Origin: Minisyncoccota bacterium | Lineage (GTDB): Bacteria; Patescibacteriota; Minisyncoccia; Phycocordibacterales; UBA6899 | Assembly: GCA_035583355.1 (NCBI GenBank) | Contig: DATEZQ010000008.1 | Coordinates: 36,610-100,609, forward strand | Length of the DNA stretch: 64,000 nucleotides | Reading direction: 5' to 3' | In this document: positions 1 through 64,000 of the stretch, piece after piece | How the letters are laid out: each line of letters opens with the position of its first letter | Numbering within the stretch: the stretch's first letter is position 1 | Program-made: the position numbers and the translations under genes | The notes under the pieces: model-generated | The model's input: only the letters and a program-made list of their open reading frames with translations | What the model was told of the DNA's origin: nothing | Databases searched by the model: none

Positions 1-408
1 GCACGAACAGTATTCAGCGCATCTAGCCTGATTACTGTTTACTGATTACTGTTCACTAACTACGAGAACATGACGAAAAAATACCTGAGAGCAAAAAGCC
101 CCTTCAGGTTTCAGATCAATACGTTCTTTGTTATGCTGAGTTCTTCAAAGCGTGGATTATACTCAACCAACCAACACCTCCAGCAGTTACTCATTCACGA
201 GGATATGCAAGGCATTATAACGCCTTCTCCACAGGTTTGTCAAGCGAATCTATTGACATTCTGTGGATAAACGCTAGGAAAACTTGTGGATAGCCGGTAA
301 TTGAACTCATTAGGACTATTTACGGCTTACATTCAAGGAAATTTGCTGTTTGACTTTGATTACCTTCGTGTTAGCCTTAAGACAGAACAATCGGCATGGA
401 GGTGCCCA

Positions 409-696
409 ATGTACAATCTCCACCCACTATTTCACTGTGCGAGCTGTGGTGAGCTCATTATCGGAAAAGCAATTTTCTGCATCGGTAGCGAACCACATAC
501 CAAGATGGACGAGAAGATTCGCTGCACGTACGACGTGCACGGAAATCACGACCAGACTGAGGTTGTTCTCCTTTCTGGCTGCCAGGTTGGCCGCACTGGT
601 AGCTTCCTTATGCCTGCTCCCCATCTTTGCGACGACGTGACCTCGGGCTTCCTGAGACATGTCGGCTACAAAAGCATTCTACTGAGTGACGAATAA
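409..696 (+). CDS. Small Cys/His-containing hypothetical protein. A longer ORF from 301 is possible, but the RBS-proximal ATG at 409 is preferred.
   Basis: ORF with a GGAGGT Shine-Dalgarno a few nt upstream of the ATG at 409. A hairpin plus T-run terminator follows at 701-740. No family recognised. G+C somewhat above the local background. Confidence 0.35.
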   Translation: MYNLHPLFHCASCGELIIGKAIFCIGSEPHTKMDEKIRCTYDVHGNHDQTEVVLLSGCQVGRTGSFLMPAPHLCDDVTSGFLRHVGYKSILLSDE

Positions 697-700
697 ATCA

Positions 701-740
701 AAAGGCTTGCGCAGTGCGCGGGCCTTTTTCTATTTTTCGA
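701..740 (+). terminator. Rho-independent terminator
   Basis: The GC-rich hairpin aaaggcttgcgcagtgcgcgggccttt is followed by tttctattttt. Confidence 0.55.
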
Positions 741-774
741 ACGCCTCCACGTGCCAAAATAGTTATGTTATCAT

Positions 775-1296
775 TTGCTTATGATATACATCCGAAACCA
801 CCACCGAAAGGACATTCCCTATCGCATCACATGGCTAAACGATGAGTTGGTAAATAAATACCTGGGAGGCGACCCAAAAGTTAAAACTACAGAAAAGAGG
901 CAGCAAGAGTGGTTTGATCGCTATGAGAAGTCAAAGGACAAGAAATTCTTTACAATCTGTGATGAGAAAATCCCCGTGGGCTTCATGGGGCTGACCAAGA
1001 TAGATAAAGCAAACAAGCATGCGGATATTTTTATCGCAATTGGCGCTAGCGCTTATAGGGGTAAGGGCTTCGGACGAGCGGCACTCTCATATCTCATTGA
1101 CTTTGGGTTTAACACGCTTAAATTGCACAAGCTCAGCCTAAGCGTCGCTGCAGAAAATTTGAAGGCAGTGAAATTCTACAAGAAGTCCGGCTTTAAATTA
1201 GAGGGTAAAATAAAAGATGATTATTTTGATGAAAACAAATTTCATGATACTTACCTAATGGCACTATTTCCATCAAACAAAAAGAACAATGCATAG
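775..1296 (+). CDS. GNAT family N-acetyltransferase
   Basis: The translation has a GNAT-like core (…FIAIGASAYRGKGFGRAALSYLIDFGFNTLKLHKLSLSVAAENLKAVKFYKKSGFK…). A hairpin plus T-run terminator follows directly after the stop. Confidence 0.7.
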   Translation: MLMIYIRNHHRKDIPYRITWLNDELVNKYLGGDPKVKTTEKRQQEWFDRYEKSKDKKFFTICDEKIPVGFMGLTKIDKANKHADIFIAIGASAYRGKGFGRAALSYLIDFGFNTLKLHKLSLSVAAENLKAVKFYKKSGFKLEGKIKDDYFDENKFHDTYLMALFPSNKKNNA

Positions 1297-1309
1297 CATT
1301 GTTCTTTTT

Positions 1310-1436
1310 TAGACTTTAGATTTTTGATGCAGGTTGCCTTGCTGGAGGCATGCGAATTTTAGCGAGCCGTATGCGGTATACGGTGAGCGAATCGCATGCT
1401 GAAGCATGGCAAGATGCGCAAAAATATGAAGTCTAA
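1310..1436. repeat. MITE-like intergenic hairpin element, copy A of 4
   Basis: Terminal inverted repeats tagacttTAGatttttg / caaaaatATGaagtcta. Core gatgcaggttgccttgctggaggc … gctgaagcatggcaagatgcgc around the central hairpin ccgtatgcggtatacgg. Homologous to the elements at 9136, 38942 and 42114. Confidence 0.6.
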
Positions 1437-3257
1437 TTAATCCATGTCGGAGCGAATCATTTTGACAAACACGTCTGGCGGGATATGAACGTTTGCTGAT
1501 TCCTGCATCTTCTTCTTTCCCTTCTTCTGCTTCTCCAAAAGCTTCATCTTTCGGGTGATGTCACCTCCATAGAGATAACCTGTCACATCCTTACGGAATG
1601 CAGAGAGCTCCTTCGATGAAACGATGCGTCCCATCGCACGTGCCTGAATCTTGATCTTAATCTGCTGGCGAGGAAGCACCTTGAAGAGCTTTTCCACTGC
1701 AGCATCTGCATCATCCTGCATACGACGACGTGAGACAACACGTGCAAAGGCGGGTACCGGGTCTCCCCCGACGAGCAAGTCCATGCGCACCACATCAGCG
1801 TCACGCATTCCCGCAATATCATACGAGAGCGATGCATAACCCGAGGACACCGACTTCAAACGATCGAAGAATCCACGCATAAGCTCACGTAGTGGCATCA
1901 CAAACTTTATCTGGAAACGATTGTCTCCAAAAATATCAGAATCCCCTGTTTCTGCTTCGTGCTCGAAGAGGAGCTGCGAAACGGGACCGACATAGTCAGG
2001 TGGTGTAATAATCGAACCATCAATCCAGGGCTCACGTACCTTCTCGATATCCGCATCATCAGGAAAGAGCGCAGCAGAGTACACAATCAGTGGCTCTTCC
2101 TTTTTGCGCATCTTCACCTCATAGGTAATCGACGGCGTCGTCACCACAAGTGCGAGCTGGTGCTCACGGCGCAGACGCTCAGTCACAATTTCCAGGTGAA
2201 GCATACCTAGACAACCACAACGGAATCCGCGACCAAGCGTACCCGATGCCTCTTCTTCATAGGTAAGCGCAGAATCTGAGAGCTGCAAGCGCTGCAATGC
2301 CTGACGGAGGACATCGAGGTCATCCTGGCTTTCAGGAAATACCGAGGCCCAAACAACCGGTCGAGGCTTTGCGTAACCCGCAAGCGCAGGAAGTGCTTGC
2401 TTCGTCAGCGTCACTGTATCACCAACACCCGCGACACCTGGTCGCTTGATGCCGGTCACGATATAGCCAATCTCTCCTGCATGAATTTCATCTGCGGGTG
2501 TTTGTGCGGGAAGGAAATGCCCAACTTCGATACCGAAGAACTTCTCCTTCGCTGCAATGAATGAAAGCTCAGCACCCTTTGTAATCTTTCCATCAAGTAC
2601 ACGCACAAAGAGAATGACACCGCGGTGGTTTGAGTATGCGAAGTCGAAGATAAGTGCACGCGCACCAGGCTTTCCGTGGAATTCCTCAGTTGGAGGTGGG
2701 ACACGATCGACAATGGCATCGAGGAGCTCCTGTACGCCAGCACCCGTCTTCCCCGAGACAGTCATGATCGATGAAGGATCACAATCAAGAAGCTGCACGA
2801 CTTCGTCAGTCACCTCAGCTACATCAGCGAGTGGGGAATCTATCTTTGAGAGCACAGGAATGATCGTGAGTCCTTGCTCACGCGCCATCGCAAGCACCGA
2901 GAGTGTCTGTGCCTGCACACCCTGTGTCGCGTCGACAAGCAAAATACAGCCCTCGACAGCTTTTTGTGCGCGAGAGACTTCATAGGAGAAATCGATATGC
3001 CCCGGTGTGTCGATGAGGTTCAAGATATAGTCCTCACCTCCCTTCTTATAGTGCATGCGCACCGGTGTCATCTTGATGGTGATGCCGCGCTCACGCTCCA
3101 GATCCATCGAATCGAGCACCTGTGCCTGCATCTCACGAGCACTCACGGTACGCGTGATTTCAAGCATGCGATCAGAAAGCGTCGACTTACCGTGGTCGAT
3201 GTGGGCGATAATACTGAAATTGCGGATATGCGACTTGGTCATACGTAATGAGGGCAT
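1437..3257 (-). CDS. lepA: Elongation factor 4 (LepA), translational GTPase
   Basis: N-terminal FSIIAHIDHGKSTLSDR G-domain, the DTPGHIDF motif, and full-length similarity to LepA along its 606 aa. Confidence 0.95.
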   Translation of the reverse strand: MPSLRMTKSHIRNFSIIAHIDHGKSTLSDRMLEITRTVSAREMQAQVLDSMDLERERGITIKMTPVRMHYKKGGEDYILNLIDTPGHIDFSYEVSRAQKAVEGCILLVDATQGVQAQTLSVLAMAREQGLTIIPVLSKIDSPLADVAEVTDEVVQLLDCDPSSIMTVSGKTGAGVQELLDAIVDRVPPPTEEFHGKPGARALIFDFAYSNHRGVILFVRVLDGKITKGAELSFIAAKEKFFGIEVGHFLPAQTPADEIHAGEIGYIVTGIKRPGVAGVGDTVTLTKQALPALAGYAKPRPVVWASVFPESQDDLDVLRQALQRLQLSDSALTYEEEASGTLGRGFRCGCLGMLHLEIVTERLRREHQLALVVTTPSITYEVKMRKKEEPLIVYSAALFPDDADIEKVREPWIDGSIITPPDYVGPVSQLLFEHEAETGDSDIFGDNRFQIKFVMPLRELMRGFFDRLKSVSSGYASLSYDIAGMRDADVVRMDLLVGGDPVPAFARVVSRRRMQDDADAAVEKLFKVLPRQQIKIKIQARAMGRIVSSKELSAFRKDVTGYLYGGDITRKMKLLEKQKKGKKKMQESANVHIPPDVFVKMIRSDMD

Positions 3258-3272
3258 ACTAGCATAAAATGC

Positions 3273-3397
3273 GGGAATGGGGTATGGGGAATAGGGTATG
3301 GGGAAAATTCATAAATAAAATTCGAGCACCTTCAGTGCTCAAATTTTGAATGTATTTTGAATTTTCCTATACCCTATTCCCTTTTTCCTATTTACCC
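3273..3397. repeat. G-rich heptad inverted-repeat element, copy E1
   Basis: gggaatggggtatggggaatagggtatgggg on the left; its inverse complement cctataccctattccctttttccta on the right. The central hairpin is gagcaccttcagtgctc. Lies between the lepA start and the murJ stop. Confidence 0.55.
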
Positions 3398-3491
3398 GTG
3401 AGCGACTCAGTGAAACTGAGGCGTGAGTTGAAGTGCGTGGCGGAGGCCACTCCTTATCGGACAAGACCGCCTGGCCCGCGATGCGGCGGTC

Positions 3492-5183
3492 TTACTGAAT
3501 CACCGTCTCCGTTTCAGTAACGATTGGCTTTTGCTTCCAGAACTTCTTATGTACTGCATCCCTAGTCTCCTTATACTCGGTATTATCAAGAATAGTAAAG
3601 AAGAACATTCCAACAATAACTGCAAGACCTCCGCTAATAAGACCCTGACCCAAAATACCGAGCAGTGTCTTTTGATCGATGTAGGTCACCGAAAACTGGA
3701 GCATGTAATATGCAACAGCACCCATGATCACTGCGACAGAGAAACTCTGCACAAAAGCGCGACGTATGCCAAGCCACACGTGATTCACAATCTTATGCAG
3801 CGCAACCAGCAACAAACTGACATTAATAATCATGCCAAGGGAATACGCGAGCGGCAACATCAGGACACTTGTCCCCTGCAATCCGTCAACACGAAGGATT
3901 GTCTCAATGAAATATCGGAATATCGGAGAATATCCAAAGAATGCGGTGAGGCCATATGCAAAAGCAATAATAAGTGCTCCTGAAAATGCATTGATGGTGA
4001 GTGGTACCTTCGAGTTGCCCGCGGCATAGAATGCACGAGTGAACAGCGAGACGAGTGACTGTGCGGCAACAGAGATTACGAAGAGCGCAAGTGCTGCTGC
4101 AACAAGTCGTGTCGCACTCCAATCAAAACGACCCGTACCTAGGACCACACGGACTATTTGTGCACGAAGCACAACAAAAAGCGCAGTAACAGGGAGCGAC
4201 CAAAAGATGATATGCCTTGCCGCACTTAAGAGATGCTCGCGGAAAAGATGATACTCCTCCTGGGCCCAGAATTTTGCAAATGTCGGAAATGCGGCAACAG
4301 AATAGCTGGAACCGATTATTGTGAACGTGATACTCTGCAGCGTCATGCCGAAAGTAAATATTGCTACACCACCCTCGACGTGTGACGCGATACCAATGAT
4401 GGCAATAGTTGCAAGATGTGAGGACGTGAGAGCAATTGTTCGAGGTATTGAAGTAAGAAACACGCGCTTTACTTCTTTCATGTGCCCAAACAAAAATCCC
4501 GGAACAAGCTTTTCGCGCACAAGCACAGGGAGCATAATAAGATCCTGAAGCAAAGCCCCACAGACCACACCCCACGCAAGACCATAGATTCCAAAATATG
4601 GATAGAGAAATATGATTCCAAAAATGATACCAAGGTTATAGACTGCAGGACTTATCGCATAGACAAAGAAGCGCTGCAATGACTGCGTCAGCGCACCGTA
4701 AAGATTTGAAAGACCCTGAAAGATTGGCGAGAGTAAAAGGATGCGTGCAACATTGATATTCACCGCCTGTTCCGCTGGGCTAAAACCAGGAACAAGCCAG
4801 GGAACGATCTGTGGCATGAAGACAAATGCGACACCACAAATAATAACAAAAGCTGATATAAATGCAGTGAACATTGCACTCATAAATTTCTTCAGCTCAC
4901 CATTTCCCTTTTTCGCATATTCTGCAATGAAGGGAATAAGTACGGTGATTGCTACCGCCGACCCCAGTGTGTCATAGAGAAAATCTGGCACTCGGAATGC
5001 AGAGTAATAGATATCGAGTTGTGTTCCTGCTCCGAAATGAGCAGCGAGTAGACGATCTCTAAAGAATCCAAGCAGTTGTGCAACGAGTGCCATCGAACCC
5101 AAAAGCAGCGCAGCCTCATGAAGACTGCCCCACTCTTTGTGCAATAGGTTAATTATTCTGCGTACCATATATGTTTTCCCCAA
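3492..5183 (-). CDS. murJ: Lipid II flippase MurJ (MviN)
   Basis: 563-aa polytopic membrane protein. The N-terminus LLGFFRDRLLAAHFGAGTQLDIYYSAFRVPDFLYDTLGSAV is typical MurJ/MviN. Confidence 0.9.
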   Translation of the reverse strand: MGKTYMVRRIINLLHKEWGSLHEAALLLGSMALVAQLLGFFRDRLLAAHFGAGTQLDIYYSAFRVPDFLYDTLGSAVAITVLIPFIAEYAKKGNGELKKFMSAMFTAFISAFVIICGVAFVFMPQIVPWLVPGFSPAEQAVNINVARILLLSPIFQGLSNLYGALTQSLQRFFVYAISPAVYNLGIIFGIIFLYPYFGIYGLAWGVVCGALLQDLIMLPVLVREKLVPGFLFGHMKEVKRVFLTSIPRTIALTSSHLATIAIIGIASHVEGGVAIFTFGMTLQSITFTIIGSSYSVAAFPTFAKFWAQEEYHLFREHLLSAARHIIFWSLPVTALFVVLRAQIVRVVLGTGRFDWSATRLVAAALALFVISVAAQSLVSLFTRAFYAAGNSKVPLTINAFSGALIIAFAYGLTAFFGYSPIFRYFIETILRVDGLQGTSVLMLPLAYSLGMIINVSLLLVALHKIVNHVWLGIRRAFVQSFSVAVIMGAVAYYMLQFSVTYIDQKTLLGILGQGLISGGLAVIVGMFFFTILDNTEYKETRDAVHKKFWKQKPIVTETETVIQ

Positions 5184-7551
5184 ATGGGTCGCTCCCTTGT
5201 TCTATAGCACTAATGACCTGATTCAGCAACTCATGGCGAGAGTTCGATTGCTGCACGATTCGGAGCTGCTGCAGTGCAAAATCTTTCTCTCCCATCCTAT
5301 AAGCAGAAGCCGCAAGATAGAAACGTGCATCTGCATGCTGCGCATTGGACCTCAGCGCTGCCGCAAACTGTTTTGCAGCTTCACCGAATGATGCTTCGTC
5401 ATAGTAAAATTTTCCAAGCGCATATCTTGTCGAAGGATCATTTTGTTCTGACTCAACCGCACGAATCAATAGTGCCCTTACACCCTCGGAATCATTACTG
5501 CTCATGAGTATCTGCATGAGCGCAGCGAGCGATGGTTTATGACTCGGGCGAGTAGATAATGCCTTTCGAAACCAAGCCGTCGCGCCCTGCTGATCGCCAT
5601 TTGCAAGCGCTGTACGCCCCGCATAATACATTACATCAGGTGAAGTGGGGTCGCGAAGCAGTGCCGCGCTATAGGCATCTGTTGCTGGGCCGTAAGCCGA
5701 TACCACCCCCAGCGTCGCAAGTGCCTCATAAGATGCGCCCTTTTGCACATAATTTCTTGACTTTGTTGGGTTAAGGCGTACTGCCTCATCAGAGGATACG
5801 GTAGCAACTTGGATAAGTTCAAATGCGCGCTTCATAACCTCATCTTTAGAGGCAACGCTCAACCGCTTCGTCTTATCGAGTTCAAGCAGTGCAAGAACGG
5901 ATATGTCTCGCGCATAGGCATCTGATGGAAACAACTGGTGCGCCTTGAAAATCTCAGATCGAGCGCCGACTACGTCTCCGTCAAGTGCCAAAAGCTGCCC
6001 CATTCGATAATGTCTGAATGCCATAATCTCACGAGCAAGCACGAATGTGATGATGATAATTCCGAGCAACTTAATGAATGCCATTGCAGTCAACATAATA
6101 TTTGACCCCTTGTATGTTGCATTGATGACAACACTCTGAACTAAACCCGCAACACTAAGCGCTGCAAGATATCCACCAATTGAAATAAATAGCAAACCAA
6201 GAACACTTACTCCTGGTGTTCCAAAGACAACAAACAAAAGGAGAAAAGCTGAGATGGTATACAGGGTCACTACAATAAAACCCACTGAACGTGCTGCAGT
6301 AAGCGCTCGGCGTAAGTAGCGCGATGCAGCAAAAAAAGCTCCGAGAAAATACAGTAGCACTGCTGCACCCACCAACCCCGAAGTCACCACTAGTGTAGGG
6401 AAAAACCCAAAACCTTGATCGAATACCTTATCCCAAACTGGAGTAACATTGAACGCGGTATCCTTGTAGCGCAGGAAAGCATCAGCAAAACGATTCGGTC
6501 CTACCCCGAACACAGGAGAATCATTCAATGCCCGCCTTGCAATTGAAGCAGTTTCCCATAGAGAAAGGTGAGGCGAAGGAATGGGGTCAATACGAGTGAA
6601 TTGCTGCATACGCTCCGTTACTGTCGCAGCACCAAGCGAAATATTCCCCGCTCCAAAAGAGAAGGCAAGTGCAAGAACGAAAACAATTATTGCAGTTCGC
6701 GGCACTCGAGTGAGTGCAATTAAATATGCGCCGAGCCAAGAACGTCGGTTATTTACCACTCGAAGCACGTGCGCGATATCACTCATAATTACAAAGAGCC
6801 ACACAGAGAGTACAAGCGTGAGTACATACCACACCAAACTATAATTAACTGCAACCAGTAACGGGAATGGGAGGAACACTCCAATATAACCCCAAAATCG
6901 AAGCGACTTCTTTTCGCGATAAAAGTACAAGACGGAAAGTGCGATGATGATTAACACACCAAGTAAAATCGCAAAATCATGGTATGAGCCGGCCAGTGAC
7001 TGTATACCCTTTACATACATTGAATTTGAGCCAGGTACAGCGTAAGACGCAAGAAGCAATATCGAACTTCCGGCTAGCGCAATAATCAATGATCGTAAAC
7101 GCCAAACTGAGTTAAATACGATTCCGGAAATGCACAATGCAGCGAAAGAGAGTACGATCATCACTACGGTGCCGATTTCACCACCGATACCAAAGAATGA
7201 TATTCGGGGAACGGGCGAAAACGCACCTGCGAGTACAAAGAATAGGAGTGCGATCCATGAAGCATAGAATATCGCACTCCTTGGAAAAGATAATGTCTGG
7301 TCCCTAAGATATGCTCCAATAAGCAATACAGCAGAAAGCAGTACAGTAAATTGGAAAAAGATTGCTTTACTAAATGAAAGACCAAAATTCGTGCCAGGCA
7401 ATATAAACACCGGGAGAAGGAATGACAACATCAGAAATAGGACTGCGGCAACACGAACGTTGAATACACTTTTAGGGAAAATTGCTCCGAAGATACGTTG
7501 CGTAATACTTCGATCCCCCAAACTCCTTCTATCGTGTATCTGATTATTCAT
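5149..7551 (-). CDS. Large polytopic membrane protein with an O-antigen-ligase-like (Wzy_C-type) core and C-terminal TPR repeats
   Basis: 800 aa with more than 10 predicted TM helices. The C-terminal ~250 aa are TPR-like (…ALGKFYYDEASFGEAAKQFAAALRSNAQHADARFYLAASAYRMGEKDFALQQL…). Overlaps the murJ ORF by 35 bp. Confidence 0.55.
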   Translation of the reverse strand: MNNQIHDRRSLGDRSITQRIFGAIFPKSVFNVRVAAVLFLMLSFLLPVFILPGTNFGLSFSKAIFFQFTVLLSAVLLIGAYLRDQTLSFPRSAIFYASWIALLFFVLAGAFSPVPRISFFGIGGEIGTVVMIVLSFAALCISGIVFNSVWRLRSLIIALAGSSILLLASYAVPGSNSMYVKGIQSLAGSYHDFAILLGVLIIIALSVLYFYREKKSLRFWGYIGVFLPFPLLVAVNYSLVWYVLTLVLSVWLFVIMSDIAHVLRVVNNRRSWLGAYLIALTRVPRTAIIVFVLALAFSFGAGNISLGAATVTERMQQFTRIDPIPSPHLSLWETASIARRALNDSPVFGVGPNRFADAFLRYKDTAFNVTPVWDKVFDQGFGFFPTLVVTSGLVGAAVLLYFLGAFFAASRYLRRALTAARSVGFIVVTLYTISAFLLLFVVFGTPGVSVLGLLFISIGGYLAALSVAGLVQSVVINATYKGSNIMLTAMAFIKLLGIIIITFVLAREIMAFRHYRMGQLLALDGDVVGARSEIFKAHQLFPSDAYARDISVLALLELDKTKRLSVASKDEVMKRAFELIQVATVSSDEAVRLNPTKSRNYVQKGASYEALATLGVVSAYGPATDAYSAALLRDPTSPDVMYYAGRTALANGDQQGATAWFRKALSTRPSHKPSLAALMQILMSSNDSEGVRALLIRAVESEQNDPSTRYALGKFYYDEASFGEAAKQFAAALRSNAQHADARFYLAASAYRMGEKDFALQQLRIVQQSNSRHELLNQVISAIEQGSDPFGENIYGTQNN

Positions 7552-7640
7552 ATGGAGATTTACGTCGCTTAAAGTATATGAATTATAACATATTCACTCA
7601 TCCAATAATAAAAATGCCACGGAAACCGTGACATTTTTAT

Positions 7641-7980
7641 TTCCACCCGATAAGCCGAATTCTGTACCGACCGAAGTCGGGGACAATCATTTTTCTCCGA
7701 TGCTTGTTACCAAGCACCTCTAGCGGTACTCCACACTCTTGCGAGTGGGCACGACCTTGCACGGAAGTAAGGGTTTAGCCGTTTCACCCACGAGGTTACC
7801 CTCATGGCTCACCCCACCGAAATGGGGGCTTGAATTCTTTCGTCCTCAAGCGTCTCTGCTCGCACCTCGCGCATTACTGCGGACGGGAATTACCCGCTAC
7901 CCTGCTGCACATATCTTTCGACATGGCCCGAGTTCGGACTTTCCTCCCCTTTTTCAAGGAGCGATTGTCTGGATGGCTTG
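7641..7980 (-). ncRNA. rnpB: RNase P RNA, bacterial type A
   Basis: On the minus strand the 5' part reads CCATCC AGACAATCGC TCCTTGAAAAAGGGGAGGAAAGTCCGAACTC, matching the universal GGAGGAAAGTCCGGGCTCC and the E. coli AGACAGUCGC. The 3' part ACAGAATTCGGCTTATCGGGTGG matches ACAGAACCCGGCUUAUCGG. P1 pairs CCATCC with GGGTGG. A hairpin plus T-run terminator lies immediately 3' at 7610-7640. The ORF-track protein 7739..8050 (+) is antisense to this RNA and spurious. Confidence 0.85.
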
Positions 7981-8071
7981 CTCATTATTACACACAAAAA
8001 GCACATTGACAAGGTACAAAATAGAATGTATTATGCGCCCAGTCCTTTGAACCTTTCCTACAGGAGACTCC

Positions 8072-8446
8072 ATGAGTCACGCCACAACCCTACACACGAA
8101 TCCCTATACTGAGATCATGTCCGGCCTCCACTGGGGTGTCGGCGCTGGTGTCATCCTTGCAGCGTGCTTCGGCATGACGCAGGACGCACTCAGCAACATG
8201 GGAATCACCATCCAGATCCACAGCTATACCAGCATGATCGTGGGCCTAGGGTTCATGTTCGTCCTCAACTCCGCGCTCAGGGAGTTGCATGCGCTCTTCT
8301 CTTCGGTCGTCACAATCTCCTGTGCGGTCTTCTTCGCATTAGTGCAACACCAGTTCGCCGGTAAACCGCTCATCATTGTGAGCATCATCTCGTTAATCGT
8401 ATTGCTCTATGTCGCCTGCCTTTCCGCTGAACGGCACTGGCACTAA
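8072..8446 (+). CDS. Small hypothetical membrane protein with 3-4 TM helices
   Basis: Hydrophobic segments, an upstream AGGAG-like site (caggagactccATG), and a bidirectional terminator at 8459-8494. Confidence 0.5.
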   Translation: MSHATTLHTNPYTEIMSGLHWGVGAGVILAACFGMTQDALSNMGITIQIHSYTSMIVGLGFMFVLNSALRELHALFSSVVTISCAVFFALVQHQFAGKPLIIVSIISLIVLLYVACLSAERHWH

Positions 8447-8458
8447 ACAACAGAAACA

Positions 8459-8494
8459 CCAAAGCGCCTCCCCAAGAGGCGCTTTTCATTTTTA
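8459..8494. terminator. Bidirectional rho-independent terminator
   Basis: aaagcgcctccccaagaggcgcttt hairpin with flanking T/A runs. Sits between convergent genes. Confidence 0.6.
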
Positions 8495-8950
8495 TATACA
8501 ATTAAATTGGATTTGATCACCAACATGCACAGGACTTCCAAGCTCTCCAACCGAAGCGATCTCGAGGACGCGAGATACCGGAGATGGAGAAGTAAATGTT
8601 CTCGGATAAGAATCGGGAGTTGCATGCGTCTCCACACCAACAACTCTCCAGCTCTTATCGATCCAAATGATATCTATCGGGAAATTCATATCCTTCATCC
8701 AAAATGCACGGACCGATGATGATGGGAAAAGAAAGAGCATACCTTCATCGAGCGGGAGCGCAGGTCTTCCTGACAGACCTTGTTCCCACTCTGCAGGATT
8801 CATTGCAAGGGTGACCGCATAGCGTAATGACCCTACTGCAGCAACACCTTTATTACTCACACAGACTGATGGAGTTTGATGTTTCGTAGCAAAAACTGCA
8901 ATGAGCACCATCGCAACAAGTGGCCCCAGAAGTACGAGTAACTTCTTCAT
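8492..8950 (-). CDS. Secreted DUF192 family protein
   Basis: Signal peptide MKKLLVLLGPLVAMVLIAVFA. The DUF192 signature GMLFLFP … FWMKDMNFPIDIIWID. Confidence 0.75.
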   Translation of the reverse strand: MKKLLVLLGPLVAMVLIAVFATKHQTPSVCVSNKGVAAVGSLRYAVTLAMNPAEWEQGLSGRPALPLDEGMLFLFPSSSVRAFWMKDMNFPIDIIWIDKSWRVVGVETHATPDSYPRTFTSPSPVSRVLEIASVGELGSPVHVGDQIQFNCI

Positions 8951-9135
8951 ATTAGGAAAAGTATAGCACTTTTTAATGCAAATGTAGGGGTTAAGGGAAT
9001 AAGGGGATAAGTAAATTCACAACCTAGATACAAAATTTTAGATAAATTTTACAGCAAACTCTCTATTATAAAACTCAAGAATTTGGATGAAGTTTGCCTT
9101 ATTGGAGACAAGAGAACCTCTAAATTACTATGTTT

Positions 9136-9266
9136 TTGGCGAAGGATTTATGGATGCAGTTTGCCCTGCTGGAGCGAGGTGGCGAAGGTAGACGTATTCG
9201 ATATACGGCGACTGAGCCACCGGAGCGAAGCAGGGCAAAATGCGCCGTAAAGACTCGCCAAAAATT
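9136..9266. repeat. MITE-like intergenic hairpin element, copy B
   Basis: Terminal inverted repeats tttttggcgaag / (ac)tcgccaaaaa. Core gatgcagtttgccctgctggagcg … gaagcagggcaaaatgcgcc. Central hairpin cgtattcgatatacg. Confidence 0.6.
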
Positions 9267-9440
9267 TAAAAGGGAGAGCTAGCGCTCTCCCTTCCCACAG
9301 TTTCCACGATGTATTGGAACATGACTTGTTCCTTCCTCCATACTACGCCCTTACTCGGTTCTCGCAATTGTGGATAACGCACAATCACACACTTTGCATC
9401 TACTGTCGAACAATAGTAAGTAGCCTCCACGACAAATTGA

Positions 9441-9839
9441 TTATGATGCTGGCGTGGTGGTCTTTTCAAGAACAGCACGCACGCGAAGCAAAACATCATC
9501 CATCGTCCATGCAGCCTTCACAAGAAAATCAAGTGCACCATTCTCCAGTGATTGTTGACTTGCACCCTCATCACTCAAGTTCGTCAATATAATCACGCGC
9601 GCAGTCTTTCCCCAATCATCAACGCGCATCTTTTTGAGCATCGTTAAACCATCCATTACTGGCATAATAATATCAAGCAAAATGAGATCGGGATGCTCAT
9701 GCAGAGCCAAATTGAGACCCTCCTCACCATCACGCGCCTCACGAACTTCGAAACCAGAAGAAGACAGCTTTCTTGCAAGCGCCTTTCGCAAAGGTGTTTC
9801 ATCTTCAACAATGAGCACTCGGGGTATTTGTTGTTCCAT
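9441..9839 (-). CDS. Stand-alone response regulator receiver (CheY-like, no output domain)
   Basis: PRVLIVEDE, then DLILLDIIMPVMDG, then T…K: a canonical REC domain of only ~133 aa. Start assigned to the internal Met (MEQQIPRV). Confidence 0.85.
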   Translation of the reverse strand: MEQQIPRVLIVEDETPLRKALARKLSSSGFEVREARDGEEGLNLALHEHPDLILLDIIMPVMDGLTMLKKMRVDDWGKTARVIILTNLSDEGASQQSLENGALDFLVKAAWTMDDVLLRVRAVLEKTTTPAS

Positions 9840-9905
9840 ATATTTGAAGTTATGCGATAAGAGCAATTGCCCTATCAAAACCATTACTTAATATTATCAT
9901 ATGTA

Positions 9906-11423
9906 TTATATGTTTTTGCAAGTGTAGGGCAACATGACAGTAAACTTCGTTCCCCCACCATCCACCTTACTGAAAGAAATTTTTCCCCCCGCCCGTTCAA
10001 GCAGCGAGCGAACTATCGAAAGGCCGAGCCCAGAACCACTAGAATCAACGTCACGTGCATTTGATGCTCGATAGAAGCGGGAGAATATCCTTCCGACCTC
10101 ATTATCTGGAATTCCTATCCCATTATCTATCACCGTAAGATACATCGCCTCCTCGTCCGGATGTGACTCAACTGAAATCCTTATTGTGCCGCCATCCCCT
10201 GTATATTTCACTGCATTAGATATCAAATTCTGAACAACGACTTGCCCCAATTTGGGTTCACCAGAAATTAATGGAGATGAAAGATCATACGTCTTCTCTA
10301 TGTGCTGATGCTTCGACTGTGCTAGTGCCATTGTGTCTCTGATCGCGATATCAGTAACCTGCACGAGATCGAACATTGTCCCATCTCCATGGAATGTACC
10401 AAGCTCAACCCTCGAAGCATTGAGCAGAGTATCAATGAGTTTTGACATACGAAGACTGCTTTCTTTGATTTGCGCTATATACTCCTTTTGGTCGACGCTA
10501 AGCTTTTCGAGCTCAAGTGGTGCAATGAGCAATTCGACATACCAGTTTATGATGGAGATCGGCGTTCTGAGTTGGTGCGAAGCAAGCGATACGAAGTCTG
10601 ATTTTTCTCGCTCAACTTGCTTAATATCGGTGATATCGAGAAGTGTCGAAATTATATAGAGCAATTGACCATTTGTATCGAGAACGGGGACACTTGTCAT
10701 GCGAAATGCCGCAAGACGCATGTCAGGATACCTGAAGAAAATATCACTCTTGGTCACAGGTACTTTTGTCTTTCTGACCAAGGCATACGGGAGCTCATCT
10801 TCAGAGTACGGGCTACCATTTTGATGTACAAATGACGTTTCTCCATTCTGTCTATTAATATTCTTACCAACGAATTGCGCAGCCAGCTCATTCATGCGCA
10901 TTATCTCTGATGAGGGCTCGCGGAGCAGAAATACGCCTAGTGGTAAGTGATCAACAAGAAGCTTCAGAATTTCAGCATCATGACCAACTACAGCATACTG
11001 ACTATGCAGTGTCTCAAGAAGAGTATCGTATGATGCACGAAGCCTTCCGATTGCGGTGGTGTATGCACTTACTACTATTCCTAGCTCATCAATAGGTATC
11101 TCATGTATACCAACATCCTGTTCACCACTCTGTGCTTTGAGCGCATCAATCTTATACTTTTCCAGCGGATCAAACAGCACGTACTGAAGATAACCAACCA
11201 ACAGGAGTACTGAGAGCACGAATGACGCAACAACAATGGGCATTAGTACACTCGCGACAGATAACCCTGGAAATATCGCGAGTATCTTCGATACGTGAAG
11301 TGGAGACTCTCCGGTTATCTTTGCAGCATACACAACAATTGACCCAAAAAGAATGAGGCCCTGAAAGATCCCGATAATACCGCACGCCGCTAAAATTTTA
11401 TTTCGGATAGTCATAATTTGCAT
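9906..11423 (-). CDS. Membrane sensor histidine kinase (2 TM, PAS, HisKA, HATPase_c)
   Basis: H-box SLASHQLRTPISIINWYVELL. Further along, the N/G boxes VIDNGIGIP … GSGLGLSIV. Confidence 0.9.
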   Translation of the reverse strand: MQIMTIRNKILAACGIIGIFQGLILFGSIVVYAAKITGESPLHVSKILAIFPGLSVASVLMPIVVASFVLSVLLLVGYLQYVLFDPLEKYKIDALKAQSGEQDVGIHEIPIDELGIVVSAYTTAIGRLRASYDTLLETLHSQYAVVGHDAEILKLLVDHLPLGVFLLREPSSEIMRMNELAAQFVGKNINRQNGETSFVHQNGSPYSEDELPYALVRKTKVPVTKSDIFFRYPDMRLAAFRMTSVPVLDTNGQLLYIISTLLDITDIKQVEREKSDFVSLASHQLRTPISIINWYVELLIAPLELEKLSVDQKEYIAQIKESSLRMSKLIDTLLNASRVELGTFHGDGTMFDLVQVTDIAIRDTMALAQSKHQHIEKTYDLSSPLISGEPKLGQVVVQNLISNAVKYTGDGGTIRISVESHPDEEAMYLTVIDNGIGIPDNEVGRIFSRFYRASNARDVDSSGSGLGLSIVRSLLERAGGKISFSKVDGGGTKFTVMLPYTCKNI

Positions 11424-11433
11424 TACTGAAACT

Positions 11434-13821
11434 CTATACCAGCAGCTTCACTTCGCCCTTTCTACTTTTCATTCCAGAGAGTGGAATAGTAAAAGTGAAC
11501 ACGGTCCCCTCTCCCTCAACACTCTCAAAGGAAAGCTTTCCCCCCATCTCTTCTACAAGTGATTTTGTCAGCGAGAGGCCTAGGCCTGTACCCGCAGGAA
11601 CTTTTGTAAGCGCGTTTTCTGCACGATAGAACTTCTCGTACATGCGAGAGTACGCCGATTTAGGAATACCAATACCATGATCTTGGACAGAGAATACAAG
11701 CTGATCATCCTGCACACGCATCTTCACCTCGATGGTCGTATCATCAAAAGCATAACGCTGCGCATTTGTATAGAGATTCTGAATCACCTGCCATGGGTAG
11801 TCTTTATCGAGCGAGATATGTGGCAGAGGATCCGGCTCTGCAGTGACTGTAATCTTCTGTCGATGCTCAGCAAGTTGGACTTCTATTGTTTTTGCAACTG
11901 CGATTGCAATCTCTTTCATATCAACTGGCTCGGGTTCAACAGCGACCCTACCCGCTTCCACGCGTGCGATTTGAAGCAACATATTTACGAGACCAGTCAT
12001 GCGCTCAACGCCCTCGCCAATGCGTTCAAGGAAGTGTCTTTGCTCATCATTCACGGGCCCCGCATCCCCATCTTCAAGCATCTCGGTGAACCATCGCATA
12101 CTTGTCAGCGGTGTACGCAACTGATGTGATGCGGTAGAAATAAACCCAACTCGGGCCTCCTCAAGTGCTTTCTCCTCAGTAACATCCCGCAAGGTGAATA
12201 TTGCTCCGCGGACTATTCCTCCGCTCATCGCATCAGTAATTGGAGCAATGACACCCGAAATCGGCATCTCAGCCCCATCACTCATACGCTTAAGATATAG
12301 AAATCGTATCGCGTGAAGCTTTCCCTCTGCGAAGATCGGCAGCATGAACTCATCACCAAGAGGATTTCGGTCATTAGAAAGAAGCTGGAAGTGCGAACGC
12401 ATATCTTTTCCTCTTACCTCCTCACTCGTTCTTCCAAGCATACGTTCTGCTGTTTCATTAATGACGGTAATATGCCTCTCTGCATCAATGACTATAACTC
12501 CTTCGCCGATTGAAGATATGAGCAATGAATAAGTTAAGCGCTCTCTATCAGCACTACGCGCAAAACGCTGCACCTCCTCAAATGCGTCTTCGACTTGCTT
12601 GCTTTTCTCTCGCATCTTTTCTTCTGCATCTTCTGCGGCCTTTAGGGCCAATTCGGTCTGTTTCTTGCTCCTTCCGAGCTCATCGATGTTCTTTTCGAGC
12701 GCAGAGGTTTTCTCCCTCACGCGCTCCTCAAGGGATCCATAGAGTGATGAAAGTTTCGTAGACATCGTCTGAAATGCTCCCGCCAACTCCCCTATCTCAT
12801 CCTTCGTGTTTACTTCAACCTGCTGCGCAAAATCTCCCTGGGCAATTTCTGTTGCTGCAGCCCTCAAACGCAAAACAGGTTGAACGACAGTCCGTGAAAT
12901 GAGATAGACAAAGACAAGTGCCATCAAAAAGATAGCCACTGTCGCGACAATGACAATTTGCTGAATGCTCATCTCTGCCGCAGCGATATAGGTCGTTGCA
13001 TCGCGGACACTTGCGAGTACCCAGTTATTTCCTTGATAATTTGGCACGCCTTTCTCCCTCGTAAGTGTCTTCATGTGGAGCGTGCCATCTATAGTGATAA
13101 GCTCAGCTGTCTCTGGTGCGACGAAATTACTTATTGCCCTCTTGTCAAATGCATCAGCACGATGCGGATCACCAAAACTTGCAATGAGTGCCCCGTCACT
13201 GCGAAATAAATCGACACCTGAATTATCACGACTCAATATGTCCTCTACGGATCTCCATGCTATGCGCCCAATAACATAACCATCGATATGTTCTTTCCCG
13301 CTTACAAATGAGCGAATCGCAATCACGTAGGACATAACAGTCTCACCCTTGTAAACATACGCATCACCATACGCCACTTGACTCGTACGTGACGCTTCCA
13401 TGATTACCTTTTCCTCGTCGGTAATGTCAATCGAAGTACCGCCCTCACGCAACGACGCTGCACTTAATGTTTTTCCTGTCGGCCCCACAAGAAGAAGTGC
13501 GTTCCAAGGACCAGAGTAGACAAGTAAATTTGAGAGCCATTTATTAATGAGCTCTTCACCTTCTGAATTTTTTGTTGAAGGTGCAAGCGCAGAAGCGATC
13601 GCGGGATCTGTCGCGATAATCTGTAGTTGCGTCTGATACCCTGCAAGCAGTTCATCAACCTGGAAGATAAGGCTCGACATCTTATCAAGAATAAAACGCG
13701 ATGCTCCTTGTTCAACCGATCGCCTCGTAAGCGAAAAACCGAGTACCAACATGGCACTGATCATTATTGTTGCAGTAAACAAGGAAAGTCCAAGAATCTT
13801 TTGAGAAAGACGTATCTTCAC
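11434..13821 (-). CDS. Large sensor histidine kinase (extracytoplasmic sensor domain, HAMP, coiled coil, PAS, HisKA, HATPase_c)
   Basis: N-terminal TM, a ~280-aa periplasmic domain, and a second TM. Then HAMP (…LRLRAAATEIAQGDF…), the H-box STASHQLRTPLTSMRWF, and GTGLGLSL. Ends 10 bp upstream of the next HK start. Confidence 0.9.
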   Translation of the reverse strand: MKIRLSQKILGLSLFTATIMISAMLVLGFSLTRRSVEQGASRFILDKMSSLIFQVDELLAGYQTQLQIIATDPAIASALAPSTKNSEGEELINKWLSNLLVYSGPWNALLLVGPTGKTLSAASLREGGTSIDITDEEKVIMEASRTSQVAYGDAYVYKGETVMSYVIAIRSFVSGKEHIDGYVIGRIAWRSVEDILSRDNSGVDLFRSDGALIASFGDPHRADAFDKRAISNFVAPETAELITIDGTLHMKTLTREKGVPNYQGNNWVLASVRDATTYIAAAEMSIQQIVIVATVAIFLMALVFVYLISRTVVQPVLRLRAAATEIAQGDFAQQVEVNTKDEIGELAGAFQTMSTKLSSLYGSLEERVREKTSALEKNIDELGRSKKQTELALKAAEDAEEKMREKSKQVEDAFEEVQRFARSADRERLTYSLLISSIGEGVIVIDAERHITVINETAERMLGRTSEEVRGKDMRSHFQLLSNDRNPLGDEFMLPIFAEGKLHAIRFLYLKRMSDGAEMPISGVIAPITDAMSGGIVRGAIFTLRDVTEEKALEEARVGFISTASHQLRTPLTSMRWFTEMLEDGDAGPVNDEQRHFLERIGEGVERMTGLVNMLLQIARVEAGRVAVEPEPVDMKEIAIAVAKTIEVQLAEHRQKITVTAEPDPLPHISLDKDYPWQVIQNLYTNAQRYAFDDTTIEVKMRVQDDQLVFSVQDHGIGIPKSAYSRMYEKFYRAENALTKVPAGTGLGLSLTKSLVEEMGGKLSFESVEGEGTVFTFTIPLSGMKSRKGEVKLLV

Positions 13822-13880
13822 GTATGCTTATTATACTATACTCTACTATAGTTTGTATACGTGCATGAATACGTAAATTC

Positions 13881-14030
13881 AGGGAATATGGGGATGAGGG
13901 AATTAGGGAATGTAGACATTTATACACGCAACAAAGAAGGCGAGGAGCATTATCGAACTAAAAAATCACATGCCAGATGCATGTGATTTTTCCTCAAAAT
14001 TCCCTTATCCCCTTATACCCTTATTCCCTG
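13881..14030. repeat. G-rich heptad inverted-repeat element, copy E2
   Basis: cagggaatatggggatgagggaattagggaatg on the left; aattcccttatccccttatacccttattccctg on the right. The internal hairpin is aaatcacatgccagatgcatgtgattt. Lies between the HK operon start and the gap stop. Confidence 0.55.
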
Positions 14031-14035
14031 TATTT

Positions 14036-15076
14036 CTAGAGGTGTTTCCCCGCTAAACGTACATGGTGTATAAGCGTATTTGTATAACCAGCTTCATTAT
14101 CATACCAAGCGAAAACTTTGACCAAGTCTCCATCGACGACACGGGTCATCGAGAGATCCGCAATCGAACCGTAAGGCTCTCCTACAATATCCGTAGATAC
14201 GAGGGGCTCCGCAGTTACGGTGAAAATTCCTGCCCAGCGTGGATCCTCAGCAGCATCACGAAGTATCTGATTCACCTCTTCAACACTCGTCTTGCGCTTT
14301 GCAACAAAGGTCACATCGGCAATTGAACCAGCAACCACAGGAATGCGCAACGATATTCCTTGAAATTTTCCCTCAAGCTCCTTAATAACGTCAGTCACCG
14401 CGATAGAGGCGCCTGTCGACGCGGGTACAAGATTCATTGCGGCAGCACGCCCCTCACGGAAGTCATTTTTATTTGGGCTATCGATAAGTCGCTGCGATGC
14501 AGTATATGCATGAGTCGTATTTAATATCGCTTTCTCAACACCAATTGTTCTATTCAAAATATCAACAAGAGGAGATACTGCATTGGTCGTACAAGATGCG
14601 TTTGAGGTCACCTTTGCATGTTCGATATCCGCCTCATTAATCCCCATAAGTACAGTAGTGTGTTCTTTCCCCTCGCATTTTTTGAAAGGTGCCGTTAATA
14701 CAACACGCTTCGCACCCGCAGCGAGGTGTACCTCCGCAGCACTGCATGCAACAAACATGCCCGTCGACTCAATAACAATATCAACATCAAACTCCTTCCA
14801 AGGAAGCTTTGCTGCATCACTCTCTTGCACTACGGCAACGGGAACCCCGTCCACAATAATCGAGGGTCGTTTCCCTTCACTTTCTGGCGTTGTAGTAACA
14901 ACCGCATTGAGACGACCGTAGGTGCTGTCATACTTAAGTAGGTATGCAAGATTCTGAATATCACCAAGATCATTTACGGCAACCACCTCTATCTCAGGCA
15001 TATCCTTAACCGCGCGGAAGAATGCTCTGCCAATACGTCCAAAACCATTAATTGCAACTCTAATACTTTTGTTCAT
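14036..15076 (-). CDS. gap: Glyceraldehyde-3-phosphate dehydrogenase
   Basis: IRVAINGFGRIGR Rossmann motif, the catalytic ASCTTNA, and the C-terminal WYDNEAGYTN. Start set at MNKSIRVAING. Confidence 0.92.
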   Translation of the reverse strand: MNKSIRVAINGFGRIGRAFFRAVKDMPEIEVVAVNDLGDIQNLAYLLKYDSTYGRLNAVVTTTPESEGKRPSIIVDGVPVAVVQESDAAKLPWKEFDVDIVIESTGMFVACSAAEVHLAAGAKRVVLTAPFKKCEGKEHTTVLMGINEADIEHAKVTSNASCTTNAVSPLVDILNRTIGVEKAILNTTHAYTASQRLIDSPNKNDFREGRAAAMNLVPASTGASIAVTDVIKELEGKFQGISLRIPVVAGSIADVTFVAKRKTSVEEVNQILRDAAEDPRWAGIFTVTAEPLVSTDIVGEPYGSIADLSMTRVVDGDLVKVFAWYDNEAGYTNTLIHHVRLAGKHL

Positions 15077-15101
15077 ATTATTCATATTAACACATAAAAC
15101 T

Positions 15102-16175
15102 TTACGGTAAGCTTCTGATAGCATTTGGATAGATCAATCTGTCTGGATTAAGGCTTGGGATAGAGGTGTATTGGTTTGCAAATAAATTTATTAGCCTAAT
15201 ATTTCCGTAAATAGAACCAAGGCCCGAGTAAATATACATTGAACTTTTATTTGCATCCTTGTCGAGCATTTCAATCCCCCGCATCTGCTGCCGAAATTCA
15301 CTCTCAGTAATATGAAACGTATTTCTTACAATTCTATATGCTTCATTTGGGTTAGTTTTCCAAAAATCATACGCTCTAAAATATGCGCGTGCAAACGCCT
15401 CAATTGCACTACCATACTCTTCCACATATGCTGCATTAAACGCAATGACATCAGTTATTACACCAGGACTTGCAGCGCTTGTATATTCTTCAGTTGCGCC
15501 AACATCTTTGGCCATAGAAACGTATGGCTCATAAGTGATGATATGGTCAACAAGACCCTTCTGGAGAAGCTCAACCGATGCCTCTTCTGATCCTGCATCA
15601 ATGAACTCATAATCTTTCGGGGACATATTGAATGATCGCAAAGCCCACTCGACAAAGAAATCCGGTTTACCGATATATGCGATTTTTGATCCTTTTGAAA
15701 TAGCAATCGGTCTTGCTCCTTTCCTTGTAAGCACTGCATCAGCTCCGAGAGAGCGATCAGTGATCAGCACAATATATGCGTGAATGCCATGATCACGCGC
15801 CTCATACACAATCTCTGAGGTCAATCCCGCACGGGCATTAATCTTCCCAGAGCGCACATCATCCACGAGATCATCCACACTCAAGTATGTATGCAGTTCG
15901 ACATTGAGTCCTTCATCCTGAAAATATCCAAGCTTTTCCGCAAGTGGAACAATAAGAAAACCTGGCCACAATTCAAAACCAAAATTTATTGGAGGAGACT
16001 TTATCGAAGGGGTCGAAAAAAATATTCCTCCACGCATCCCAAAACATGTTGGAGAGAGTACAAAGCAACCATACGCACTACTCAAAGTGAGTGTGACAAC
16101 AAAAGCGGTGAGGATTTTGATTCTCAAGTTATCCATTACTTTATTATAGTATAGTGTTATCGCAGGAATATGCAA
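15102..16175 (-). CDS. Periplasmic substrate-binding protein, NMT1/SsuA-like. True start may be the internal Met near 16136.
   Basis: Signal/TM segment (LRIKILTAFVVTLTLSSAYG) followed by a ~300-aa alpha/beta domain resembling the NitT/TauT-type SBP fold. Confidence 0.5.
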   Translation of the reverse strand: MHIPAITLYYNKVMDNLRIKILTAFVVTLTLSSAYGCFVLSPTCFGMRGGIFFSTPSIKSPPINFGFELWPGFLIVPLAEKLGYFQDEGLNVELHTYLSVDDLVDDVRSGKINARAGLTSEIVYEARDHGIHAYIVLITDRSLGADAVLTRKGARPIAISKGSKIAYIGKPDFFVEWALRSFNMSPKDYEFIDAGSEEASVELLQKGLVDHIITYEPYVSMAKDVGATEEYTSAASPGVITDVIAFNAAYVEEYGSAIEAFARAYFRAYDFWKTNPNEAYRIVRNTFHITESEFRQQMRGIEMLDKDANKSSMYIYSGLGSIYGNIRLINLFANQYTSIPSLNPDRLIYPNAIRSLP

Positions 16176-16199
16176 ACAAAAACGCGCAACATGCGCGTT

Positions 16200-18146
16200 T
16201 TATGCAGCCTCTAGCCCTGCCAAGAAAGATGCATCCCAAGAGTCCTTGATATCTGCAGAAACTTCCTTTAAAAGTTCTTCTCTGCTTTTATGCGGAATTT
16301 CTTCATACTTCTCCGCGATAGTTTCATCTCGCCTTGCTTGAGGTGCAAGCATTTCGTCCCAAGCATCCTCAGCAGGAGGAATTGCCGCCACCACTGAATC
16401 CACCACAGTACGAGGAGGAGGAGGAGGAGGAGGAGCAACATGTTTCTCTACGGGTACACGAAGCGGAGCTACTGGTTTCCCCACAACAGATACAAAAACT
16501 TTCTGCGACGATACGGGAGCACTTACTCTACTTTCGTCACCATTTGAGACTTCAATAGGTGCAACCGGTGTTCCTTCTTGCCCTTTCGGTTTACTATAGC
16601 GCGGATACGACGGATGCACTTCTGGATTGGTTGCAACCTGCACTGCAGTGCGTGAAAAATGACTCGTACGCATCCATGGCAACCATTCCGACGCGCGTGC
16701 ATGTGGCTGCGTAAAGACTGCAGCAACCTGCGGATATGCAGCAGGAACCATTGTTGCAAACGGCACGACTCTCGGAGGGAGTGCGAGAGGATGCATTGAG
16801 GGTGTGAGTTGCGCTACTGCATAATGAGGCACTGCAACAATCGGTGTCACAACTTGCTGTTCTGCAATTACATCCTCAACTGATTCATTGAGAGGAGATG
16901 GCGTAACCTTACTCTGTACTGCTTCAGCCAATATACGATCAGAAATATCCCTTTCCACTTGCGGAGGAGTTGGGTCAATGACAACAACAGGTGATGTATT
17001 TTTTTGTATTTCTTGTATTGCCTCTTGTGTGTTTTCTTCTTCTCCCTTCACAGGAGTCCCCTCTTCTTCGGTAAGCTCCAAACCACCAGCGACCATCGAT
17101 GTTTCGTCTGGTGTATACCAAGAAGCATCTGCTGCTGTGGAAACCTGCTCGACAGAGGGTGGAAACACCGAGGGGCGCTCATCTTCGACTTCCTCACGAA
17201 CGACCGTGCCTACATCGATTGACTGCGCTACGGTTTGTATGAGGTTTTGATCAGGAGCAAGGATGATTTCCTCCGTCTCGGGCTGAACAAGTGCTTCTAC
17301 AGCGGGCACCATAATCGCCTCAGATTCTGGGAGAGCGATAGACTCATCCTCATGTTGTGCAAGTGCATGTATCTCGGGTAGCGCGAGCCCTTCCTCTGGC
17401 TCTATTTGAATAGCATTATCTGCACGTACGGCGAGGTCATGCTCCGGCTCCACTATGACCTCCGCCCTTTGCGACACCTCAGGAAACTGAGCAAAAAATG
17501 GAGCAGGTAATATATCGACAGTCTCGGCAGGTGGCGCAGAAATAGGCTTCATTGAAAGTGGTGGCATCAATGGCGCATCATCAAAATGTGCAGTCACATC
17601 ACTGCTTGTTTTTACTGGCCAGTGCATAGGAAGTGCCTTTGGAGCAGGCGAAGGTGGCACTTCGAGTTCGAGAGACATGGGGGCTGGCGGTACTGGAGTG
17701 TTGTTCACACTTTCCATGGGAGGAGGAGCTTCTTCCTCATCAGAAACAAGATTGAAAGAAAGTGCCCCCCTGCGTAGCGGAGCAGAGAGTGTGCTACTAC
17801 CACTACTTATTCCTACGGGCTGATTCCCAACAAGGCCTACTGCAGGAGGTATCGTCTTCGTGAGCAGTTCCTCTCTGCTGAGTAATGGCACTGAGATCAG
17901 TTGTGGAGGAACATATGTGATGACTGCAGCGGGAGGCAAATTAATATTGAGTACCTTCAATAGTTCTCCAGCATGCGGGAATATAAGGCCATCCTTACCC
18001 CCAGCACAAGGCACATATCCGTCACGACAAAGCCGCTCGATGTATTCTGGCGAAAAATTCGTCAGCTGCGCAGCAACATCGAGAGTCACAAAAACATTTT
18101 CGGTTCCCTGCCCTACGAAAGAAGCACCGGCATCGCTTTCGGTCAT
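16200..18146 (-). CDS. Excisionase-type HTH (HTH_17-like) protein with a ~550-aa Pro/Glu/Val-rich disordered tail
   Basis: The N-terminus VFVTLDVAAQLTNFSPEYIERLCRDGYVPCAGGKDGLIF fits the HTH_17/excisionase pattern. The remainder is low-complexity and acidic/proline-rich, ending PPPPPPPR…. Start placed at the internal Met (MTESDAG); this removes the 32-bp overlap with gatB in the ORF-track model. Confidence 0.5.
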   Translation of the reverse strand: MTESDAGASFVGQGTENVFVTLDVAAQLTNFSPEYIERLCRDGYVPCAGGKDGLIFPHAGELLKVLNINLPPAAVITYVPPQLISVPLLSREELLTKTIPPAVGLVGNQPVGISSGSSTLSAPLRRGALSFNLVSDEEEAPPPMESVNNTPVPPAPMSLELEVPPSPAPKALPMHWPVKTSSDVTAHFDDAPLMPPLSMKPISAPPAETVDILPAPFFAQFPEVSQRAEVIVEPEHDLAVRADNAIQIEPEEGLALPEIHALAQHEDESIALPESEAIMVPAVEALVQPETEEIILAPDQNLIQTVAQSIDVGTVVREEVEDERPSVFPPSVEQVSTAADASWYTPDETSMVAGGLELTEEEGTPVKGEEENTQEAIQEIQKNTSPVVVIDPTPPQVERDISDRILAEAVQSKVTPSPLNESVEDVIAEQQVVTPIVAVPHYAVAQLTPSMHPLALPPRVVPFATMVPAAYPQVAAVFTQPHARASEWLPWMRTSHFSRTAVQVATNPEVHPSYPRYSKPKGQEGTPVAPIEVSNGDESRVSAPVSSQKVFVSVVGKPVAPLRVPVEKHVAPPPPPPPRTVVDSVVAAIPPAEDAWDEMLAPQARRDETIAEKYEEIPHKSREELLKEVSADIKDSWDASFLAGLEAA

Positions 18147-18162
18147 GCAAATATTATAACAT

Positions 18163-18255
18163 GAAGAAGGCGAGGAGGAATGCAAAATACAGGGAGTAAG
18201 GGAATGAGGGAATAATGAAATACAAAAAACACGACATTTATAGCGTCGTGCTTTT
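18163..18255. repeat. G-rich heptad element, partial copy E3, with the gatB terminator
   Basis: aagaaggcgaggag + cagggagtaagggaatgagggaataatg, then the hairpin acacgacatttatagcgtcgtg with a T-run on the minus strand. Shares aagaaggcgaggag and gacatttata with copy E2. Confidence 0.5.
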
Positions 18256-18258
18256 TGT

Positions 18259-19668
18259 TTAAGCGAGAAGCTTTGTGAATACTTCCCCAAGGAGCTTTGG
18301 ATTACCGGCTCCCTTCATGGCTTTCATGCCCTGCCCAACGAAGAACATCAAGACTGAGGCCTTTCCTGCTTTGAACTCAGCAACTTGCACAGGGTTCGCT
18401 GCAATAATCTCACCAGCGATACGCTCAAGCTCACCAAGATCACTTTTTTGAATCAAACCATTCTTCTCTGCAATCTCACGAACATCTCCGCCTTCACGAT
18501 AGATGATGAGGAGCGTATCCTTTGCACCACGAGAAGAAAGTTCATTCGCATTGATCATCCCCGCAAGATCGATAAAGGTCTTCGCATTAACCTTAAGAGG
18601 TAGTGCGGGTTCAGACTTAAGAAGACTTACAAGGTCACTCGAGATATAGTTCGACGCAAGACGAATGGAAGCAACATCATCACCGAGGGTCTTAGTTACT
18701 TCATCAAAGAGTGTGCCAAGCATTTCATCAGAAACATAAATCTCGGTGACTTTTGCGTCAATACCAAGCGCTAGAATGCGCTCCCTTTTCTGCCAAGGCA
18801 ACTCGGGGAGAGGAGTTAATTTCTCATACTCCTTTCCAAAAACCTCTGTACAAACAAGCTTCGGAATATCCGGATCTGGGAAATACCTATAATCATTTGC
18901 TGACTCTTTCTTGCGCTGACTGAATGTCTTTCCAGTATTCTCATCCCAACCTCGTGTCTCTTGGATGATCTTCTCGCCTGCTTCGATTGCGGCCTCCTGA
19001 CGAGCCATTTCATAGACAATCGCCGCACCAGCCGCACTGAAAGAGTTAATGTTCTTCACCTCAACCTTTGTACCAAAGGCATCCGTCTTCGAGATAGAAA
19101 TATTCACCTCAACACGCATCTGCCCTTTATCCATATTTGCCTCAGACGCACCAAGTGTGCGTAATAGAAGTTGAAGCTCCTTGCCAAAACGCATAGCAGT
19201 TTCCGCATCATGGATAACTGGCTCTGTCACGAGCTCCATTAATGGAACACCTGCACGATTGTAATCGACAACGGAAAAATCGCCCATATCATGACGCGAT
19301 GATCCAGTATCTTCCTCGAGATGAATACGAGTCAACGCAACACCAGCAAGACTACCACCCGAAACAAGCGGGTATTTATATTGTGTAATTTGGTATCCCT
19401 TTGGAATATCTGGATAGAAATAGTTTTTACGATCCCATTCAGTGAAATCCGCAAGCTGTGCACCCACTGCTTTTCCTACGCGGAGCACATGTTCAACTGC
19501 CTGAAGATTCACTACAGGAAGTGTCCCTGGCTGTGCAGTACAAACAGGGCAGATATTTGTATTTGGACGCTCTTCGTCAGGGTCGTTTTTACATGCGCAA
19601 AACATTTTCGCTTGCGTATTGAGCTCAGCATGAATCTCAAGACCAATTGTTGCTCGATAGTCAGACAT
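18259..19668 (-). CDS. gatB: Asp/Glu-tRNA amidotransferase subunit B
   Basis: The GatB N-terminus MSDYRATIGLEIHAELNTQAKMFCACKND …CPVCTAQPGTLP, and the C-terminal GatB/YqeY domain. Confidence 0.95.
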   Translation of the reverse strand: MSDYRATIGLEIHAELNTQAKMFCACKNDPDEERPNTNICPVCTAQPGTLPVVNLQAVEHVLRVGKAVGAQLADFTEWDRKNYFYPDIPKGYQITQYKYPLVSGGSLAGVALTRIHLEEDTGSSRHDMGDFSVVDYNRAGVPLMELVTEPVIHDAETAMRFGKELQLLLRTLGASEANMDKGQMRVEVNISISKTDAFGTKVEVKNINSFSAAGAAIVYEMARQEAAIEAGEKIIQETRGWDENTGKTFSQRKKESANDYRYFPDPDIPKLVCTEVFGKEYEKLTPLPELPWQKRERILALGIDAKVTEIYVSDEMLGTLFDEVTKTLGDDVASIRLASNYISSDLVSLLKSEPALPLKVNAKTFIDLAGMINANELSSRGAKDTLLIIYREGGDVREIAEKNGLIQKSDLGELERIAGEIIAANPVQVAEFKAGKASVLMFFVGQGMKAMKGAGNPKLLGEVFTKLLA

Positions 19669-19756
19669 GATTGGAGTATAGCATATGCCCCCTACTGTTC
19701 ACAATTCCAAGAATATGTACTATACTATACATTAAGTTACGAAGAAATAACACACC

Positions 19757-20170
19757 ATGGAATCCAAAAATGAACTGATACCTTGGAAGAGAACTCTTGA
19801 TGGGCTCTATCACGCAACATTCCCAAAGCACATCTCCGTGGGAAATTTGGTGACCATGTGGGCGGAGATATTCAATGACTACTCGGAGCACTTTGCGGGA
19901 GCTGGCCCCCTACTTATCATCGTTGATGGGTCAAAGGTTGAACGCTATGAAGAGCAAGCAATATCAATATCAAACTTGCATGTCATTCCAGGGAATACAG
20001 AAGCACTGGTTGCAGTGCATAGCAGATCGCCTGCATACATACAACTCTCAAACAGTTTTTTTCGCACTCACCCACTACCTTCGAACGTGCGCTACTTCGA
20101 CAACGAACAATCTGCGCGCAATTGGCTAGAGCAGACTCTCGATAAATACAACAAAAGTTTTCATGTATAA
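19757..20170 (+). CDS. Hypothetical protein (137 aa), possibly an alpha/beta fold
   Basis: Clean ORF ending at a bidirectional terminator shared with the convergent gene. No family recognised. Confidence 0.45.
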   Translation: MESKNELIPWKRTLDGLYHATFPKHISVGNLVTMWAEIFNDYSEHFAGAGPLLIIVDGSKVERYEEQAISISNLHVIPGNTEALVAVHSRSPAYIQLSNSFFRTHPLPSNVRYFDNEQSARNWLEQTLDKYNKSFHV

Positions 20171-20192
20171 AAAGCCCCACAAGACGGGGCTT

Positions 20193-20627
20193 TTACACAC
20201 GTGTCGATGCGAAGTAGTACTCTGGAGTCCACAGTGTACTCACAGGAAAAAGTCGAAGCGCAGGTTTCTCTTCCCAGGAAGTGAGACCAAACACATGCCG
20301 CGAAGGCCCAAGGTCAATCAACGAACCAAGTGCAATGACGGGAAGGAGTAACTGCACATCTGTGTGCTGTTCTCCAAATTCCAATAATTCGATCGCTTCA
20401 AGGGGTCTACGTAAACGTGCATGCATTGACCAGAGTATGCCATCCGAACTCGACAATTCCTTCGTTCCAAAAAGATCAACAGGGATGGTCTTGGTACCCG
20501 TCTCCTTTGTACGGATTTGACGTAAAACAATATCCGAAATGAAATTTATGTATGCATCATCGCGCAATATTTTCTCTATATCCCTATCGTAATCGACGAT
20601 GACGGGATATGTTGCCCGAATAGACAT
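20193..20627 (-). CDS. Hypothetical protein (144 aa)
   Basis: Clean ORF. Its stop codon lies inside the bidirectional hairpin aaaagccccacaagacggggctttt at 20169-20195. No family recognised. Confidence 0.45.
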   Translation of the reverse strand: MSIRATYPVIVDYDRDIEKILRDDAYINFISDIVLRQIRTKETGTKTIPVDLFGTKELSSSDGILWSMHARLRRPLEAIELLEFGEQHTDVQLLLPVIALGSLIDLGPSRHVFGLTSWEEKPALRLFPVSTLWTPEYYFASTRV

Positions 20628-20716
20628 GGGAACCTCCCCTCATCACTTCTCTTCGAATTGTATCACAACAAACTTTGTATTAAAAAACATGAAGCGAGGC
20701 TTCATGTTTTTTAATA

Positions 20717-21490
20717 CTACTTAGCGATATCCTGAAGAACACATACTCCATGCCCCTCTGGCTTTACATCGCGATAAATTCGTTCAATGAGTCCATCAGG
20801 CCCGACGACGAATGTTGTACGCTTGTTGAACAAGCCACCCCAGACACCGCAAGCTTTTGCAAAGGCATGACCCTCGTCAACGAGTAGCGGATAAGTAATC
20901 CCTTCCTTCGCGATGAAATGTTCATGACTTTCCAGAGAATCAGGAGACACTCCAAAGACGCGCACGTTTTGAATACCAAACTCTCCGGCGAGCTTTGAAA
21001 ACTCATGAGCCTCTGTTGTGCATCCCGATGTTTCATCCTTCGGGTAAAAATACATGACATAGCGTGAGCCAAGCAAATCGGCATTGGTAGTAGTGCCCCC
21101 TTCGGTCGAAAGCAAAGCGAATGAAGGAAATACACTCCCCACGTCGAGTACGCCCGGCGTGAGTGGCTGTGCACTCGCGACAGATTCAGACATATGTTTT
21201 ATTTCTTCTTTGATAAGCGCGTTTGCAATCGTCGATTTCGCCTTCACGGTCTTCACTTTCTTAGGCGCAACTTTTTTCGCAGTGACCTTCTTCGCAACTG
21301 AAGCCTTTACAACTTTCGCCTTCTTGGCTGCGACTTTCTTTGCTGTGACTTTTTTCACTGCGGCAACCTTCTTCTTCGGAGCGGCCTTCTTCGCAGTAAT
21401 ATGTTTCGATGTGACACGCTCAACAACCAGTCGTGTAGGTGGCTGCTTTTTCTTTTCAACGTGTCGTGTGATAGTGAGTTTGATTGCCAT
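20717..21490 (-). CDS. bcp: Bcp-type peroxiredoxin (thiol peroxidase) with a ~100-aa N-terminal histone-H1-like Lys/Ala-rich extension
   Basis: C-terminal Prx motif YFYPKDETSGCTTEAHEF plus the rest of an AhpC/TSA fold. N-terminal AKKAAPKKKVAAVKKVTAKKVAAKKAKVVKASVAKKVTAKKVAPKKVKTVKAKS in the same frame with no stops. Confidence 0.8.
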   Translation of the reverse strand: MAIKLTITRHVEKKKQPPTRLVVERVTSKHITAKKAAPKKKVAAVKKVTAKKVAAKKAKVVKASVAKKVTAKKVAPKKVKTVKAKSTIANALIKEEIKHMSESVASAQPLTPGVLDVGSVFPSFALLSTEGGTTTNADLLGSRYVMYFYPKDETSGCTTEAHEFSKLAGEFGIQNVRVFGVSPDSLESHEHFIAKEGITYPLLVDEGHAFAKACGVWGGLFNKRTTFVVGPDGLIERIYRDVKPEGHGVCVLQDIAK

Positions 21491-21580
21491 AGAGATAAAT
21501 GTTTATCATTAAGCTGCTCGTAGTATATCACGAAGACACTCTGTCTGCAGTATTTTATAGTATCAAAAGCAAAAACCGCC

Positions 21581-22564
21581 TTATGAGGCGGTTTTTGATG
21601 AACGGAGTTTTGCAATAAGCATGTCGCGAAATGCCTTTATGGAGACATCATCGATGACCGAAATTGCATAGATTTCATGGCCGAGCTTCGCAAGTTTCTT
21701 CTTTGCAGCTTCGACAGTCTTCTCATCAACGAGATCGGTCTTTGTAAGCAAGATGATCTCTTCCTTCTCAGGAAGACCATTACCGAAACTTTCAAGCTCC
21801 TTACGCATCGTATTGTATGCGGCAAGCACATCCTCATTCTCAAGTGAGATGAGATGGAGCAACATCTTTGTGCGTGAGACATGGCGAAGGAATTTGATAC
21901 CAAGACCCTTACCCGTCGCAGCACCTTCGATGAGTCCAGGAATATCCGCGAGGACATAACCATAGAATGCACCAAGGTTTGGCTCGAGCGTCGTAAATTG
22001 ATAGGCACCGATCTTTGCAGTCGCATTCGTCAGCTCATTCAAGAGTGATGACTTTCCTGCGTTTGGAAAACCAAGGAAGCCAACATCGACGACGAGGCGC
22101 AATTCGAGATGGACATCAGACTGCTCTCCAGGCTTGCCTGGAGTAGCACGATCTGGAGAGCGATTTGTTGAGCTCTTGAAGCGCTCATTACCAAGTCCAC
22201 CACGACCACCCTCAAGAAGGAGAATCGGTTCGTCCTCAGTAAGGACATCAAAAACCTTACCTGAATCAAGAAGCGTAACGACAGTTCCAACAGGAACTAC
22301 GAGCGTGAAATCTTTTCCATTGCGACCAAAGAGTGAATCACTTCCTCCGTCAACGCCACGCTCTGCATCAAATTCCTTCTGGTGACGATATTTGTAGAGT
22401 AGACCAAGGTCGCGTGATCCCATCACGTACACATTTCCTCCATTACCACCATCTCCGCCTGCAGGACCAGCATACTCCTTCCCCTTATCGTGACGCCAAC
22501 GGACAACACCGTTTCCACCGTCACCCGCCGCCATATGTATTGTCAGTTCATCTACGAAAGCCAT
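21581..22564 (-). CDS. obg: GTPase Obg
   Basis: The Obg fold N-terminus MAFVDELTIHMAAGDGGNG…GGDGGNGGNVYV, followed by the G-domain GFPNAGKSSLLN. Confidence 0.95.
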   Translation of the reverse strand: MAFVDELTIHMAAGDGGNGVVRWRHDKGKEYAGPAGGDGGNGGNVYVMGSRDLGLLYKYRHQKEFDAERGVDGGSDSLFGRNGKDFTLVVPVGTVVTLLDSGKVFDVLTEDEPILLLEGGRGGLGNERFKSSTNRSPDRATPGKPGEQSDVHLELRLVVDVGFLGFPNAGKSSLLNELTNATAKIGAYQFTTLEPNLGAFYGYVLADIPGLIEGAATGKGLGIKFLRHVSRTKMLLHLISLENEDVLAAYNTMRKELESFGNGLPEKEEIILLTKTDLVDEKTVEAAKKKLAKLGHEIYAISVIDDVSIKAFRDMLIAKLRSSKTAS

Positions 22565-22710
22565 AATATATTAGTGAGCATAAACACCGCCTTATTGCGG
22601 TGCGTATGTAGTGACCACAAAATAACACAAAATGATAGTTTTGTCGAGCCTGTATACTCCTCTCTGCACGTCGGAACATTATAAATTCCACACCCATTGG
22701 CGTGGAATTT

Positions 22711-23673
22711 TTATTCGAGCGCAAGACGCGCGAGCGCAATCGCTGCTTCTTTTGTTTTTGCAATAGCAAGAAATCCTTTCTTGTGACAAAAGACAGAACC
22801 TGGGATTCCAGTAACCGCTTCAAGATCAGGCCCCATAAGTCCACACCATGCTGCAGGAAGTTGCTTGCGACTATCAAATGTATTCACATCACTACGCACC
22901 GCCTCAACACGCCACGAAGTATCTGTATCTGGAGAAAATCTTGGAGACACGACAAAAAGTGGCTCAGGAAATTTTGCAACTTCTTCCTCCCAAGGAAGAT
23001 CACGCTCAATGACGATGACGCGCTTGTCTTCCTCATGAGTCAATAACTCCCGAACAAGGCGCGAACCTTCCTCATCATCACGTGCAACCGCAAGCTCACG
23101 CTCCATGAAACGTTTTGCAAGTGGAAGAAGTTCTGCGAACTGTACGTCGATACTGACCCCCGCCTCCTTTTCTTTCCATGTAGGATGAAATGCAAACACG
23201 ATGTGATGAAAGAGTAATGGCTGTACACCAGGAAGAATTGTATTGTACGTACTCAGCCCATTGTCGCCAGCATCAACGGGAAATGCAATCTTTTTCTCAA
23301 TAGTTTCCCATGCAAGATTATCTCCATTGCAAAGCTCTAAACCAAAGTATTTCCAAATAAGCCCAAATGATGAGTATGGTATCCCATTGCGCTCGCCCCC
23401 ACCATCACGCTGGTGATGATCAAAGCGTCCTTCATGAGGAACAAGCGTCCCACCGACATCACAAACAATATCAGCTGCATTGATAACCTCAGAATCGCGT
23501 GATCGATTCACGACATAGGAAAGACCCATCCGATCGAGATAAATCTGCAGTGTTGCAACGGCAAGTAATTCATCGGCATGGAATGAGCCCGAATGTGTCA
23601 CGATACGGACAGGCCTATCGGAAGGAAGTGGACATGGTGAATTCATGTTTTCATTATACGTGACATACATCAT
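22711..23673 (-). CDS. MYG1/UPF0160 family metal-dependent hydrolase
   Basis: IVTHSGSFHADELLAV and the DHHQ motifs characteristic of UPF0160/MYG1. Confidence 0.7.
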   Translation of the reverse strand: MMYVTYNENMNSPCPLPSDRPVRIVTHSGSFHADELLAVATLQIYLDRMGLSYVVNRSRDSEVINAADIVCDVGGTLVPHEGRFDHHQRDGGGERNGIPYSSFGLIWKYFGLELCNGDNLAWETIEKKIAFPVDAGDNGLSTYNTILPGVQPLLFHHIVFAFHPTWKEKEAGVSIDVQFAELLPLAKRFMERELAVARDDEEGSRLVRELLTHEEDKRVIVIERDLPWEEEVAKFPEPLFVVSPRFSPDTDTSWRVEAVRSDVNTFDSRKQLPAAWCGLMGPDLEAVTGIPGSVFCHKKGFLAIAKTKEAAIALARLALE

Positions 23674-23738
23674 GCGTCCAATTCTGGCAACACGATGTAA
23701 CTCATATGGTATAATAGTATAGTAACAATATATTACAT

Positions 23739-24251
23739 ATGGAATTCACATTACTTCTTGGAACCGCGCGTCCCGGTAGGCAATCAGAGCGCGTCGCACG
23801 ATTCATAGAGAAAACACTTATAAATAACAGCCATCAAGTTGATTTTGTCGATGTCAAAGACTATCTCGATATCACAACAAAAATGGGCGGGGTACCTCTT
23901 TCCGATAGCATTGGGAGCAAGTGGAGAGAAATCGTCGCACAAAAGAAAACTCTACTTATTGTTTCTCCTGAATACAACCACAGCTTCCCCGGGGAACTTA
24001 AGCGACTTATTGATGCGGCCTATCCCGAGTACAAAGGCAAGCATGTCGGTATTATCGGTGTCTCAATGGGCCCCTTTGGCGGCGCGCGCATGATAGAACA
24101 GCTCCAACTTGTGCTTATTGCCTGCGGGGCACTACTCCCCCGTGCAGGGATGATATTTCCTTTTGTCCAAGAATTGTTTAATGATGACGGGAGTATCAAA
24201 GACCCTGCATATACCGACCGAGTGCTTGCATTTATAAAGACCCTCGAATAA
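23739..24251 (+). CDS. NADPH-dependent FMN reductase-like flavoprotein
   Basis: Flavodoxin-like fold with …LLIVSPEYNHSFPGELKRLID… as in the NADPH-dependent FMN reductase family. Confidence 0.7.
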   Translation: MEFTLLLGTARPGRQSERVARFIEKTLINNSHQVDFVDVKDYLDITTKMGGVPLSDSIGSKWREIVAQKKTLLIVSPEYNHSFPGELKRLIDAAYPEYKGKHVGIIGVSMGPFGGARMIEQLQLVLIACGALLPRAGMIFPFVQELFNDDGSIKDPAYTDRVLAFIKTLE

Positions 24252-24274
24252 TACCTGCAACTCAGCTCGTTATC

Positions 24275-24643
24275 GTGTATACTATTTCTATGATGAAACT
24301 ACTAGTGAAGTGGGCAACATTGACCGTTGCCATCTATATACTTGCCACATACACCCCCGCAATGACCATCGCTGAGCCGAAGGTTGCGGTATTTGCAGCG
24401 CTTGCACTTGGATTATTGAATACACTCGTGCGTCCTATTCTCAAGCTCTTCGCGCTTCCGATTACGCTACTCACATTCGGACTCTTCTCGATCATCATCA
24501 ATGGCCTCATGCTTATCTTCGTACCGAAGTTCGTTAATGGAGTCACCATCAATGGATTCTGGTGGGGTGTCGCAGGTGCTGCGATCATCAGCTTGATAAC
24601 CTCGATCATGAATCGACTCCTACTTGGATCTGAAGAAGCGTAA
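24275..24643 (+). CDS. Phage-holin-4-like / DUF360 small membrane protein
   Basis: Four hydrophobic helices with the pattern VRPILKLFALPITLLTFGLFSIIINGLML, typical of the holin family 4 (YqeZ-like) membrane proteins. Confidence 0.45.
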   Translation: MYTISMMKLLVKWATLTVAIYILATYTPAMTIAEPKVAVFAALALGLLNTLVRPILKLFALPITLLTFGLFSIIINGLMLIFVPKFVNGVTINGFWWGVAGAAIISLITSIMNRLLLGSEEA

Positions 24644-24651
24644 AAATATCA

Positions 24652-25536
24652 TCACTCCGCGAGAGTGATGTTATTTTTATGCTTCGCTAATATCCCCTCT
24701 TCAAGAAGTTCATCGATTGCCGCCTTCCCGTCATATGGAGTATCCGCGAAGAATGCTTCTGCAGCTTTTCTTGAAAGTGTTCCTTCTGCAACAAGTGCCT
24801 TAAGGAGCGCTCCTCGATAGGAGCGTTTCGAACCTTTGAATTTTGATTGTGGCTTCTTGTAGACGAAATCATCGACATCACCATGAAAATCGAACATAGG
24901 GCATGCATCACTATGACGCCTTGCTGTACATACCATCGCACCAAGATCGAGCATCGCATAATTCCATGCGCGTCCGCGACCCGTAGGAATCATCGCCTGT
25001 GCAAAATCAAAGAGCACTGCGTCGCTCGGAATATCGCCATCAAAGAATGAGCGTACAAGTATACGACGTAGATTCGTATCAATCATTGGGTAAGGCTCGT
25101 TCCAGGCGAATGCCATGATGGCAGCTGCCGTTGAGCGACCGATGCCAGGCAATGACTGCAACTTCGTAAAGTCACGAGGGAATTTTCCATCATGCTCACT
25201 AACTACTGCTTTCGCAGCTTGGTGCAAGTATTTCGCGCGGCGATTATATCCAAGACCGGACCAAAGACGAAGCACATCTCTTAGTGGTGCTCGCGCAAGC
25301 ATACTCACATCAGGAAAACGCAGAATGAATTCTGCAAACTTCGTGCGCACGCGATCCACCTGCGTCTGCTGCAACATAATCTCGGAAACAAGAATCCGGT
25401 AGGGATCGAGCATCACCTTCGTATCACGCTTCTTTGGCCTCCAATCCATCGGACGATATACGTTATTGTTCCACGCAAAGAGTATTTCATTGAATTCTTG
25501 GACACGCTTATTCACCTCCACAGCATAATCGTTCAT
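24652..25536 (-). CDS. HhH-GPD DNA glycosylase, MutY/Nth-like
   Basis: LDPYRILVSEIMLQQTQV plus the helix-hairpin-helix LPGIGRSTAAAIMAFAW and the catalytic-Asp region. C-terminal extension present. Confidence 0.75.
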   Translation of the reverse strand: MNDYAVEVNKRVQEFNEILFAWNNNVYRPMDWRPKKRDTKVMLDPYRILVSEIMLQQTQVDRVRTKFAEFILRFPDVSMLARAPLRDVLRLWSGLGYNRRAKYLHQAAKAVVSEHDGKFPRDFTKLQSLPGIGRSTAAAIMAFAWNEPYPMIDTNLRRILVRSFFDGDIPSDAVLFDFAQAMIPTGRGRAWNYAMLDLGAMVCTARRHSDACPMFDFHGDVDDFVYKKPQSKFKGSKRSYRGALLKALVAEGTLSRKAAEAFFADTPYDGKAAIDELLEEGILAKHKNNITLAE

Positions 25537-25605
25537 CCGCTGGAACGCAAATAGAAAAACACACACGATAAATCGTGTGTGTTTTCAGTATGTTTCTTCA
25601 CCTTT

Positions 25606-25935
25606 CTACTGGACTGGAGCGACAGGCTCTAGCGGAGCTGGAGCAGTCACCGCATTTACTACCGGTACCACCTCATTGCGAGCCTCAGTAACCGTTGCAT
25701 TCTGAGGCACATTGCGTCGCATCAGAATCCTCTGCATGCCGCTTCCTTCCTCACGATCATAGCGAGTTCCAAAGCGGCTTCCGCCCATCATCGAGTAAGT
25801 GCTGCGTCCGCGACCGTCGCGATAATCACGACCCTCATAGCCGACAGCGACTCCTGCGAGACCGCCAATCAATCCTCCAAGTACAAATGTGCCGAGAAGC
25901 AGAAGGCCCATCTTCTTATCAATATGGAAATCCAT
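25606..25935 (-). CDS. Small membrane protein with a glycine-zipper TM
   Basis: LLLLGTFVLGGLIGGLAGVAVG followed by an R/G/Y-rich segment. Confidence 0.4.
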   Translation of the reverse strand: MDFHIDKKMGLLLLGTFVLGGLIGGLAGVAVGYEGRDYRDGRGRSTYSMMGGSRFGTRYDREEGSGMQRILMRRNVPQNATVTEARNEVVPVVNAVTAPAPLEPVAPVQ

Positions 25936-26015
25936 AAAAAATATTTAGCGTGTAAATATGCAGAAGCATATCAGATACACTCTACAATATCGACGTGAAG
26001 AACACGTGAAGCAGA

Positions 26016-26276
26016 TTACTGCACCACAGCACCTGGCAGTGCATTTGCCTTACCCATATGCTTCTTTGCAATTCTTGCTTTCTTTGTTGTATGCTTACGT
26101 GTCTTGTAAGACACGCTGTCCGTACTGCCTTCGATAAAGGTGGTCTTACCTGGTCCGATATCGTGCATCTTTCCAACAGTTGCCGCAAGTGCAGAATTAC
26201 TGAAACCGAGTGCACTCAAACCAAACGCGGTAACCATCACCATGGTGGTGAATTTTTCTCTCTTGTATGGTCTCAT
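26016..26276 (-). CDS. Small secreted basic protein
   Basis: Signal peptide (…MVMVTAFGLSALGFSNSALAA) followed by a Lys-rich tail. Confidence 0.4.
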   Translation of the reverse strand: MRPYKREKFTTMVMVTAFGLSALGFSNSALAATVGKMHDIGPGKTTFIEGSTDSVSYKTRKHTTKKARIAKKHMGKANALPGAVVQ

Positions 26277-26421
26277 CGTTTTATCTTAAACTTATAAGAC
26301 GAAGTATTGGAGTAATTCCGAATACTACGATACCAAACATGTCATGAGTCACTCATATGACCCTGACTCTATAAGTATAGATAGCCAAGATGAAGCAAAG
26401 ATGAGCCCATTAAGGGCTCAA

Positions 26422-27558
26422 CTAGGCTATGGGGAGACGAATATGAACCACCGTCCCTACCCCCTCCTCACTCTCAATTGTAATCGTACCACCGTGACGC
26501 TCGATAATTTGACGCACAATTGGCAAGCCAAGCCCTGATCCAGATTCTTCGTTGCGTGAATGTGATGCTTTGTAGAATCGATCGAAAATATGAGGAATAT
26601 CCTTTTCTGAGATTCCAACACCAGTATCCTTGATCGTAATATTATACATAGATCCCCTCTGTGTGGAGCTCAGCGATATCTTTCCATGTTCATGAGTATA
26701 ATTGAGTGCGTTTTGCAATATATTTTGTATTGCACGCTCAAGCTGATACTGTTCCCCTCTTATGACACCATCGGTTATCAACTCATATGAGAAATCAATC
26801 TGTTTTTGTGCTGCGCGCGCCATGATCTTTTTGGATGCCTTTTGCAATAACTCTCCAATCTGCACATCCGAAAACATCGTCTTATTCGGCTCCTCTTCGG
26901 TGCGTGCCATCATCAGCAAATCATCAACAAGGCGAGACATCTTGTCTATCTCTTCGAGATTACTTTGAATGACCTCTTTGAACTCTACGTGATCTTGTGA
27001 GCCAGTCTGCAAGAGTACTTGGGATTCACTTTTCATGATTGCGAGCGGAGTTCGAAGATCATGTGACGCATCAGCAAGAAATCGCTTTTGAATATTTACA
27101 TTCTCCTGAATTGGTCGCAATGTCCTCCCTGCGATGATATATCCAAGGAGCGCAACAAGAAAAAGCAGGATACCGTCTGCAATAACGATATTTCGTTCAA
27201 TATCATCAACCGTGCGTCGGAACACCTTAAATCTATTCATCTGCAAGCTTGGATATATTTTCGGTATTCGGAATTCTTGTGGAGGGCGAATTGGGCTACG
27301 CTGTTGAAAAGCCTGGTGTGTAAGCAAGGGAGAAACAATAGTCACTTCGTCTGGCAATAGAAATTCATCAGCGACCACCATGCGTGCATTACGTTCAAGC
27401 GATATAATCAAAGCCACGCTAAAAAGCCCAATGATTGCCATCGTTATTGTGGTATAGAAAATCGTGAGCCTAATACGAGCAACCTCAAAAGGGCTCCTGC
27501 GGAGTTTATGTTTTAAGGCGGTAGCCAACGCCATGAACTGTTTCAAATAGTGTTTCAT
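26422..27558 (-). CDS. Sensor histidine kinase (2 TM, HAMP, HisKA, HATPase_c)
   Basis: H-box FLADASHDLRTPLAIMKSE. Further along, the G boxes …GSGLGLPIVRQI…. Overlaps the 3' end of the upstream response regulator gene. Confidence 0.9.
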   Translation of the reverse strand: MKHYLKQFMALATALKHKLRRSPFEVARIRLTIFYTTITMAIIGLFSVALIISLERNARMVVADEFLLPDEVTIVSPLLTHQAFQQRSPIRPPQEFRIPKIYPSLQMNRFKVFRRTVDDIERNIVIADGILLFLVALLGYIIAGRTLRPIQENVNIQKRFLADASHDLRTPLAIMKSESQVLLQTGSQDHVEFKEVIQSNLEEIDKMSRLVDDLLMMARTEEEPNKTMFSDVQIGELLQKASKKIMARAAQKQIDFSYELITDGVIRGEQYQLERAIQNILQNALNYTHEHGKISLSSTQRGSMYNITIKDTGVGISEKDIPHIFDRFYKASHSRNEESGSGLGLPIVRQIIERHGGTITIESEEGVGTVVHIRLPIA

Positions 27559-28177
27559 TTTTTTGCTGTAACTTCTTTCGAAGATTTTTCACGTGCACAT
27601 CAATGACATTAGATAGTCCATCATACGCGAAGTCCCAGGCATGACCAAGAATCTTCTCGCGAGTCAGTGCTTCGTTCGGGTGCCTCATGAACTGCTCAAG
27701 GATTGCAAATTCCTTTGCTGTAAGAGAAACTTCTTTTCCATTGCGTGTCACGATACGCGTCACTGGATTAAGTATGATTCCTCGCACCTCTATTTCTGTA
27801 ACGAATTTCTCTGTCGGCCTGCGCAAGAGCGCCTGCACACGAGCAGCGAGCTCTGGAAAATCAAACGGCTTCACAAGATAGTCATCTGCACCAACATTGA
27901 GACCTTCGACCTTGTCATCAAGTGCATCCTTTGCGGTAAGCATGATGATAGGAAGCGTAGCACCTTTCCCGCGAAGTGTTCTGCAGATATCCATGCCGTC
28001 CATACCCGGTAACATGCGGTCGAGAATGAGTAGGTCGTAATCAGCATGATCAAATTCAAGCCGACGCATCGCCTCACTTCCATTATGGATCATATCCACA
28101 GCATACCCAAAATGCTCCAGACCTTTTTTGACGGAGCGCGCAAGCTTTTCCTGATCCTCAATAATAAGTATCCTCAT
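27506..28177 (-). CDS. OmpR-family response regulator
   Basis: MRILIIEDQ…DLLILDRMLPGMDG REC domain plus a C-terminal winged helix (…VHVKNLRKKL…GVGYRL). Confidence 0.9.
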   Translation of the reverse strand: MRILIIEDQEKLARSVKKGLEHFGYAVDMIHNGSEAMRRLEFDHADYDLLILDRMLPGMDGMDICRTLRGKGATLPIIMLTAKDALDDKVEGLNVGADDYLVKPFDFPELAARVQALLRRPTEKFVTEIEVRGIILNPVTRIVTRNGKEVSLTAKEFAILEQFMRHPNEALTREKILGHAWDFAYDGLSNVIDVHVKNLRKKLQQKNETLFETVHGVGYRLKT

Positions 28178-28297
28178 ATACAACAACTATGCCTCATACG
28201 AATGAAGAATTTATGAACACAACTTCGTTCTCAATGATTCGTACGTAGCATACTCCGCACAGGCCACTTTGCAACCAAAATAGGCCATAAGGCCTAT

Positions 28298-28762
28298 TTA
28301 TTCTACGATGATCGTACCATAGCTTTTTGGCGAAAGATGGTCGTGATACTGCCACGTACCTGGAATATCAAACTGAAAATCCCATGTTTCACCCGATGGG
28401 ATACCCCTACAAGCGTCGAATGTACTTCCGAGGCATCCTCCCGTCGTAGGATATTCATTATGTGTGGGATGCTTTGCAGACGCTGGCCACATTTTATTTG
28501 AACTACTGTTGATGAAAGTAACTACTGTGCCAACTTTTACGCGCAGTGGATTTGGTGTATACCCTCCATCGGTATAAAGAATGGCATTGGGGCTTTGCAG
28601 AGGCTGAACTATTGCTTGGTCCTCGGCTTGTGCAGGCGCAAGGCCTTCTGCTGGTACAATCCTCTGATCAGCCTGATTACGATTACTATCACGGAAGTAT
28701 GCATAGAGCGCAACCCCAATAATACCGAAGGTGATAATGACAATGATGGAATATTTATTCAT
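28298..28762 (-). CDS. Membrane-anchored cupredoxin-fold protein (no Cys ligand)
   Basis: TM anchor, then VKVGTVVTFINSSSNKMW … WQYHDHLSPKSYGTIIV, resembling a cupredoxin/EfeO-N-terminal-like beta sandwich that lacks the type-1 Cu cysteine. Confidence 0.45.
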   Translation of the reverse strand: MNKYSIIVIITFGIIGVALYAYFRDSNRNQADQRIVPAEGLAPAQAEDQAIVQPLQSPNAILYTDGGYTPNPLRVKVGTVVTFINSSSNKMWPASAKHPTHNEYPTTGGCLGSTFDACRGIPSGETWDFQFDIPGTWQYHDHLSPKSYGTIIVE

Positions 28763-29135
28763 GGACGTGGAGAAGTTTACGCGCGAGTGGTTCGGGTAAT
28801 GATTCGAGCATAAGTGCCAACGCAGCAGCAAGTAATCCTATGTCACGAACAGTAATATCAGTGATTCCACTCACCACAAGTACAATTGCTATATGCAAGG
28901 CGCCAAGCGCAGCGGCGAGAGGGATCACTACTCCAAGCGCGAGTAATGCACCGATGACGATATCAATCACGCCAGTCACGAGCATCATGGGTTCAGTCGC
29001 AAATGGAATCAATCCTGACGCCCATCCCTCTATATACCCTCCCCACATAAGTGGCTGCATGATAATGAGGACCCCAATCCAGATAAATGTAATGGCGAGC
29101 CCGACACGTAATATGTGTAATGGTATTTTTCTCAT
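28755..29135 (-). CDS. DoxX-like small membrane protein
   Basis: Four TM helices with a DoxX-like pattern (…ITFIWIGVLIIMQPL…). Start assigned to the internal Met. Confidence 0.5.
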   Translation of the reverse strand: MRKIPLHILRVGLAITFIWIGVLIIMQPLMWGGYIEGWASGLIPFATEPMMLVTGVIDIVIGALLALGVVIPLAAALGALHIAIVLVVSGITDITVRDIGLLAAALALMLESLPEPLARKLLHVHE

Positions 29136-29215
29136 GTTACTATGCTTATGTATAGTATTATAACCCCTACTTGTGAAATGGCAAAGCAAAAGACTCCCCA
29201 AGGGGAGCCTTACTG

Positions 29216-30478
29216 CTACTCACCAAATATCATCGTGTAACGCTTTGCGCGAACGAATGAACGGAGAATGTCTTGCACTTCCTCAACCCTTACCTTTGCC
29301 AAATCAGCAAGCTCATCATCATAGGTGCGTACACGTCCGTAACGCTCAACGTCACCTGATGCACCCGAGACGATATCCCCAATATTTGGGTCCCTTATCT
29401 TGAAACGATTGATCGATCGTCTGATGTGTCGCTCGATCGAAGTAACATCATTGATGGCCGTTTCCACACAAACATCCACAACGTCTTCAAGCTCACCGAG
29501 GTGCTCCCAGGGGAAATCGATATCAACGGCAATCTCGTGCGCCTCAGGGAACCAGCCGACGTTTGTACTCACGCTATACGACCAACCACGCTCCTCACGA
29601 ATCTCTTTGTAGAGTGCATCACTCAATACATTGAGTGCGCGACTGACCGCGACATCAGATATCGTGCCAGGAAATGTCTGACAAAGAAGGACTGACGCCT
29701 GATGTGGCTTCTCCTTATAGATTTCTGGCCAAGGAATATTGTAATGACGCTCATCATCAGGATTTATTTCCTTAAGTGCAAGCGGGGTCGGAATTCGCTC
29801 CCCTTCCTTTACTACAGCAAATTTACTAGACTCCAACGCTTGTACAAATTCATCAAGCGTCATTCCTCCTGAAGCGACGATGCTGATATTCTTCGGAGTA
29901 TAGTTCTTACGATAGAATTCGCGCAACATCTCATGGGTCATCGAGGAGATGGATGAAGCCCGCCCAAGTGGTCGCAAGTAGTGCCCAAGACGATGTTCAC
30001 CGAAGAAGTGTTTGCGGCGACGCAAAAGCAAGTCTACTGATATTGGAACCGGGAAACGCTCCTGATACTCACCCATAATAATCTTCCGCTCTCTCTCAAC
30101 AAAATTATCGAGTGTTGACGTGAGAAGCATTTCACCGAAAAAGTTAAGCCCGAATGCAAGATTATCATTCTCGAGCGGCACGCCGAAGGAGTAACTTGTG
30201 CTCTCATAGCTTGTCGAACCAAAGCGCGCGTAACCACCAATCTCATCGAAGTGCTCCTCGGCCTCCTGGTGGGTCTTCCCTGCAACATTGTGACTGACGA
30301 GGTGTTCGACAAAGTGGGCAGTACCCTCGGAGCCGAGTACATCGTCTTTAGCTCCTGCGTGCACGAGCACCTTCAACTTAATCCATGGATGATTCACTTC
30401 AGAGAAGAAGACGGTGAGACCGTTTGAAAGCGTTGCTTTCAGGAAGGTTGTATAAGGGTCGGAAATTGGATGGGTCAT
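29216..30478 (-). CDS. M16 family zinc peptidase (pitrilysin-like)
   Basis: Inverted zinc motif HFVEH (HxxEH), a downstream Glu, and a two-domain M16 architecture. Confidence 0.85.
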   Translation of the reverse strand: MTHPISDPYTTFLKATLSNGLTVFFSEVNHPWIKLKVLVHAGAKDDVLGSEGTAHFVEHLVSHNVAGKTHQEAEEHFDEIGGYARFGSTSYESTSYSFGVPLENDNLAFGLNFFGEMLLTSTLDNFVERERKIIMGEYQERFPVPISVDLLLRRRKHFFGEHRLGHYLRPLGRASSISSMTHEMLREFYRKNYTPKNISIVASGGMTLDEFVQALESSKFAVVKEGERIPTPLALKEINPDDERHYNIPWPEIYKEKPHQASVLLCQTFPGTISDVAVSRALNVLSDALYKEIREERGWSYSVSTNVGWFPEAHEIAVDIDFPWEHLGELEDVVDVCVETAINDVTSIERHIRRSINRFKIRDPNIGDIVSGASGDVERYGRVRTYDDELADLAKVRVEEVQDILRSFVRAKRYTMIFGE

Positions 30479-30492
30479 TATAGTTTATTGTA

Positions 30493-30690
30493 GCATAATG
30501 GCGCACCCTAAAGGGGCCCGCACCATTATGCTTATTAGGAACCCACGGCTCCTAACGCTTTCTTTGAATACAAAGAAAGCTGTGTTCCTCCACGGGGAAC
30601 CTCCCCGTTCCCCGGCCCCTTCGACACTCACCTTCTCGCTCGGAAGCGAGAAGGCACTAGCATGGTAATATTAGTGCTCGTTTTTCTAAA
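30493..30690 (+). repeat. Structured intergenic element R, copy 1 (possible small RNA; ends in a plus-strand terminator)
   Basis: gcgcaccctaaaggggcccgcacc … perfect hairpin gctttctttgaatacaaagaaagc … tcctccacggggaacctccccgttccccggccccttcgac … hairpin ccttctcgctcggaagcgagaagg … gcactagcatggtaatattagtgc + tcgttttt. The head and core segments recur at 31262-31545. Confidence 0.5.
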
Positions 30691-30721
30691 ATGAAAATGA
30701 TAAAGCAAATACGCTTATAAC

Positions 30722-30750
30722 AATAAAACCTGCAAATGCAGGTTTTTTGT
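30722..30750. terminator. Bidirectional rho-independent terminator
   Basis: aaaacctgcaaatgcaggtttttt. Confidence 0.6.
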
Positions 30751-30752
30751 GA

Positions 30753-31172
30753 TTATTCTGAAACAACAAGCGTACCCCACTGACCACCTGCTCTATGTCC
30801 AGGCTTTGAGCAGTAGTATACGAAACTTCCCACCTTATCTGCAGTAAACTCGACAACGACTTCTTGATTTAGAGGAAGTTCCTTCTGAACCCCAAATTCA
30901 TCAATAACGAAATCATGCATTCCCGCCGTATTTGTAATCTTTACACGGACAAGATCGCCCTTCTTTACAGACATCTCGTTGAGCGAGTACCATTTCCCCT
31001 TTGCGTCATAGTATGCGGTCATTGAAAATTCTTTGACTGGTGCAGTACTTGCGACACTCTCCTTTGCTTCAACAGGAGCAGGCGCTCCCGCTGTAGACCC
31101 ACCGCGCAATGCAAAGTATCCACCGATTGCGATAAGCACTAGAAGCGCGATGATAATGTTTCTTGAATTCAT
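30753..31172 (-). CDS. Type-1 copper (cupredoxin) protein, membrane anchored
   Basis: N-terminal TM/signal. Ligand set His (…AGMHDF…), then Cys-His-Gln in YYCSKPGHRAGGQWGTLVV: a stellacyanin-like Gln in place of the usual Met. Confidence 0.75.
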   Translation of the reverse strand: MNSRNIIIALLVLIAIGGYFALRGGSTAGAPAPVEAKESVASTAPVKEFSMTAYYDAKGKWYSLNEMSVKKGDLVRVKITNTAGMHDFVIDEFGVQKELPLNQEVVVEFTADKVGSFVYYCSKPGHRAGGQWGTLVVSE

Positions 31173-31261
31173 GTATTTTATTTTTATTGTTATTTTCCCA
31201 AAGTTTCGATTTCAATGATTTTTAGAACTTACATATTATACAGGAAAGATAGGAGAATCTC

Positions 31262-31545
31262 ACGTCGCGATGCGGCGCACCCTAAAGGGGCCCACACCGC
31301 CCTGCTCCTCGATTTCATTACATGAACGGTACACCTTTTGGATCTTTTATATCGAAGACTCACAAAAGTCCTCAAAAGGTCTTGCACTCTCGCTCCCATA
31401 AGCATGGGACCCATGAGCGAGAGCTCACCCACGGTTCTCGACGGAAACCCTTTCAGTCAAAAGGGGTTCCTGCTTTCCTACACGGGGAACCTCCCCGTTC
31501 CCCGACCCCCTCGACGTTCGAATCCCCGCGACTCCGCAATACAAA
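31262..31545 (+). repeat. Structured intergenic element R, copy 2
   Basis: Shares gcgcaccctaaaggggccc(a)cacc and tcct(a)cacggggaacctccccgttccccg(a)cccc(c)tcgac with copy 1. Several internal hairpins (ctctcgct…agcgagag; ccataagcatgg). Its 3' end runs into an inverted copy of the tRNA-Ser 3' half. Confidence 0.5.
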
Positions 31546-31600
31546 AAAAGAACAAGTACTCTTGCTCTTTTTTGTATTGCGGAGTCGCGGGGATTCGAAC
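31516..31600. repeat. Near-perfect ~40-bp-arm palindrome: inverted duplication of the tRNA-Ser 3' end plus ~20 nt of flank
   Basis: gttcgaatccccgcgactccgcaatacaaaaaaagaacaagtac | tcttgctcttttttgtattgcggagtcgcggggattcgaac. Confidence 0.7.
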
Positions 31601-31666
31601 CCCGGATGGCTGTTACACCATACTCACTTTCCAGGCGAGCGCACTAGACCACTATGCGACGACTCC
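31580..31666 (-). tRNA. tRNA-Ser (anticodon GGA), class II with a long variable arm
   Basis: Minus strand: GGAGTCG TC GCA TAGTGGTCTAG TGC G CTCGC CTGGAAA GTGAG [long variable arm ATGG…CCAT] CGGGG TTCGAAT CCCCG CGACTCC G. 7-bp acceptor stem, T-loop TTCGAAT, anticodon loop CU-GGA-AA. Confidence 0.85.
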
Positions 31667-31781
31667 GTTAATATTATGCCAAGGTAAGGTCTTTAGTCTT
31701 CATGACGTATCGCGATTGTACTATCTTTCGCGAATTTAGCAAAGATGGAATATGTTCTAGTGGGTTATAATATATATATAT

Positions 31782-32114
31782 ATGGAAAAGACTCTCGCGC
31801 CCATCATCTCCCTCATCAGCAAATCTGAGAAAGCAATAGAAAAACTTAAGCAAGGATCATGGCAGCACACTATGCTCGAAGGCAATCTCAGGGCGCTCCA
31901 CTATGCATTGTCACTGATGGATACAACCAAATCAAAACGAGAGTCTCTAAGCGATACTGAAGTTAAAGAATACCTCAAGTCCTTGGACTCAATGATTACT
32001 AAGACCAAAATTGCGCAAAAGAAGTTCCCTCTAGGTACGGCACAACACACATTGCTCAAGAACAGACTGCATGCGCTTGCGATAGCTAAGGTTTTCACAA
32101 AACGAGCACATTAA
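31782..32114 (+). CDS. Hypothetical helical protein (110 aa)
   Basis: Clean ORF downstream of an AT-rich promoter-like region (tatatatatatATG). No family recognised. Confidence 0.45.
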   Translation: MEKTLAPIISLISKSEKAIEKLKQGSWQHTMLEGNLRALHYALSLMDTTKSKRESLSDTEVKEYLKSLDSMITKTKIAQKKFPLGTAQHTLLKNRLHALAIAKVFTKRAH

Positions 32115-32195
32115 TTTCAAGCTCCGCGCACTCTTCCACAGTTTAATGGTTGATTATCATTGCATTCTATACTATATGATACAATAGATACTATC

Positions 32196-32588
32196 ATGAA
32201 CTTCATAGACTGGGACGAGAGCTACAGTGTCGGCATAGACCTTATCGACAATCAACACAAAAAACTGTTTGAAACAATTAATAATTATCATAGTGAGCAT
32301 AGTGATACCGAGGACTCTCTAAACAGACTCCTTGCCTACATCGATTTCCATTTCTCTACCGAAGAGGATTATTTTCATAGATTCAATTACGAGGACACCA
32401 TTGAGCACACCGCGCAACATTTACGCTATAGAGATGAAATTAATTCACTCTATTCAAAGTATCATTACCGCAATGATGACGAGAAGATACGCGCGGAGCT
32501 TGAAGAATTCATTAGGAATTGGATAACACACCATATCAAGATATCGGATAAACAATACACGAAGTGCTTCAAAGAGCATGGACTCTAG
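32196..32588 (+). CDS. Bacteriohemerythrin-like protein
   Basis: MNFIDWDESYSVGIDLIDNQHKKLFETIN matches the hemerythrin N-terminal motif (W…SVGI..ID.QH..L). The later His/Glu/Asp-rich helices (HF…EEDYF…H..H) are consistent with a di-iron site. Confidence 0.7.
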   Translation: MNFIDWDESYSVGIDLIDNQHKKLFETINNYHSEHSDTEDSLNRLLAYIDFHFSTEEDYFHRFNYEDTIEHTAQHLRYRDEINSLYSKYHYRNDDEKIRAELEEFIRNWITHHIKISDKQYTKCFKEHGL

Positions 32589-32630
32589 CGATTTTCCTCA
32601 TATAGATACTACTGTGGTAAAATAGCTACT

Positions 32631-33188
32631 ATGGATGAGAAGAAATTCAATATTTTCGCAACTGTCGGCATCATACTTATTGCAGTCGTGATCGGTTTTC
32701 TGACGTTCTGGGAATTAAATACACCGAAGGAAGTATCTATAGGAAAAACTCCCCCTACGCAGAATGTGGCAAATGATAAGCCAGCAGCAGGAACTATTGT
32801 TTATCTCAATAACGATTTTGGTTTTACCGTGACACTTCCTTCAAGTTGGAGTAACTACTCGCTTGTAAAAAGTATGTGGGCAGGCATTGCCATCAACTCC
32901 CCTTCAAGCACTCTCTATACAGAAGGGCCAATCATTTCGATACGCAGCCCACTCTGGACCAGCGAGGCACCAAGACAGGATATACCGGTGATGGTATTTA
33001 CACTAAAACAATGGGACGAGCTCCAGCGCGACATCTTCCACATAGGGGCAGCTCCTGTAAATCCAAGCGAACTTGGACGCAATGCGAACTATGTTTTTGC
33101 ACTCCCCGCACGCTATAACTTTGCATTCCTACCAGGATACGAAGAAGTTCAGCAAATCATCGAAGCGAAATCGTTGCGCGCATTCTAA
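32631..33188 (+). CDS. Membrane-anchored hypothetical protein (185 aa)
   Basis: N-terminal TM (IFATVGIILIAVVIGFLTFW), then a beta-rich extracytoplasmic domain. Terminator at 33190-33225. Confidence 0.45.
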   Translation: MDEKKFNIFATVGIILIAVVIGFLTFWELNTPKEVSIGKTPPTQNVANDKPAAGTIVYLNNDFGFTVTLPSSWSNYSLVKSMWAGIAINSPSSTLYTEGPIISIRSPLWTSEAPRQDIPVMVFTLKQWDELQRDIFHIGAAPVNPSELGRNANYVFALPARYNFAFLPGYEEVQQIIEAKSLRAF

Positions 33189-33197
33189 AAAACAGAG

Positions 33198-33959
33198 CTA
33201 TGCTCTGTTTTTTATTTGCTGATCTGCGAAGTGCACCATTGCATCATGCATAAACTGCGGAAGTCTGGGATCGTACTTTGCAAAATATTCTGTGAAGCGT
33301 GTATCTACGAGATACATCTCCGCAAGACCCTTATACATTTCTGGGGTTGGAGTGTAGAAGTTTGAGAGATGTTTGTAGTGCTTCGCAATGAGCGACTGTG
33401 CACTGACGCTATCAATTGGCTCACACACAAGAAGCGCGCCCTCCCTGGCTATCTCTTCACCCTCTCTCTGGATGACTGCGAACTGCTCTTTGCTCATCCC
33501 ACGCATCTTCTTCTCTGACTCCTTGTACTGGTCGGTATGACCCCAGCGCTGTTTCGCCTCTCTCGAAAGTTCTTCCATCTCCTCCTTCGAGAAAGCATCA
33601 TATAATTCTTCGTCTTTCATATGTAAATGTTTTGTTAATCTATTCATCGTCTTGTCGACCATCTTAATAAGTGCAGTGGTACGCTTTTGTTTTCCAAGAA
33701 GCATCGTACGATGTTCCCTAAGCGCGGTGAGTACATCAAACTCTGGACTATCGACCATTGCTGCGATTTCGGGAAGAGAGAATTCGAGCTCACGGAAAAA
33801 AAGAATCTGCTGTAACCGCAGTAGTTCTGATTCTCCGTACACACGATATTTGTTCTTCCCATTGCGCTCGGGTACAAGCAATCCAATAGCATCATAATGA
33901 TGCAATGTGCGCACACTCACATTCGCAAGCTTCGCAAGCGCGTTGATGTTATAAGACAT
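33198..33959 (-). CDS. MerR-family transcriptional regulator with a TipAS-like effector domain
   Basis: N-terminal MerR HTH (YNINALAKLANVSVRTLHHYDAIGLLVPERNGKNKYRVYGESELLRLQQILFFRELEF). The C-terminal half resembles the TipAS/Mta drug-binding domain. Confidence 0.8.
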   Translation of the reverse strand: MSYNINALAKLANVSVRTLHHYDAIGLLVPERNGKNKYRVYGESELLRLQQILFFRELEFSLPEIAAMVDSPEFDVLTALREHRTMLLGKQKRTTALIKMVDKTMNRLTKHLHMKDEELYDAFSKEEMEELSREAKQRWGHTDQYKESEKKMRGMSKEQFAVIQREGEEIAREGALLVCEPIDSVSAQSLIAKHYKHLSNFYTPTPEMYKGLAEMYLVDTRFTEYFAKYDPRLPQFMHDAMVHFADQQIKNRA

Positions 33960-34067
33960 ATGTTTGTTTGATTCGACCGTAGTACGTTCTATACTACAAG
34001 CCTATCATAGACTATGACGTAACGTAAGAGTCAAGTACAAAAAAACTAGGCTTTCGCCTAGCTTTTT

Positions 34068-35294
34068 CTATGCCTTTACGCCGCACTGATCACAATGCTC
34101 GAGGCCCTTATAGCGATCTGCTCCACAGGAAGGACACTTTTCCTTCACCTGGAAACCACAAACGGGACAGAAGCGGACATTATCGCGAAGGTGCATTGAG
34201 CAGTTCGGACACTTCATGTTCTTCATCGCACGCAAGTAGACTGCACGACCTCCATAAACCCGTTTCTGAATAAGGTACACTACACCTCCAAAGAGTGCGG
34301 GAACCAAAAGAAGGAGTAAGTACTGCGCAATCGTTGCTATAAACTTAAACTGTGCGAAAAGCTTAATGAGTACTTCAATAAGTGCATGCGGGATGATGTC
34401 ATAAATGAACACCGCAATAACCTGTGCAAAGAGCAAGGCAAATATCGTCGTAATCGCAGTCCAAATGATCGCAGTAAACGATCGCTTCCCCGCTGCAATG
34501 AAGTAACGGCGTAGTGCGAACCAAAAGAGCGGAGTGATGAGCAACAGTTCAAGAAGTGCGCGGAGTGTATTTGCCCATGCGAGCGCGCGCTCATAAGAAG
34601 CAAACTCCGTACTGAGTACTTCTCTATTTGACTCAGCAATCGTCTTCACCTCAGCATCGATCTCCTTTACGCGCTGTCGCAATGGAGTAAGCTGTGCCTC
34701 AATAGCCTTTATGTCTGCAGATGTGCCAATAACGGTATTCTGCAGGCCAAGACCATTCTGGAATACGGGTTGCGCTACTCTTGCCTGCTTCTCTTGCAGC
34801 ATCAGATCATAATCAGTCTTCGCGCGATCAAGCAAGATATTTGCATCACCGCGACCATTCTCAAGATCGTTTATCTTTTGTGCTGCAGTATTACGCTCAA
34901 ACGCAAGTACTTCGAGCTTTGCAAAGACCTCGCCGAGACCATTACTCGTCTCATATGCGCTAGGTTTACATGCGAGAAAATCACTCACATATGGATAGTT
35001 ATAGGGAGAAGCATATGCATCGGGAAGCTTCGAATCAAGACGATGCTTTAGCGCATATGCGCACGATGATGGAGCATCGGGCTGTTTTACATTAGCGGCG
35101 ATTTTGTCGATAAGTGTCTGACCCTGCCAAATACCCGCAAGCACCATAGCAGTGAGCAGGATGTAGCCGAGAAGCGTTGTACGCTTCTCTCCGATTTCTG
35201 CACCAACATGTTCAGCCTCAATCTCGGGAACATTGGCGATTTTGCGCAAAAAAGATGTGATTTGCATAGAGCTATTATACCACGAGCAAATCAT
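34068..35294 (-). CDS. Membrane protein with coiled-coil region and C-terminal double zinc ribbon
   Basis: The C-terminus KCPNCSMHLRDNVRFCPVCGFQVKEKCPSCGADRYKGLEHCDQCGV contains two CxxC…CxxC ribbons. The start codon overlaps the stop of the upstream MFS gene in an ATGA arrangement (translational coupling). Confidence 0.5.
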   Translation of the reverse strand: MICSWYNSSMQITSFLRKIANVPEIEAEHVGAEIGEKRTTLLGYILLTAMVLAGIWQGQTLIDKIAANVKQPDAPSSCAYALKHRLDSKLPDAYASPYNYPYVSDFLACKPSAYETSNGLGEVFAKLEVLAFERNTAAQKINDLENGRGDANILLDRAKTDYDLMLQEKQARVAQPVFQNGLGLQNTVIGTSADIKAIEAQLTPLRQRVKEIDAEVKTIAESNREVLSTEFASYERALAWANTLRALLELLLITPLFWFALRRYFIAAGKRSFTAIIWTAITTIFALLFAQVIAVFIYDIIPHALIEVLIKLFAQFKFIATIAQYLLLLLVPALFGGVVYLIQKRVYGGRAVYLRAMKNMKCPNCSMHLRDNVRFCPVCGFQVKEKCPSCGADRYKGLEHCDQCGVKA

Positions 35295-36487
35295 CGGTAG
35301 TGCTCAGCCTTACTTGGAAGCCCCTCAACGAGTACAAAGAGGAGTGCCGCAGTAAGTGCAAGCACGGCACCATAGAAAAATGTTGTCTCTGGTCCCCAAT
35401 GCGTCCAAAGCAGTCCTCCAACAAGCGATGCGATAAATGCAGCGATACCGGTCAACATATAATAAAATCCATATGCGGTTCCGAGTTTTTCGGTTGGAAC
35501 GATATTTGCGATGTATGACTTTGACACTCCATCAGTAAGCGCCATATAGAATCCATATACAGGAAAGAGTATCCAGATATGTAGTGGCGATTGTATCAGT
35601 GCAAAGCCCGCGTACACAACAGCGAATATAACAAGTCCGAGCACATACACTTTCTTCTCACCAAGCTTGTCCGAAATAATTCCCGCTGGGAGCGAGAATG
35701 CAGAGTAGGTGATGTTATAGAGTACATATGCAAGCACCGTCACGATAAGCGAAAAGCCAAGCCCCTTCGCACGCAAGATCAAGAACGCATCAGAGCTATT
35801 TCCAATAGCAAAAATTGTTGAGATCACTACGAAGAAGAGAAACTTTCGAGGCAGAGCACTTATGCGGAACTTTTCTGCACTGGGCGCAATTACGGATCGC
35901 TGTTTTTCCTTTATGTACACTACAAGAAGTATGAGTGCAATAGAAGTTGGAATAAGCGCAAGGAAAAACATCAGGCGATAGTTATCCTGATAGAAGTGCA
36001 ACAACAGTATCGCCAGCAGCGGCCCAAGAATTGCTCCAAGCGTATCAGTCCCGCGGTGAAAGCCAAAGGCACGACCGAGCATCTTTGGCTCGACGTTTTC
36101 TGCAATGAGTGCATCACGCGCACTCGTGCGTATCCCCTTCCCAAGTCTACTAGTGAATTTCCCCGCAAGGACCAGGTGCCAAGTGTTTGCTATTCCATAG
36201 AACAGATTTGCAATCGTACCGAGCCCATACCCAACAACTACGAAAATCTTGCGCTTTCCGGTCATATCGGAAAGTCTTCCAGAAAATCCTTTTAACAAAC
36301 TTGCCGTACCCTCAGCAATGCCTTCGATGAGGCCTACAATAGAAGCAGGAGCACCGAGTACAGAAGTGAGGAATATCGGAACGATTGGATAAAGCATTTC
36401 CGAAGCAACATCATTGAAGAAGCTTACTACAGAGAGCACAAAAACGGGCGTAGTGACACCATATTTCCTTTCCAAATATTCACGCAT
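35291..36487 (-). CDS. MFS transporter
   Basis: Twelve predicted TM helices. The MFS motif region …GRLSDMTGKRKIFVVVGYGLG… between TM2 and TM3. Confidence 0.85.
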   Translation of the reverse strand: MREYLERKYGVTTPVFVLSVVSFFNDVASEMLYPIVPIFLTSVLGAPASIVGLIEGIAEGTASLLKGFSGRLSDMTGKRKIFVVVGYGLGTIANLFYGIANTWHLVLAGKFTSRLGKGIRTSARDALIAENVEPKMLGRAFGFHRGTDTLGAILGPLLAILLLHFYQDNYRLMFFLALIPTSIALILLVVYIKEKQRSVIAPSAEKFRISALPRKFLFFVVISTIFAIGNSSDAFLILRAKGLGFSLIVTVLAYVLYNITYSAFSLPAGIISDKLGEKKVYVLGLVIFAVVYAGFALIQSPLHIWILFPVYGFYMALTDGVSKSYIANIVPTEKLGTAYGFYYMLTGIAAFIASLVGGLLWTHWGPETTFFYGAVLALTAALLFVLVEGLPSKAEHYR

Positions 36488-36567
36488 ATGAATAAGTATA
36501 GCATCACAAATATATTGAAAAAATTACGGGAGTCATTGTATGACTCCCGTAAGGGTGTTTGGGGAAG

Positions 36568-37302
36568 CTACTTCTTCTTCCCCTTCTTGCCGTCGTCCGA
36601 CTTATTGCCGCCACCACCGCCACCGACCTTGCCAGGGAACTTGCTGGCGCGCTCGAGCTGGCGGGCGCGGCGCTCACCTTCGTGATGCTCGCGCGCCTTG
36701 GCCTTCTCGGCCTCGGACTGCGGGCCGGCGACCTTCTTGTAGACCGTGATGCTCTGCTTGAGGACAGGGTGGAACACGACCAGCTGACCGGGATTCTCCG
36801 ACTTCAGTTCGAAGCCGCAGTTGACCCAGTCGTCCGCGGTGAAGGTCACCTTCATCTTCTTCTCGATCTCCTCGCAGGAGCTCGAAATGATGGAGGGGGT
36901 CCTCGCACCGATGGCCTTGATGGCCGCGAGCACCTTCACCTTCTCGGCGAAGTACAGGTGGCCCTGGAAGCGAGCGGCGGCCCGCAGCATCGCGGACATC
37001 TTCGTCCCCCGCTTCTCGACGTTCTCGACCTTCAGCGCATTGCGCAGGAAGTCGGAGAAGTCGGAGAGGAGCGACACGGTGACCTCGGCCGGAGCCAGGC
37101 GCGTGATGTCCGCGATGAGCATGTCGGGCATGAAGCCGTTCTCGCGAACGACATCGGCCGCTTCGTTGAAGAGGCAGTTCTTGATCAGGCCCTTGGCCTT
37201 GTCGATGTTGCCCTTGAACTCGATCTCCGGCACGTAGGCACGGGGACGGATGACGGGCTTGTTGGCGGGAGTGGCGGCCTGAGCCGAGACCTGAGCGGTC
37301 AT
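36568..37302 (-). CDS. Hypothetical 244-aa protein encoded in a high-G+C (about 60-70%) island; C-terminal Gly/Lys-rich basic tail; probable horizontal acquisition
   Basis: Individual 60-nt lines count 63-73% G+C, against ~40% just upstream. The minus-frame protein has a natural composition, whereas the overlapping plus-frame and other-frame ORFs are Leu/Arg/Gly/Ala-biased antisense artefacts. The C-terminus is …KFPGKVGGGGGGNKSDDGKKGKKK. Confidence 0.55.
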   Translation of the reverse strand: MTAQVSAQAATPANKPVIRPRAYVPEIEFKGNIDKAKGLIKNCLFNEAADVVRENGFMPDMLIADITRLAPAEVTVSLLSDFSDFLRNALKVENVEKRGTKMSAMLRAAARFQGHLYFAEKVKVLAAIKAIGARTPSIISSSCEEIEKKMKVTFTADDWVNCGFELKSENPGQLVVFHPVLKQSITVYKKVAGPQSEAEKAKAREHHEGERRARQLERASKFPGKVGGGGGGNKSDDGKKGKKK

Positions 37303-37380
37303 GAGTGCACCTCAAATAAGAGGGTTTAGGGGAAAGTACAGTGCGACGACCGTTATCGTCGTGACATACAGTATACCACA

Positions 37381-37399
37381 TATTGACAAATTGTCAATA
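37381..37399. promoter_or_regulatory. 19-bp perfect palindrome (candidate operator) between divergent genes
   Basis: tattgacaa-a-ttgtcaata. Each half contains TTGACA. Confidence 0.4.
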
Positions 37400-37457
37400 C
37401 ATGTTAGTTTCATACCAGATACGGCTTGGTCGATACCAAGCGGAACAAGGAGCAGTC

Positions 37458-37874
37458 ATGAGCAACGTGCACAGCGAGAAACGCAACGATTGGCTATTTC
37501 CGGGCACACTGGGAGTCGTCGCGTGTTGCATCGCGTTCGCAATCGTCTTCGGTTTTATGAGCAAGAAGCCAAGGTCAACTGAGTCTGCGCAAAATCAGAT
37601 CTCCTCAAGAGGCCTCTCACTTCCCAACCAGAAACCTGTGCAAAACAATGCAGAAGTGAAGGCCGACAGTGACCCCCTCAATGGAGTTCCCACCGGCGAC
37701 TCCTATGTACTCATCATAGCGTCGGCGATGACAAGTTGCCCGGATACAGGGAAACTCTATCGAGACAATGCTCGACTTGAGCAGTTGGGTTATATCATGG
37801 ATCCTGATTCCCTCGATATAAAAGTCGGCTACGGAGCAAACGTCATCCATGCGGTCTACCACAAAAAGAAATGA
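37458..37874 (+). CDS. Small membrane-anchored hypothetical protein
   Basis: AGGAG RBS (aaggagcagtcATG), a single TM (LFPGTLGVVACCIAFAIVFGF), and a terminator at 37880-37915 shared with htpX. Confidence 0.5.
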   Translation: MSNVHSEKRNDWLFPGTLGVVACCIAFAIVFGFMSKKPRSTESAQNQISSRGLSLPNQKPVQNNAEVKADSDPLNGVPTGDSYVLIIASAMTSCPDTGKLYRDNARLEQLGYIMDPDSLDIKVGYGANVIHAVYHKKK

Positions 37875-37922
37875 GAGCAGTCAATTCAAAAGGGCATCCA
37901 AACGGATGCCCTTTTTCTATTA

Positions 37923-38834
37923 CTATTGTTTGACCGGCGCCGGCATTCCACGCAATGCTGCAATTCTCTCTTCCGTCGGCGGATGTGTTGCAAAAAGTTT
38001 GGCAACAAACTGCCCTGTTCCCTCAAATGGATTTGCGAAGTAGAGCGTTGCAGTCGCAGAGTTTGCGGTCGTCGACTCCGCATGCATGCCTGAGATTTTC
38101 TCAAGTGCGCTTGCGAGTCCCTCAGGATACCTCGTAAGGAGTGCACCTGATGCGTCCGCTAGGAATTCACGTTTACGTGAGATTGCGAGCTTCATCATTG
38201 TTGCAAAGATCGGCGCTAGCAGGGCAACTGCAATGCCTAGAATGAGCATCACTGGACTGCCTCCCTCATTATCATTACTACGACGGCGCCCACCCCAGAA
38301 CATCGAGCGAAGCATCCAATCAGAAAGAATCGCAATGAGCCCCGCGAGCACGACTGCGATAGTAGAGATGAGCGTGTCGCGATTGCCGATATGTGAAAGC
38401 TCATGCGCAATCACGCCTTCGAGTTCATTACGATTGAGGAGTCGTAGTAGTCCGGTATGCACAGCAATCGCCGCATGCTGCGGATCTCGCCCCGTCGCAA
38501 ATGCATTTGGCGAAGCATCTTCGACGATATAGATCTTTGGCATCGGAAGCCCTGAAGTGATACAAAGATTTTCAACAAGATTCCAAAGCTCCGTTGCCTC
38601 CTCTCTCTTTTCAACACGCTTTGCATGTACCATGCTGAGCACAATAGAGTCCGAGAACCAGAATGCCCCGAGGTTCATGACGAGCGCTACCACCACGGCA
38701 ATGATAAGCATCGATGGATTATTATTCACTTGCGCAAACACCCACCCTACTCCAATCACCAATCCAAAAAATCCGATAAGGAAAAACCATGTTTTTGAGA
38801 TATTCGATTCTTGCTGTGTATACAGTGTTGCCAT
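37923..38834 (-). CDS. htpX: Zinc metalloprotease HtpX (M48)
   Basis: HELSHIGNRD (HExxH) with flanking TM helices. Start set at MATLYTQQ. Confidence 0.85.
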   Translation of the reverse strand: MATLYTQQESNISKTWFFLIGFFGLVIGVGWVFAQVNNNPSMLIIAVVVALVMNLGAFWFSDSIVLSMVHAKRVEKREEATELWNLVENLCITSGLPMPKIYIVEDASPNAFATGRDPQHAAIAVHTGLLRLLNRNELEGVIAHELSHIGNRDTLISTIAVVLAGLIAILSDWMLRSMFWGGRRRSNDNEGGSPVMLILGIAVALLAPIFATMMKLAISRKREFLADASGALLTRYPEGLASALEKISGMHAESTTANSATATLYFANPFEGTGQFVAKLFATHPPTEERIAALRGMPAPVKQ

Positions 38835-38941
38835 CCTGCGATTATAGCAGAACTGGCCAAAGAATGAAGCAGCCTTCATTCCTCCTTCATGAACCAAAAT
38901 ATTGCATCTCTGTATTGTATTTCTGAATTTCACGCAACGAA

Positions 38942-39068
38942 AAACCGCTTATTCGGGATGAGATTGCCCTCGCTGGAGGCACGTGAACTCTAGTGAGCCG
39001 TATGGGTTATACGGTGAACGAGTCACGTGCTGAAGCGTGAGGGCAAGGTCGCCCGAATCAGCGGTTTA
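38942..39068. repeat. MITE-like intergenic hairpin element, copy C (between lemA and htpX)
   Basis: Terminal inverted repeats aaaccgcttattcggg / cccgaatcagcggttt. Core gatgagattgccctcgctggaggc … gctgaagcgtgagggcaaggtcgcc. Central hairpin ccgtatgggttatacgg. Confidence 0.6.
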
Positions 39069-39069
39069 T

Positions 39070-39630
39070 CTAGAATTTGACGGCTACGTTCTGCTGAGCA
39101 GCATCATTGTCGCCGAGGTCGAAGTACTCAAGAGCCTTAAATCCAAACATCCCTGCAATGATATTGCTTGGAAATGCCTGAATCGCATTTGTAAGATCGA
39201 GTACATTCGTATTATAGAAACGGCGTGCTGCCTGAATCTTGTTCTCTGTATCTGAAAGCTCCATCTGGAGGTTCAGGAAACTTTGATTTGCCTTAAGGTC
39301 AGGATATGCCTCCGAGAGTGCAAACACTGACTTGAGTGCGCCTGCAAGACCTGCCTCAGCAGCGCCCATGTGCATAGCATCATGAGGAGCAGCCATTGCC
39401 ATATTACGAGCCTCAATAACCTTTGTAAGTGTTCCCTCTTCATGCTTTGTATAGCCCTTTACGGTCTCTACAAGATTTGGGATAAGATCATAGCGGCGCT
39501 TGAGCTGTACTTCGATATCCTGCCAAGCAGCCTTAGCGCGATTCACGAGGCGCACAAGGCGGTTATAGGTAGACATCAAGAAAAGCCCTACAATTACAAC
39601 CACTGCGATAAGAATATATGTTGTTGGCAT
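39070..39630 (-). CDS. lemA: LemA family protein
   Basis: N-terminal TM, then YNRLVRLVNRAKAAWQDIEVQLKRRYDLIPNLVETVKGY, the LemA signature. Start set at MPTTYIL. Confidence 0.8.
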   Translation of the reverse strand: MPTTYILIAVVVIVGLFLMSTYNRLVRLVNRAKAAWQDIEVQLKRRYDLIPNLVETVKGYTKHEEGTLTKVIEARNMAMAAPHDAMHMGAAEAGLAGALKSVFALSEAYPDLKANQSFLNLQMELSDTENKIQAARRFYNTNVLDLTNAIQAFPSNIIAGMFGFKALEYFDLGDNDAAQQNVAVKF

Positions 39631-39709
39631 TTCGTAATTGTACCCTATTCGTGTGTAGAGGCAAGCAAGACCATGAAAAGATGATGAAGGCAAAATAAAA
39701 AGTGCGGCC

Positions 39710-40018
39710 TTAGCCGCACTCCACTTTTTCACGCGTCTCCGACTTGTTGATGTGTCGGAGATAGACCGACACATGAGGGTATTGCTTCACAAAATCACTG
39801 AGCACTTTCGCAGGATCAGGCTGCTCCCCTACAGACACACGATAGACATCTGCGCGATGCCCATTCAGCTGGGCGCGCAGACAACTCCCCTCTTTCCACT
39901 TCCCGAAGAGCTTTTTAACCACAGGAAGATGACGTTCGATACCCTTCTCATCGAGAAAGGTGATGTACCAGTATCCGCGCAGACCTGAGTAGATGCGGAG
40001 CGTTTTGTTGTGGGCCAT
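39710..40018 (-). CDS. Hypothetical protein (102 aa)
   Basis: Clean ORF. No family recognised. Confidence 0.4.
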   Translation of the reverse strand: MAHNKTLRIYSGLRGYWYITFLDEKGIERHLPVVKKLFGKWKEGSCLRAQLNGHRADVYRVSVGEQPDPAKVLSDFVKQYPHVSVYLRHINKSETREKVECG

Positions 40019-40196
40019 GAGGCACCTCCAAAGAATGAATTTCCTATCGTCATCTTAACACAATGACATCAAGAGCGACCCACCAAACAACACATTTCTA
40101 AACATAACCAAGGCTTCAGTATACCCTTTACATAAGCCATTTTTTATTGTAGTTTGCATGCAGAATAGCACCCTCACAACTACAACAGGAGCATGT

Positions 40197-42086
40197 ATGC
40201 CCAACCTTTTTTCTGACCACCGATTCCCCGGACTCAAGATCGCGATTGCGCAACTCCTCGTCATCCCTGGTGATGTGACCGGCAATACGGCAAACATCAT
40301 GACCGAGATCACGAAAGCACGCGCCTGCGGCGCCGATATCATCGTCTTCCCTGAACTCGCCGTCACCGGCTATTTGCTTGGAGACCGTTTCGAAGAAGAA
40401 GATTTTCTTCACGAAATCACACATGCCAACCAGATGATCGCTGCGGCCAGCGAAGATATCATCGTCATCTGGGGCACCGTCATCACCGACTTCGAAAAAC
40501 GCGGTGAGGATGGCCGTGCACGCAAGTACAATGCCGCATGTATCGCCAAAGATGGCTGCAGCGTCAGCAATGGTCTTCTCTTGGGATATGTACCAAAGAC
40601 AAACCTGCCCAAATACCGCATTTTTGATGACGCGCGACACTTCACTCCGTCGCAAACCCTCGCGCAAGAAGTCGATATCCCCCTTGCTTCACTTCTCTTC
40701 CCATTTCGCGTCAAACTCCCCTCTTCAGGTGAGACGATTGCTCTGGGACTGACAATCTGTGAAGACCTCTGGGAAGATGATTACGCAAACAAGCCTTCGC
40801 AGATCTACGCCGAAAATGCAGCCGACATCATCATCAACCTTTCGTGTTCACCGTGGACTGAGGGGAAGACCGGAGCGCGTGACCACATGCTCAAAAAGCG
40901 TGCATGCGAGTCCAAGCTCCCCATCCTCTATGTGAATGCCGTCGGTCTGCAAAACAACGTCAAGAACCTCATCTGGTTCGACGGAGGTTCGACCGCAGTG
41001 CACAGCGATGGCGAAATCATCTGGCGCATGCCTCAACATGAAGCTAGTCTCGGCTATCTTCACGGTATGATCCACGAGGAACCCAAGGAACCCCTTTCGG
41101 GTGTGGCGGAATGTCATGCGCCCCTCATCGCGGCCATGAAACAGTTCTACGCGCCTTTTAAAAAGGTAGTCGTCGGACTTTCCGGTGGCATCGACTCAGC
41201 AGTGCAACTCGCCCTGCTCGTCGAAGCCATCGGTGCCCCTAAGGTACTCGCCATCAACATGCCGACGAAATTCAACTCGAACACGACCCAGGATCTTGCA
41301 AAAAAATGTGCAAGCAACCTTGGTGTCGAATACATCGTGATTCCCATTCAGCCGATTGTTGATGTCATCAAGGAAGCGCTCGCGAAAGCTGGCTTTTCGA
41401 ATCTTCCGTCGCTCGTTGAGGAAAATATCCAAGCACGCACACGAAGTGCGGATATCCTCGCAGCTGTGGCGCAAACGCTTGGCGGTGTCTTCACCTGCAA
41501 CGGCAACAAAACCGAAATGGCACTCAACTACTTCACGCTTTACGGCGATGGAGCTGGGGCGTCTGCATTCCTCGCAGATTTCTGGAAGGGTGAAATCTAT
41601 GACCTCGCGAACTACTTGAACGAACAGGCGGGGCGAGAACTCGTCTCCATGGGTATCATCGATGTCATTCCCTCTGCGGAACTTTCTGCCGATCAAAATG
41701 TCGATGAAGGAAAAGGAGATCCCATCTTCTATCCTTACCATGACAATCTACTCCGCGCGTTCACCGAACTGCGCTGGACTCCGGCGACCGTGATGCAGCA
41801 CCTCATCGAGGGTAACCTCGAAGAGAAGCTCAACTGCGCAGGAGGTACACTCAGGAAATATTTCAAGACCCGAAAGCAGTTCGTCGATAATCTTGAGTGG
41901 GCCTGGGAGCGATATAATATCGAATGGAAGCGTGGACAAACAGCCCCCTGCTTCTTAGTCTCGCGTCGCGCTTTCGGTTCCGACCGTCGCAGCACGATTG
42001 CACCATCGCATACGTCGCTCGAGTACGAGCGTCTCGTCTATCTCTACCTGCATACCGAAGATGGCAACTGCCGCATCGGCATCTAG
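40197..42086 (+). CDS. nadE: Glutamine-dependent NAD+ synthetase (nitrilase domain + NAD synthetase domain)
   Basis: N-terminal CN-hydrolase (…IVFPELAVTGYLLGDRFEEE…). C-terminal NAD synthetase P-loop VVVGLSGGIDSAV. Confidence 0.9.
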   Translation: MPNLFSDHRFPGLKIAIAQLLVIPGDVTGNTANIMTEITKARACGADIIVFPELAVTGYLLGDRFEEEDFLHEITHANQMIAAASEDIIVIWGTVITDFEKRGEDGRARKYNAACIAKDGCSVSNGLLLGYVPKTNLPKYRIFDDARHFTPSQTLAQEVDIPLASLLFPFRVKLPSSGETIALGLTICEDLWEDDYANKPSQIYAENAADIIINLSCSPWTEGKTGARDHMLKKRACESKLPILYVNAVGLQNNVKNLIWFDGGSTAVHSDGEIIWRMPQHEASLGYLHGMIHEEPKEPLSGVAECHAPLIAAMKQFYAPFKKVVVGLSGGIDSAVQLALLVEAIGAPKVLAINMPTKFNSNTTQDLAKKCASNLGVEYIVIPIQPIVDVIKEALAKAGFSNLPSLVEENIQARTRSADILAAVAQTLGGVFTCNGNKTEMALNYFTLYGDGAGASAFLADFWKGEIYDLANYLNEQAGRELVSMGIIDVIPSAELSADQNVDEGKGDPIFYPYHDNLLRAFTELRWTPATVMQHLIEGNLEEKLNCAGGTLRKYFKTRKQFVDNLEWAWERYNIEWKRGQTAPCFLVSRRAFGSDRRSTIAPSHTSLEYERLVYLYLHTEDGNCRIGI

Positions 42087-42113
42087 CATTCCCCGACAAC
42101 CACCAAATGGGAG

Positions 42114-42235
42114 ACTGCAGAATTGAGATGAGATTGTGCCTGCTGGAGCTTTGCGAATTCTAAGGAAATGGGCTCTTGCCCATTGACTGAATCGCAAAGT
42201 GAAGCAGGTGCAAGATCGCTCAATTATGCAGTCAC
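42114..42235. repeat. MITE-like intergenic hairpin element, copy D (between nadE and pncB)
   Basis: Terminal inverted repeats ctgcagaattgag / ctcaattatgcag. Core gatgagattgtgcctgctggagc … gtgaagcaggtgcaagatcgc. Central hairpin aatgggctcttgcccatt. Confidence 0.6.
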
Positions 42236-42247
42236 TATGGAGGAAAC

Positions 42248-43591
42248 ATGGATTTTGCAAAACGCGCTCACGACCATTCGTTTCATTACGACTGGATCAT
42301 CCGTTCGCTTCTAGACATCGACTTCTACAAACTCTTGATGCTCCAGTGCATCTGGTTATTCTTCCCCACGACGGTCATCCGCTTTTCCCTCATGAACCGC
42401 ACCAAGCGCGTCCGCCTCGCCAACATCATCGACGAGGCACAACTTCGTGCGCAGCTCGACCACGTGCGCTCACTTTCCTTCCGGGAAAATGAACTCGTCT
42501 GGCTTGCGGGCAATAAGTTCTATGGGAAGCGCGATATTTTCCGTCCCATATTCATCGGGTGGCTACGCGACCTGCGCCTCCCCGATTACCAACTCAGTCG
42601 CACTAAAGATGGTCAGTGGGAGCTTGTCTTCGAAGGAACGTGGGTCGAGGTCACCCTCTGGGAGATCTACGCTATTGTCATCGTGAACACTCTGCGTAAT
42701 CGTGCAGGGCTCGCCATGATGAACAAGAGCGAGCTCGACATTTTCTATGCGCTCGGCAAAGCCCGCGCATGGGAGAAGGTCAAGATCTTCCGAGAGTTCG
42801 AGAACCTCAACCTCACTGACTTCGGCACCCGTCGCCGCCACGAATTCTTGTGGCAGAAGTGGGTCGTCGAACTCTTTGCAGAAATGCTTGGACCGAAGAA
42901 CTTTTCCGGCACTTCCAATGCACTCCTGGCGATGGAGCTTGGGCTTGAAGCCAAAGGCACAAATGCCCACGAGCTCCCTATGGTGCTCGCGGCGCTTGCC
43001 TATGGTGAGCATGTCCTCGAGAGCACTGTACTGCGTGGAGAGAAAGTACGCGAATCGCAGTATGACGTCCTTCACTACTGGCAGAAGACCTATGGTGACG
43101 TGCTCACCGTCTTCTTGCCCGATACGTTCGGAACTACGCAATTCCTCAAGAATGCGCCCGAATGGCTCGCTAGCTGGAGGGGTGGCCGACCTGATTCCAA
43201 GGATCCCTTCCTTGCAACGGAAGAATTCGCCGCTTGGTGGCAATTCCATAAGCAGGATCCAAGAGAAAAGCTTTCTCTCCCCTGCGACGGGCTTGATGCT
43301 CCAGTCATTGCCGACCTTCACCGCAAGTACTACGGTCACATCGGTATCGGCTATGGCCTCGGCACATTCGGCACCAATGACTTCCGTGGTTGTCATCCGC
43401 GAGGTCTTACCGACCTCGATCCCATTTCGCTGGTGTGCAAAGTTTCGCACGTCTTCGTGAATGGGATCTGGATACCCGCCGTCAAACTCTCGGACAACTA
43501 CGAGAAGGCCACAGGACCGAAGGATATGGTTGCCGAGTACCGTGCCATCTTTGGCACCGAAGGTGTCGCGAATGCTCCTGTTGTCGTGTAA
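42248..43591 (+). CDS. pncB: Nicotinate phosphoribosyltransferase
   Basis: DIDFYKLLM near the N-terminus, and LTDFGTRRRHEF, the NAPRTase signature. Confidence 0.9.
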   Translation: MDFAKRAHDHSFHYDWIIRSLLDIDFYKLLMLQCIWLFFPTTVIRFSLMNRTKRVRLANIIDEAQLRAQLDHVRSLSFRENELVWLAGNKFYGKRDIFRPIFIGWLRDLRLPDYQLSRTKDGQWELVFEGTWVEVTLWEIYAIVIVNTLRNRAGLAMMNKSELDIFYALGKARAWEKVKIFREFENLNLTDFGTRRRHEFLWQKWVVELFAEMLGPKNFSGTSNALLAMELGLEAKGTNAHELPMVLAALAYGEHVLESTVLRGEKVRESQYDVLHYWQKTYGDVLTVFLPDTFGTTQFLKNAPEWLASWRGGRPDSKDPFLATEEFAAWWQFHKQDPREKLSLPCDGLDAPVIADLHRKYYGHIGIGYGLGTFGTNDFRGCHPRGLTDLDPISLVCKVSHVFVNGIWIPAVKLSDNYEKATGPKDMVAEYRAIFGTEGVANAPVVV

Positions 43592-43604
43592 TTAGTTCAA
43601 TGCA

Positions 43605-43668
43605 AAATACCGCCCCTTACGAGGGGCGTTTTTCTACATAAAAAAGCAGGCCGAAGCCTGCTTGATTT
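43605..43668. terminator. Tandem back-to-back terminators for pncB (+) and the convergent nicotinamidase-like gene (-)
   Basis: aaataccgccccttacgaggggcgttttt, then aaaaaagcaggccgaagcctgcttgattt. Confidence 0.6.
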
Positions 43669-44713
43669 AGTAGATCCACGAACTCATCGGATCCGTCGAA
43701 CGCACGATGTGCATGCCTGCAGCAGCGAAACGCTTGAGAGCTTCTTCGCCCTTCTCGGTGAAGTCGGGTCCATCGGGGACCACAACCGAAGACATGGTGT
43801 CACTGAGTATGTACACATTACCTGCAAGCCGTGCATCACGTCGGCGAATCTCCGCAAGGAGATCATCGAGGGATGACTGTACGCAGTGCGAGAGCGCCTG
43901 ACCTGCAACGAGTATCTTCTGGTAGGAAAGGATGTGATCCATGAAGCGCTGATTGCGCGCAGCAATGGGTTGCTTGCCATTCCAATGCTCAGTCACCTCC
44001 GGAGAGAAGACCGAGTAGCTTTCGGTAAGCGTATCCTGACCTTTCAGTTCAGGCCGATTCTGCGACACGCGTGCATACGCATGGAACATGCGCGCTTCAT
44101 CAACGACACCGACGGGATTGTGCCCCTCGGAACCAAGGATGCAGTGCTCCGGCCAGAGATAGAGCATGTACTTGCCCGAATGGCCACCCGAGAGGACTTG
44201 CTTCACGTAGAAGCTCACCTGGCGCACCAGTTCGATATATGACATACCAAGCATGGCCGCAATATCCATGGAAGGAAGTGCGCGACCGAAGGTCTTGCCT
44301 CCACGCTGGATGATGAGATCGCCATCGATCATGTCGTGCGGTAAGAGCGGCACAAAGTTTTCATCTCGCCAGAACATCGGAGAGAAGATTTGGAACGGCT
44401 CATGTGTGTCGAGCGTTGGACTGATCGTAGTGATATGCGGTAGTTCGCGATAGATGAATTCCGAAAGACGACGCGAGTCATCAATCGCACCTTGCCCACT
44501 GCGACCAGCAACAAAGAGCGCCCCTTCAGGAAAACAGAAGTCGCGCTGTACATCGATGGGCATCAGAACCACCCTCGTTGTGTCGCTCGCTGCCGGGGCA
44601 ATGTGATTGTCACGGGCGTAATCGAACGCGGCTTCGACCACCTTCCGGAGATTCGGCCGGTAGGACCAGAGTGCAGCGTGCTCGGGGTTATAGAACTTGG
44701 GAAATTCGCGCAT
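43667..44713 (-). CDS. pncA: Isochorismatase-family hydrolase, long-form nicotinamidase-like
   Basis: MPIDVQRDF (Asp), a His-rich metal site (WPEHCILGSEGH), and the nucleophile motif LVAGQALSHCVQSS (VxGxAxxxCV). Genomic context is the NAD salvage genes. Confidence 0.6.
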   Translation of the reverse strand: MREFPKFYNPEHAALWSYRPNLRKVVEAAFDYARDNHIAPAASDTTRVVLMPIDVQRDFCFPEGALFVAGRSGQGAIDDSRRLSEFIYRELPHITTISPTLDTHEPFQIFSPMFWRDENFVPLLPHDMIDGDLIIQRGGKTFGRALPSMDIAAMLGMSYIELVRQVSFYVKQVLSGGHSGKYMLYLWPEHCILGSEGHNPVGVVDEARMFHAYARVSQNRPELKGQDTLTESYSVFSPEVTEHWNGKQPIAARNQRFMDHILSYQKILVAGQALSHCVQSSLDDLLAEIRRRDARLAGNVYILSDTMSSVVVPDGPDFTEKGEEALKRFAAAGMHIVRSTDPMSSWIY

Positions 44714-44816
44714 AAGACGCTCCTTCTTATAAATGGGCTCTAGCAGGAAACTACCTCATGACGAGCAGATGTCAAATTGGAAAGTATCGCAATGCAAAAG
44801 GTTCTTTATCTTGACT

Positions 44817-44835
44817 TAGTGTATCATATACACTA
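44817..44835. promoter_or_regulatory. 19-bp perfect palindrome overlapping a TTGACT -35-like box, between the divergent pncA-like and nadM genes (candidate NrtR operator)
   Basis: ttgact TAGTGTAT-cat-ATACACTA. Confidence 0.35.
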
Positions 44836-44932
44836 TTCTAGCGCAAGACAACAGAAAATCTAGACGAGTCCTAACCTTTATGGTAGAACTTGTGCAGACA
44901 TTCAATTGCTCTTCTTTTAAAAAGGAGTATTC

Positions 44933-45892
44933 ATGAGCCTTCGGGATACATTTCCCCTCGCTGTTGTAATCGGACGGTTCCAAGTCCCCCGACTGCACAA
45001 TGGACACATCCAGCTCGTCGCTGCCGCACAGGCACACGCTCAGTGTGTTTCGATGAAGACGGACATGCTCATCGTAATCGGCGTCAGCCCCGCCCTTCCG
45101 AACAAAGCAAATCCGCTCTCGTTCGAGGCACGACGTGCCATGATCTCGGCCCAGTTCGAGGGATTTCCTATGGAACACATCCTCCCCTTAAAGGATCGAG
45201 GCAACAATGATCTATGGTCGCGTGATCTCGATGCGCTCATCCAGAAACACGCACACGGCCGACCGGTCACGATCTATGGATCGCGCGATAGCATCGTCTC
45301 TACTGGGTCCTACAAGGGGAAATATCCGACACACTACGTCGAAGCGGAGGGCCTCTACTCCGGAACAGAAGAGCGCGCGCAGCTTGCGAATAATGATTTC
45401 GTGACGCTGCACCTCGCGATGGATGAACACTTCCGACGCGGATTCATATCGGCGATCATGACGCGCGACCCTGTTTGCAACAGCACCGTCGATGCAGCGA
45501 TCATCTCGCGTGACAAGCGCTTCGTCGTGCTCGGACAGAAGGAGCGCGACCATGGGAAGTTCCGTTTCCCTGGAGGATTTTTCGACAAAGAGCTCGATTT
45601 CGACGATGAAGCTGCTGCGATTCGCGAAGCGCGCGAAGAATGTGGCGACCTCGTCTTCGGAGAAGCAGTTCCCCTAGGCTCTGCAGTAATCGACGACTGG
45701 CGCTATCGAGGGACCGGCGACTACATCAAGACGCAGCTCTATCTGCTCCCTCACGAGAGCGGTGAGCTGAAGACCCTCGACAAAGATGATCTTTCGGGAG
45801 TCTCGTGGCATCCGATCGACCAACTCCTCAACCTGATTATTCCGGACCACGAGCTGCTCGCAAAGAAGCTGCTCAACTACCTCAATAAATGA
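44933..45892 (+). CDS. nadM: Bifunctional NadM-type NMN/NaMN adenylyltransferase + Nudix hydrolase
   Basis: N-terminal AVVIGRFQVPRLHNGH (the archaeal-type GRFQPFHxGH motif). C-terminal Nudix box GGFFDKELDFDDEAAAIREAREECG. Confidence 0.8.
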   Translation: MSLRDTFPLAVVIGRFQVPRLHNGHIQLVAAAQAHAQCVSMKTDMLIVIGVSPALPNKANPLSFEARRAMISAQFEGFPMEHILPLKDRGNNDLWSRDLDALIQKHAHGRPVTIYGSRDSIVSTGSYKGKYPTHYVEAEGLYSGTEERAQLANNDFVTLHLAMDEHFRRGFISAIMTRDPVCNSTVDAAIISRDKRFVVLGQKERDHGKFRFPGGFFDKELDFDDEAAAIREAREECGDLVFGEAVPLGSAVIDDWRYRGTGDYIKTQLYLLPHESGELKTLDKDDLSGVSWHPIDQLLNLIIPDHELLAKKLLNYLNK

Positions 45893-45896
45893 AATC

Positions 45897-45926
45897 CAAA
45901 AGGACAGCCAACGGCTGTCCTTTTTT
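45897..45926. terminator. Bidirectional rho-independent terminator
   Basis: aaaaggacagccaacggctgtcctttttt. Confidence 0.6.
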
Positions 45927-46580
45927 CTATAAGAAGAATTGTACCTTCTTCGCCTTCTTGAACACCTTTGCAGGTCGACCCTTCTGGAGCTTACGCTCTT
46001 TATTGGTCGGCTTGATCGGAAGTTCTTCGATAAACTTGTAGAAGTTTCGTTTATCTACTTCTTTTCCAAGCACGGAATCAAATGCATTCTTCAATTCACT
46101 GATTACGAATTCATCTTTGACGAAATTGAGTAAGATACTCGAGATGTACGCATGCTCACGCAAAAACTTTATTGCATCCGCAATGATGTGATCATGATCG
46201 TAAGCAAGCTTCAGCTTCTTGTTAAGCGGATACCATTCCAACCCGTAATCTTTATCAGAATTTTCGATAATACCGATATGTGCAAGTGAAACGACACGAC
46301 CACGGGGATCACGCTCAACTGCATCATAAAAGCCTAAACTAAATACATGAGGAATCACATCGATCGATGATTTTTCCTGTGCAATGCGTTTTACCGCCTC
46401 GAGTGCAACTTCTTTTGGATGAAGTACACCGCCCAAGAGTCCAGGAACATTCACAAAATAGGGCGGCCGATGCACCAGCTGCGTCGCGTATTCTATGGTT
46501 CCGTTTTTCATGCGCAATAAGACGATGTCAGTGGCGACAATTGCGAAACGCAATGTGTCCTTTGAGTCTAAATTTGTCAT
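45927..46580 (-). CDS. nrtR: NrtR-like regulator (Nudix-like domain + C-terminal winged helix)
   Basis: N-terminal Nudix-like fold (…FAIVATDIVLLR…VLHPKEVALEAVKRIAQEKS…) with a degenerate Nudix box. The C-terminal ~90 aa are wHTH-like. Adjacent to nadM/pncB/nadE, as is typical for NrtR. Confidence 0.65.
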   Translation of the reverse strand: MTNLDSKDTLRFAIVATDIVLLRMKNGTIEYATQLVHRPPYFVNVPGLLGGVLHPKEVALEAVKRIAQEKSSIDVIPHVFSLGFYDAVERDPRGRVVSLAHIGIIENSDKDYGLEWYPLNKKLKLAYDHDHIIADAIKFLREHAYISSILLNFVKDEFVISELKNAFDSVLGKEVDKRNFYKFIEELPIKPTNKERKLQKGRPAKVFKKAKKVQFFL

Positions 46581-46716
46581 GGTTCATTTATTGTTCATAC
46601 ACCAAATGGTGCGTACTACTATTATACAGGCTAGTGTTTTTCTCACAATAAGCGTGTAAATTCGACAGAAAGTCAAAAATTTCATGTACATATAAAAAGC
46701 GCCGAAGCGCTTTTTA

Positions 46717-48378
46717 TTAATAACCCATATCTTCAGCGGAACCAACAGACTTCTTCTCCTCGGGTGCATCGACAATGGCAACCTCAGTAGTAAGCAAGAT
46801 GCCGGCAGCAGAGATTGCGCGCTCGAGCCCAACCCGTGCAACCTTCACTGGATCGACGATTCCCGCCTTTAACATATCAGGAACCATCATATCATTTGCT
46901 GCATCATAGCCTGCATTACCCTTACCTTCCATAATCTCCTTGATGATTACTGCGGCATCATCGCGCCCAGTATTTTCAACTATCTGTGTGATTGGCTCCT
47001 TGAGCGCATTCACGACGATCTGATATCCAACCTCATACTCTGCATTCGTCATCGCCGCGCCTGTATGCTTTTCGTTTTTACGCGCTGCGAGATTCTTTGC
47101 GAGCTCCTTTGAGAGACGGACGAGTGTTGAACCACCGCCAGGGATGATTCCCTCAGCAATCGCAGCTTTCGTTGCCTTCACTGCATCCTCGATCTTGAGC
47201 TTCAAGTACTTCATCTCGGTCTCAGTAGCAGCACCGACACGGAGAATTGCTACTCCACCGGAGAGCTTCGCAAGTCGTCCCTCAAGTTTTTCCTTATCAT
47301 ACTTCGAGTCTGCATTCGTAATTTGCGCACGGATCTGCGCAACACGCTTCGCGAGTGCCTGCTTATTCCCCTTCCCGTCGACGAGAATGGTTTTGTCCTT
47401 CGTGGCAATTACTCGACCTGCGTGTCCAAGTACATCAAGTGTTGCATCTGCAAATGTCGTACCTACATCATCTGAGATGACGGTAGCCCCCGTAAGGGTT
47501 GCGATATCATCAAGCATGTCTTTCTTGTGCACGCCGTAGCCAGGAGCCTTAATGGCAAGCACATTAAATGCACCTCTAATGCGATTCACGACAAGGGTCG
47601 TAAGCGCATCACCTTCGATATCGTCAGCGATAAGTACAAGATCCTTTTTCCCTGTCTGTGCAACTTTCTCTAGAAGTGGAAGAATTTCCTGAATCGAAGT
47701 GACGCGTTTATCGGTAAGTACTATAGAAGCATCCTTAAAGACCGCCTCCATGCGTACGGAATCAGTTACCATATAAGGAGAAACGTAACCCTTGTCGAAC
47801 TCAAGCCCCTCAGTAATCTCAGAAGTTATACCAAATGACTGTGACTCTTCGACAGTGACTACACCATCATTCCCTACTTGCTTAATGGTCTCTGCAATCT
47901 TCTTACCAAACTCCGCACTCTCCACTGAAATCGTAGCAACCTGCTCAATCTCAGCGTCAGTCTTCACCGGCTTTGCAATCTTTGTGAGATAAAGCTCGGC
48001 ATCACGAAGTGCTGCCTCCATGCCACGACGTACCCCCATCGGATTCGCACCCATGGCGACACGCTTCATGCCTTCACGCACAAGTGCCTGCATTAAAACC
48101 ACGGAAGTGGTTGTACCATCACCGGCGATCTCGTCAGTCTTGCTTGCGACCTCCTTGGTCATTTCTGCACCGAGGTTCTCGAACTTATTTGTGAGCGTGA
48201 TCTCTTTTGCAATAGAGACGCCATCGTTGGTGATTGTTGGTGCACCATACCCCTTATCGAGGACGACATTGCGCCCACGTGGACCGATGGTGATCTTCAC
48301 CGCATCAGCGACGATATCGACACCACGGCTGAGCGCCTTGCGTGCAGCCTCTCCATTTAAAATTTGTTTTGTTGCCAT
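46717..48378 (-). CDS. groL: Chaperonin GroEL
   Basis: MATKQILNGEAARKALSRGVDIVADAVKITIGPRGRNVVL… with the C-terminal Gly/Met-rich tail. Confidence 0.97.
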   Translation of the reverse strand: MATKQILNGEAARKALSRGVDIVADAVKITIGPRGRNVVLDKGYGAPTITNDGVSIAKEITLTNKFENLGAEMTKEVASKTDEIAGDGTTTSVVLMQALVREGMKRVAMGANPMGVRRGMEAALRDAELYLTKIAKPVKTDAEIEQVATISVESAEFGKKIAETIKQVGNDGVVTVEESQSFGITSEITEGLEFDKGYVSPYMVTDSVRMEAVFKDASIVLTDKRVTSIQEILPLLEKVAQTGKKDLVLIADDIEGDALTTLVVNRIRGAFNVLAIKAPGYGVHKKDMLDDIATLTGATVISDDVGTTFADATLDVLGHAGRVIATKDKTILVDGKGNKQALAKRVAQIRAQITNADSKYDKEKLEGRLAKLSGGVAILRVGAATETEMKYLKLKIEDAVKATKAAIAEGIIPGGGSTLVRLSKELAKNLAARKNEKHTGAAMTNAEYEVGYQIVVNALKEPITQIVENTGRDDAAVIIKEIMEGKGNAGYDAANDMMVPDMLKAGIVDPVKVARVGLERAISAAGILLTTEVAIVDAPEEKKSVGSAEDMGY

Positions 48379-48387
48379 AGAAGAAAA

Positions 48388-48711
48388 TTATGCGCCAATA
48401 ATTCCGTAGATATTCACCTCACTCGCGAGGACATAGTCTGTGCCTTCGAGTGTAAGTTCTTCAACATCATAGCCACGCTTGAAATACACCTTGTCACCTA
48501 CCTTCACGTCGAGTGCGATACGTGTACCTTCGTTATTGCGGCGGCCATTTCCAACGGCGACGATCGTGCCGATCTCTACCTTTTGATCCTCATCCTTCTT
48601 TGAGAGGATGATGCCCGAGGCGGTCTTTTGTTCGCCCTTTTTATTCTGAGGTAAGACAAGAACGCGATCTGCGAGTAGTGAAATATTTAATGTTTGCTTA
48701 TCTTTTTTCAT
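48388..48711 (-). CDS. groS: Co-chaperonin GroES
   Basis: LNISLLADRVLVLP…TASGIIL…GTIVAVGNG…. Confidence 0.9.
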   Translation of the reverse strand: MKKDKQTLNISLLADRVLVLPQNKKGEQKTASGIILSKKDEDQKVEIGTIVAVGNGRRNNEGTRIALDVKVGDKVYFKRGYDVEELTLEGTDYVLASEVNIYGIIGA

Positions 48712-48875
48712 ATGTGCAATATATACCTTAACGTGTAAGGTGAGCGTATTATAGCGAGCACTCTAGCTCTTCGCAAGGACCACAAGGTCCAAATAACACG
48801 GTCGTGTCAATGTATTGACGTTACAAAAAAGATGTGTAAGACTGATGCCAGTAAACGTTCTATAAGGAGGCACTC

Positions 48876-49148
48876 ATGCCCACCCCTGATGGAAAGCCCT
48901 TGATCGGCTACGAAGAGCAGGCCTCGCGCTGTCTCGCTGCTGGACCGCTGTCAGAGAAGCATCCCATGATTGAACTGCTCTCGGTCACCAAGGAGGACGG
49001 CAACATCCACAAAGCCTTGGTCTGTCCAGGTTGCGGCGCACACGCTCTGACCGTGACTGACAAGGACGGCCTGCTGCTCACCCCGATCATTCCCTTCACT
49101 TGGCCGAAGTCACTCCTTGATCGTCTCGATCAAATGAACCGGCGCTAG
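48876..49148 (+). CDS. Small Cys-containing hypothetical protein, elevated G+C
   Basis: AAGGAGG RBS 7 nt upstream. A TTGACG…17 nt…TAAGAC promoter-like pair. A hairpin terminator (cccacatgcacgcatgtggg + ttt) follows. G+C is noticeably above the neighbouring groES and secG genes. Confidence 0.45.
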   Translation: MPTPDGKPLIGYEEQASRCLAAGPLSEKHPMIELLSVTKEDGNIHKALVCPGCGAHALTVTDKDGLLLTPIIPFTWPKSLLDRLDQMNRR

Positions 49149-49291
49149 CCAACACCCACCCACATGCACGCATGTGGGTTTTCACTTACTGAAATACTCC
49201 TTTAGAATCACCATTTTGCTCCTATTTTTACTCCAAAAGTACAGAGCTTGCCCCCTTGCAGGATAGCGGTATTTGTGTATAATGGATTCAC

Positions 49292-49531
49292 ATGGAACTT
49301 CAGCAGTCACTGCAATTGGCAGACATCATTCTCTCAGTCCTCATCATCGCACTCATCCTTCTCCAGCGCTCTGGAGCAGATGTAGGTAGCGCATTTGGCG
49401 GGGGCGATGGTTCAGGAAGCGTCACATATACACGCCGCGGTTTTGAGCAGGTGCTCTTTGTAGCATCAATCGTCGCAGGCATCCTCTTTGTGATCCTCAA
49501 CCTCGCACTCCTCAAGTATCCTCTCGCCTAG
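49292..49531 (+). CDS. secG: Preprotein translocase subunit SecG
   Basis: Two TM helices flanking LLQRSGADVGSAFGGGDGSG, the SecG signature. Confidence 0.75.
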   Translation: MELQQSLQLADIILSVLIIALILLQRSGADVGSAFGGGDGSGSVTYTRRGFEQVLFVASIVAGILFVILNLALLKYPLA

Positions 49532-49665
49532 TACGGAGAGGGTATTTTTACGCAAAAAGCATATCTTTTTGGCTAGCATAGCCACATTCGTTGCCTCTTC
49601 TGGTACACGAAGTTCGTTCTTCCACCCTTTTTGCTCGAGAATTATGACTCCAAACGCGGACTGGC

Positions 49666-51570
49666 GTGCTTTTTCTGCTACCACACAGGATGTGTGCATC
49701 TCTCTGTATTCCTTTCGAGGACAAGGTTAAGTACACAACCAGTTGTGCACTCAACCCTATCCTTGATATGCAGCATATGCACCACGGTCGTGATCGCATC
49801 CATGTTTATACACACTCCATTTGGCTTGTGAACTTCCTAAACTTTTCTTCAAAAATCTCTGGCACTCAACTTTTTGCAAGAATCCTTGCGCTTCCGTTTC
49901 CCATTCGGATTGCTGGATTTCTTGCATCCATAGCGCTCGCAATCAGCACGTTCTTTATCGTTGTACACATTGTCGATGCGCGCTTCTTCGTTAGCATTCC
50001 TGAACAAGGTGGAGTACTCACTGAGGGTGAAGTCGGGCGACCGCGACTCATCAATCCAATCTTTGCAAAGACAGAGGTAGACCGTGACCTTGTCGCACTG
50101 CTTTATTCTGGCCTCATGCGCCCCTCAGGTAACGAGCTTGTTCCCGATCTCGCAGAAAGTTTTGAAGTAAGCGAGGATGGGAAAACCTACACTTTCACAC
50201 TCCGTAGTGACGCAACGTTTCATGACGGGACACCAGTCACTGCTGCTGATATCGTATTTACTGTTGACCACATAAAAAACAAAGGACTGCCAACAAAAAG
50301 CCCCCTTGCTCCGAACTTTGTCGGAGTGATTGCCCAGGCAACCGATGCACGTACGGTTGTGTTTGCTCTTGAACAGCCTTATGCCGCATTCACCGAGTCG
50401 CTAACCTTTGGAATTCTTCCAAAACATATTTGGGAGACTGTGGGTACCGATGATTTCGATCAGACAATCTTCAACCTTGAGCCTATCGGTTCAGGACCAT
50501 ATCAACTCACAAGGGTCATCCGCGACCCGCAGCGAGGTCTTGCGAAAGAGTATGTCTTGAGTGCATTTCCAGGGTATGTGCACGGAAAGCCACTTATCAG
50601 CGAGTTTGACCTCTTCTTCTATGGAAGCGAGGATGAACGCATCAACGCATATAAGAATGGTGAGATTGGTCAGCTTGCAGGAGTCCAGACATCATATGCG
50701 CGCGATATTGCAAGCACTGGTGCTCCTGTACTCTCTGCACCGATGCCTCGCATCTTCGGTATCTACCTCAACGAGCCAAAGAAAACGCTCTTCAGCAATC
50801 CCGTCGTACGTGAAGCACTTGATAGTACAATTCCAAGAGAGGAGATCGCAGCGCAGGTTTTCTCCGGTTACGCAAACCCTGAGATCGGACCATTCCCGGG
50901 ACTTGCTCGGCCCGACGGCCTCCCTGAGGATAAGCACCTGCTCCTTGCAGAAGCTATGCTCGAAAAAGATGGCTGGGTAAAAAATGCTGATGGTGTGTAC
51001 GCAAAAACAAATAAGAAAACGAAGCAAACCGAAGTTCTCTCATTTGCAATTTCCCTTCCTGATATTCCTGAGCTCACTGCGAGTGCACAACTCATTGAAG
51101 CGGCCTGGAACAGACTCGGAGCAAAAATCGAACTCAAGACTTATGATCTTGGAACCTTCACGAGTGACATTCTTGCTTCGCGCAACTTCGACACTGTATT
51201 CTTCGGTCAAGTCACCGGTCGTGACCCAGATCCTTATCCATTCTGGCATTCAAGCCAAAAAACACGCGGAACGAACATCGCACAGTATGCGGACAAAAAG
51301 GTAGATGCACGCATCAATGACCTCTCACATACTGTCGATGCCGCAGGCCGCGCGATCATTCTCAGTGAAATAAACACTATGATCATGAATGATCGACCTG
51401 CCCTGTTCACCTATAGTCCCGGTTTCGTCTATGTAACTGACCGTGCCGTCAAAGGCATAACACTTCCACTCATGACGACTGCCGCGGAACGCTTCTCCGG
51501 AATCGAGCGCTGGTATACCTCTAGCGAACGCGTTTGGAAATTTCTTGCAAAAGATAAAGCGGTAAATTAA
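49666..51570 (+). CDS. ABC transporter substrate-binding protein, family 5 (peptide/nickel type). Start may be an internal Met near 49768.
   Basis: N-terminal signal anchor, then a SBP_bac_5-like ~520-aa domain (…YVLSAFPGYVHGKPLISEFDLFFYG…). Confidence 0.7.
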   Translation: MLFLLPHRMCASLCIPFEDKVKYTTSCALNPILDMQHMHHGRDRIHVYTHSIWLVNFLNFSSKISGTQLFARILALPFPIRIAGFLASIALAISTFFIVVHIVDARFFVSIPEQGGVLTEGEVGRPRLINPIFAKTEVDRDLVALLYSGLMRPSGNELVPDLAESFEVSEDGKTYTFTLRSDATFHDGTPVTAADIVFTVDHIKNKGLPTKSPLAPNFVGVIAQATDARTVVFALEQPYAAFTESLTFGILPKHIWETVGTDDFDQTIFNLEPIGSGPYQLTRVIRDPQRGLAKEYVLSAFPGYVHGKPLISEFDLFFYGSEDERINAYKNGEIGQLAGVQTSYARDIASTGAPVLSAPMPRIFGIYLNEPKKTLFSNPVVREALDSTIPREEIAAQVFSGYANPEIGPFPGLARPDGLPEDKHLLLAEAMLEKDGWVKNADGVYAKTNKKTKQTEVLSFAISLPDIPELTASAQLIEAAWNRLGAKIELKTYDLGTFTSDILASRNFDTVFFGQVTGRDPDPYPFWHSSQKTRGTNIAQYADKKVDARINDLSHTVDAAGRAIILSEINTMIMNDRPALFTYSPGFVYVTDRAVKGITLPLMTTAAERFSGIERWYTSSERVWKFLAKDKAVN

Positions 51571-51638
51571 GCAGAGCTGACGCGAGGCATCCACCTCCCG
51601 CTCCTCCTTTGCAAGCACTCATTTAAATAAACTCAAAT

Positions 51639-53588
51639 ATGGAAAACAATACTCAACCAAATCGCGCGCCAAGCGCCGCAGCAGGGGCACCACGCCCTCG
51701 CCCACCTCAGGGTCAAGCGGGAAGGCAAGGCGGTCATCGTCCACCAATGCGTGGACCTCGTGGACCACAACGTGACGGCCACCGCTCTAGTGGCAACCAT
51801 GCAGGCCACAACCGTCCCGGAAATCATTTCGAAAAAACCCGTGATCGCGTCATGGATGTTCGTTATGAAAAAGCAGGAGAGCAAAAGAAGCGCAAGGAAA
51901 TCCCAGCACTTCTTAAAGGTGATATTCGCGTGATCATTTTCTCTGGCGTTCAGGAAATCGGACGCAATATGGCTGCAATCGAATTCGGTGACGATATCGT
52001 TATTGTCGACTGCGGTTTGCAATTCAAGGATGAAACAACTCCTGGAATCGATTATATTCTTCCAAATACAACCTATCTCGAGGAGCGCAAGGATAAGATT
52101 CGTGGTGTATTCATTACCCATGGACACTTGGACCACACTGGTGGACTTCCCTATATCCTTCCTCGCATCGGCAACCCACCGGTCTATGCACGTAAGCTTA
52201 CAAGCTTACTCGTAAAGAAGCGTCACGATGAGTTCCCTTCTCTTCCCCCACTCGATCTTCGTGTTGTGGAAACTGAAGACGTTGTGCGATTTAAGGATCT
52301 CGCAATTCGCTTCTTCAAGGTGACGCACACCATCCCAGACTCAATGGGTGTTATGATTGACACCCCTCACGGCACCATCATCCACACCGGTGACCTCAAG
52401 CTTGATCACCAGGGCGGCATCGCCACAGAGGAAGAAGAGCGTACCTATGGTAAATTCCGCAATGAGAAGATCCTTCTCCTTATGTCAGACTCAACAAACT
52501 GTCAAAAGGCGGGATTCTCAATTCCTGAACCTACAGTGCATGTGACGATTGAAAAGCTTATCAAGGAGTCGCACGGTCGCGTCATCGTCGCAACCTTCGC
52601 CTCACTTTTGGAGCGCATCATCAAGGTCATCGAGTTCGCTGATACACATGGGAAGAAAATCTGTATCGATGGTCGTTCAATGAAAACAAATATCGAACTG
52701 GCACAGAAAGCAGGAATCTTTACATTGAAACCAGGAACAGTCATCCCCGTCGAGGACCTCGATAAGTATCCACCCGATCGCGTGGTCATGCTCGTTACTG
52801 GAGCACAGGGCGATGAATTCGCGGTACTTATGCGTATTGCAATGAAGAAGCACCGCCAGGTGAAGATTCGCGATGGTGACACTATTCTCTTCTCGTCATC
52901 GGTCGTTCCTGGAAACGAGCGTGCCGTACAGAAGCTTAAGGACCTCCTCTCACGCCAAGGCGCAAAGATCGTCCACTATGAGACTTCAGATGTCCACTCA
53001 TCTGGTCACGCATATCGCGACGAGGCACTGTGGATCATGAGCAAGGTATCCCCTCGATTCTTTGTACCACTCCATGGCTACCACTATATGCTCCGTTCAC
53101 ATGTTGATATCGCTTTCACCGCTGGAGTTCCAAAAGAGAATGCGATTATCCCAGACAACGGATCAATCATGGAGATCAGGGAGAGCGGTACGAAGTTCGT
53201 GAAGCTCCCGGTCATGGCACCAAACGAAATGGTAGCCGTCGATGGATTCAATGTCGGCAATATCCAGGAGGCAGTCGTACGCGACCGCCAAATGCTTGCC
53301 TCAGATGGTATCGTTGTGCTTGTCGCAACCGTCGACATGCAGACCGGTAAGATTATGAAGAGTCCAGACATCATCGCACGTGGATTCGTCTACGTTCGTG
53401 AGTCGCACGAGCTCCTCAACCATGCGCGCCTCATCATCAAGAAAACGATTGAGGATGCATGTGGAAAAGACATGAATGGAGTGAACTTCGAATTCTTGAA
53501 AGAGGACCTGCGTGACAAAGTCGGCAAGTTCTTCTTCCAGAAGACAATGAAACAGCCCATGGTAATCCCCGTATTGCTAGGAATGTAA
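51639..53588 (+). CDS. rnj: Ribonuclease J (MBL/beta-CASP) with a ~70-aa Arg/Gly/Pro/Gln-rich N-terminal extension
   Basis: VIIFSGVQEIGRNMAAIEFGDDIVIVDCG, HGHLDHTGG (MBL motif II), and beta-CASP and C-terminal domains. The N-terminal MENNTQPNRAPSAAAGAPRPRPPQGQAGRQGGHRPPMRGPRGPQRDGHRSSGNHAGHNRPGNH is low complexity. Confidence 0.9.
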   Translation: MENNTQPNRAPSAAAGAPRPRPPQGQAGRQGGHRPPMRGPRGPQRDGHRSSGNHAGHNRPGNHFEKTRDRVMDVRYEKAGEQKKRKEIPALLKGDIRVIIFSGVQEIGRNMAAIEFGDDIVIVDCGLQFKDETTPGIDYILPNTTYLEERKDKIRGVFITHGHLDHTGGLPYILPRIGNPPVYARKLTSLLVKKRHDEFPSLPPLDLRVVETEDVVRFKDLAIRFFKVTHTIPDSMGVMIDTPHGTIIHTGDLKLDHQGGIATEEEERTYGKFRNEKILLLMSDSTNCQKAGFSIPEPTVHVTIEKLIKESHGRVIVATFASLLERIIKVIEFADTHGKKICIDGRSMKTNIELAQKAGIFTLKPGTVIPVEDLDKYPPDRVVMLVTGAQGDEFAVLMRIAMKKHRQVKIRDGDTILFSSSVVPGNERAVQKLKDLLSRQGAKIVHYETSDVHSSGHAYRDEALWIMSKVSPRFFVPLHGYHYMLRSHVDIAFTAGVPKENAIIPDNGSIMEIRESGTKFVKLPVMAPNEMVAVDGFNVGNIQEAVVRDRQMLASDGIVVLVATVDMQTGKIMKSPDIIARGFVYVRESHELLNHARLIIKKTIEDACGKDMNGVNFEFLKEDLRDKVGKFFFQKTMKQPMVIPVLLGM

Positions 53589-53593
53589 AACAT

Positions 53594-53634
53594 AAACCAC
53601 TTCGCCCAAACTTGGACGAAGTGGTTTTGTTTTA
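53594..53634 (+). terminator. Rho-independent terminator of rnj
   Basis: aaaccacttcgcccaaacttggacgaagtggttttgtttt. Confidence 0.65.
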
Positions 53635-54048
53635 CATTCAACTCGGGCATTTTCGGCGGCTGTCTTTTTGCCAGGACCGACCAGCGCTCGCCCACGTCTC
53701 ACATCAATATTTCTCGCAAAGCCTCAAAATATTGTGTGGTCTCGGGCCCGCCTCGCAGTCTCGAAGACTCGACATAGCCCCGGCTTACTCGCGGGAAAAT
53801 GCTATCGCATTTGCCTTCCCGCTCGTACTCCGAGTACCCTTGTACACTATCGTGCTGCGCGCAGGCCGTTGCTGGCAAAAATCCTAGCCGTTTCATTGTG
53901 TAAATTGAGGAGCCAGGAATGATGCTAAGTCCGAGCCGTTTCATAGGGCAGATTGAATGGCTTAGAATTTAGGTCTCATGACGCATGACCCATGACTTTA
54001 ATGCACAGGTAGTACCATAGACTGTACTAAGTATGCTATTATATAGTC

Positions 54049-55305
54049 ATGGAGAACACAGAAGAAACGAAACCGCCAGAAACACTTTCCACGCGGTCCA
54101 TCATGTTTGCCTCTGTTGGTGCAATAGCGATATTAATTATTTTTTGGGGAGTAGTGACACTTGTACGCAAGCCCACCATTGCCATGCCGAGTGAAGTCGT
54201 ATACACCATATACGCAAGTGCACCAGTACAGTATGAGATTGGTGACTTCCCCATCAAGGCTGCACAACTTGCCCTTGAGCAAGAGCAAGCAAAACCAAGA
54301 AACTACAGACTCCGTTTCATTGCTCTTGATGATTCGACGCTAAATGGAGAGTGGGACGAAATGCGCTTGAGGGAAAACCTCAAGATTGCGATTAAGGACC
54401 CAACTACGATTGCATTTTTCGGGCCCATTTTGAGCACTGCAGCAAAGATCGCTATACCTATGCTCAATGTGGAAGGTATCCCCATCATCTCACCGACGAA
54501 CACTTGGCCGGGTCTCACAAAACCAGGATTCTCGATTGATGAGCCTGGGCGCTATTACCCCACACAAAAGCGCAATTATGTGCGCTTCTCGACTACCGAT
54601 GAACTAGAACTCACCAATGCTGCAACATGGGCGCAGTCACTAGGCATGAAAACAGTTTCCATAACGGGAGACAAATCGCTCGACCCCGCAACAACACTCT
54701 TCTTTTCAAAACGAGCTGAGGAACTCGGCATAAAAGTAAACTCACGCTCATTCCTTGAAGATAATAATACTTTCCAGGTAGCAAAAAACCTGATCACCGA
54801 GAAACCAGATCTCGTCTATCATCTTGGCGCGAACAGCACACTCTTCACAAAATTTATTCGTGACTTGCGACGAGCTGGCTATAGAGGGAGTGTTATGGTG
54901 AGCGATTCTGTGCTTAGTCAATCACTTTTTGATGCAGCAACACCTGAGCTCGAAGGAGTATATGTAACATCGGTAAGTATACCTGTCGACAAGCTTGGAA
55001 ACTCACTCTCTGAGCGCTTTATCGATGCCTATAAAGAACGGTATAAAGCAGCGCCAGACACCTCAGCGGGAATGGCATACGAATCAATGAAGATACTTAT
55101 CAATGCCATAGACAAAAGCGATCACACGCGCGAAGGGATCATACGTGAACTATTTAACACACATAACTTCCCGAGCATGTTCGGCTCAGTTACCATTGAT
55201 AGCAACGGTGATAATGTAAGTGGAAATATTGGTGGAAGTATAATCAAAAATGGGAGCGCACAATATATCGGAGTCATTGGACATACACCCAATCTTATCG
55301 ATTAA
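54049..55305 (+). CDS. Periplasmic binding protein, type I fold (LivK/amino-acid-binding-like)
   Basis: N-terminal TM/signal (IMFASVGAIAILIIFWGVVTL), then a ~370-aa Peripla_BP_6-like domain. Confidence 0.55.
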   Translation: MENTEETKPPETLSTRSIMFASVGAIAILIIFWGVVTLVRKPTIAMPSEVVYTIYASAPVQYEIGDFPIKAAQLALEQEQAKPRNYRLRFIALDDSTLNGEWDEMRLRENLKIAIKDPTTIAFFGPILSTAAKIAIPMLNVEGIPIISPTNTWPGLTKPGFSIDEPGRYYPTQKRNYVRFSTTDELELTNAATWAQSLGMKTVSITGDKSLDPATTLFFSKRAEELGIKVNSRSFLEDNNTFQVAKNLITEKPDLVYHLGANSTLFTKFIRDLRRAGYRGSVMVSDSVLSQSLFDAATPELEGVYVTSVSIPVDKLGNSLSERFIDAYKERYKAAPDTSAGMAYESMKILINAIDKSDHTREGIIRELFNTHNFPSMFGSVTIDSNGDNVSGNIGGSIIKNGSAQYIGVIGHTPNLID

Positions 55306-55328
55306 TAAAAAACGGCAATTGCCGTTTT

Positions 55329-56126
55329 TTACTGGAGCGGGAATGGAAGTGTAATGGTCGGCATACCAATGGCATGTGGCCCAACCTGATAGTCGCTGAA
55401 ATAAAATGTGATTCTATTTCCGTGAATAGTGAAATTTTCGAAATTCTCGTACTTTGCCCCCGCACCATCATTAATCCACTGAATTTCAACAGGAGAAAGC
55501 ACTGACTCATCCAAAGTACGCTTGCGCTCCTCAATAAGTAATGCGATAGCATCAGCCGAAAGCTTTTCAAGAGTACTTATGTCGCCACCAACGATATCAT
55601 CAATCGCAACTACACGATGTTGCTTCAGGTCATAGTTAAATGTATGCACACCGCCTGACCCATGCGCACCCCCGCTAAATTCATCGTATTCGACAAGAAC
55701 ACTAACTCTTTCCGCATCGAATTGCATAAGTGACCATGTCGCATGATAAGGAAAGAGCTCCGCTTGAGATGGGGTATCAGAAATACTCCCTCTTGGATCG
55801 GCAGTTTCCGCTCTCGCCTTCCAGTTCTCCATAGAGGCTTTATCGTGTTCCTTTATACCCTCTGTTATCAGTGTTGCTATTGGAGCGTTAAGCACCTCCA
55901 GCTCACCCATAAATTGCGGATAATCAACCTCTGTGCGTGTATACGTCCCAACATGATGATCCGAAACATTAAAAACGAGTGGTGTGGTTGTAGCAATACT
56001 AAGTGGAGTAGTAATAGTAGGAGCTTCAGCTTTTGGCGTCACAGCAAAAAACTCAAAAATGAAAAATGTTCCTACAAAAACGATAAATAGGAGGGAAAGA
56101 TAAATCGGAATATGCTGCTTATTCAT
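55329..56126 (-). CDS. DUF4163/DUF3298 (RsiV/PdaC-like) domain protein
   Basis: N-terminal TM, the …VDYPQF… motif, and a two-domain beta-rich architecture characteristic of DUF4163+DUF3298. Confidence 0.6.
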   Translation of the reverse strand: MNKQHIPIYLSLLFIVFVGTFFIFEFFAVTPKAEAPTITTPLSIATTTPLVFNVSDHHVGTYTRTEVDYPQFMGELEVLNAPIATLITEGIKEHDKASMENWKARAETADPRGSISDTPSQAELFPYHATWSLMQFDAERVSVLVEYDEFSGGAHGSGGVHTFNYDLKQHRVVAIDDIVGGDISTLEKLSADAIALLIEERKRTLDESVLSPVEIQWINDGAGAKYENFENFTIHGNRITFYFSDYQVGPHAIGMPTITLPFPLQ

Positions 56127-56175
56127 ATGCCCATTATTCCATGCTATCGCAAATTATGAAAGGGTAAGCATCAGG

Positions 56176-57012
56176 CTAGAGTGGATACCAAACTTCAGGT
56201 ACTCCATTCTTATACGCAGCAACTTGATTCTGCCCAAAATACAATATGACGTTTCCATGCATGACGAGAAACTCCTTAAAATTATTCTTTTCTGGAGCGG
56301 TGCCTGCCTTAAGCCACTTTAGTGCTGCATCGCCAAGCTTTGCACTGAACTTCTCTGTAAGCTGCTGCTTGAGACTGTCATACGCAAAACCAGAAAGCTG
56401 ATCAAGATAATTAGGATTATCTGGAAACATATCAGCGACCTGGAGCATACGATGTCCTCGAACATCATAATTGAATGTTTTCACCTCCTCTATTGTATGC
56501 CCATCACCAACCGCGGCTCTAAATCGAAGCAAAAAACTTAATCTTCCCATATTTATCTCGCCGGGCTCCCAGGTGATACGTAAGAGAAGCTTATCCACAC
56601 TCGTAGGAGGAGTAACTTTCCCTCCTGCAGTATCAAGACCGCTACTGCGCGCAAGCCAGTTTGCCTCTGCCATGCTTTCATGTCGGAGCAATGCATCACT
56701 CACCACGCTCTTTACTGCGTTATTGAGATCCACTGGGCCACGCACGAATTGTGGATACGCAATCTCACTTTTACTGTAAACATTTTCCCCTACCTCGTCC
56801 ACGACACGCAAGAGCGGAGTAGTTACCTGCCTTCTATTGAACATAATACTCGTAAGTGTATTTGCGTTACTCTCATCAATATGTGCAAAATTTATTGCAA
56901 TGAGCACGCCAAAAATGAGCACGACCGCACCGAGTGTAAGCTCGGCTAGCTTTTGTTTTTCCATAAGCCTATTATCGCACATACTATAATAATATAAAGT
57001 AAAGCTATACAC
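56176..57012 (-). CDS. DUF4163/DUF3298 domain protein, tandem paralog (start possibly at 56962)
   Basis: TM, then …IAYPQFVRGPVDLNNA… and a similar domain order to the gene downstream. Confidence 0.55.
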   Translation of the reverse strand: MYSFTLYYYSMCDNRLMEKQKLAELTLGAVVLIFGVLIAINFAHIDESNANTLTSIMFNRRQVTTPLLRVVDEVGENVYSKSEIAYPQFVRGPVDLNNAVKSVVSDALLRHESMAEANWLARSSGLDTAGGKVTPPTSVDKLLLRITWEPGEINMGRLSFLLRFRAAVGDGHTIEEVKTFNYDVRGHRMLQVADMFPDNPNYLDQLSGFAYDSLKQQLTEKFSAKLGDAALKWLKAGTAPEKNNFKEFLVMHGNVILYFGQNQVAAYKNGVPEVWYPL

Positions 57013-57050
57013 AGCGGCAAATGAGTATGCTGTGCTATGCCTCTTGCAAA

Positions 57051-57064
57051 CGAACGATTGTTCG
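57051..57064. promoter_or_regulatory. Cheo-box-type LexA operator (CGAAC-N4-GTTCG)
   Basis: A perfect cgaacGATTgttcg 14 bp upstream of the lexA start, in the gap shared with the divergent DUF3298 gene. Confidence 0.5.
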
Positions 57065-57077
57065 TTATACTATATAT

Positions 57078-57656
57078 ATGCCAAAGCATGATGACACAAA
57101 GAACATTTCTCATTTGAAGGATTTTTTCCGCAGACACGGACGCCTTCCTTCATATAAAGAACTCCTCTTTATCACCGGCTTCTCTTCACGTGCATCTGCC
57201 TTTGGTCTCATCAATCGACTTGTCGCGCGACAGATTATTGCCAAAGACGAAGAGGGGCATCTCTCCCCTGGTTCACAGTTTTTTGCACGTCCACGCCTTG
57301 GTGTCGTCGAGGCAGGCTTTGGTTACGACGCGGATGCCATCGAAGATGACGCTCATGCTATCGATAACTACCTCATTGAAAAACCTGAGGCGACGTTCCT
57401 CCTTACCGTAAAAGGTGAATCAATGATCGAAGCAGGAATCCTTCCCGGCGATATCGTTGTTGCGGAACGTAGAAGTGATGCAAAAAATGGCGAGATTGTG
57501 GTCGCTGAGGTCGATGGCTCGTGGACAATGAAGTACTACCGTAATGAGAATGGCAAAATTCTCCTTATACCCGCAAATCGCACAATGAAACCCTACTCCC
57601 CGAAGCAATCGCTCTCCATAGCGGCGGTAGTGAGAGGGGTGGTGAGGAAATATTAG
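57078..57656 (+). CDS. lexA: LexA-like repressor (HTH + S24 peptidase)
   Basis: N-terminal wHTH (…SYKELLFITGFSSRASAFGLINRLVARQII…). An Ala-Ile/Gly cleavage-site region. S24 catalytic Ser/Lys (GESMIEAGILPGDIVVAERRSDAKNGEIVVA…WTMKYY). Confidence 0.8.
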   Translation: MPKHDDTKNISHLKDFFRRHGRLPSYKELLFITGFSSRASAFGLINRLVARQIIAKDEEGHLSPGSQFFARPRLGVVEAGFGYDADAIEDDAHAIDNYLIEKPEATFLLTVKGESMIEAGILPGDIVVAERRSDAKNGEIVVAEVDGSWTMKYYRNENGKILLIPANRTMKPYSPKQSLSIAAVVRGVVRKY

Positions 57657-57666
57657 AGGAAATCCA

Positions 57667-57752
57667 TGGGAATAAGGGGGATTCAAAACTCACCTATTAT
57701 CAGCATATCCGCAAAATCGCATTCTTCCCTTATCCCCTCATAACCTTATAAC
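57667..57752. repeat. G-rich heptad inverted-repeat element, copy E5 (lexA-dinB gap)
   Basis: gggaataagggggatt … cttcccttatcccctcataaccttataacc. Confidence 0.5.
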
Positions 57753-57766
57753 CTTGTATTCTCTCT

Positions 57767-58906
57767 ATGCGCTACATCCTTCACTGCGATGGGGACAATT
57801 TCTTTGCGTCATGTCTCGTCGCGAAATACCCTCGCTTGCGCAATAAGCCTCTCGTCGTTGGCGCCGAACGTGGTATGGCTACCGCACTCTCAGTTGAAGC
57901 AAAGGCGCTTGGTGTTACGCGGGGAATGCCCATATTTGAAATCAAAGCAAAGTATCCTGAAGTGATCATTCTTTCTGGAGACTATGAGCTCTTCTCTCGT
58001 ACCTCAATAAGGATGCACAGACTCATCGAGGCGACAACAACGGCAGTTGAAAAGTATTCAATTGATGAATCCTTTGCGGATATTACCGAGGCAATAGAGA
58101 AACGCCGGAGCAGCGCTGAAATCATTGGAATAGAGATAAAAGAACGTACGTGGAAACAACTTGGAATCCCCATCTCCTTCGGTGTCGCTCCGACAAAAAC
58201 ACTTGCCAAACTCGTTTCCACGTCGAGCAAGCCTAATGGATTTCGCGTCGCAATGACCGAAGAGACGCTTACTCCTATTCTTGCAAATATACCTATTGAA
58301 AAAGTCTGGGGTATTGGGTGGAGAACGGCAGTAAAGCTCCGTGCACGAGGTATACAGACTGCACTCGAACTCAGAGATATTCCACCAAACGTACTTTCAA
58401 CTTTCGCAAGACCGCTACTGGACATCCAAAAAGAACTACGCGGTATTATTGTACACCCCATCAACCTTGAGCACGCTCCACTGCAGTCAATGATCTCCTC
58501 CCTCTCCTTCCCTGCGACCACAGACAGCGACTTCATACACAGGGAATTCATTAGACACATTGAGCACCTCGCACACCGCTTGCGTAAGCACGGTCTTGCA
58601 GCGCGCACACTTACTATTCACACAAAAAATAGCAAACAAGAAGTCATAGACCTCTCTTGCACACTTCCACAACACAGCAATACCCCGGGCATATTCATTG
58701 ATCATTTTGAAATGCTCTTTCCACACATCCTAAAGCTTGGCGAGCGTATTCGTACGACAGGTGCGGCAGTTACGGATCTTATTCCAGAGACAGCTGCCAA
58801 TATATCGCTCTTTGACAAGAGAGATGCTCGGGAAGAAGTCATATTCAAGACCGTTGACAGTCTTCACAAACGAGGGCTTTCGGTACGTTCAGGAATAGGC
58901 ATATGA
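57767..58906 (+). CDS. dinB: Y-family DNA polymerase IV (DinB/UmuC-like)
   Basis: The Y-family palm motif MRYILHCDGDNFFASC and the downstream …SIDESFADIT…. Terminator after the stop. Confidence 0.9.
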   Translation: MRYILHCDGDNFFASCLVAKYPRLRNKPLVVGAERGMATALSVEAKALGVTRGMPIFEIKAKYPEVIILSGDYELFSRTSIRMHRLIEATTTAVEKYSIDESFADITEAIEKRRSSAEIIGIEIKERTWKQLGIPISFGVAPTKTLAKLVSTSSKPNGFRVAMTEETLTPILANIPIEKVWGIGWRTAVKLRARGIQTALELRDIPPNVLSTFARPLLDIQKELRGIIVHPINLEHAPLQSMISSLSFPATTDSDFIHREFIRHIEHLAHRLRKHGLAARTLTIHTKNSKQEVIDLSCTLPQHSNTPGIFIDHFEMLFPHILKLGERIRTTGAAVTDLIPETAANISLFDKRDAREEVIFKTVDSLHKRGLSVRSGIGI

Positions 58907-58940
58907 ATATAAAAACCCACCGCAAGCGGTGAGTTTTTAT

Positions 58941-61900
58941 TTAATTTGCTGATACACTGATCAAACCATTATGTGTGAGAGGCTTTGTTCCAAATGGGAC
59001 ATAAAGTCCGAAGTAGATATTATTGACTACCGGCGTCGTTGAGTTCGGCTTTGGGAAAGTCAAACCAAGCGTTGCCGTGCTTGTCGAAAGCGTCGTACAT
59101 AATGAGCAAGATGCAAAATCAAATGTCGAAGTTGCAACCTTTTCGTTATCAACAGTAATCGTACTATCTGTCGTCGTAAGATCTGAACCCGCAATATCGA
59201 TACCAAACTGCGCATTTCCCGTATTCTGGAGAGTAGCGGAAGGATTCGAAAACGCAGGAGTCGTACTTCCAATCTCCATACTACCGAAGTCCACCGCTCC
59301 CGTAATGAACGCAAGAGCCTTAAGCGTATTGAGTTCAGCATCGACACTCGCAGAATCGGAGACATTTGCCTGATTATGCACATGCACCGAAGCAGTCCAG
59401 ATATCACTTGCATATGTACCGACATCAGTTGGCTCTGCAAAGTATTGCAGATCTGCCTGACAAGAAATCGTACAAGATACACCCGCACATGCAGACAAGG
59501 CACACGAAGTCTTTAGAGGAGTATAACAATTGTTATCATCCGCCACACAAGACTCACCGAGACTCTTGCGATAAATCGTACCCGTTGCTACCGGTGAGAT
59601 ATCAGCATAACCGCTGTAATCAGTTACTGTACCAGTTGCCATCACCGTCGTTGTTCCACCTTCATTAAGAAGCGAAAGCGTTGGAGTGGTCCAGTTCCAG
59701 TTTGAAATATGCGGAGGATGTGAGACTGACGCCTCAGCAACCTTCGTATATGACACAAGACGATTTCCATTATTGGATACTCGGAAACAATATGTCGGCT
59801 GAATCGCACTAGGAGTGAATTGCAACGCATACTCTACTTCAGTGAAGTAATTCGCGGCGATCGCAAGTCCAGTCGTCTTATTCGACGGATCCTCCACAAT
59901 ACGTCCTGAGACAAAGTTCAATCCCTTCGGAGTAGAGAGGAGTGGTGTTGTACCATCACCATCAGCGAAACTTGTAGATGTAGCCATACACACCGCATCC
60001 GTTGAGCACGAGCTCGATAGAGGAACGGGAAGGTAATTTGCGTCACCAACCGACTCACAGTTCGATGCCCCACCCTTAATCGCATAATCGAGTTCGAGCT
60101 GCTGTCCAGAGAGTGGGGTTCCCGTGTTTCGGATTCCGAAACGTAGACGTACTTTCTCACCAAGCTGTGCTGCACCATATGCGGCATTTTCACTAGTGAT
60201 CCAAGTTGCTCCACCATGCTGCTGCGGCGCAAGCACTATCGTTGTCGGAGTGCCTGCAATATATGGAGTAGCGGTAACGTTATCCCAACCACCCTTCTGG
60301 TACCAGTATGAGAATCCAATCCCTGACCCAGGAGCATAGCTGTCTACTGCAGAAATACTTGCAACCTGCGTACCACTTGGGTCAAACAGTGTTGCATTAA
60401 TCGTTCCTCCTGACTGATAGATCCAATCAATACGCGCAGTATACCAACCCTGTGTGGAAAGTACGACATCCTGAGAAGAAACTTCTGAGGATACATTCGG
60501 TAAGAATCCATCCTTTGTCGCATCCTTCACAAGTCGCACATTCTTTGCGGCCTGCTGTGGTGAAACACAGAAGCCCCAGTTCGAACCACTCGTAGAGTTT
60601 GCTCCGAAGGTCAAACAGGTATCGTCATTTGATGAACCATCAATATAAATATTCTCTCTAATTGTCACACCCGCACCTACTGTCGTTCCGCGCGTAACGC
60701 CCGCAGAAAGATTTGCCATACCCAACGTTTGTCCTGTATCAGTCATTGAACGCAAATACTTGAGTCCAAGCTGTTCAATCGGCGAACGCGAAGCCATATC
60801 AAGTGTTCTAAATGATGCAGTGTCACCCGTCATACCTGAGAGACCAGATTCACCGTCAAAGAAATAGGTGAAGACCGAGGCACCCGAGGATGACGCTGCG
60901 GCACTCGCATTACCATAATAGACATAGACATCCGCACTTGACTGCGCAGCAAGCGTAGGTACCTTAACCCACACATTCGCACTCGCGGTCGTGTATGTTT
61001 CGATCCAGAATGGAATCGTCGTTGTACCATTGTTTGCAGTGAAACGAATATCTCGGTAATCTGCCTGCATTTGTGACTGATATGGTAAATTGACTTTCAC
61101 TGCAACATTCGTTGCAGCTGAGCTTGTATTGTTCACCACATGGACTCGCTGGCGATGCGTCCAACCCGAGGCTGCACCACCGTACCATTCACTATCCGGC
61201 ACCGCCTCCCCTCCGTCGTCATGACGCCACCTATAGTAACGTTGATCAACGAACTGACAGAGCGAATCATCCCATCTGAATGCTCCACAGGCGCCTGGTG
61301 AACCATCATTATCTGCGGACTCACCCGCAAGGTTCCCTACCGCACTACTGAAGTTCAACGCATTCGTTGAAGTACCGTTCAAGTAGGCGTTGACCCCTGA
61401 AGTGTGACCCGTATCAAGTGCGAAGCTGTTATTTGCAAGAATTGCGCCTGAGTTTGCATCAACAGTACTACCATCGATGTAAAGTATATTTCCCGTATCG
61501 ACTCCTGTTGCAAGATCTGCATTCTCAAGTGCCGTAATTACCGTATTTCCCGTAAGCTGCAGACCGTTCGCAGTAGTATTACGCATCTTGAAGTAACGAC
61601 CCTCGAAAGTTCCACTCGAGACAGAAAGACCATAAGTTCCTGACAGTGACTGTACTGAGGTTACTGCACCTGAGCTACCGACTATATGTAATTCTGTCCC
61701 ACTATTCCATGTCGCCGTGCTCCCTGGTGCGAATCGCACATTGACGGTTCGTGAAGCAATCGCAGTACCATCAAAATTCGTCGTCGCCGACCAATAATCA
61801 CTTCCGACATTGCGTACGTAATTACCATAAATATTGAGAGCTCCATTCACATTTGCGTAGTTCTGCGCATAGAGCGAAGCACCCCCTGCCGTAGTGACGC

Positions 61901-63962
61901 TTGTCGATGACGCATTCCAGACCGCTACCTGTGTATTTGCGCCAAGCTCAATGGCATTATATGCAGTCGCAGGTGCACTCTTTGCATTTATCGTGGAAGT
62001 ACCTGTTTTTTCAAGTCGCAGTGTACTTCCCGTCCAAGTTCCACCAATACTATTAGTAAAGAGATCCTGCACCACAAGCCTTGTTGAGGGCGACTGCACA
62101 AATGCATTCGCAGTCTTGAGCGTTAGTGACTTCGTTGCTGTTGCATTCGCCTCTATGGTAAATCCACCACCAGCACCGTCGACAATAAGATTCGTGAACG
62201 TAGAATTTCCTGGATTAATGAGCTTCCCTGTTGAGGTTGCGAACATGCGCACCGTCGACGTTGCTCCTGCGGTGAAACTACCTGCAATATTCTTGAATGT
62301 TCCACCAATTGCGAAGTCTGCTACAGGAAGAGTAAGGCTACCTGAATTAATGTAGACATCTCCTGTTGTTGTCGCATTCTGCACATTCGTCGCAAAGTCA
62401 CCATTGGCAATACGGAGATTTGCAAAGGCTGAACCACCAGGCACCAGGAGTCGGCTACCCGCTCCTGTCACCGAGACAGTACCGCCATTTGCAATAAATG
62501 CACCACCGATGTTCTGGAAGTCATTCCCGACTGCGAGTGTACCTGCAGGAAGCGTCGGCGTACCCGATGCAATAGTGAAGTTCCCCGTTGTTGTTGCACT
62601 ATCAAGGAAGCTCCACGCACCAGTTCCAATGAAAGTAAGATCCTTGAAACTACTTCCACTTGTGCGAATTTGCTTTCCCGTTGTAGTAGAGGTCATAAGG
62701 ACTGTACCACCGTTCGCATTGAACGTACCAAGATTACTGAATGTTCCACCAACCGCGAATGTACTTGCAGGTAGCGTTACTACTCCTGTAGTGATAATGA
62801 CATCACCCGTCGTAGTTGCAACACCCGCAATAGTCCACGAGCCCGCACCATTAAAGGTGAGATTCGTCAGTGTTGCCGGAGTAGCAGCTGTGAGTGAACG
62901 GCCTGCGACAGAGGAAGTGAACGTAAAGTTTCCTGCACCACCCGAGACAATCGCATTCGCACCCATCATGAGGTCACCGCCAACGGTATACACCTCTGCA
63001 CCACTAGTAATCCAAGTTGCACCTGCCCTGATTTCAATATCTCCTTCTATCGAAGAAGTATTGGTATTTCCCGGGACTGCGGCATTACCACCAGGCGCAT
63101 AAGTCTTTCCACTCCACACGATGAGCTTCGTATTCGTATCAAGAGTGAGCGCTCCTCCTGTTACTCGTGCAGGGATATTCGCATACTGATCTTTGTCATA
63201 CAAATCAATGCTTGTATTTGTAATAGCCCCCGTCTGCTCGTTTCGCACAATGACCGTATTTTCGTACATGTCATAATCCGCAATGTTTGTCATTGGATTA
63301 TAGGCATATGTCACTGCCTTCACACCACTACTTGATGTCGCGAAAAGTATGAGCGTATCAGCACCTGCGGGAAGGATATTCGGAATACTGAAACTACCGT
63401 CAGCTGCACTACATGCTGTACCCGGCATTGTTGTAGAAGCATTTGCTACACGAAGGAATATGTTTTGTGTTACTCCATTACATGCAGTTGATGGAGTAAC
63501 CCCATCACTCTGATAGAAATGACCAGAAATCGAGAGCTGTGCAGTTGAATCATCCCATACGAGATAACCAGGATTTCCTGCAGGGTCAACGTCATAGACC
63601 TCACCATCCCTTCCACCATAATGATTTACGAATCGCCAAGCAGACACGGTTGCACCTGTGGCGGTGATATTATTTCCGCCGGGAGCGATGAAGCCAAGTC
63701 GATACAGAATCTTCACAGGATTTGCAGTAATAACCGAAGCGGCAATGGTCATGAGTGACCCTGATCCGCTCGGATTCCTAAACACCACATCATCCATCTG
63801 ACTAACTTTCACTGAGCCCGTAAGTGCAGTACCGGTTGCATTCGCGTCGGAAATATCAAGATACTGCATTGTTGTCGAAGCGCCACCAATTGAAAGTCCA
63901 AAGGTTCCACTGAGCGCGCGAACTGTAGTTGAAGCAAGTGGATCACCAATCATTTCAATCAC
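58941..63962 (-). CDS. Very large secreted/surface protein with repetitive beta-helix-like segments (over 1670 aa; N-terminus may lie beyond the window end)
   Basis: Continuous ORF to the window edge. Thr/Gly/Ser/Asn/Ala-rich ~40-aa repeats (…TTGDVIITTGVVTLPASTFAVGGTFSNLGTFNANGGTV…). Cys-rich C-terminal region. Confidence 0.7.
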   Translation of the reverse strand: MIEMIGDPLASTTVRALSGTFGLSIGGASTTMQYLDISDANATGTALTGSVKVSQMDDVVFRNPSGSGSLMTIAASVITANPVKILYRLGFIAPGGNNITATGATVSAWRFVNHYGGRDGEVYDVDPAGNPGYLVWDDSTAQLSISGHFYQSDGVTPSTACNGVTQNIFLRVANASTTMPGTACSAADGSFSIPNILPAGADTLILFATSSSGVKAVTYAYNPMTNIADYDMYENTVIVRNEQTGAITNTSIDLYDKDQYANIPARVTGGALTLDTNTKLIVWSGKTYAPGGNAAVPGNTNTSSIEGDIEIRAGATWITSGAEVYTVGGDLMMGANAIVSGGAGNFTFTSSVAGRSLTAATPATLTNLTFNGAGSWTIAGVATTTGDVIITTGVVTLPASTFAVGGTFSNLGTFNANGGTVLMTSTTTGKQIRTSGSSFKDLTFIGTGAWSFLDSATTTGNFTIASGTPTLPAGTLAVGNDFQNIGGAFIANGGTVSVTGAGSRLLVPGGSAFANLRIANGDFATNVQNATTTGDVYINSGSLTLPVADFAIGGTFKNIAGSFTAGATSTVRMFATSTGKLINPGNSTFTNLIVDGAGGGFTIEANATATKSLTLKTANAFVQSPSTRLVVQDLFTNSIGGTWTGSTLRLEKTGTSTINAKSAPATAYNAIELGANTQVAVWNASSTSVTTAGGASLYAQNYANVNGALNIYGNYVRNVGSDYWSATTNFDGTAIASRTVNVRFAPGSTATWNSGTELHIVGSSGAVTSVQSLSGTYGLSVSSGTFEGRYFKMRNTTANGLQLTGNTVITALENADLATGVDTGNILYIDGSTVDANSGAILANNSFALDTGHTSGVNAYLNGTSTNALNFSSAVGNLAGESADNDGSPGACGAFRWDDSLCQFVDQRYYRWRHDDGGEAVPDSEWYGGAASGWTHRQRVHVVNNTSSAATNVAVKVNLPYQSQMQADYRDIRFTANNGTTTIPFWIETYTTASANVWVKVPTLAAQSSADVYVYYGNASAAASSSGASVFTYFFDGESGLSGMTGDTASFRTLDMASRSPIEQLGLKYLRSMTDTGQTLGMANLSAGVTRGTTVGAGVTIRENIYIDGSSNDDTCLTFGANSTSGSNWGFCVSPQQAAKNVRLVKDATKDGFLPNVSSEVSSQDVVLSTQGWYTARIDWIYQSGGTINATLFDPSGTQVASISAVDSYAPGSGIGFSYWYQKGGWDNVTATPYIAGTPTTIVLAPQQHGGATWITSENAAYGAAQLGEKVRLRFGIRNTGTPLSGQQLELDYAIKGGASNCESVGDANYLPVPLSSSCSTDAVCMATSTSFADGDGTTPLLSTPKGLNFVSGRIVEDPSNKTTGLAIAANYFTEVEYALQFTPSAIQPTYCFRVSNNGNRLVSYTKVAEASVSHPPHISNWNWTTPTLSLLNEGGTTTVMATGTVTDYSGYADISPVATGTIYRKSLGESCVADDNNCYTPLKTSCALSACAGVSCTISCQADLQYFAEPTDVGTYASDIWTASVHVHNQANVSDSASVDAELNTLKALAFITGAVDFGSMEIGSTTPAFSNPSATLQNTGNAQFGIDIAGSDLTTTDSTITVDNEKVATSTFDFASCSLCTTLSTSTATLGLTFPKPNSTTPVVNNIYFGLYVPFGTKPLTHNGLISVSAN

Positions 63963-64000
63963 GCTTGTCCCACTATATGTCGCTGTGGATCCCGCTGCAA

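Follow-up and report, generated by a model that had tools for sequence, protein, structure and literature searches.

Dispersed long-hairpin repeats of about 125 nucleotides, constrained as a single strand, in Candidatus Paceibacterota bacteria

CPR/Patescibacteria have very small genomes, which are commonly said to contain few repeats and little mobile DNA. The stretch of 64,000 nucleotides analyzed here (64 kb; hereafter, the window) belongs to a MAG of Candidatus Paceibacterota (CPR/Patescibacteria), a tiny-genome groundwater bacterium, and it contains four similar hairpins of about 125 nt dispersed among its genes. The assignment follows from LepA and PncB of the window, which match proteins of a "Candidatus Paceibacterota bacterium" MAG with full identity. 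The locus raises the question of what kind of element these hairpins are, which molecule folds, and by what means the copies have spread. An earlier note on this DNA had read them as the signature of a miniature inverted-repeat element (MITE) or of a REP-like structured repeat that is, or formerly was, mobile in this genome. A literature search returned no description of the element, nor of any interspersed repeat family in CPR/Patescibacteria. The copies are best described as a new, ERIC/REPIN-like family of interspersed long-hairpin repeats; calling it a dispersed hairpin repeat or a "REP-like structured repeat", as the earlier note did, is fair.

The four copies lie on the + strand at positions 1311–1435 (c1), 9137–9261 (c2), 38942–39068 (c3), and 42112–42235 (c4). 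They are 124–127 nt long and all are intergenic, and the core and central mini-hairpins that the earlier note had reported were found in each of them. The core GCTGGAG-N40–70-GAAGC occurs four times in the window, always on the + strand, versus an expectation of 0.28, and none of 100 shuffled sequences reached four occurrences. A covariance model (R1) was built from the four window copies, and its scan of the 64 kb returned exactly four copies (95–132 bits, E = 1e-20 to 1e-29), all of them full elements: c1 at 131.5 bits (E = 1.3e-29), c2 at 94.9 bits (E = 1.1e-20), c3 at 125.5 bits, and c4 at 118.6 bits. The copies' own reverse strands scored 20.6–40 bits, and the best other match in the 64 kb, at 26 bits, was an unrelated tRNA-associated palindrome. 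Alignment of the copies revealed similarity over the whole length of about 125 nt, not over a core of about 12 nt. As the earlier note had proposed, each copy forms one long imperfect hairpin: all four were predicted to fold into a single hairpin (−64 to −76 kcal/mol, z-scores of −8.8 to −11.1), with energies of −64.5 kcal/mol for c1 (z = −8.8), −71.4 kcal/mol for c2 (z = −10.5), −75.7 kcal/mol for c3 (z = −9.8), and −67.8 kcal/mol for c4 (z = −11.1). The apical hairpin of c1 is of one type (type A, CCGUAU..AUACGG) and that of c4 of another (type B, AUGGGC..GCCCAU), and c2, the most divergent full element, has its inner stem in a different register. Directly upstream of c2 we also found a 5′ half-copy that the earlier note had missed (9070–9123, + strand). 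It was recognized by reading and aligning the sequence, and the model gave a weak hit there (9071–9136, 12.5 bits). This remnant of an older copy retains the 5′ arm of the outer stem and the GAUG, UUGGAG, and GAA motifs, its 3′ half is absent, and it aligns with the 5′ halves of the copies at L121:5556–5680 and L151:1064–1188 in two related contigs. Another contig of the same genome (L157) adds 8.5 kb around rpoB/rpoC and contains no copy, which gives a density of four copies per approximately 72 kb; the family takes up about 0.7% of the examined sequence.

The positions of the copies relative to the neighboring genes followed a pattern. The window has a GC content of approximately 47% and, over the full length of the + strand, a negative GC skew; the − strand carries most of the genes. 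The c1 copy lies between two convergent genes: its 5′ end directly follows the T-run of the terminator (1280–1310) of a GNAT acetyltransferase gene (+ strand), and 1 nt separates its 3′ end from the stop codon of lepA (1437–1439, − strand). The c3 copy lies between the stop codon of lemA (39070–39072, − strand), from which it is 1 nt away, and the start of htpX, and is antisense to both of these − strand genes. The c4 copy is in the sense orientation between the stop codon of nadE (42084–42086) and the ribosome-binding site and start (42248) of pncB, both on the + strand. These are the flanks that the earlier note had given (convergent genes, here GNAT and lepA, as well as lemA–htpX and nadE–pncB); the fourth site is between a response-regulator gene and a DUF192 gene, both on the − strand, where the 3′ end of c2 adjoins the terminator (9268–9295, − strand) that follows the response-regulator gene. 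When the related contigs were included, the 3′ end of the element was found 0–2 nt from an opposite-strand stop codon at six independent loci (lepA, lemA, htpX in L151, and the neighboring genes in L059, L148, and L142), and in L059, L148, and L151, the last bases of the element form the stop codon itself. At most loci, the sense strand (the + strand of the window copies) is antisense to both neighboring genes, c4 alone being in sense inside a gene pair. The sense strand is C-rich in all seven contigs (skew −0.05 to −0.12) and is opposite to most genes, although replication strand and gene direction are confounded in these contigs as far as the orientation of the element is concerned. The placement at convergent stop codons suggests that the element either has a function at gene ends or prefers them as targets, and from position we infer that such a function might lie in transcript processing, stability, or insulation against convergent transcription. 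Scans for promoter and terminator consensus sequences at the four sites identified nothing at the elements themselves. On the antisense strand, the lemA-site copies and those in L148 and L121 are followed by 5–7 U residues, and c1, c2, and c4 are not.

The pairing within the hairpin is preserved by compensatory change. When RNAalifold was run de novo on a MAFFT alignment of the four window copies, it recovered 48 base pairs, of which 29 showed compensatory changes. In an alignment of the 12 full copies from seven contigs (the window and its relatives), all confirmed with the model, 96.9% of 575 pair cells were standard pairs, versus 77% with shuffled partners and 33–39% when the registers were slid by 1–3 columns; this alignment was fitted to the model and so leans towards the structure, but the independent MAFFT/RNAalifold result from the four copies agrees with it. 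Both sides had changed in 32 of the 48 pairs, and none of 500 shuffles reached any of the observed measures. The sequences themselves are far less stable over time. At four-fold degenerate sites of htpX, lemA, nadE, and pncB, the window, L151, and L152 are only 44–60% identical, and at both the c3 and c4 sites the hairpins are intact in all three, with scores of 112–122 bits for the orthologous copies; the sequence of the c3 copies is no better conserved than the surrounding genes.

The constraint acts on the sense strand alone, as a single strand. Across the 12 copies, 45 wobble cells were G·U or U·G and four were A·C or C·A, whereas constraint on a duplex or cruciform would treat the two strands alike. 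The composition of the region does not explain this excess, since the local bias of the + strand, which is C- and A-rich, would yield A·C rather than G·U. All 12 copies have the U19·G112 pair, and nine of them have G57·U75. Unpaired positions are better conserved than paired ones, with A18, G35, G36, A37, A52, A56, G76, A77, G93, and A94 invariant, and the apical loop is free to vary. These invariant unpaired bases make up two tandem G·A motifs and bulged A residues, so that the fold keeps a bulged A followed by the invariant U·G in GAUG, a GGA/GA loop (CUGGAG / GAAGC), a UA bulge, and, immediately beneath the apical hairpin, a tandem G·A. With RNA energy parameters, the sense strand is 13–19 kcal/mol more stable than the antisense strand, and with DNA parameters, the gap is only 2–6 kcal/mol. 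The compensatory changes, strand-specific wobbles, and invariant internal G·A loops had all escaped the earlier note. Taken together, they suggest that selection has acted on a single strand, most likely of RNA, and not on double-stranded ends bound by a transposase.

The family is not confined to the window, and further copies were present in six other organisms or contigs. A groundwater relative with a 96% identical LepA (L121) carries a true copy, and two contigs with 78–80% identical PncB (L151 and L152) carry copies at both the c3 and c4 sites. Genome contigs were also searched with the pattern GATG-N4-T-N6-GCTGGAG..GAA..GAAGC, which matched at least 120 loci and is too loose for estimating the species distribution; among the matches listed, one was a true copy, in the MAG "bacterium SKS1.bin43" (L059), which otherwise has nothing in common with the window at the DNA or protein level. 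A stricter pattern applied to metagenome contigs matched 27 loci, two of which were true copies (L142 and L148), the other 25 being unconfirmed by the covariance model. These 25 loci (of L124–L150) mostly have a span of 77 nt, and many carry Ga03022xx–Ga03023xx (JGI) identifiers; they may share another conserved sequence that fits the pattern by chance. Contigs L151 and L158 each end in a partial copy. The 22 kb surrounding lepA in L122 (LepA 90% identical), the 20–22 kb of the lepA region of L156 (LepA 77% identical), and 20 kb of L155 (PncB 62% identical) yielded no copy. Beyond these relatives, a pattern scan of IMG/VR viral contigs gave one chance match and no copy, blastn against E. coli genomes, plasmids, and phages returned nothing, and c3 used as a blastn query (word size 11) against 5,426 complete E. 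coli genomes produced no match at E ≤ 0.01. Scanning the window against Rfam 15 at the gathering threshold identified only tRNA, and a scan of the c1 region at E ≤ 10 yielded only noise. The family is best explained as restricted to a small clade within Candidatus Paceibacterota (CPR). Its distribution is patchy.

Comparison of orthologous sites showed that copies have been gained, lost, partly replaced, and recombined between genomes and sites, which is clear evidence of turnover. At the c2 site, the window and L121 carry an element and L122 does not. The L121 copy at this site is orthologous not to c2 but to the half-remnant beside it (approximately 90% identical over the first 45 nt), and c2 is a different family member that occupies the exact place of the older copy's missing 3′ half, up to the same terminator flank. 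At an unrelated locus in L148, a 5′ half-remnant is likewise followed by a full copy. The c3 copy has orthologs in L151, L152, and L158. The window, L151, and L152 have a copy at the c4 site. L158, L159, and L160 have none there, and in them nadE and pncB are separated by only 30 nt, approximately 17 of which resemble the 3′ end of the element. An extra copy in L151 adjoins the htpX stop codon, at a place where the window and L152 have an ordinary terminator, and two contigs end inside copies. The copies are also mosaic, in that the similarity matrices of the outer, inner, and apical modules are incongruent. In L059, for example, the outer part is 86% identical to that of c3, and the inner stem and apex are 97% and 100% identical, respectively, to those of L148. 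Between the c4 copies of L151 and the window, the outer part is 92% identical, the inner part 51%, and the apical part 37%. Two apical types, CCGUAN..N′UACGG and AUGGGC..GCCCAU, have been swapped between orthologous sites. The c4 copies of the window and L152 lie within a tract of approximately 280 nt that is 91–98% identical, which looks from its sequence like a recent exchange.

Several known kinds of element and RNA were compared with the family and set aside. The GGA/GA loop does not correspond to a box C/D or K-turn RNA, because its bulge is of 1 nt and not 3 nt, and the second G·A set has no bulge, the UA bulge being 2 bp away. The RUGAUGA and CUGA boxes of a box C/D RNA are also lacking, the base before GAUG being variable and CUGA occurring in two copies only. 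The copies are dispersed rather than tandem and their arms pair with each other, unlike units of a TIGR stem–loop array. Integron attC sites were rejected because there are no R″/R′ cores (RYYYAAC / GTTRRRY), no arrays, and no integrase in the window, and the copies lie among housekeeping genes. For a single-strand origin of the ssoA type, a TAGCGA match to CS-6 occurs in some copies only and lies outside the loop. The d(GCGAAGC) mini-hairpin is found in only a few copies.

Of the two readings that the earlier note had offered together, the REP-like one is a fair description, and the classical MITE is not supported. On the latter, the repeat would be an internally deleted derivative of an IS with a DDE transposase, mobilized as double-stranded DNA through its terminal inverted repeats, and its short, non-coding, multi-copy, intergenic form with terminal inverted repeats agrees with this. 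However, no target-site duplication was found in the 12 copies (eight sets of flanks were compared together and four were read from alignments), nor was there any recurring direct repeat of any length. The termini, which the earlier note had described as each copy's own inverted repeats, do pair in every copy, but their sequence is only partly conserved and amounts to a loose consensus, A(A/G)AC..GU(C/U)U. Pairing is conserved over the whole length, which recognition of double-stranded ends would not need, and the wobble pairs are strand-asymmetric. No IS was found in the window, and scanning its approximately 49 proteins against NCBIfam and Pfam revealed no transposase, integrase, or reverse transcriptase. 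We consider a classical MITE very unlikely. A micro-ORF is the least probable reading, and we give it hardly any credence. On this reading, AUG, CUG-GAG, GAA, and UAG/UAA would encode a peptide of 11 residues (M-x4-L-E-x2-E-L/F) and the hairpin would control its translation. An in-frame ATG with a stop 33 nt later is indeed present in nine of the 12 copies (e.g., 1327–1362, 38958–38993, and 42128–42163), and two more read on to a conserved UGA, at 19 codons. The copies nevertheless have no Shine–Dalgarno sequence, unlike the neighboring genes, the AUG is base-paired, and the frame is not kept in c2. At the conserved "codons" there is no synonymous variation, and at the variable ones the changes are non-conservative and track those of the bases with which they pair. 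The 11-codon frame is probably a by-product of conservation at the RNA level.

The best explanation overall, to which we assign about an even chance of being correct, is a non-autonomous interspersed palindromic repeat of approximately 125 nt, with a hairpin of approximately 48 bp that folds as sense-strand RNA and is possibly a gene-end module. If transcription of the sense strand is assumed, the folded molecule is most likely RNA. This is favored by the conserved U·G and G·U pairs, by a strand asymmetry that is large as RNA and small as DNA, by the G·A and bulged-A motifs, which are typical of protein-binding RNA, and by the folded strand not being the one expected to be exposed as ssDNA during replication or transcription of the neighboring genes. 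The sense-strand RNA would fold and present its invariant G·A, bulged-A, and U·G features as a surface for recognition by a protein, and at gene ends the hairpin might serve as a processing, stability, or insulation element for transcripts running towards the neighboring gene, roles resembling those proposed for ERIC, Correia, and REP elements. Spread would take place at the DNA level, through a trans-acting activity, recombination between copies, or both, and not by cut-and-paste with target-site duplication; the family may be renewed when copies insert beside or within older ones and when copies recombine with one another. Against an RNA function, individual copies are dispensable, as some orthologous sites are empty, and a selfish element would explain the patchy distribution no less well than a host function would. 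The main rival is a REPIN-like mobile DNA, in which the hairpin is a ssDNA substrate that would be cut and pasted by a Y1/HUH transposase encoded elsewhere (a RAYT or an IS200/IS605-type TnpA), effects at the RNA level would be incidental, and the fold and invariant mismatches would be kept because only foldable copies propagate. We regard this as possible, although unlikely on balance. Strand-specific wobbles and invariant mismatches are also expected of a ssDNA hairpin recognized by such a transposase, which argues against reading them in terms of RNA only, and the RNA and REPIN-like readings are compatible rather than mutually exclusive. The strand-specific constraint, the missing target-site duplication, the narrow and patchy distribution with presence/absence polymorphism, and the single orientation of all copies relative to GC skew agree with the REPIN-like reading. 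The compensatory changes, half-copy remnants, and clustering beside older copies match descriptions of REPINs and REP singlets (PMC3116915), and the empty c4 site in L158, which keeps approximately 17 nt like the 3′ end of the element, recalls REPIN excision products (PMC3116915). For the missing target-site duplication, the half-remnants, this 3′ trace, and the patchy distribution, the REPIN-like reading accounts as well as the RNA one does. Conversely, the folded strand, which is C-rich in seven contigs, would be the leading-strand template by the usual logic of skew and gene orientation. IS200/IS605-type elements use the lagging-strand template (the IS608 rule), so the folded strand here is opposite to the one that they use. 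The strand asymmetry under DNA parameters is also small (2–6 kcal/mol), and the most conserved bases are in internal loops and not in terminal, REP-like 16-mers. The lack of a Y1 transposase among the approximately 49 window proteins is a weak argument, since RAYTs are typically single-copy; no RAYT was found in the approximately 72 kb of the window and L157.

Two further readings give the RNA a more independent part, and we hold both to be improbable. In one, which we think rather unlikely, a structured RNA with a dedicated protein partner would form a multi-copy RNP module of a Paceibacteria clade, whose genes would propagate at gene ends, homing into copies already present there or recombining with them. 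If this were true, the repeat would be a self-propagating functional RNA gene, not transposon debris, and the first repeat-borne RNA family described in CPR. In the other, which we find slightly more doubtful still, the repeat would be a multi-copy gene for a trans-acting structured small RNA or RNP scaffold: each RNA of approximately 125 nt would be transcribed independently and bind a CPR-specific protein through the G·A motifs, its genomic position being secondary. Very strong covariation, invariant unpaired nucleotides, and a conserved U·G pair, as in protein-binding RNAs, speak for this trans-acting RNA, as does the retention of orthologous copies although neutral sites are near saturation. 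Yet the copies lack a conserved promoter, no terminator follows the hairpin, copies have been lost without replacement at some sites, and close relatives lack the element in 20-kb samples. The apical loop and stems vary freely and thus leave no conserved single-stranded region for pairing with a target.

The family shares features with several known hairpin repeats, and differs from each of them. REPINs are REP doublets that form hairpins and are mobilized by RAYT transposases in Pseudomonas and E. coli, and their excision leaves a few 3′ bases (PMC3116915). Like them, the CPR elements are extragenic long-hairpin repeats of the order of 100 nt with compensatory changes, half-unit remnants, clustering, and no target-site duplication, and the empty c4 site in L158 resembles their excision trace. 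However, REPINs have two highly conserved inverted terminal 16-mers and a variable spacer, whereas here the termini and outermost helix vary, the invariant bases are internal, the folded strand is C-rich, and the host is a CPR bacterium. ERIC sequences (or IRUs) are imperfect palindromes of 127 bp in enterobacteria, intergenic and often co-transcribed in either orientation, which differ in presence and absence between relatives and for which an RNA-level role has been proposed; to our knowledge, no transposase or target-site duplication is known for them. Our elements are similar in length (124–127 nt), in forming a single long imperfect hairpin in intergenic regions, in occurring in sense (c4) or antisense (c3), and in their presence or absence between relatives. 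They differ in having no sequence similarity to ERIC (blastn, 5,426 E. coli genomes), in the phylum of the host, and in a much stronger covariation combined with mosaic exchange of modules. Correia/NEMIS elements of Neisseria, RUP/BOX of Streptococcus, and RPE of Rickettsia are approximately 100–150 bp long with inverted ends, lie at gene ends, can supply stop codons, and give transcripts whose hairpins are processed by RNases; their terminal inverted repeats are conserved in sequence and usually flanked by a target-site duplication (TA for Correia and RUP). The CPR family resembles these in size, inverted ends, placement at gene ends, and supply of stop codons, but it lacks both conserved-sequence ends and target-site duplication, and its pairing extends over the whole length and is constrained on one strand. 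A covarying hairpin with invariant tandem G·A motifs also recalls protein-binding RNAs (K-turn, box C/D, and TIGR), and CPR bacteria do carry box C/D-like guide RNAs in the form of TIGR-Tas (PMC12045711). In TIGR arrays, however, the units are tandem and the spacers do not covary, whereas here the copies are dispersed, the segments between the motifs pair, and no Tas or Nop gene is nearby.

The covariation in this family is unusually clean for so few sequences, which makes it readily eligible as a new family of the Rfam type. It could also serve to test whether hairpin repeats of the ERIC/REPIN type are kept by RNA function or by ssDNA transposition, with the placement at convergent stop codons and the swapping of modules as concrete, testable features. 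Such repeats also break MAG assemblies, as the two contigs that end inside copies illustrate.

Some further observations concern the surroundings of the copies. In this genome, the GNAT acetyltransferase gene and c1 (775–1436) lie between lepA and rpoB, whereas in L121 and L122 (96% and 90% LepA identity), the next large gene after lepA is rpoB; c1 therefore marks one edge of a gene insertion. The NAD-salvage block at approximately 36000–48000 (nadE, pncB, NUDIX, and NrtR), which contains c3 and c4, has a GC content of 0.49–0.53 versus 0.45–0.47 elsewhere, and the nearest PncB matches are a few at 62–80% identity and otherwise alphaproteobacterial at approximately 58%. The raised GC and this match pattern suggest that the block is a horizontally acquired island. 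On the − strand at approximately 9290–9400, between the stop codon of the response-regulator gene (9441) and the terminator at 9268–9295, 110–130 nt are conserved in L121 and L122. This region has predicted stems and its own terminator, is overlapped by an ORF (9266..9499), and has no Rfam match; it is a candidate small RNA or small ORF. At the tRNA gene at 31580–31666 (− strand), an inverted repeat of the last ~24 nt (TTCGAATCCCCGCGACTCCG...) lies just downstream, across a terminator-like center, so that the end of the tRNA and its inverted repeat (31511–31604) make up a near-perfect palindrome of approximately 94 nt, possibly a scar left by an integrative element or else a 3′-processing or terminator hairpin. 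The hairpin at 3286–3383, scored at 20 bits by the model, was judged an unrelated palindrome and not a family member. The palindrome at 3273–3385 upstream of lepA, also unrelated to the hairpin family, is composed of runs of the heptamer GGGNATN (GGGAATGGGGTATGGGGAATAGGGTATGGGG ... CCTATACCCTATTCCC), and similar runs of this heptamer occur at approximately 8975–9000, upstream of the DUF192 gene.

Follow-up and report, generated by a model that had tools for sequence, protein, structure and literature searches.

Tandem arrays in the intergenic gaps

The window, meaning the whole 64,000-nt stretch of DNA that was analyzed, comes from the metagenome-assembled genome of an uncultured bacterium of the Paceibacterota, in the candidate phyla radiation (CPR). 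It matches a Logan assembly of SRR5133178, and by protein its closest named relatives are Yonathbacteria, Lloydbacteria, and Minisyncoccota. The window is approximately 90% coding when maximal open reading frames are counted, and all of its short tandem arrays lie in the non-coding 10%. Of the gaps measuring 100 nt or more, 21 in all, six contain arrays, and the genes next to these arrays are housekeeping genes. The gaps run from murJ to lepA (E1), from the GAPDH gene to an HK-HK-REC operon (E2), from gatB to a 648-aa ORF (E3), upstream of a DUF192 gene (E4), from a LexA-like gene to dinB (E5), and from the RNase J gene to a gene for a periplasmic binding protein (Peripla_BP_6; the sixth site). 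Four to five arrays of at least three units are present in the window versus 0.01 expected from Markov shuffles, and GGGNATNNGGGNAT has eight matches in the window versus 0.05 expected.

E1 to E5 had been proposed, in a sequence-only reading of the same DNA, as a second intergenic family of inverted G-rich and C-rich arrays located in terminator and promoter gaps and enriched outside genes. All five sites carry arrays as described, all are non-coding, and the family is a genuine one; its intergenic enrichment holds within the available DNA, where every array in the window is non-coding. The sixth site was absent from that list and belongs to the same class with another unit type. The individual features are as follows.

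3273 to 3307, + strand: lepA-side arm of E1, five G-rich 7-nt units (GGGAATG GGGTATG GGGAATA GGGTATG GGG)
3310 to 3348, − strand: inner hairpin of E1 (GAGCAC...GTGCTC) with a T-run, from folding; intrinsic-terminator-like, after murJ and between the arms
3362 to 3392, + strand: distal arm of E1, degenerate, C-rich on this strand and hence the G-rich 5′ arm in gene sense
8980 to 9016, + strand: E4, three 8-nt units in a single array whose sense strand is C-rich
13875 to 13912, + strand: arm of E2 beside the HK-HK-REC operon, AAATTCAGGG and then four 8-nt units (13881 to 13912)
13915 to 13947, + strand: interior of E2, with the 10-mer GACATTTATA (13915 to 13924) and the 14-mer AAGAAGGCGAGGAG (13934 to 13947)
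13960 to 13991, − strand: inner hairpin of E2 with A- and T-runs, from folding; predicted intrinsic terminator of the GAPDH gene
13998 to 14035, + strand: GAPDH-side arm of E2, four 8-nt units (13998 to 14030), C-rich on this strand and the G-rich 5′ arm in gene sense
18164 to 18221, + strand: E3, the 14-mer (18164 to 18177) and a single array of three 8-nt units (18185 to 18221)
18222 to 18258, − strand: predicted intrinsic terminator hairpin of gatB, from the terminator scan, adjoining the E3 array
53975 to 53997, + strand: sixth site, three CATGAC(N) heptads 5′ of the promoter of the Peripla_BP_6 gene (ATG 54049), from TRF and inspection
57660 to 57684, + strand: G-rich arm of E5, two units directly past the stop codon of the LexA-like gene
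57720 to 57761, + strand: C-rich arm of E5, degenerate, CCCTTAT CCCCTCAT AACCTTAT AACCTTGT

Of these five, only E1 is built of the heptads that had been described for the whole family, whereas the units of E2 to E5 are 8 nt long. The hairpin that had been placed between the arms was found at E1 and E2, where it resembles a terminator, but at E3 it lies beside a single array and at E5 there is none.

At every site the C-rich version of the array lies on the coding strand immediately 5′ of the next gene, and in complete elements the G-rich version starts a few bases past the stop codon of the previous gene. In E1, the arm at 3273 to 3307 is the C-rich 3′ arm on the gene-sense (−) strand and ends approximately 30 nt before the lepA ATG, the true start probably being the ATG at 3242; its inverse arm is 31 nt long and 77% complementary, with 55 nt separating the two. 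The GAPDH-side arm of E2 begins approximately 2 nt past the GAPDH stop codon, so that in gene sense the element reads from the stop codon through AAATACAGGG and four units to the hairpin with its T-run. A spacer of approximately 50 nt follows, then four C-rich units ending in CCCTGAATTT (the arm at 13875 to 13912), approximately 44 nt, and the −10 box. E3 is C-rich in gene sense and has the gatB terminator on one side and, on the other, the leaderless promoter of the 648-aa ORF (ATG 18148). Its overlap with this ORF at 18190 is only apparent because a TTG ORF was over-extended, the called gene starting at 18148. E4 has no partner arm and no fold; 18 nt separate its end from TATACT, the −10-like box of the DUF192 gene. 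The C-rich arm of E5 stops 6 nt short of the dinB ATG. Just 5′ of the CATGAC heptads of the sixth site is a 30-nt direct repeat (53879 to 53908 and 53927 to 53956, 80% identical), and another heptad-like array (CTGATTA/CTGTTTA) is located at 28 to 57.

Nearly every gene in the window has a TATAAT- or TATACT-like box 5 to 9 nt before its ATG and no Shine-Dalgarno sequence (for example, the start codons at 18148, 8950, and 13821), and the same is true of the related sequences L001 and L210. This suggests that genes in this Paceibacterota lineage are leaderless with one promoter each; no paper on leaderless transcription in this lineage was found in the literature. The G-rich arms have the look of a Shine-Dalgarno sequence, a reading that was rejected since the genes here have none. 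Between the array and the −10 box the distance ranges from approximately 9 to approximately 44 nt across sites.

Two of the elements fold into long hairpins, E1 at −56.7 kcal/mol (z = −9.2) and E2 at −61.9 kcal/mol (z = −6.6), with the arms pairing around the inner hairpin and T-run. E5 has no significant fold (z = −0.4), and the half-elements (the E3 array, E4, and 53975 to 53997) do not fold. CATGACT arrays were considered as self-complementary hairpins and rejected, their folds being weak or not significant. The inner hairpins fit predicted intrinsic terminators, with a stable hairpin and a T-run 3′ of a stop codon (by scan for E3, by folding for E1 and E2). The outer stem is followed by only 3 to 4 U, a weak terminator tail, and termination does not require the arms, since arrays are lacking at most terminators of the window. 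Except for a tRNA, no Rfam family reached its gathering threshold in the window; E1 and E2 gave sub-threshold matches to generic long-hairpin miRNA precursor models.

E2 (13915 to 13947) and E3 (18164 to 18242) share the exact 14-mer and 10-mer in circularly permuted order. That the two copies share these motifs had been noticed earlier, and in the window they occur nowhere else. They are also missing from the orthologous elements of relatives, which suggests a recent exchange between the two elements, 4.2 kb apart.

Conservation and turnover in related species

We compared the window with the syntenic loci of four related species (L122, L124, L127, and L128; GAPDH 84 to 87% identical). Further loci were retrieved via DinB (L209, L210, and L212) and via LepA (L213 and L214). 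L124 and L125 are the same sequence, so that pair holds no strain-level information on variable repeat number, and L213 is not a close strain, its LepA being 99% identical but its DNA only 77 to 86% identical.

The spacer between the GAPDH and HK genes kept its order in all five species: stop codon, purine- or G-rich arm, terminator, C-rich arm, promoter. All five spacers fold, with z from −4.0 to −13.3. The units are GGGNATAA 8-mers in the window, GGGTAT(G) 7-mers in L122, mixed in L124, and mostly AGGTNAT with some AGGGAAT 7-mers in L127 and L128, and within each element both arms are built of one unit type. By contrast with this kept order, neutral sequence around E2 is already saturated or deleted across species. 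The spacer between the terminator and the C-rich arm cannot be aligned across species and is absent in L127 and L128.

The RNAalifold consensus for E2 has 43 pairs, 17 of them with a compensatory change (nine in the arms and eight in the terminator), a count that comes from five orthologues only and from low-complexity arms whose alignment is uncertain. The terminator hairpin is retained in 5 of 5 orthologues, with a compensatory change in 8 of its 11 pairs. Paired cells amount to 78.8% versus 68.6 ± 1.8% in shuffles, none of 500 reaching the observed value, and drop to 38 to 49% when the partners are slid. Mismatches between arms, classed in the sense RNA, comprise 6 sense-wobble changes, 15 antisense-wobble changes, and 30 transversions. 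Changes compatible with a G.U pair in the sense RNA are therefore not in excess (6 versus 15), and the pairing of the arms may be kept at the DNA level or by a copying mechanism rather than by selection on RNA. The identity of arms within an element compared to that between species did not discriminate, the arms being of low complexity.

Orthologues of E1 retain arms around the murJ terminator with differing units, and hairpins orthologous to its inner hairpin are present in L122 and L213. In L213 there are five perfect GGGAATA/GGGTATA units, and although the C-rich arm is split by a GC-rich element, the spacer still folds (z = −9.2). The arms of L214 are of two types, (GTGGATA)n and (GATTTAT)n, one nested in the other, with a fold of z = −4.8, and L122 has a G-rich arm and terminator only. 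E3 is a full two-arm element flanking the gatB terminator in L124 and L127, a C-rich arm only in the window and L122, and CATGACT heptads in L128, and is absent from the gatB spacer of L214. The units ahead of DUF192 are of the CCCCTTAT type in the window but CATGACT, five to six of them, in L122 and L127. At the sixth site, upstream of the binding-protein gene, the copy number of the CATGACT array is 0 to 1 in L210, 2 in L209, 3 in the window, and at least 8 in L212, resembling a variable-number tandem repeat between genomes. Single arrays and half-elements hold the same positions in relatives.

The E1 and E2 sites are filled in all relatives compared (four to five species). E5 is a gain of approximately 100 nt relative to L209 and L212, where the lexA-dinB gap is 8 nt; compared to these two, its junction is not a clean insertion and has no clear target-site duplication. 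Judging from this comparison, new copies do arise. In L210 (9575 to 10000), a gene of the bAvd/23S_rRNA_IVP family is inserted between lexA and dinB, with inverted heptad arrays, (AGTCATG)3 and (CATGACT)3, on its two sides. The DUF2341 surface-type protein encoded beside dinB varies greatly in size, with 1673 aa in the window (58941 to 63962), 1292 aa in L209 (5604 to 9482), and approximately 6290 aa in both L210 (11184 onwards) and L212 (11181 onwards).

Also conserved in L122, L124, L127, and L214 is a stretch of approximately 170 nt (about 9257 to 9430, − strand) between a REC-only response-regulator gene and DUF192. A strong terminator (9295 to 9268) closes the stretch, which looks like an unannotated small RNA gene; it had no Rfam match at E ≤ 0.1 (one sub-threshold match, E = 0.25).

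Similar arrays and known repeat systems

A scan of GTDB genome contigs with AGGGNNTNAGGGNATNAGGGNAT gave, among the matches listed, perfect octamer microsatellites from many phyla but not the source lineage. Perfect G3-type octamer arrays are widespread in bacteria (L002 to L121; for example, L015, L024, L098, L114, and L117). Both flanks could be examined for 110 of the listed G-octamer arrays, and within 300 nt an inverted C-rich partner lies 3′ of 18 of them but 5′ of none. This 18:0 polarity among the matches listed has a one-sided probability of approximately 4e-6. Paired arrays occur, for example, in Mesorhizobium, Phyllobacterium, Brucella tritici, a Ruminococcaceae MAG, Planctomycetes, Acidobacteria, and Elusimicrobia. 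Fifty-nine of the arrays among the matches listed are intergenic; 43 of these lie just past the stop codon of a co-oriented gene (median 37 nt), and convergent gene pairs are the commonest setting (25 cases).

A metagenome scan with GAPDH found relatives only at ≤60% identity. In 0.76 Mb of independent CPR-like contigs, inverted pairs of heptad arrays are common, with quite different units. The polarity of these other unit types is mixed (4 versus 3), limiting the G-first rule to G3-type arms. On one such contig (L152, 1870 to 1975), TTTAGGG-type (plant-telomere-like) heptads follow a tRNA-like 3′ end, and after a short spacer comes an inverted CCCTA-type array.

Several known systems have features in common with these elements. 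REP sequences are GC-rich palindromes of 20 to 40 nt with a conserved GTAG head and are linked to RAYT transposases. Like REP/BIME elements, the elements described here are intergenic imperfect palindromes that lie mostly past stop codons, between convergent or co-directional genes, in many copies per genome, and REP/BIME elements have been proposed to affect the 3′ ends of transcripts, termination, and supercoiling. They differ in having A/T-interrupted tandem units of 7 to 8 nt, no conserved sequence, and a separate enclosed terminator; a GTAG-type head is absent from the arms, and no RAYT gene was seen among 28 window proteins near the elements. MITEs of the Correia/NEMIS type are 100 to 160 nt long, with inverted ends, and form long hairpins that are cut by RNase III, in intergenic positions near promoters and terminators. 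Their size, inverted ends, intergenic location, and long-hairpin folding are similar, but the copies of a MITE match closely over their whole length and carry target-site duplications, whereas here the interiors differ and no clear duplication was seen. Bidirectional intrinsic terminators have a symmetry of A-run, hairpin, and T-run, and the outer ends AAATNCAGGG...CCCTGNATTT repeat this logic one level out. Canonical terminator stems measure 5 to 14 bp, however, versus 35 to 45 bp of tandem units with an interior of 60 to 120 nt here.

The unit of the cyanobacterial repeat STRR1 is CCCCAAT, which resembles the CCCCATA/CCCTATT units found here. Membership in the cyanobacterial STRR families (CCCCAAT, TTGGTCA, and CAACAGT, from heterocystous hosts) was rejected, as the organism belongs to the CPR, the units differ, and HIP1 is not enriched. 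A cyanobacterial origin of the DNA was rejected too, since its protein matches are to the CPR and HIP1 shows no enrichment. STRR and the TAACTGA heptamers of Beggiatoaceae and cyanobacteria are intergenic tandem arrays of two to six or more units (PMC4679880). The heptamer arrays are often located just 5′ of start codons, are phylogenetically scattered and of unknown function, and only one inverted set was found among 170 in a Beggiatoa genome (PMC4679880). These are direct repeats with one fixed unit per family, whereas the present arrays have no set unit and repeatedly form inverted pairs around a terminator.

The HOOF-print loci of Brucella (AGGGCAGT VNTR loci) are tandem 8-nt units with a G3 core, present at several loci in hypervariable number, and are described as typing markers (PMC7589603 and PMC1183211). 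A keyword search of these two papers found no mention of an inverted partner, of a terminator context, or of polarity. Our matches include a locus in Brucella tritici (L117) where, as in E2, a CCC-type inverted partner comes after a (AGGGAATA)n array, and the layout in Mesorhizobium and Phyllobacterium is the same, with a G-octamer array and inverted partner. The difference is that these belong to another phylum and use another unit. None of the REP/BIME, HOOF-print, STRR/TAACTGA, or MITE systems combines a free unit sequence, concerted inverted arms, and a central terminator.

Possible roles and origins of the arrays

It is well supported that, in this Paceibacterota lineage, tandem arrays of 7- to 8-nt units sit between the intrinsic terminator ending one gene and the leaderless promoter that serves the following gene. 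The observed position, architecture, fold, covariation, turnover, and polarity are best explained if the elements are fast-evolving, slippage-built palindromes that extend terminators, to which we give a probability of approximately 45%. We infer from these observations a function in termination or insulation, and slippage together with template switching as the generating mechanism. Arrays would be built and rebuilt as units are gained, lost, and replaced through slippage, with both arms of an element staying alike, and the arms would lengthen the terminator into an imperfect palindrome of 35 to 45 bp. RNA polymerase would normally halt at the inner hairpin, leaving the G-rich arm alone to be transcribed, as 3′ UTR. 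On read-through, the C-rich arm would zip onto the G-rich arm to form a long stem with CAGGG/CCCUG at its closing end and AUUU(U) after it; this stem might serve as a back-up terminator or as a target for a double-strand RNase. At the DNA level, the palindrome might act as a cruciform-prone insulator, and either route would separate closely packed, individually promoted genes. With leaderless genes that each have their own −10 box, read-through would be useless and insulation is plausible. Single arms would represent decayed or nascent halves.

The polarity of the arms may have a related cause. C-rich, G-poor untranslated RNA is a loading site for Rho, and a transcribed 5′ arm would have to avoid being such RNA, which fits the G-first order. 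No rho gene was found by tblastn with E. coli Rho in approximately 1 Mb of CPR DNA, a sample too small to be informative.

Transcription signals have hardly been studied in CPR bacteria, whose genomes are tiny and encode few regulators; no description of elements such as these was found in the literature, in CPR or elsewhere. In the window, structured elements of 100 to 150 nt occupy about a quarter of the larger intergenic gaps, and their being kept among leaderless, individually promoted genes points to a need for insulating neighboring transcription units. They are concrete candidates for CPR terminators and insulators. Furthermore, the arrangement of arm, terminator, and arm is conserved while the primary sequence turns over by unit slippage, and searches based on sequence families miss such elements.

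The arrays may instead be a mutational by-product with no selected function, in which slippage generates them in dispensable DNA between terminator and promoter, and intrastrand template switching at the terminator hairpin copies an array across and keeps the arms alike. Such template switching is known from E. coli genetics as quasipalindrome correction. Unit type and copy number vary freely at fixed sites, and arrays are missing from some orthologous gaps (the gatB spacer of L214 and the lexA-dinB gaps of L209 and L212), both in favor of this reading. A purely mutational origin stays a serious rival because there is no G.U bias, most terminators are armless, and half-elements persist. On the other hand, the architecture of E2 is kept in 5 of 5 species despite saturated or deleted neutral neighbors, a genome with approximately 90% coding DNA would not be expected to keep 100 to 150 nt that are dispensable, and the strict G-first order of G3-type pairs (18:0 among the matches listed) demands a strand-specific constraint. 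On balance we regard this origin as rather doubtful.

The same 18:0 polarity suggests a general strand-specific constraint at gene ends. It is possible, although unlikely, that the elements belong to a phylum-spanning class of polar palindromes with tandem 7- to 8-nt arms that act as bidirectional transcription insulators at gene ends. In such a class the G-rich arm would come first on either strand, slippage and template switching would regenerate the arms, and structure would be conserved while sequence is free. The HOOF-print octamers of Brucella would be members, which may explain the location of some typing VNTRs.

A further candidate is a DNA-level binding array or promoter-upstream element, with the C-rich repeats ahead of leaderless promoters serving as contact sites for RNA polymerase or a general DNA-binding protein and their number tuning expression. 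A C-rich or CATGAC-type array lies on the coding strand right before the promoter at every site, single arrays keep their position in relatives, and the units have a loose ATNACCY/ATNCCCT form in common. Against it, units are not conserved between orthologues (such as the two types upstream of DUF192), the distance to the −10 box is variable, a period of 7 to 8 bp places successive units on different helix faces, and the would-be target genes are unrelated housekeeping genes. We consider this quite improbable. The more specific proposal of the sequence-only reading, an array bound by a regulator, did not fare better: units differ between sites and orthologues (GGGNATAA, GGGTAT, AGGTNAT, CATGACT, and GTGGATA), and because neither the unit nor the −10 distance is conserved, a sequence-specific regulator array appears unlikely.

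It is very unlikely that the elements are G-quadruplex or i-motif switches, with G3 tracts forming G4 structures in DNA or 3′ UTR RNA that modulate transcription or RNA decay. Canonical motifs (four tracts of at least three G with loops of 1 to 7 nt) number three in 64 kb versus 0.38 expected per shuffle, and these predicted motifs (3273 to 3296, 13882 to 13908, and 14002 to 14028) all lie in the arms of E1 and E2; L122 has them in both E2 arms. The element is thus G4-prone here, as had been suggested, but the property is not kept in L124, L127, and L128 (three of the five E2 orthologues), whose arms have no four-tract motif, those of L127 and L128 being mostly AGGTNAT. Other members are built of CATGACT, GTGGATA, or GATTTAT units, and the complementary arm would compete for pairing. 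As a conserved property, G4 formation is excluded by the sequences of the orthologues.

Least probable is a mobile element with the arms as terminal inverted repeats mobilized in trans: the arms (31 to 38 nt, 77 to 84% complementary) do have the form of such repeats, with a conserved outer end (AAATNYAGGG, four matches in the window versus 0.84 expected), the C-rich arms of E5 and E2 are 87% alike over 30 nt, E5 is a gain relative to empty sites, and the bAvd gene of L210 lies between inverted arrays, but the interiors of E1, E2, and E5 are unrelated, a repeat search links arms only, no target-site duplication is visible at the unclean E5 junction, E1 and E2 are at orthologous positions in four to five species, unit length differs between copies in one genome, and a scan of 28 window proteins encoded close to the elements revealed no transposase domain. 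The small non-autonomous repeat that had been suggested is therefore reduced to a shared style of arm and a single gain (E5), with E2 in place in five species, and a classical MITE is unlikely on the sequence comparisons.

Two other features of the window may reflect mobility. A GC-rich hairpin element, representing the first repeat family, lies at 3395 to 3490 between the murJ stop codon and E1. In L213 (2985 to 3090) it is inverted and lies inside the C-rich arm of E1, and both sequences share the junction GTCG(C/T)TCAC joined to GGGTA. Two further copies in the window (1337 to 1408 and 38968 to 39039) are 82% alike. This element looks mobile and may target heptad arrays. The 3′ end of the tRNA-Ser(GGA) gene (31579 to 31666, − strand), together with downstream bases, recurs after the gene as a perfect inverted copy of 33 nt (31516 to 31548 and 31568 to 31600), and a 46-nt direct repeat (30580 to 30625 and 31470 to 31515, 89% identical) brackets a cupredoxin-like ORF (30753 to 31172). 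The region from 30580 to 31666 may be the remnant of an integration at tRNA-Ser.

Follow-up and report, generated by a model that had tools for sequence, protein, structure and literature searches.

A winged-helix protein with a conserved, motif-bearing acidic tail in Minisyncoccota: a candidate envelope-linked scaffold

The gene directly downstream of gatB in a 64,000-nucleotide stretch of the genome of an uncultured, groundwater-type Minisyncoccota bacterium (this whole stretch is called the window) may encode a lineage-restricted, modular and envelope-linked protein acting as a multivalent scaffold or tether, a reading that is held tentatively. The protein looks like a scaffold or tether because its tail contains several strictly conserved docking-like motifs together with a near-invariant module of 84 residues (Table 1). 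By sequence comparison, it belongs to a new family on a known fold, restricted to the Paceibacterota-type CPR lineage.

Table 1 Features of the gene and its product, in the direction of transcription.
Feature	Residues	Window positions	Strand	Remarks
Intrinsic-terminator-like hairpin and T run		18222..18258	-	Directly after gatB stop; parts gatB from the gene
Extended -10 element TGTTATAAT		18153..18161	-	Ends 6 nt 5' of ATG 18146
Coding sequence, 648 aa and stop	1-648	16200..18146	-	Start ATG 18146; TTG 18290 rejected
Folded N-terminal domain (predicted)	15-100	17847..18104	-	MerR/Xis-type winged HTH with beta/alpha extension
Motif APLRRGALSFNLVSDEEE	122-139	17730..17783	-	Conserved in close orthologues only
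Motif LPxHWPVKTS-x7-HFDDAPLMPPL	172-197	17556..17633	-	Family-wide
Acidic Pro/Glu/Val/Ala-rich spacer	198-434	16845..17555	-	Variable, indel-rich
84-aa module, PIVAVPHYAVAQLTPSMHPLALPPRVVPFATMVPAAYPQVAAVFTQPHARASEWLPWMRTSHFS..ATNPEVHPSYPRYS	435-518	16593..16844	-	Near-invariant, indel-free; defined by sequence conservation
WLPWMRTS, then basic stretch		16662..16685	-	Invariant; best interfacial-hydrophobicity window in every branch A protein
Strand-like motif KVFVSVVGKPVAP	549-561	16464..16502	-	Conserved
PPPPPPP run	572-578	16412..16435	-	Perfect triplet microsatellite (CCT, coding strand); lineage-private
First acidic-aromatic motif EDAWDEML	593-600	16347..16370	-	
Acidic amphipathic C-terminal helix KSREELLKEVSADIKDSWDASFLAGLEAA	620-648	16203..16289	-	Predicted helix 622-647, pLDDT 74-81
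Second acidic-aromatic motif D-S-W-D-x-x-F-L		16221-16244	-	In C-terminal helix
Hairpin AACGCGCA-TGT-TGCGCGTT and T run		16178..16199	-	Right after stop codon; putative own terminator, read from sequence

The uninterrupted open reading frame extends from 16200 to 18290 on the minus strand and gives 696 residues when counted from its TTG. In that form it shares 32 bp with gatB (18259..19668), as an earlier note on this DNA had reported, and the internal start proposed there, at 18146, is strengthened by two conserved signals. The hairpin behind gatB has equivalents at four further loci (L001, L002, L005 and L006), and the arrangement cATGtTATAATat-N-ATG, an extended -10 element of the form TGnTATAAT, is kept in the window, L001, L002 and L006. 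Since gatB owns its terminator and the conserved TGnTATAAT is separated from the ATG by 6 nt, ATG 18146 is assigned as the start; orthologue starts are located 105-113 nt past gatB. The combination TATAAT-N5-8-ATG occurs eight times in the window against 2.0 expected, and the mRNA beginning at this ATG is probably leaderless. NMT1, which follows, is equipped with a TATAAT-N6-ATG of its own (16148-16134). Given the terminator that follows its stop codon, the gene reads as monocistronic, a unit lying between two terminators with an extended -10 promoter.

An NCBI entry from a Candidatus Paceibacterota MAG, annotated as a hypothetical protein, matches the window protein with 100% identity. The window protein further has seven homologues at 41-59% identity, the full-length ones measuring 616-673 residues with the frame kept. 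About 50% of the codons with an identical amino acid differ synonymously, the invariant block included, which indicates that the whole frame is translated and under protein-level selection; a non-coding low-complexity region, with stops in orthologues, is thereby ruled out. The family is tiny, with about 15 clusters among 1.84 billion representatives. The gene adjoins gatB in the window and at L001, L002, L005 and L006, and the housekeeping order Obg-AhpC-gatB-X-NMT1-GAPDH is conserved in at least five genomes. Among the two branches of the family, the window protein carries every feature that defines branch A: the head, H-x-D-D-x-P-L-x-P, PVPH-N51-PWMRTS, two C-terminal D-x-W-D-x-x-hydrophobic-[FL] motifs, and a gene directly downstream of gatB.

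Searches of NCBIfam, Pfam (E up to 10) and PHROGs assign no significant family to any part of the protein, returning sub-threshold HTH_17/excisionase-like matches only. A word-indexed protein search with the full alignment (A2) recovers just the eight known close proteins, low-complexity words having probably filled the candidate list, and the same search with the core alignment (A3) gives zero matches. Three candidates from the exhaustive search (P0015, P0017 and P0022) are eukaryote-like repeat proteins that match the linker only, and were discarded as compositional hits. No further open reading frame, be it in the window or at the other loci retrieved, contains the family motifs. The literature, searched for MerR-like tethers and for CPR proteins joining disorder with an HTH or a proline-rich region, yielded nothing relevant.

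The N-terminal head, from which the earlier note had quoted the peptide VTLDVAAQ...GLIF (located at residues 20-56), is predicted to consist of helices 22-29 and 33-42, a beta hairpin 47-58 and a helix 59-66, followed by a beta/alpha extension at residues 84-97; the HTH core corresponds to 17949-18095. An HTH, a two-stranded wing and a following helix are all present, as in the MerR/Xis winged-helix fold, and in structural comparison the head is matched best by Xis, BldC, TnrA and MerR domains in complex with DNA. The resemblance to HTH_17 (PF12728) proposed earlier stands at the level of the fold, and among 13 family N-termini HTH_17 is the most frequent Pfam hit, ranking first in 6 (best E 0.001), but every score remains under the curated gathering threshold of 27 bits that defines Pfam membership. 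The full window protein scores 12.3 bits (E 0.22) and its N-terminus, searched separately (residues 1-105), 16 bits (E 0.015), a result that is consistent yet sub-threshold. A PHROG search reports weak excisionase similarity for the head, while Pfam gives no MerR match for the protein or the family N-termini, a PDB sequence profile search with the head alignment (A4) finds nothing meaningful, and comparison with phage genomes detects no similarity. Relative to Xis/BldC-type proteins, which stand alone at about 50-70 residues, this head scores below the gathering threshold (12-16 bits against 27), is not basic, has an extra strand and helix (residues 84-97), is attached to a 550-residue tail and lacks a mobile-element context. 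Cys40 is invariant, and Arg38, Arg41 and Lys51 are present. Typical Xis/MerR DNA-binding domains are basic, whereas the net charge of this head (residues 18-68) ranges from -6 to +1 across 13 members, with a pI of 4.2-8.1. One sub-branch (P0013 and L009) has lost the head and kept all tail motifs. The earlier description of a DNA-binding bacterial regulator is therefore not established.

The tail is acidic and rich in Pro, Glu, Val and Ala, as had been described: the protein contains 13.0% P, 11.4% V, 11.0% A and 10.2% E, with a pI of 4.4. The description of it as almost entirely low-complexity is wrong, since 143 of its 548 positions (26%) are identical in all seven full-length orthologues and 161 fall within conserved blocks, among them the indel-free 84-residue module; 112 positions are gapped in orthologues. 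Disorder of the tail, as claimed earlier, is suggested by pLDDT below 50, proline content and indels, although its richness in Val, Ala and Leu brings the tail just onto the folded side in a charge-hydropathy test. In AlphaFold2 models built on shallow alignments (8-12 sequences), 475 of 648 residues have a pLDDT below 50, including residues 101-160, 176-385 and 415-592. For the C-terminal half on its own, with distant homologues added, the mean pLDDT is 54 and the pTM 0.15, and no fold emerges. Neither core nor tail is thus predicted to fold autonomously, which fits binding-coupled segments. The PPPPPPP run noted near the C-terminus is present, but its absence from orthologues means that it is not a conserved feature.

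Within this tail, the element H-x-D-[DP]-x-P-L-[FLM]-P, part of the first family-wide motif, is present in every member of branches A and B. The spacer that follows is strongly acidic (net charge -40 over residues 196-438) and has a pLDDT below 50 save for a helix at 400-411; it is interrupted by three moderately conserved islands, PDQNL..IDVG (residues 298-313), PSVEQ..WYTP (330-346) and PVVVIDPTPP..RIL.EA (386-409). Towards the C-terminus, both acidic-aromatic motifs fit D-[SA]-W-D-x-x-hydrophobic-[FL], and the final AA of the protein is invariant in close orthologues. The C-terminal helix was also considered as a classical cationic membrane-targeting helix, an assignment rejected for its acidic character (net -4).

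The 84-residue module is the sole basic and aromatic-rich part of the protein. The spacing from PVPH to PWMRTS is exactly 51 residues in 13 of 13 members, even at 25-30% overall identity. The module has no Pfam match, a PDB sequence profile search with the core (A3) finds nothing meaningful, and its pLDDT of 34-57 gives no predicted fold. That the invariant block conceals a DNA or RNA element was considered and rejected, because synonymous sites vary freely and Rfam finds nothing. Around WLPWMRTS, the interfacial windows of branch A have Wimley-White values of -1.1 to -2.9 kcal/mol per 18 residues and, among those listed, a net charge of 0 to +6. In the window protein the value is small (-1.8 kcal/mol, net +2) and the hydrophobic moment is low (0.24); in distant members the core window has a net charge of +1 to +6 and a moment of up to 0.6. 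Near-invariance of this kind, over 84 residues, typifies protein-protein interfaces more than it does lipid-binding segments. The notion that this protein of some 650 residues is dispensable ballast is unlikely, in view of the fixed housekeeping locus, the invariant quarter of the tail and the indel-free module.

The sister proteins of branch B (seven clusters) have the head in common with branch A (hhalign probability 98.8%, E 1e-16, residues 4-83), a homology that is statistically backed over those residues and not established beyond the head and the first motif. HxD[DP]xPL is found in seven of seven branch B clusters and the DxWD motif in four of seven. In the place of the 84-residue module, branch B has a transmembrane helix and a small outside domain: in seven relatives the segment lies 80-93 residues before the C-terminus with a Kyte-Doolittle value of 1.9-2.4, and the proline-rich part is on its N-terminal (HTH) side. 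These genes are also found at the gatB-GAPDH locus, adjoining gatB, and form operons either with genes encoding WxLIP_PGBD-like and Big_5 products or with the pilus genes pilM/N/O/B. The 317-350-residue genes downstream of branch B were tried as PilM and rejected (BLASTP E 0.8); they are weakly WxLIP_PGBD-like. With a 19-residue Kyte-Doolittle mean of at most 1.43, the window protein itself is without a transmembrane helix and thus does not have the bitopic, membrane-anchored HTH layout of RodZ or ToxR; branch A genes form no operon with envelope genes. The link to the envelope is suggested by the same-locus sisters, which share the head and motifs, cross the membrane with a genuine helix and belong to operons for surface proteins or type IV pili. 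Through these relatives the tether-or-scaffold idea of the earlier note is indirectly strengthened; the tail, for its part, is not featureless.

In the tentatively favoured arrangement of an envelope-linked scaffold, the head would hold DNA or another partner, the acidic spacer of about 240 residues would serve as a flexible arm, and the conserved motifs would be docking sites that recruit partner proteins. The 84-residue module would fix the protein to the envelope, either peripherally, with its Trp-rich basic patch as the contact, or through a conserved membrane protein to which it binds. This layout can be set beside known systems. RacA, the chromosome-anchoring protein of Bacillus subtilis, has 184 residues and a coiled coil where the window protein has a proline-rich acidic spacer; the two show no similarity in sequence, the model here contains no coiled coil, and the RacA-like combination of MerR-like head, coiled coil and DivIVA-binding C-terminus is not found. 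SSB-type hubs are closer in outline, with a nucleic-acid-binding-type head, a long proline-rich linker and acidic aromatic motifs with a terminal Phe or Leu. The ...DFDDDIPF tip of SSB recruits many partners, and in distant members of the present family the acidic motif ends one or two residues before the C-terminus (e.g. IDDSWDSAIFK). The head is nevertheless a winged helix, not an OB fold, there is no homology to SSB, and a free Phe carboxylate is not available in the window protein, where the motif is followed by LAGLEAA.

A possible, though improbable, alternative is an adaptor of the cytoskeleton, divisome or pilus platform, whose winged-helix head binds protein instead of DNA and whose tail motifs dock further components. 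Protein-binding heads of this kind are exemplified by RodZ-MreB, SepH-FtsZ and the MerR-like CbpM-CbpA pair, and a neutral to acidic head would suit such a role. RodZ, a bitopic HTH protein, links MreB to the envelope, and branch B resembles it in the cytoplasmic N-terminal HTH, single transmembrane helix and small outside C-terminal domain. In one branch B case pilM-pilN-pilO-pilB follow the gene directly downstream, and H-x-D-D-A-P-L-[FL]-P is loosely reminiscent of short hydrophobic Leu-Pro docking peptides. The resemblance has its limits: the linker of RodZ is periplasmic whereas here the HTH side carries the long linker, a transmembrane helix is missing from the window protein, and the XRE-type HTH of RodZ belongs to another fold class. 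Moreover, the closest structural matches of the head are the DNA-bound domains named above, cytoskeletal genes are not adjacent at branch A loci, and sequence searches found no similarity to any known adaptor.

A more elaborate form of the scaffold is rather doubtful: a CPR-specific hub, built on the 84-residue module and the D-x-W-D-x-x-hydrophobic-F motifs, would use a co-opted Xis/MerR-type head to couple the nucleoid physically to the envelope. A single locus would house either of two interchangeable forms of it, one soluble or peripheral and the other anchored by a transmembrane segment and associated with operons for surface proteins or type IV pili.

It is unlikely that the protein is a conventional transcription regulator, perhaps autoregulatory, with the tail as a regulatory or oligomerisation region and no envelope link. 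Such a role would agree with the MerR/Xis/BldC-type fold, with the gene having its own promoter, and with a non-coding block upstream of the -10 box that is conserved in the window and L001 and contains ATTCCC direct repeats and an ATTTTrCATT element at a fixed distance; BldC and Xis proteins bind direct repeats head-to-tail. The tail, however, makes up 85% of the protein, and its conserved motifs outnumber and outlast a head that is not basic and is lost in one sub-branch. MerR-family regulators are defined by a long antiparallel coiled-coil helix for dimerisation and by an effector-binding region at the C-terminus; the window protein has neither, no long helix following the head. The sister proteins, moreover, are membrane-anchored.

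An exported, wall-spanning surface protein, comparable to Gram-positive wall spacers or TonB-type proline-rich rods, is very improbable: the extended Pro/Glu/Val/Ala-rich composition and the branch B relatives beside surface-protein genes would accord with it, but the protein has no N-terminal signal peptide or transmembrane segment (N-terminus MTESDAGASF...) and no sorting motif, its N-terminal domain is a cytoplasmic-type HTH, and in branch B the proline-rich part is on the HTH side of the membrane. Hardly credible at all is a mobile-element excisionase (recombination directionality factor), or a spurious frame arising in low-complexity DNA, for despite the weak HTH_17 and PHROG excisionase similarity these are refuted by the housekeeping synteny and by a frame and amino-acid sequence conserved while synonymous sites vary, and the 648-residue protein, with no integrase found nearby and no phage-genome similarity, is not a small stand-alone excisionase of about 50-80 residues beside an integrase.

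In conclusion, a low-complexity appearance in a genome scan does not mean that a protein is featureless. Even a mere lineage-specific regulator would still add a new domain (WLPWMRTS) and new motifs, and a scaffold would offer a clean bacterial example of short linear motifs working in a long flexible arm. The hub, if true, would be a previously undescribed system, comparable in function to RacA-DivIVA or to the linker-and-tip hub of SSB. CPR bacteria (Patescibacteria) have tiny genomes and, to our knowledge, are without most known organisers; the organisation of their chromosome, envelope and appendages is little understood. If the protein is a nucleoid-envelope or machinery scaffold, it would provide a handle on cell organisation in this lineage.

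The minus-strand ORF is free of stops from 16200 to 18290 and encodes 696 aa from a TTG, sharing 32 bp with gatB (18259..19668). Initiation at ATG 18146, the internal start favored in the earlier note, gives a protein of 648 aa and is borne out by the order terminator, cATGtTATAATat, ATG, which is repeated at the orthologous loci L001, L002 and L006 with a gatB-to-start gap of 61-113 nt. A Candidatus Paceibacterota MAG encodes the same product (100% identity), entered as 'hypothetical protein VJ579_03715'. Seven homologues share 41-59% identity with it, those of full length measuring 616-673 aa. When the codons were aligned pairwise with those of two orthologous loci, approximately half of the codons for identical amino acids differ synonymously, the near-invariant block included. 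The ORF is thus translated over its whole length, and its conservation reflects selection on the protein, ruling out a hidden DNA or RNA element as the cause of the block conservation. An Rfam search over the window returned only a distant tRNA.

A hairpin with a T run follows gatB, the gene carries its own promoter-like box, and a second hairpin with a T run lies directly past the stop codon, thereby defining a monocistronic unit. No Shine-Dalgarno sequence is found at ATG 18146, from which we infer a leaderless mRNA, presumably transcribed from an extended -10 promoter. In codons 1-30 (18057-18146), synonymous differences fall to 20-38% of identical codons, versus ~55% elsewhere, a scarcity that may reflect constraint on leaderless initiation. 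The window contains 8 copies of the arrangement TATAAT-N5-8-ATG versus 2.0 expected by shuffling, one of them at the next gene (NMT1), so leaderless mRNAs may be common in the source genome. Upstream of the -10 box, the non-coding block 18162-18221 is kept in L001 (~7900-7990) despite near-saturated synonymous sites. Its sequence, GTATTTCAxTATTCCC..ATTCCC, contains a direct repeat, ATTTTrCATT is fixed 22 nt ahead of TATAAT, and the block could be an operator or UP-like element.

Features of the gene, its protein and the related gene clusters
Feature	Position	Strand	Remarks
Hairpin + T run	18258..18222	-	after gatB
TGTTATAAT	18161-18153	-	ends 6 bases ahead of ATG 18146
Second hairpin + T run	16199-16178	-	directly past stop codon; read from sequence
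TATAAT-N5-8-ATG, examples	16134-16148, 18144-18158, 23644-23658	-	
Perfect 8-copy triplet microsatellite	16412-16435		GAG on + strand, CCT in coding frame; encodes PPPPPPP
APLRRGALSFxLVSDEEE	aa 122-139		conserved block
LPxHWPVKTS-x7-HFDDAPLMPPL	aa 172-197		conserved block
Spacer islands (n=3)			more weakly conserved
Module	aa 435-518		84-97% identity per 20-residue window
KVFVSVVGKPVAP	aa 549-561		conserved block
EDAWDEML	aa 593-600		conserved block
C-terminal helix KSREELLKEVSADIKDSWDASFLAGLxAA			conserved block
Branch-B-led tight clusters	L012 5001-11121; L011 1624-7686; L010 5001-10931		sister protein is first gene

The head is modelled by AlphaFold2 (8-sequence alignment) with confidence over aa 15-100 (pLDDT 83-91), as a helix (22-29), a second helix (33-42), a hairpin (47-58), a helix (59-66), a strand (84-89) and a helix (91-97). 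The N-terminal peptide quoted in the earlier note corresponds to aa 20-56; the winged-HTH fold is established by the model, and the profiles agree weakly. HTH_17 is the top family for six of 13 family N-termini (best E 0.001), with the head scoring 12-16 bits, below the 27-bit threshold for membership. Cys40, within the R-L-C of the second helix, is kept in all 13 N-termini. The net charge of the head ranges from -6 to +1 among family members, neutral to acidic, which is atypical of Xis/MerR DNA-binding domains. The head folds like the Xis, BldC and MerR winged helices and would work like them. Unlike MerR regulators, however, the protein has no coiled coil or effector domain.

The tail had been described as almost entirely low-complexity, a view that does not hold: 143 of its 548 positions are invariant among seven full-length orthologues (205 identical in at least 6), clustered in blocks. 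The protein is rich in P (13.0%), V (11.4%), A (11.0%) and E (10.2%), with a pI of 4.4. Spacers between the blocks are indel-rich, with 112 query positions gapped in one or more orthologues and 100 columns of the alignment missing from the query; the main spacer carries a net charge of -34 to -46 among close orthologues. Disorder of the tail is consistent with the 475 of 648 residues modelled below pLDDT 50, although its Val/Ala/Leu content brings it marginally onto the 'folded' side of a charge-hydropathy test. When four distant homologues were added and aa 394-648 re-modelled, the pTM was still 0.15. From these predictions, a disordered tail of the extended PEVK or TonB-like kind is plausible. 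The proline run noted near the C-terminus is present (aa 572-578), but it is private to this lineage: neither run nor microsatellite occurs in any orthologue, and the repeat, which could vary in length, is most simply explained by recent slippage. The last two codons (16203-16208) encode Ala-Ala, which after G-L-x ends all eight close orthologues, distant members ending otherwise; this resembles the ssrA-type C-terminal degrons targeted by ClpXP or Tsp.

Only 18 of 1.84 billion cluster representatives were matched in an exhaustive HMM search, three of them compositional false positives. Distant members (clusters P0010-P0013, loci L005 and L009) of branch A, the module-bearing proteins, are 387-489 aa long with 24-30% overall identity, and keep the order head, LPxHW...H-x-D-D-x-P-L-F-P, acidic spacer, module, D-motifs. 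The sub-branch P0013 and L009 is headless, starting at the LPxHW motif, and does not adjoin gatB; at L009, the family gene (547-1700) adjoins a gene that looks hemerythrin-like by eye. In the distant members, the module follows the pattern PVPH...HPLA.PP.V.PF.T..P....K.AA.[FY]TQP.A.A..W[LM]PWMRTS; the PVPH-to-PWMRTS distance is exactly 51 residues in 13/13 branch-A proteins. The D-[SA]-[WFL]-D-x-x-hydrophobic-F motif occurs twice in distant branch-A proteins, its second copy lying 1-2 residues from the C-terminus. Scanned by motif, 185,579 GTDB species representatives yielded the module in two genomes only, and a JGI metagenome scan added one further locus. Neither the module nor the motifs match a family in Pfam 2025, NCBIfam 2026 or PHROGs or a solved structure, and no paper in the library searched describes them.

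The sister branch B comprises seven clusters (P0014, P0016, P0018-P0021, P0023) and has its head in common with branch A (hhalign probability 98.8%, E 1e-16). H-x-D-[DP]-x-P-L-x-P is present in all seven and D-x-W-D-x-x-L-[FL] in four; homology between the branches, as compared by sequence, is statistically supported for the head and first motif only. Where branch A has the module, these proteins have a 19-residue segment of strong hydrophobicity (Kyte-Doolittle 1.9-2.4) and, after it, a C-terminal domain of 80-93 aa. A transmembrane-anchored sister form thus exists at the gatB-GAPDH locus.

The branch-A order Obg, AhpC, (137-aa gene), gatB, X (the family gene), NMT1-type binding protein, GAPDH, histidine kinases is kept in the window, L001 and L002, and partly in L005 and L006. 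Branch B occupies the same interval, but with other genes tightly downstream, in clusters (L010-L012) bounded by gatB (or NUDIX) and GAPDH; gatB is absent upstream at L010. At L008, L010 and L011, these are a WxLIP_PGBD-like gene (317-350 aa), a 243-264-aa protein and a Big_5 surface protein (856-894 aa); at L012, they are pilM, pilN-like, pilO-like, a further gene and pilB. Elsewhere the window carries ordinary chromosomal genes (LepA, MurJ, NAD synthase, GroEL, RNase J and others), with no integrase and no phage similarity. The gene thus lacks the genomic setting that defines excisionases.

Among the neighbors, the AhpC/peroxiredoxin (20717-21490, minus strand) has a ~110-aa N-terminal extension, Lys/Ala-rich with AKKV-type repeats and histone-H1-like, its AhpC domain spanning aa 117-237 only. 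Relatives' versions are 229-252 aa long, and in L005, the sole relative whose domain start was checked, the domain begins at aa 85. A 144-aa ORF without a Pfam match (20193-20627, minus strand) separates AhpC from the 137-aa gene; in L001 and L002 the two are directly adjacent, so this ORF is a lineage-specific insertion or spurious. The 137-aa gene (19757-20170, plus strand), divergent from gatB, is kept in L001 and L002 (137 aa, opposite strand), its sole Pfam match, DUF7793, being sub-threshold (23.7 vs 26 bits). A very large ORF of 1673 aa (58941-63962, minus strand) lies at the window end.

The gene is under selection, and its product combines a winged-helix head with a flexible acidic arm, conserved short motifs and a module free of indels. 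Structural roles do not fit motifs this short, this conserved and this well separated by variable spacers, which points to docking-like behavior. The module is the sole basic, aromatic-rich part of the protein, contains the most favorable interfacial-hydrophobicity window in every branch-A member and corresponds in position to the branch-B transmembrane helix, features that together favor envelope attachment; in distant members its amphipathic moment reaches 0.6 and its charge +1 to +6. The protein may therefore be a multivalent scaffold or tether, in which the head would hold DNA and the module would attach to the envelope, peripherally or via a conserved membrane protein, with partners docking on the acidic motifs of the C-terminus. 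The 84-residue invariance argues for a protein partner over lipid. We take RacA, with its MerR-like head, long connector and far end binding a membrane-associated partner, to be the nearest functional analogy; branch B would be closest in layout to RodZ, and the C-terminal motifs to the linker-plus-acidic-tip of SSB. The tether model is weakest in its non-basic head, dispensable in one sub-branch, and in the small interfacial energy of the protein itself. The chief alternative is an adaptor in the style of RodZ, SepH or CbpM, with a head that binds a protein, and a plain transcription factor is less likely. Readings as an excisionase, an artefactual ORF or an exported wall protein are effectively excluded.

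In conclusion, the observation of the earlier note is largely correct and its interpretation half right: the HTH fold and start codon hold and the scaffold or tether idea is plausible, but the conserved motifs and new invariant module that make the tail a multi-motif device were missed, as was the transmembrane-anchored sister form at this locus. The protein represents a new, very rare family in which a known fold is joined to uncatalogued modules and whose function is constrained.

What the first reader, a model, noticed from the sequence alone, without database searches (positions are those of the whole stretch)
20717..21490. Histone-H1-like Lys/Ala-rich domain fused to a Bcp peroxiredoxin
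The Bcp-type thiol peroxidase (motif YFYPKDETSGCT) is preceded in frame by ~100 codons. These encode AKKAAPKKKVAAVKKVTAKKVAAKKAKVVKASVAKKVTAKKVAPKKVKTVKAKS, a histone H1 / Hc1 / AlgP-like KAAK repeat region. The stretch has no stop codon, and its antisense frame gives only a low-complexity artefact. A peroxidase tethered to a DNA-binding basic tail could be a nucleoid-localised antioxidant. I do not know this fusion from characterised proteins.
Basis: partly seen in the sequence, partly recalled or inferred. Interest (0 to 1): 0.6.

Follow-up and report, generated by a model that had tools for sequence, protein, structure and literature searches.

The report
Peroxiredoxin with a lysine-rich disordered tail
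A groundwater Paceibacteria bacterium encodes a peroxide-removing enzyme (Bcp/PrxQ) with a genuinely translated, strongly positively charged, floppy 116-residue N-terminal tail, which probably holds the enzyme on DNA or another polyanion. Such tails turn out to be common on bacterial Bcp enzymes, and a chromatin-bound counterpart has been characterised in the malaria parasite.

Summary
Window 20717..21490 (-) is one uninterrupted 257-aa ORF.

- **aa 1-29:** a conserved motif, MAIKLTITRHVEKKKxPPTxLVVERV.
- **aa 30-86:** a Lys/Ala/Val pentapeptide-like stretch with 22 K, no acidic residues and net charge +22.
- **aa 87-102:** a short helix.
- **aa 117-257:** a high-confidence AhpC/TSA (Bcp/PrxQ) domain with the PxxxTxxC motif and the conserved Arg.

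The tail is translated. Six syntenic orthologues from independent metagenomes keep it in frame. dN/dS is 0.04-0.11 for aa 1-29 and about 0.09 for the K-rich part. A conserved extended -10 element lies upstream of the first ATG, and the internal Met is missing in more distant orthologues.

The fusion is not unique. Of the 147 closest Prx-domain representatives, 46 have N-terminal basic tails and 11 have C-terminal ones. These include genomes of planctomycetes and Bdellovibrionota.

"Histone H1-like" holds for composition only, because the HC2 and H1-like models score below their cut-offs.

A characterised analogue exists: Plasmodium PfnPrx, a PrxQ with a Lys-rich tail that is chromatin-bound. 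I found no bacterial study.

Polyanion or nucleoid tethering is inferred, not shown. It is a new variant of a known kind, of moderate interest.

The parts
20717..21490 (-). Complete CDS (257 aa plus stop): Bcp/PrxQ peroxiredoxin with a 116-aa basic N-terminal extension
   Evidence: ORF list. An identical protein is annotated 'peroxiredoxin [Candidatus Paceibacterota bacterium]' in NCBI.
21404..21490 (-). aa 1-29, conserved N-terminal motif MAIKLTITRHVEKKKQPPTRLVVERVTSK
   Evidence: Conserved in 10 orthologues; full-length identity to the query ranges from 89% down to 42% for P0023. dN/dS is 0.04-0.11. AF2 predicts no structure, pLDDT 48-59. Found only in these Bcp genes within the window and 508 kb of loci.
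21233..21403 (-). aa 30-86, Lys/Ala/Val-rich low-complexity region (approximate AKKVx pentapeptides), net charge +22
   Evidence: Composition. 15-bp tandem period at 21321-21352. Length varies but indels are in frame in orthologues, and dN/dS is about 0.09 for the two closest pairs. pLDDT 31-56.
21143..21232 (-). aa 87-116, linker with a predicted helix (aa 87-102, TIANALIKEEIKHMSE). It contains the internal Met100 (codon 21191-21193).
   Evidence: AF2 helix 89-102 and 87-99. Conserved in the six closest orthologues and absent in P0007 and P0023.
20720..21142 (-). aa 117-257, AhpC/TSA thioredoxin-fold peroxidase domain (Bcp/PrxQ type)
   Evidence: Pfam PF00578 E = 2e-32. pLDDT above 95. Closest solved structure is Xanthomonas campestris Bcp, 5iox/3gkk, E = 3e-24.
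21020..21022 (-). Cys157 codon, the peroxidatic Cys in P150-x3-T154-x2-C157
   Evidence: Invariant in 73 of 73 aligned homologues, as are P150 and R224; T154 is T in 72 and S in one.
20741..20743 (-). Cys250 codon, a clade-specific invariant Cys in the C-terminal helix and a candidate resolving Cys
   Evidence: All 27 sequences with Cys at this column lack the usual Cys at CP+5, which is His162 here.
21522..21530 (-). Extended -10 promoter element TGATATACT, ending 31 nt before the ATG
   Evidence: TATACT is at this position in all 7 orthologous loci, preceded by TGn in 6 of them; L084 reads TGTTATACT. Similar TGnTAtAcT elements precede many genes of the window.
21570..21597 (-). Intrinsic terminator of the upstream obg gene
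   Evidence: 12-bp stem plus T run. Conserved in orthologues.
20677..20717 (-). Terminator-like hairpin directly after the stop codon
   Evidence: 19-pair stem. With the upstream terminator it makes the gene monocistronic.

Best explanation
The gene encodes an active thiol peroxidase of the Bcp/PrxQ subfamily. Its N-terminal 116 residues are a translated, intrinsically disordered polycation with net charge +26.

**Proposed mechanism (inferred).** The acidic catalytic domain is tethered by the Lys-rich tail through non-specific electrostatic binding to a cellular polyanion. Chromosomal DNA is the most likely partner, with RNA/ribosomes or polyphosphate as alternatives. Peroxide would then be reduced next to the nucleic acid, before Fenton chemistry can damage it. 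This is functionally analogous to Dps with its Lys-rich N-terminus, and to the chromatin-bound Plasmodium PrxQ (PfnPrx).

The strongly conserved 29-aa N-terminal motif and the helix at aa 87-102 suggest an additional specific contact in this Paceibacteria clade. Its partner is unknown.

Catalysis would use Cys157 as the peroxidatic Cys. The usual resolving Cys at +5 is His, so the enzyme is either 1-Cys or uses the clade-invariant Cys250.

**Shown:** ORF integrity, translation of the tail (from evolutionary evidence), disorder, charge, the catalytic motifs, and recurrence of such tails across Bcp lineages.

**Inferred:** binding to DNA or another polyanion, localisation, enzymatic activity and the reductant.
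For: - **ORF and domain.**
- **The tail is coding.** Six syntenic orthologues (obg-bcp-...-gatB) from independent metagenomes keep it. dN/dS is 0.04-0.11 for aa 1-29 and about 0.09 for aa 30-86. All indels are in frame, and the extended -10 element lies upstream of the first ATG in all seven.
- **Missing Shine-Dalgarno is normal here.** Only 7 of 40 long ORFs have an SD-like motif.
- **Disorder.** pLDDT is 31-59 for aa 1-112 and above 90 for the Prx domain in two AF2 runs.
- **Charge.**
- **Recurrence.** With the Prx domain alone as query, 46 of 147 nearest representatives have N-terminal basic tails and 11 have C-terminal ones. Parsimony gives at least 21 state changes on an NJ tree.
- **Other phyla.** Tails occur in planctomycete and Bdellovibrionota genomes.
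- **Specificity.** In 508 kb of fetched loci, 10 of the 11 strongly K-rich ORFs are the Bcp itself. In the window it is the only one.
- **Precedents.** PfnPrx is a PrxQ with a Lys-rich tail, nuclear and chromatin-associated (PMC3064226; PMC6155587). Streptomyces DdbA is an H1-like DNA-binding domain fused to a DksA-like domain (PMC3643593 abstract).
Against: - No experiment or direct computation here shows DNA binding or localisation.
- Lys/Ala-rich proteins can act on other polyanions. AlgP affects polyphosphate granules (PMC9239181 title and abstract).
- The H1/Hc2 family models are not met.
- Neighbouring genes are housekeeping and give no functional link.
- The 50%-identity clustering of the representative library probably inflates the share of tailed forms, because fast-evolving tails split clusters. 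In a sample of 80 species genomes only 3 clear cases were seen (L001, L011, L071), with shorter basic stretches in L045 and L049.
- The NJ tree of a roughly 147-aa domain is weak, so the number of independent gains is uncertain. N- versus C-terminal placement shows at least two.
Confidence: 0.6

Rival explanations
1. The tail targets the enzyme to a polyanion other than DNA, such as ribosomes/rRNA, mRNA or polyphosphate granules. It would then protect RNA or translation, or sit at polyP, rather than guard the chromosome.
For: The composition is equally suited to RNA or polyP. The H1-like protein AlgP acts on polyphosphate granule spacing (PMC9239181). Lys-rich IDRs of snoRNPs act on RNA and the nucleolus (PMC11528048 abstract). 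Cells of this group are very small, so nucleoid and ribosomes are hardly separated (general knowledge).
Against: Nothing here discriminates between these partners. The only characterised Prx with such a tail is chromatin-bound. No polyP or ribosome genes are linked to the locus.
Confidence: 0.2
2. The tail is a selectively near-neutral low-complexity expansion, or a solubility or 'entropic bristle' appendage, with no targeting role. The enzyme works as an ordinary cytoplasmic Bcp.
For: The K-rich segment varies in length and sequence between orthologues and has a short 15-bp tandem repeat suggestive of slippage. Most Bcp enzymes work without a tail.
Against: Charge and composition are retained, with zero acidic residues, across orthologues whose full-length identity falls to 42%. 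dN/dS is about 0.09 where measurable, and the flanking N-motif is under strong constraint at 0.04-0.11. Tails recur on Bcp in several phyla and at either terminus. Such K-rich stretches are otherwise rare in the same DNA.
Confidence: 0.1
3. The upstream part is not translated, or only partly. The real product starts at Met100 (MSESV...), and the K-rich frame is a 5' leader that happens to be open.
For: There is no Shine-Dalgarno motif before ATG 21490. Lys codons leave several frames open.
Against: dN/dS is well below 1 in aa 1-29 and aa 30-86, and indels are in frame only. Met100 is absent from P0007, P0008 and P0023. The conserved -10 element lies upstream of the first ATG, with in-frame stops just before it. 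SD-less starts are the rule in this genome, 33 of 40 ORFs. A minor short isoform cannot be excluded.
Confidence: 0.03
4. The tail anchors the enzyme to the anionic inner face of the membrane, or controls oligomerisation or a chaperone switch of the peroxiredoxin.
For: Polybasic stretches bind acidic phospholipids. Lys-rich repeats target proteins to the erythrocyte periphery in Plasmodium (PMC5207086 abstract). A conserved helix and N-motif could mediate protein contacts.
Against: There is no hydrophobic or amphipathic membrane segment and no lipidation signal (sequence). AF2 does not dock the tail on the domain. PrxQ enzymes are mostly monomers or simple dimers (PMC6155587).
Confidence: 0.07

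Closest known systems
Plasmodium falciparum nuclear peroxiredoxin PfnPrx (PrxQ/MCP1)
   Same: PrxQ-subfamily AhpC/TSA domain joined to a long Lys-rich, H1-like tail. It is experimentally an active peroxidase that is nuclear and associated with chromatin genome-wide. Its authors proposed direct tail-DNA binding (PMC3064226; PMC6155587).
   Different: The tail is C-terminal and preceded by a Glu-rich region, and the host is a eukaryote. Here the tail is N-terminal, carries a conserved 29-aa leader motif, and belongs to a Patescibacteria bacterium. Tail homology is not demonstrable. Direct DNA binding by the PfnPrx tail was itself never shown.
Bacterial Bcp/PrxQ (E. coli Bcp; Xanthomonas campestris PrxQ, PDB 3gkk/5iox)
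   Same: Same catalytic domain, PxxxTxxC motif and conserved Arg. It is the best sequence match among solved structures (E = 3e-24).
   Different: Those enzymes are about 155-160 aa with no tail. Their resolving Cys sits at CP+5 (E. coli type) or in helix 3 (Xc Cys84). Both positions are non-Cys here, His162 and Ile193.
Dps (DNA-binding protein from starved cells)
   Same: An antioxidant protein held on the nucleoid through a Lys-rich, flexible N-terminus. This matches the proposed logic of scavenging next to DNA (abstracts of PMC12642551 and PMC8199988).
   Different: Unrelated fold (ferritin-like dodecamer) and chemistry (ferroxidase). Its tail is short.
Bacterial histone H1-like Lys/Ala-rich proteins and fusions (Chlamydia Hc1/Hc2, Pseudomonas AlgP, Streptomyces DdbA and HupS)
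   Same: Lys/Ala-rich pentapeptide-like repeats, disorder, and fusion to a functional domain in DdbA and HupS.
   Different: Similarity is compositional only. The HC2 and H1-like HMMs score below threshold. This tail is unusually Val-rich (11 of 57), and its partner domain is a peroxidase.

Membership tests
Peroxiredoxin, Bcp/PrxQ subfamily (Pfam PF00578 AhpC-TSA) | Thioredoxin-fold AhpC/TSA domain above the Pfam gathering score | tested here: met
   112.1 bits against a cut-off of 26, aa 117-237. AF2 pLDDT above 95 with the expected beta-alpha order.
Peroxiredoxin, Bcp/PrxQ subfamily (Pfam PF00578 AhpC-TSA) | Active-site PxxxT/SxxC motif plus the conserved Arg | tested here: met
   P150, T154, C157 and R224. 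P150, C157 and R224 are invariant in all 73 homologues; position 154 is T in 72 and S in one.
Peroxiredoxin, Bcp/PrxQ subfamily (Pfam PF00578 AhpC-TSA) | Closest relatives are Bcp/PrxQ rather than AhpC, Tpx or Prx5 | tested here: met
   The top PDB sequence hits are all 'bacterioferritin comigratory protein'. The best NCBIfam models are Bcp (PRK09437) and PrxQ.
Peroxiredoxin, Bcp/PrxQ subfamily (Pfam PF00578 AhpC-TSA) | NCBIfam equivalog score for Bcp (PRK09437) or PrxQ | tested here: not met
   88.5 bits against 140, and 88.1 against 260. It is a divergent member, not an equivalog.
Peroxiredoxin, Bcp/PrxQ subfamily (Pfam PF00578 AhpC-TSA) | Canonical resolving Cys (CP+5, or helix 3 as in Xc Cys84). 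Typical of 2-Cys members, not obligatory for the subfamily. | tested here: not met
   His162 at CP+5 and Ile193 at the Xc Cys84 position. Clade-invariant Cys250 may substitute.
Peroxiredoxin, Bcp/PrxQ subfamily (Pfam PF00578 AhpC-TSA) | Thiol-dependent peroxidase activity | not testable with these tools
   Needs an enzyme assay.
Histone H1-like bacterial proteins (Hc2 PF07382; NCBIfam hist_H1_lk_Burk, histone_lik_HC2) | Score above the family cut-off | tested here: not met
   PF07382 scores 16.3 against 40. NF038053 scores 21.5 against 80 and NF038052 scores 12.6 against 135.
Histone H1-like bacterial proteins (Hc2 PF07382; NCBIfam hist_H1_lk_Burk, histone_lik_HC2) | Lys/Ala-rich, acid-free, repeat-like, disordered sequence | tested here: met
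   39% K, 25% A and no D/E in aa 30-86. 15-bp period. pLDDT below 60.
Histone H1-like bacterial proteins (Hc2 PF07382; NCBIfam hist_H1_lk_Burk, histone_lik_HC2) | Non-specific DNA binding or nucleoid compaction | not testable with these tools
   Needs EMSA or microscopy.
Chromatin-tethered PrxQ (PfnPrx type) | PrxQ domain covalently joined to a long Lys-rich tail | tested here: met
   The tail is at the opposite terminus from PfnPrx.
Chromatin-tethered PrxQ (PfnPrx type) | Association with DNA or chromatin in the cell | not testable with these tools
   Needs ChIP or localisation.
Chromatin-tethered PrxQ (PfnPrx type) | Common descent of the fusion with PfnPrx | not tested
   The PfnPrx sequence was not retrieved. 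N- versus C-terminal placement argues for independent origin.

The most novel reading that the evidence does not exclude
Bcp/PrxQ enzymes with polycationic tails form a widespread, repeatedly evolved and so far unstudied class of nucleoid-tethered bacterial peroxidases, an enzymatic counterpart of Dps. In the Paceibacteria clade the tail would be more than a charge carrier. Its strongly conserved 29-aa N-terminal motif would dock to a specific partner, and the catalytic domain would use a new resolving-Cys position (Cys250, C-terminal helix) that replaced the CP+5 Cys.
Probability: 0.3. Interest if true: 0.6.

Novelty: new variant of a known kind. Interest (0 to 1): 0.4.

Why it matters
If the tail holds the peroxidase on DNA, the placement of peroxide defence, and not only its amount, would be under selection in bacteria. 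This includes ultra-small Patescibacteria, which in general have few antioxidant enzymes.

The recurrence of the architecture makes the idea testable in culturable relatives such as Bdellovibrio-like bacteria and planctomycetes. About a third of the nearest cluster representatives carry a tail, and tails occur at either terminus and in several phyla.

It also gives a bacterial parallel to the Plasmodium nuclear PrxQ. That protein's tail-DNA interaction was never demonstrated, because the protein could not be expressed.

Practically, database annotation ("peroxiredoxin") hides the tail.

Tried and rejected
The profile of aa 1-47 gave 52 word-sharing candidates, none scoring. aa 1-116 alone gave 8000 K-rich candidates, none scoring. 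The orthologues themselves were not recovered, so these are technical failures (low-complexity bias), not evidence of absence. Locally, the motif occurs only in the Bcp genes.
- **Taxonomy of tailed homologues via cluster names.** No organism names were returned.
- **Genome-contig scan.** It is a sample, not a census.
- **Literature.** Four searches found no bacterial study of a Lys-rich-tailed Bcp. Subscription-only papers are not covered.
- **Second AF2 run.** An orthologue-only alignment was used to see whether the N-motif docks on the domain. It stays unstructured.
- **Operon logic.** Neighbours are obg, gatB, MYG1, two small hypotheticals, an FMN reductase and an HhH-GPD glycosylase. The gene has its own promoter and terminators, so there is no functional clue.
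- **Rejected: sequencing frameshift artefact.** Seven independent assemblies carry the same frame.
- **Rejected: the antisense ORF 21084..21512 as a gene.** Selection acts on the sense frame.

Full report
**1. What is in the sequence**

On the minus strand, 20717..21490 is a single ATG-initiated ORF of 257 codons. In-frame stop codons lie five to seven codons upstream of the ATG, with no other start codon between them. Pfam places an AhpC/TSA domain at aa 117-237 (E = 2e-32) and a Redoxin match over the same stretch. The best NCBIfam models are Bcp (PRK09437) and PrxQ, both below their equivalog cut-offs.

The 116 residues in front of the domain have three parts:
- **aa 1-29:** MAIKLTITRHVEKKKQPPTRLVVERVTSK.
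- **aa 30-86:** a Lys/Ala/Val-rich stretch with 22 K, 14 A, 11 V, no D/E and no R. Net charge is +22.
- **aa 87-116:** a mildly acidic linker containing the internal Met100.

The whole extension has net charge +26 and pI 10.8. The catalytic domain is acidic (pI 5.3). A 15-bp (five-codon) tandem period is detectable at 21321-21352. No other ORF in the 64-kb window has a comparable Lys density. The + strand ORF 21084..21512 is the Phe/Ala/Thr-rich mirror image of the Lys codons.

The extension is 116 aa, and it is not uniform.

**2. Is the tail translated?**

The identical protein is in NCBI as "peroxiredoxin [Candidatus Paceibacterota bacterium]". Nine further proteins (42-89% full-length identity) carry the same N-terminal motif followed by a K-rich segment of variable length.

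I fetched six of the genes from independent metagenome assemblies. All sit in the same neighbourhood: obg, then bcp, then one or two small hypothetical genes, then gatB. Where the fetched DNA reaches far enough upstream of obg, MYG1 is there too, directly adjacent in L082 and L084 and separated by two further ORFs in L081.

A codon alignment gives these Nei-Gojobori dN/dS values:

| Region | dN/dS |
|---|---|
| aa 1-29 | 0.04-0.11 |
| K-rich part, two closest pairs | about 0.09 |
| Linker, five closer pairs | 0.07-0.30 |
| Linker, most distant pair (L082) | 0.64 |

Synonymous sites are saturated beyond the two closest pairs in the K-rich part. Every length difference is a multiple of three.

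Upstream, all seven loci share the obg terminator hairpin and a TATACT -10 element that ends 31 nt before the ATG. It is preceded by TGn (extended -10) in six of the seven; L084 reads TGTTATACT. Met100 and its surroundings are missing in P0007, P0008 and P0023.

No Shine-Dalgarno motif precedes ATG 21490, but that is the norm here. Only 7 of 40 long ORFs have one, and many have a -10-like element immediately before the ATG.

Translation therefore starts at 21490. A minor internal isoform cannot be ruled out.

**3. Structure**

Two AlphaFold2 runs were made, one with a 73-sequence alignment and one with a 10-orthologue alignment. Both give a confident Prx fold for aa 117-257 (pLDDT about 90-98). 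Both give a low-confidence, unstructured aa 1-112 (pLDDT 31-59), apart from a helix at about aa 87-102. The conserved N-motif is not docked onto the domain.

**4. Catalytic features**

P150-x3-T154-x2-C157 and R224 are conserved in all 73 aligned homologues, with a single Ser at position 154. The closest solved structures are Xanthomonas campestris Bcp/PrxQ (E = 3e-24).

Both known resolving-Cys positions of the subfamily are non-Cys here. CP+5 is His162, and the Xc Cys84 position is Ile193. Instead, Cys250 in the C-terminal helix is invariant in the clade. In the 73-sequence alignment, all 27 sequences that have Cys at this column lack the CP+5 Cys. This suggests a relocated resolving Cys, or a 1-Cys mechanism. 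That is inference.

**5. How common is the fusion?**

I searched 1.84 billion cluster representatives with the Prx domain alone, so that Lys-rich words could not bias the search. Of the 147 best hits with a recognisable motif, 46 have an N-terminal basic tail, 11 have a C-terminal basic tail and 90 have none.

On a neighbour-joining tree of the domains, tail state needs at least 21 changes, against about 46 when states are shuffled. Tails are therefore inherited within clades but were gained or lost repeatedly. N- versus C-terminal placement alone shows more than one origin.

In a truncated sample of 80 species-representative genomes, clear Lys-rich N-tails occur in an uncultured planctomycete (L001), a Bdellovibrionota MAG (L011) and a Pseudobdellovibrio (L071). 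Most Bcp genes in that sample have none.

Within 508 kb of fetched loci, 10 of the 11 strongly Lys-rich ORFs are the Bcp genes themselves.

One caveat applies. Clustering at 50% identity over-represents fast-evolving tails, so "one third" is an upper estimate.

**6. Comparison with what is known**

The H1/Hc2 resemblance is compositional. The family models are not reached.

A characterised analogue exists. Plasmodium falciparum PfnPrx has an AhpC/TSA domain and a Lys-rich C-terminal tail. It is an active peroxidase, it is nuclear, and it is associated with chromatin genome-wide. Its authors proposed direct tail-DNA contact but could not express the tail to test it (PMC3064226). A review assigns it to the PrxQ subfamily (PMC6155587).

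Other relevant precedents:
- Dps, an antioxidant with a Lys-rich DNA-binding N-terminus (abstracts).
- Streptomyces DdbA, an H1-like DNA-binding domain fused to a DksA-like domain (PMC3643593).
- AlgP, an H1-like protein acting on polyphosphate granules (PMC9239181). This keeps non-DNA polyanions in play.

Four literature searches found no study of a bacterial Lys-rich-tailed Bcp.

**7. Explanation**

The best-supported reading is a Bcp/PrxQ peroxidase tethered by a disordered polycationic tail to a cellular polyanion, most probably the nucleoid, so that peroxide is removed next to nucleic acid.

What is shown is the translated tail, its disorder and charge, the catalytic motifs, and the recurrence of such tails. 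Binding, localisation and activity are inferred.

Rivals are listed with their tests. They are RNA/ribosome or polyP targeting, a near-neutral low-complexity expansion, an internal start, and membrane or oligomerisation roles. The internal-start and artefact readings are effectively excluded.

**8. Verdict**

The feature is a new, uncharacterised bacterial variant of a known kind, a PrxQ with a Lys-rich tail. It is widespread rather than unique.

Two details are worth follow-up: the constrained 29-aa N-motif and the Cys250/CP+5 swap. Interest is moderate (0.4).

**Dead ends**

The searches for the N-motif in other proteins failed technically. Cluster look-ups gave no taxonomy. The genome scan was truncated.

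Noticed in passing
window 20741-20743 (Cys250) and 21005-21007 (His162): In the 73-sequence alignment, all 27 Bcp homologues with Cys at position 250 (C-terminal helix, GHxxCV) lack the usual resolving Cys at CP+5. This suggests a relocated resolving cysteine that defines this subclade.
   Followed up: partly
window-wide, e.g. upstream of ATGs at 36487(-), 19668(-), 54049(+), 30478(-), 18146(-), 16136(-): Only 7 of 40 long ORFs have a Shine-Dalgarno-like motif. Many have a TGnTAtAcT/TATAAT -10-like element 7-12 nt before the ATG, suggesting frequent leaderless or very short-leader mRNAs in this Paceibacteria genome.
   Followed up: no
window 21491-21569 (minus strand), and the same region in L081-L086: The obg-bcp intergenic region is unusually conserved. 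TTGATACTATA(A/G)AATA follows the terminator. AGCTTAATGAT lies between the -10 element and the start, and in several orthologues it forms a 2-3-codon mini-ORF (ATG-xxx-TAA). It could be an operator or a translational element.
   Followed up: no
L051 3613-3927 (+), Phycisphaeraceae MAG: A 104-aa ORF lies 140 nt downstream of a Bcp that has no Lys-rich tail, only a short Ala/Pro-rich leader. It begins with a Lys-rich tail (MAKKKSTKKKTTKKKAASKK...) followed by a small conserved-looking domain. It could be a separately encoded basic partner or a coincidence.
   Followed up: partly
window 19757-20170 (+) and 20193-20627 (-): Two small genes lie between bcp and gatB. The 137-aa gene is conserved in all orthologous loci whose fetched DNA extends past bcp (L081-L085), on the opposite strand, and gives only a weak DUF7793 hit. 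The 144-aa gene has no Pfam hit and is present in only some orthologous loci.
   Followed up: no
P0141 (152 aa): One database protein joins a GatB-like N-terminus (MAYTTTIGLEVHAELKT...) to the C-terminal part of this Prx domain. It is probably a mis-assembly or a deletion between the neighbouring gatB and bcp genes.
   Followed up: no
window 23739-24251 (+) and 24652-25566 (-): An NADPH-dependent FMN reductase and an HhH-GPD base-excision glycosylase lie 2-4 kb from the peroxiredoxin, and also in L082. They are redox and DNA-repair genes in the neighbourhood but are not co-transcribed with it.
   Followed up: no
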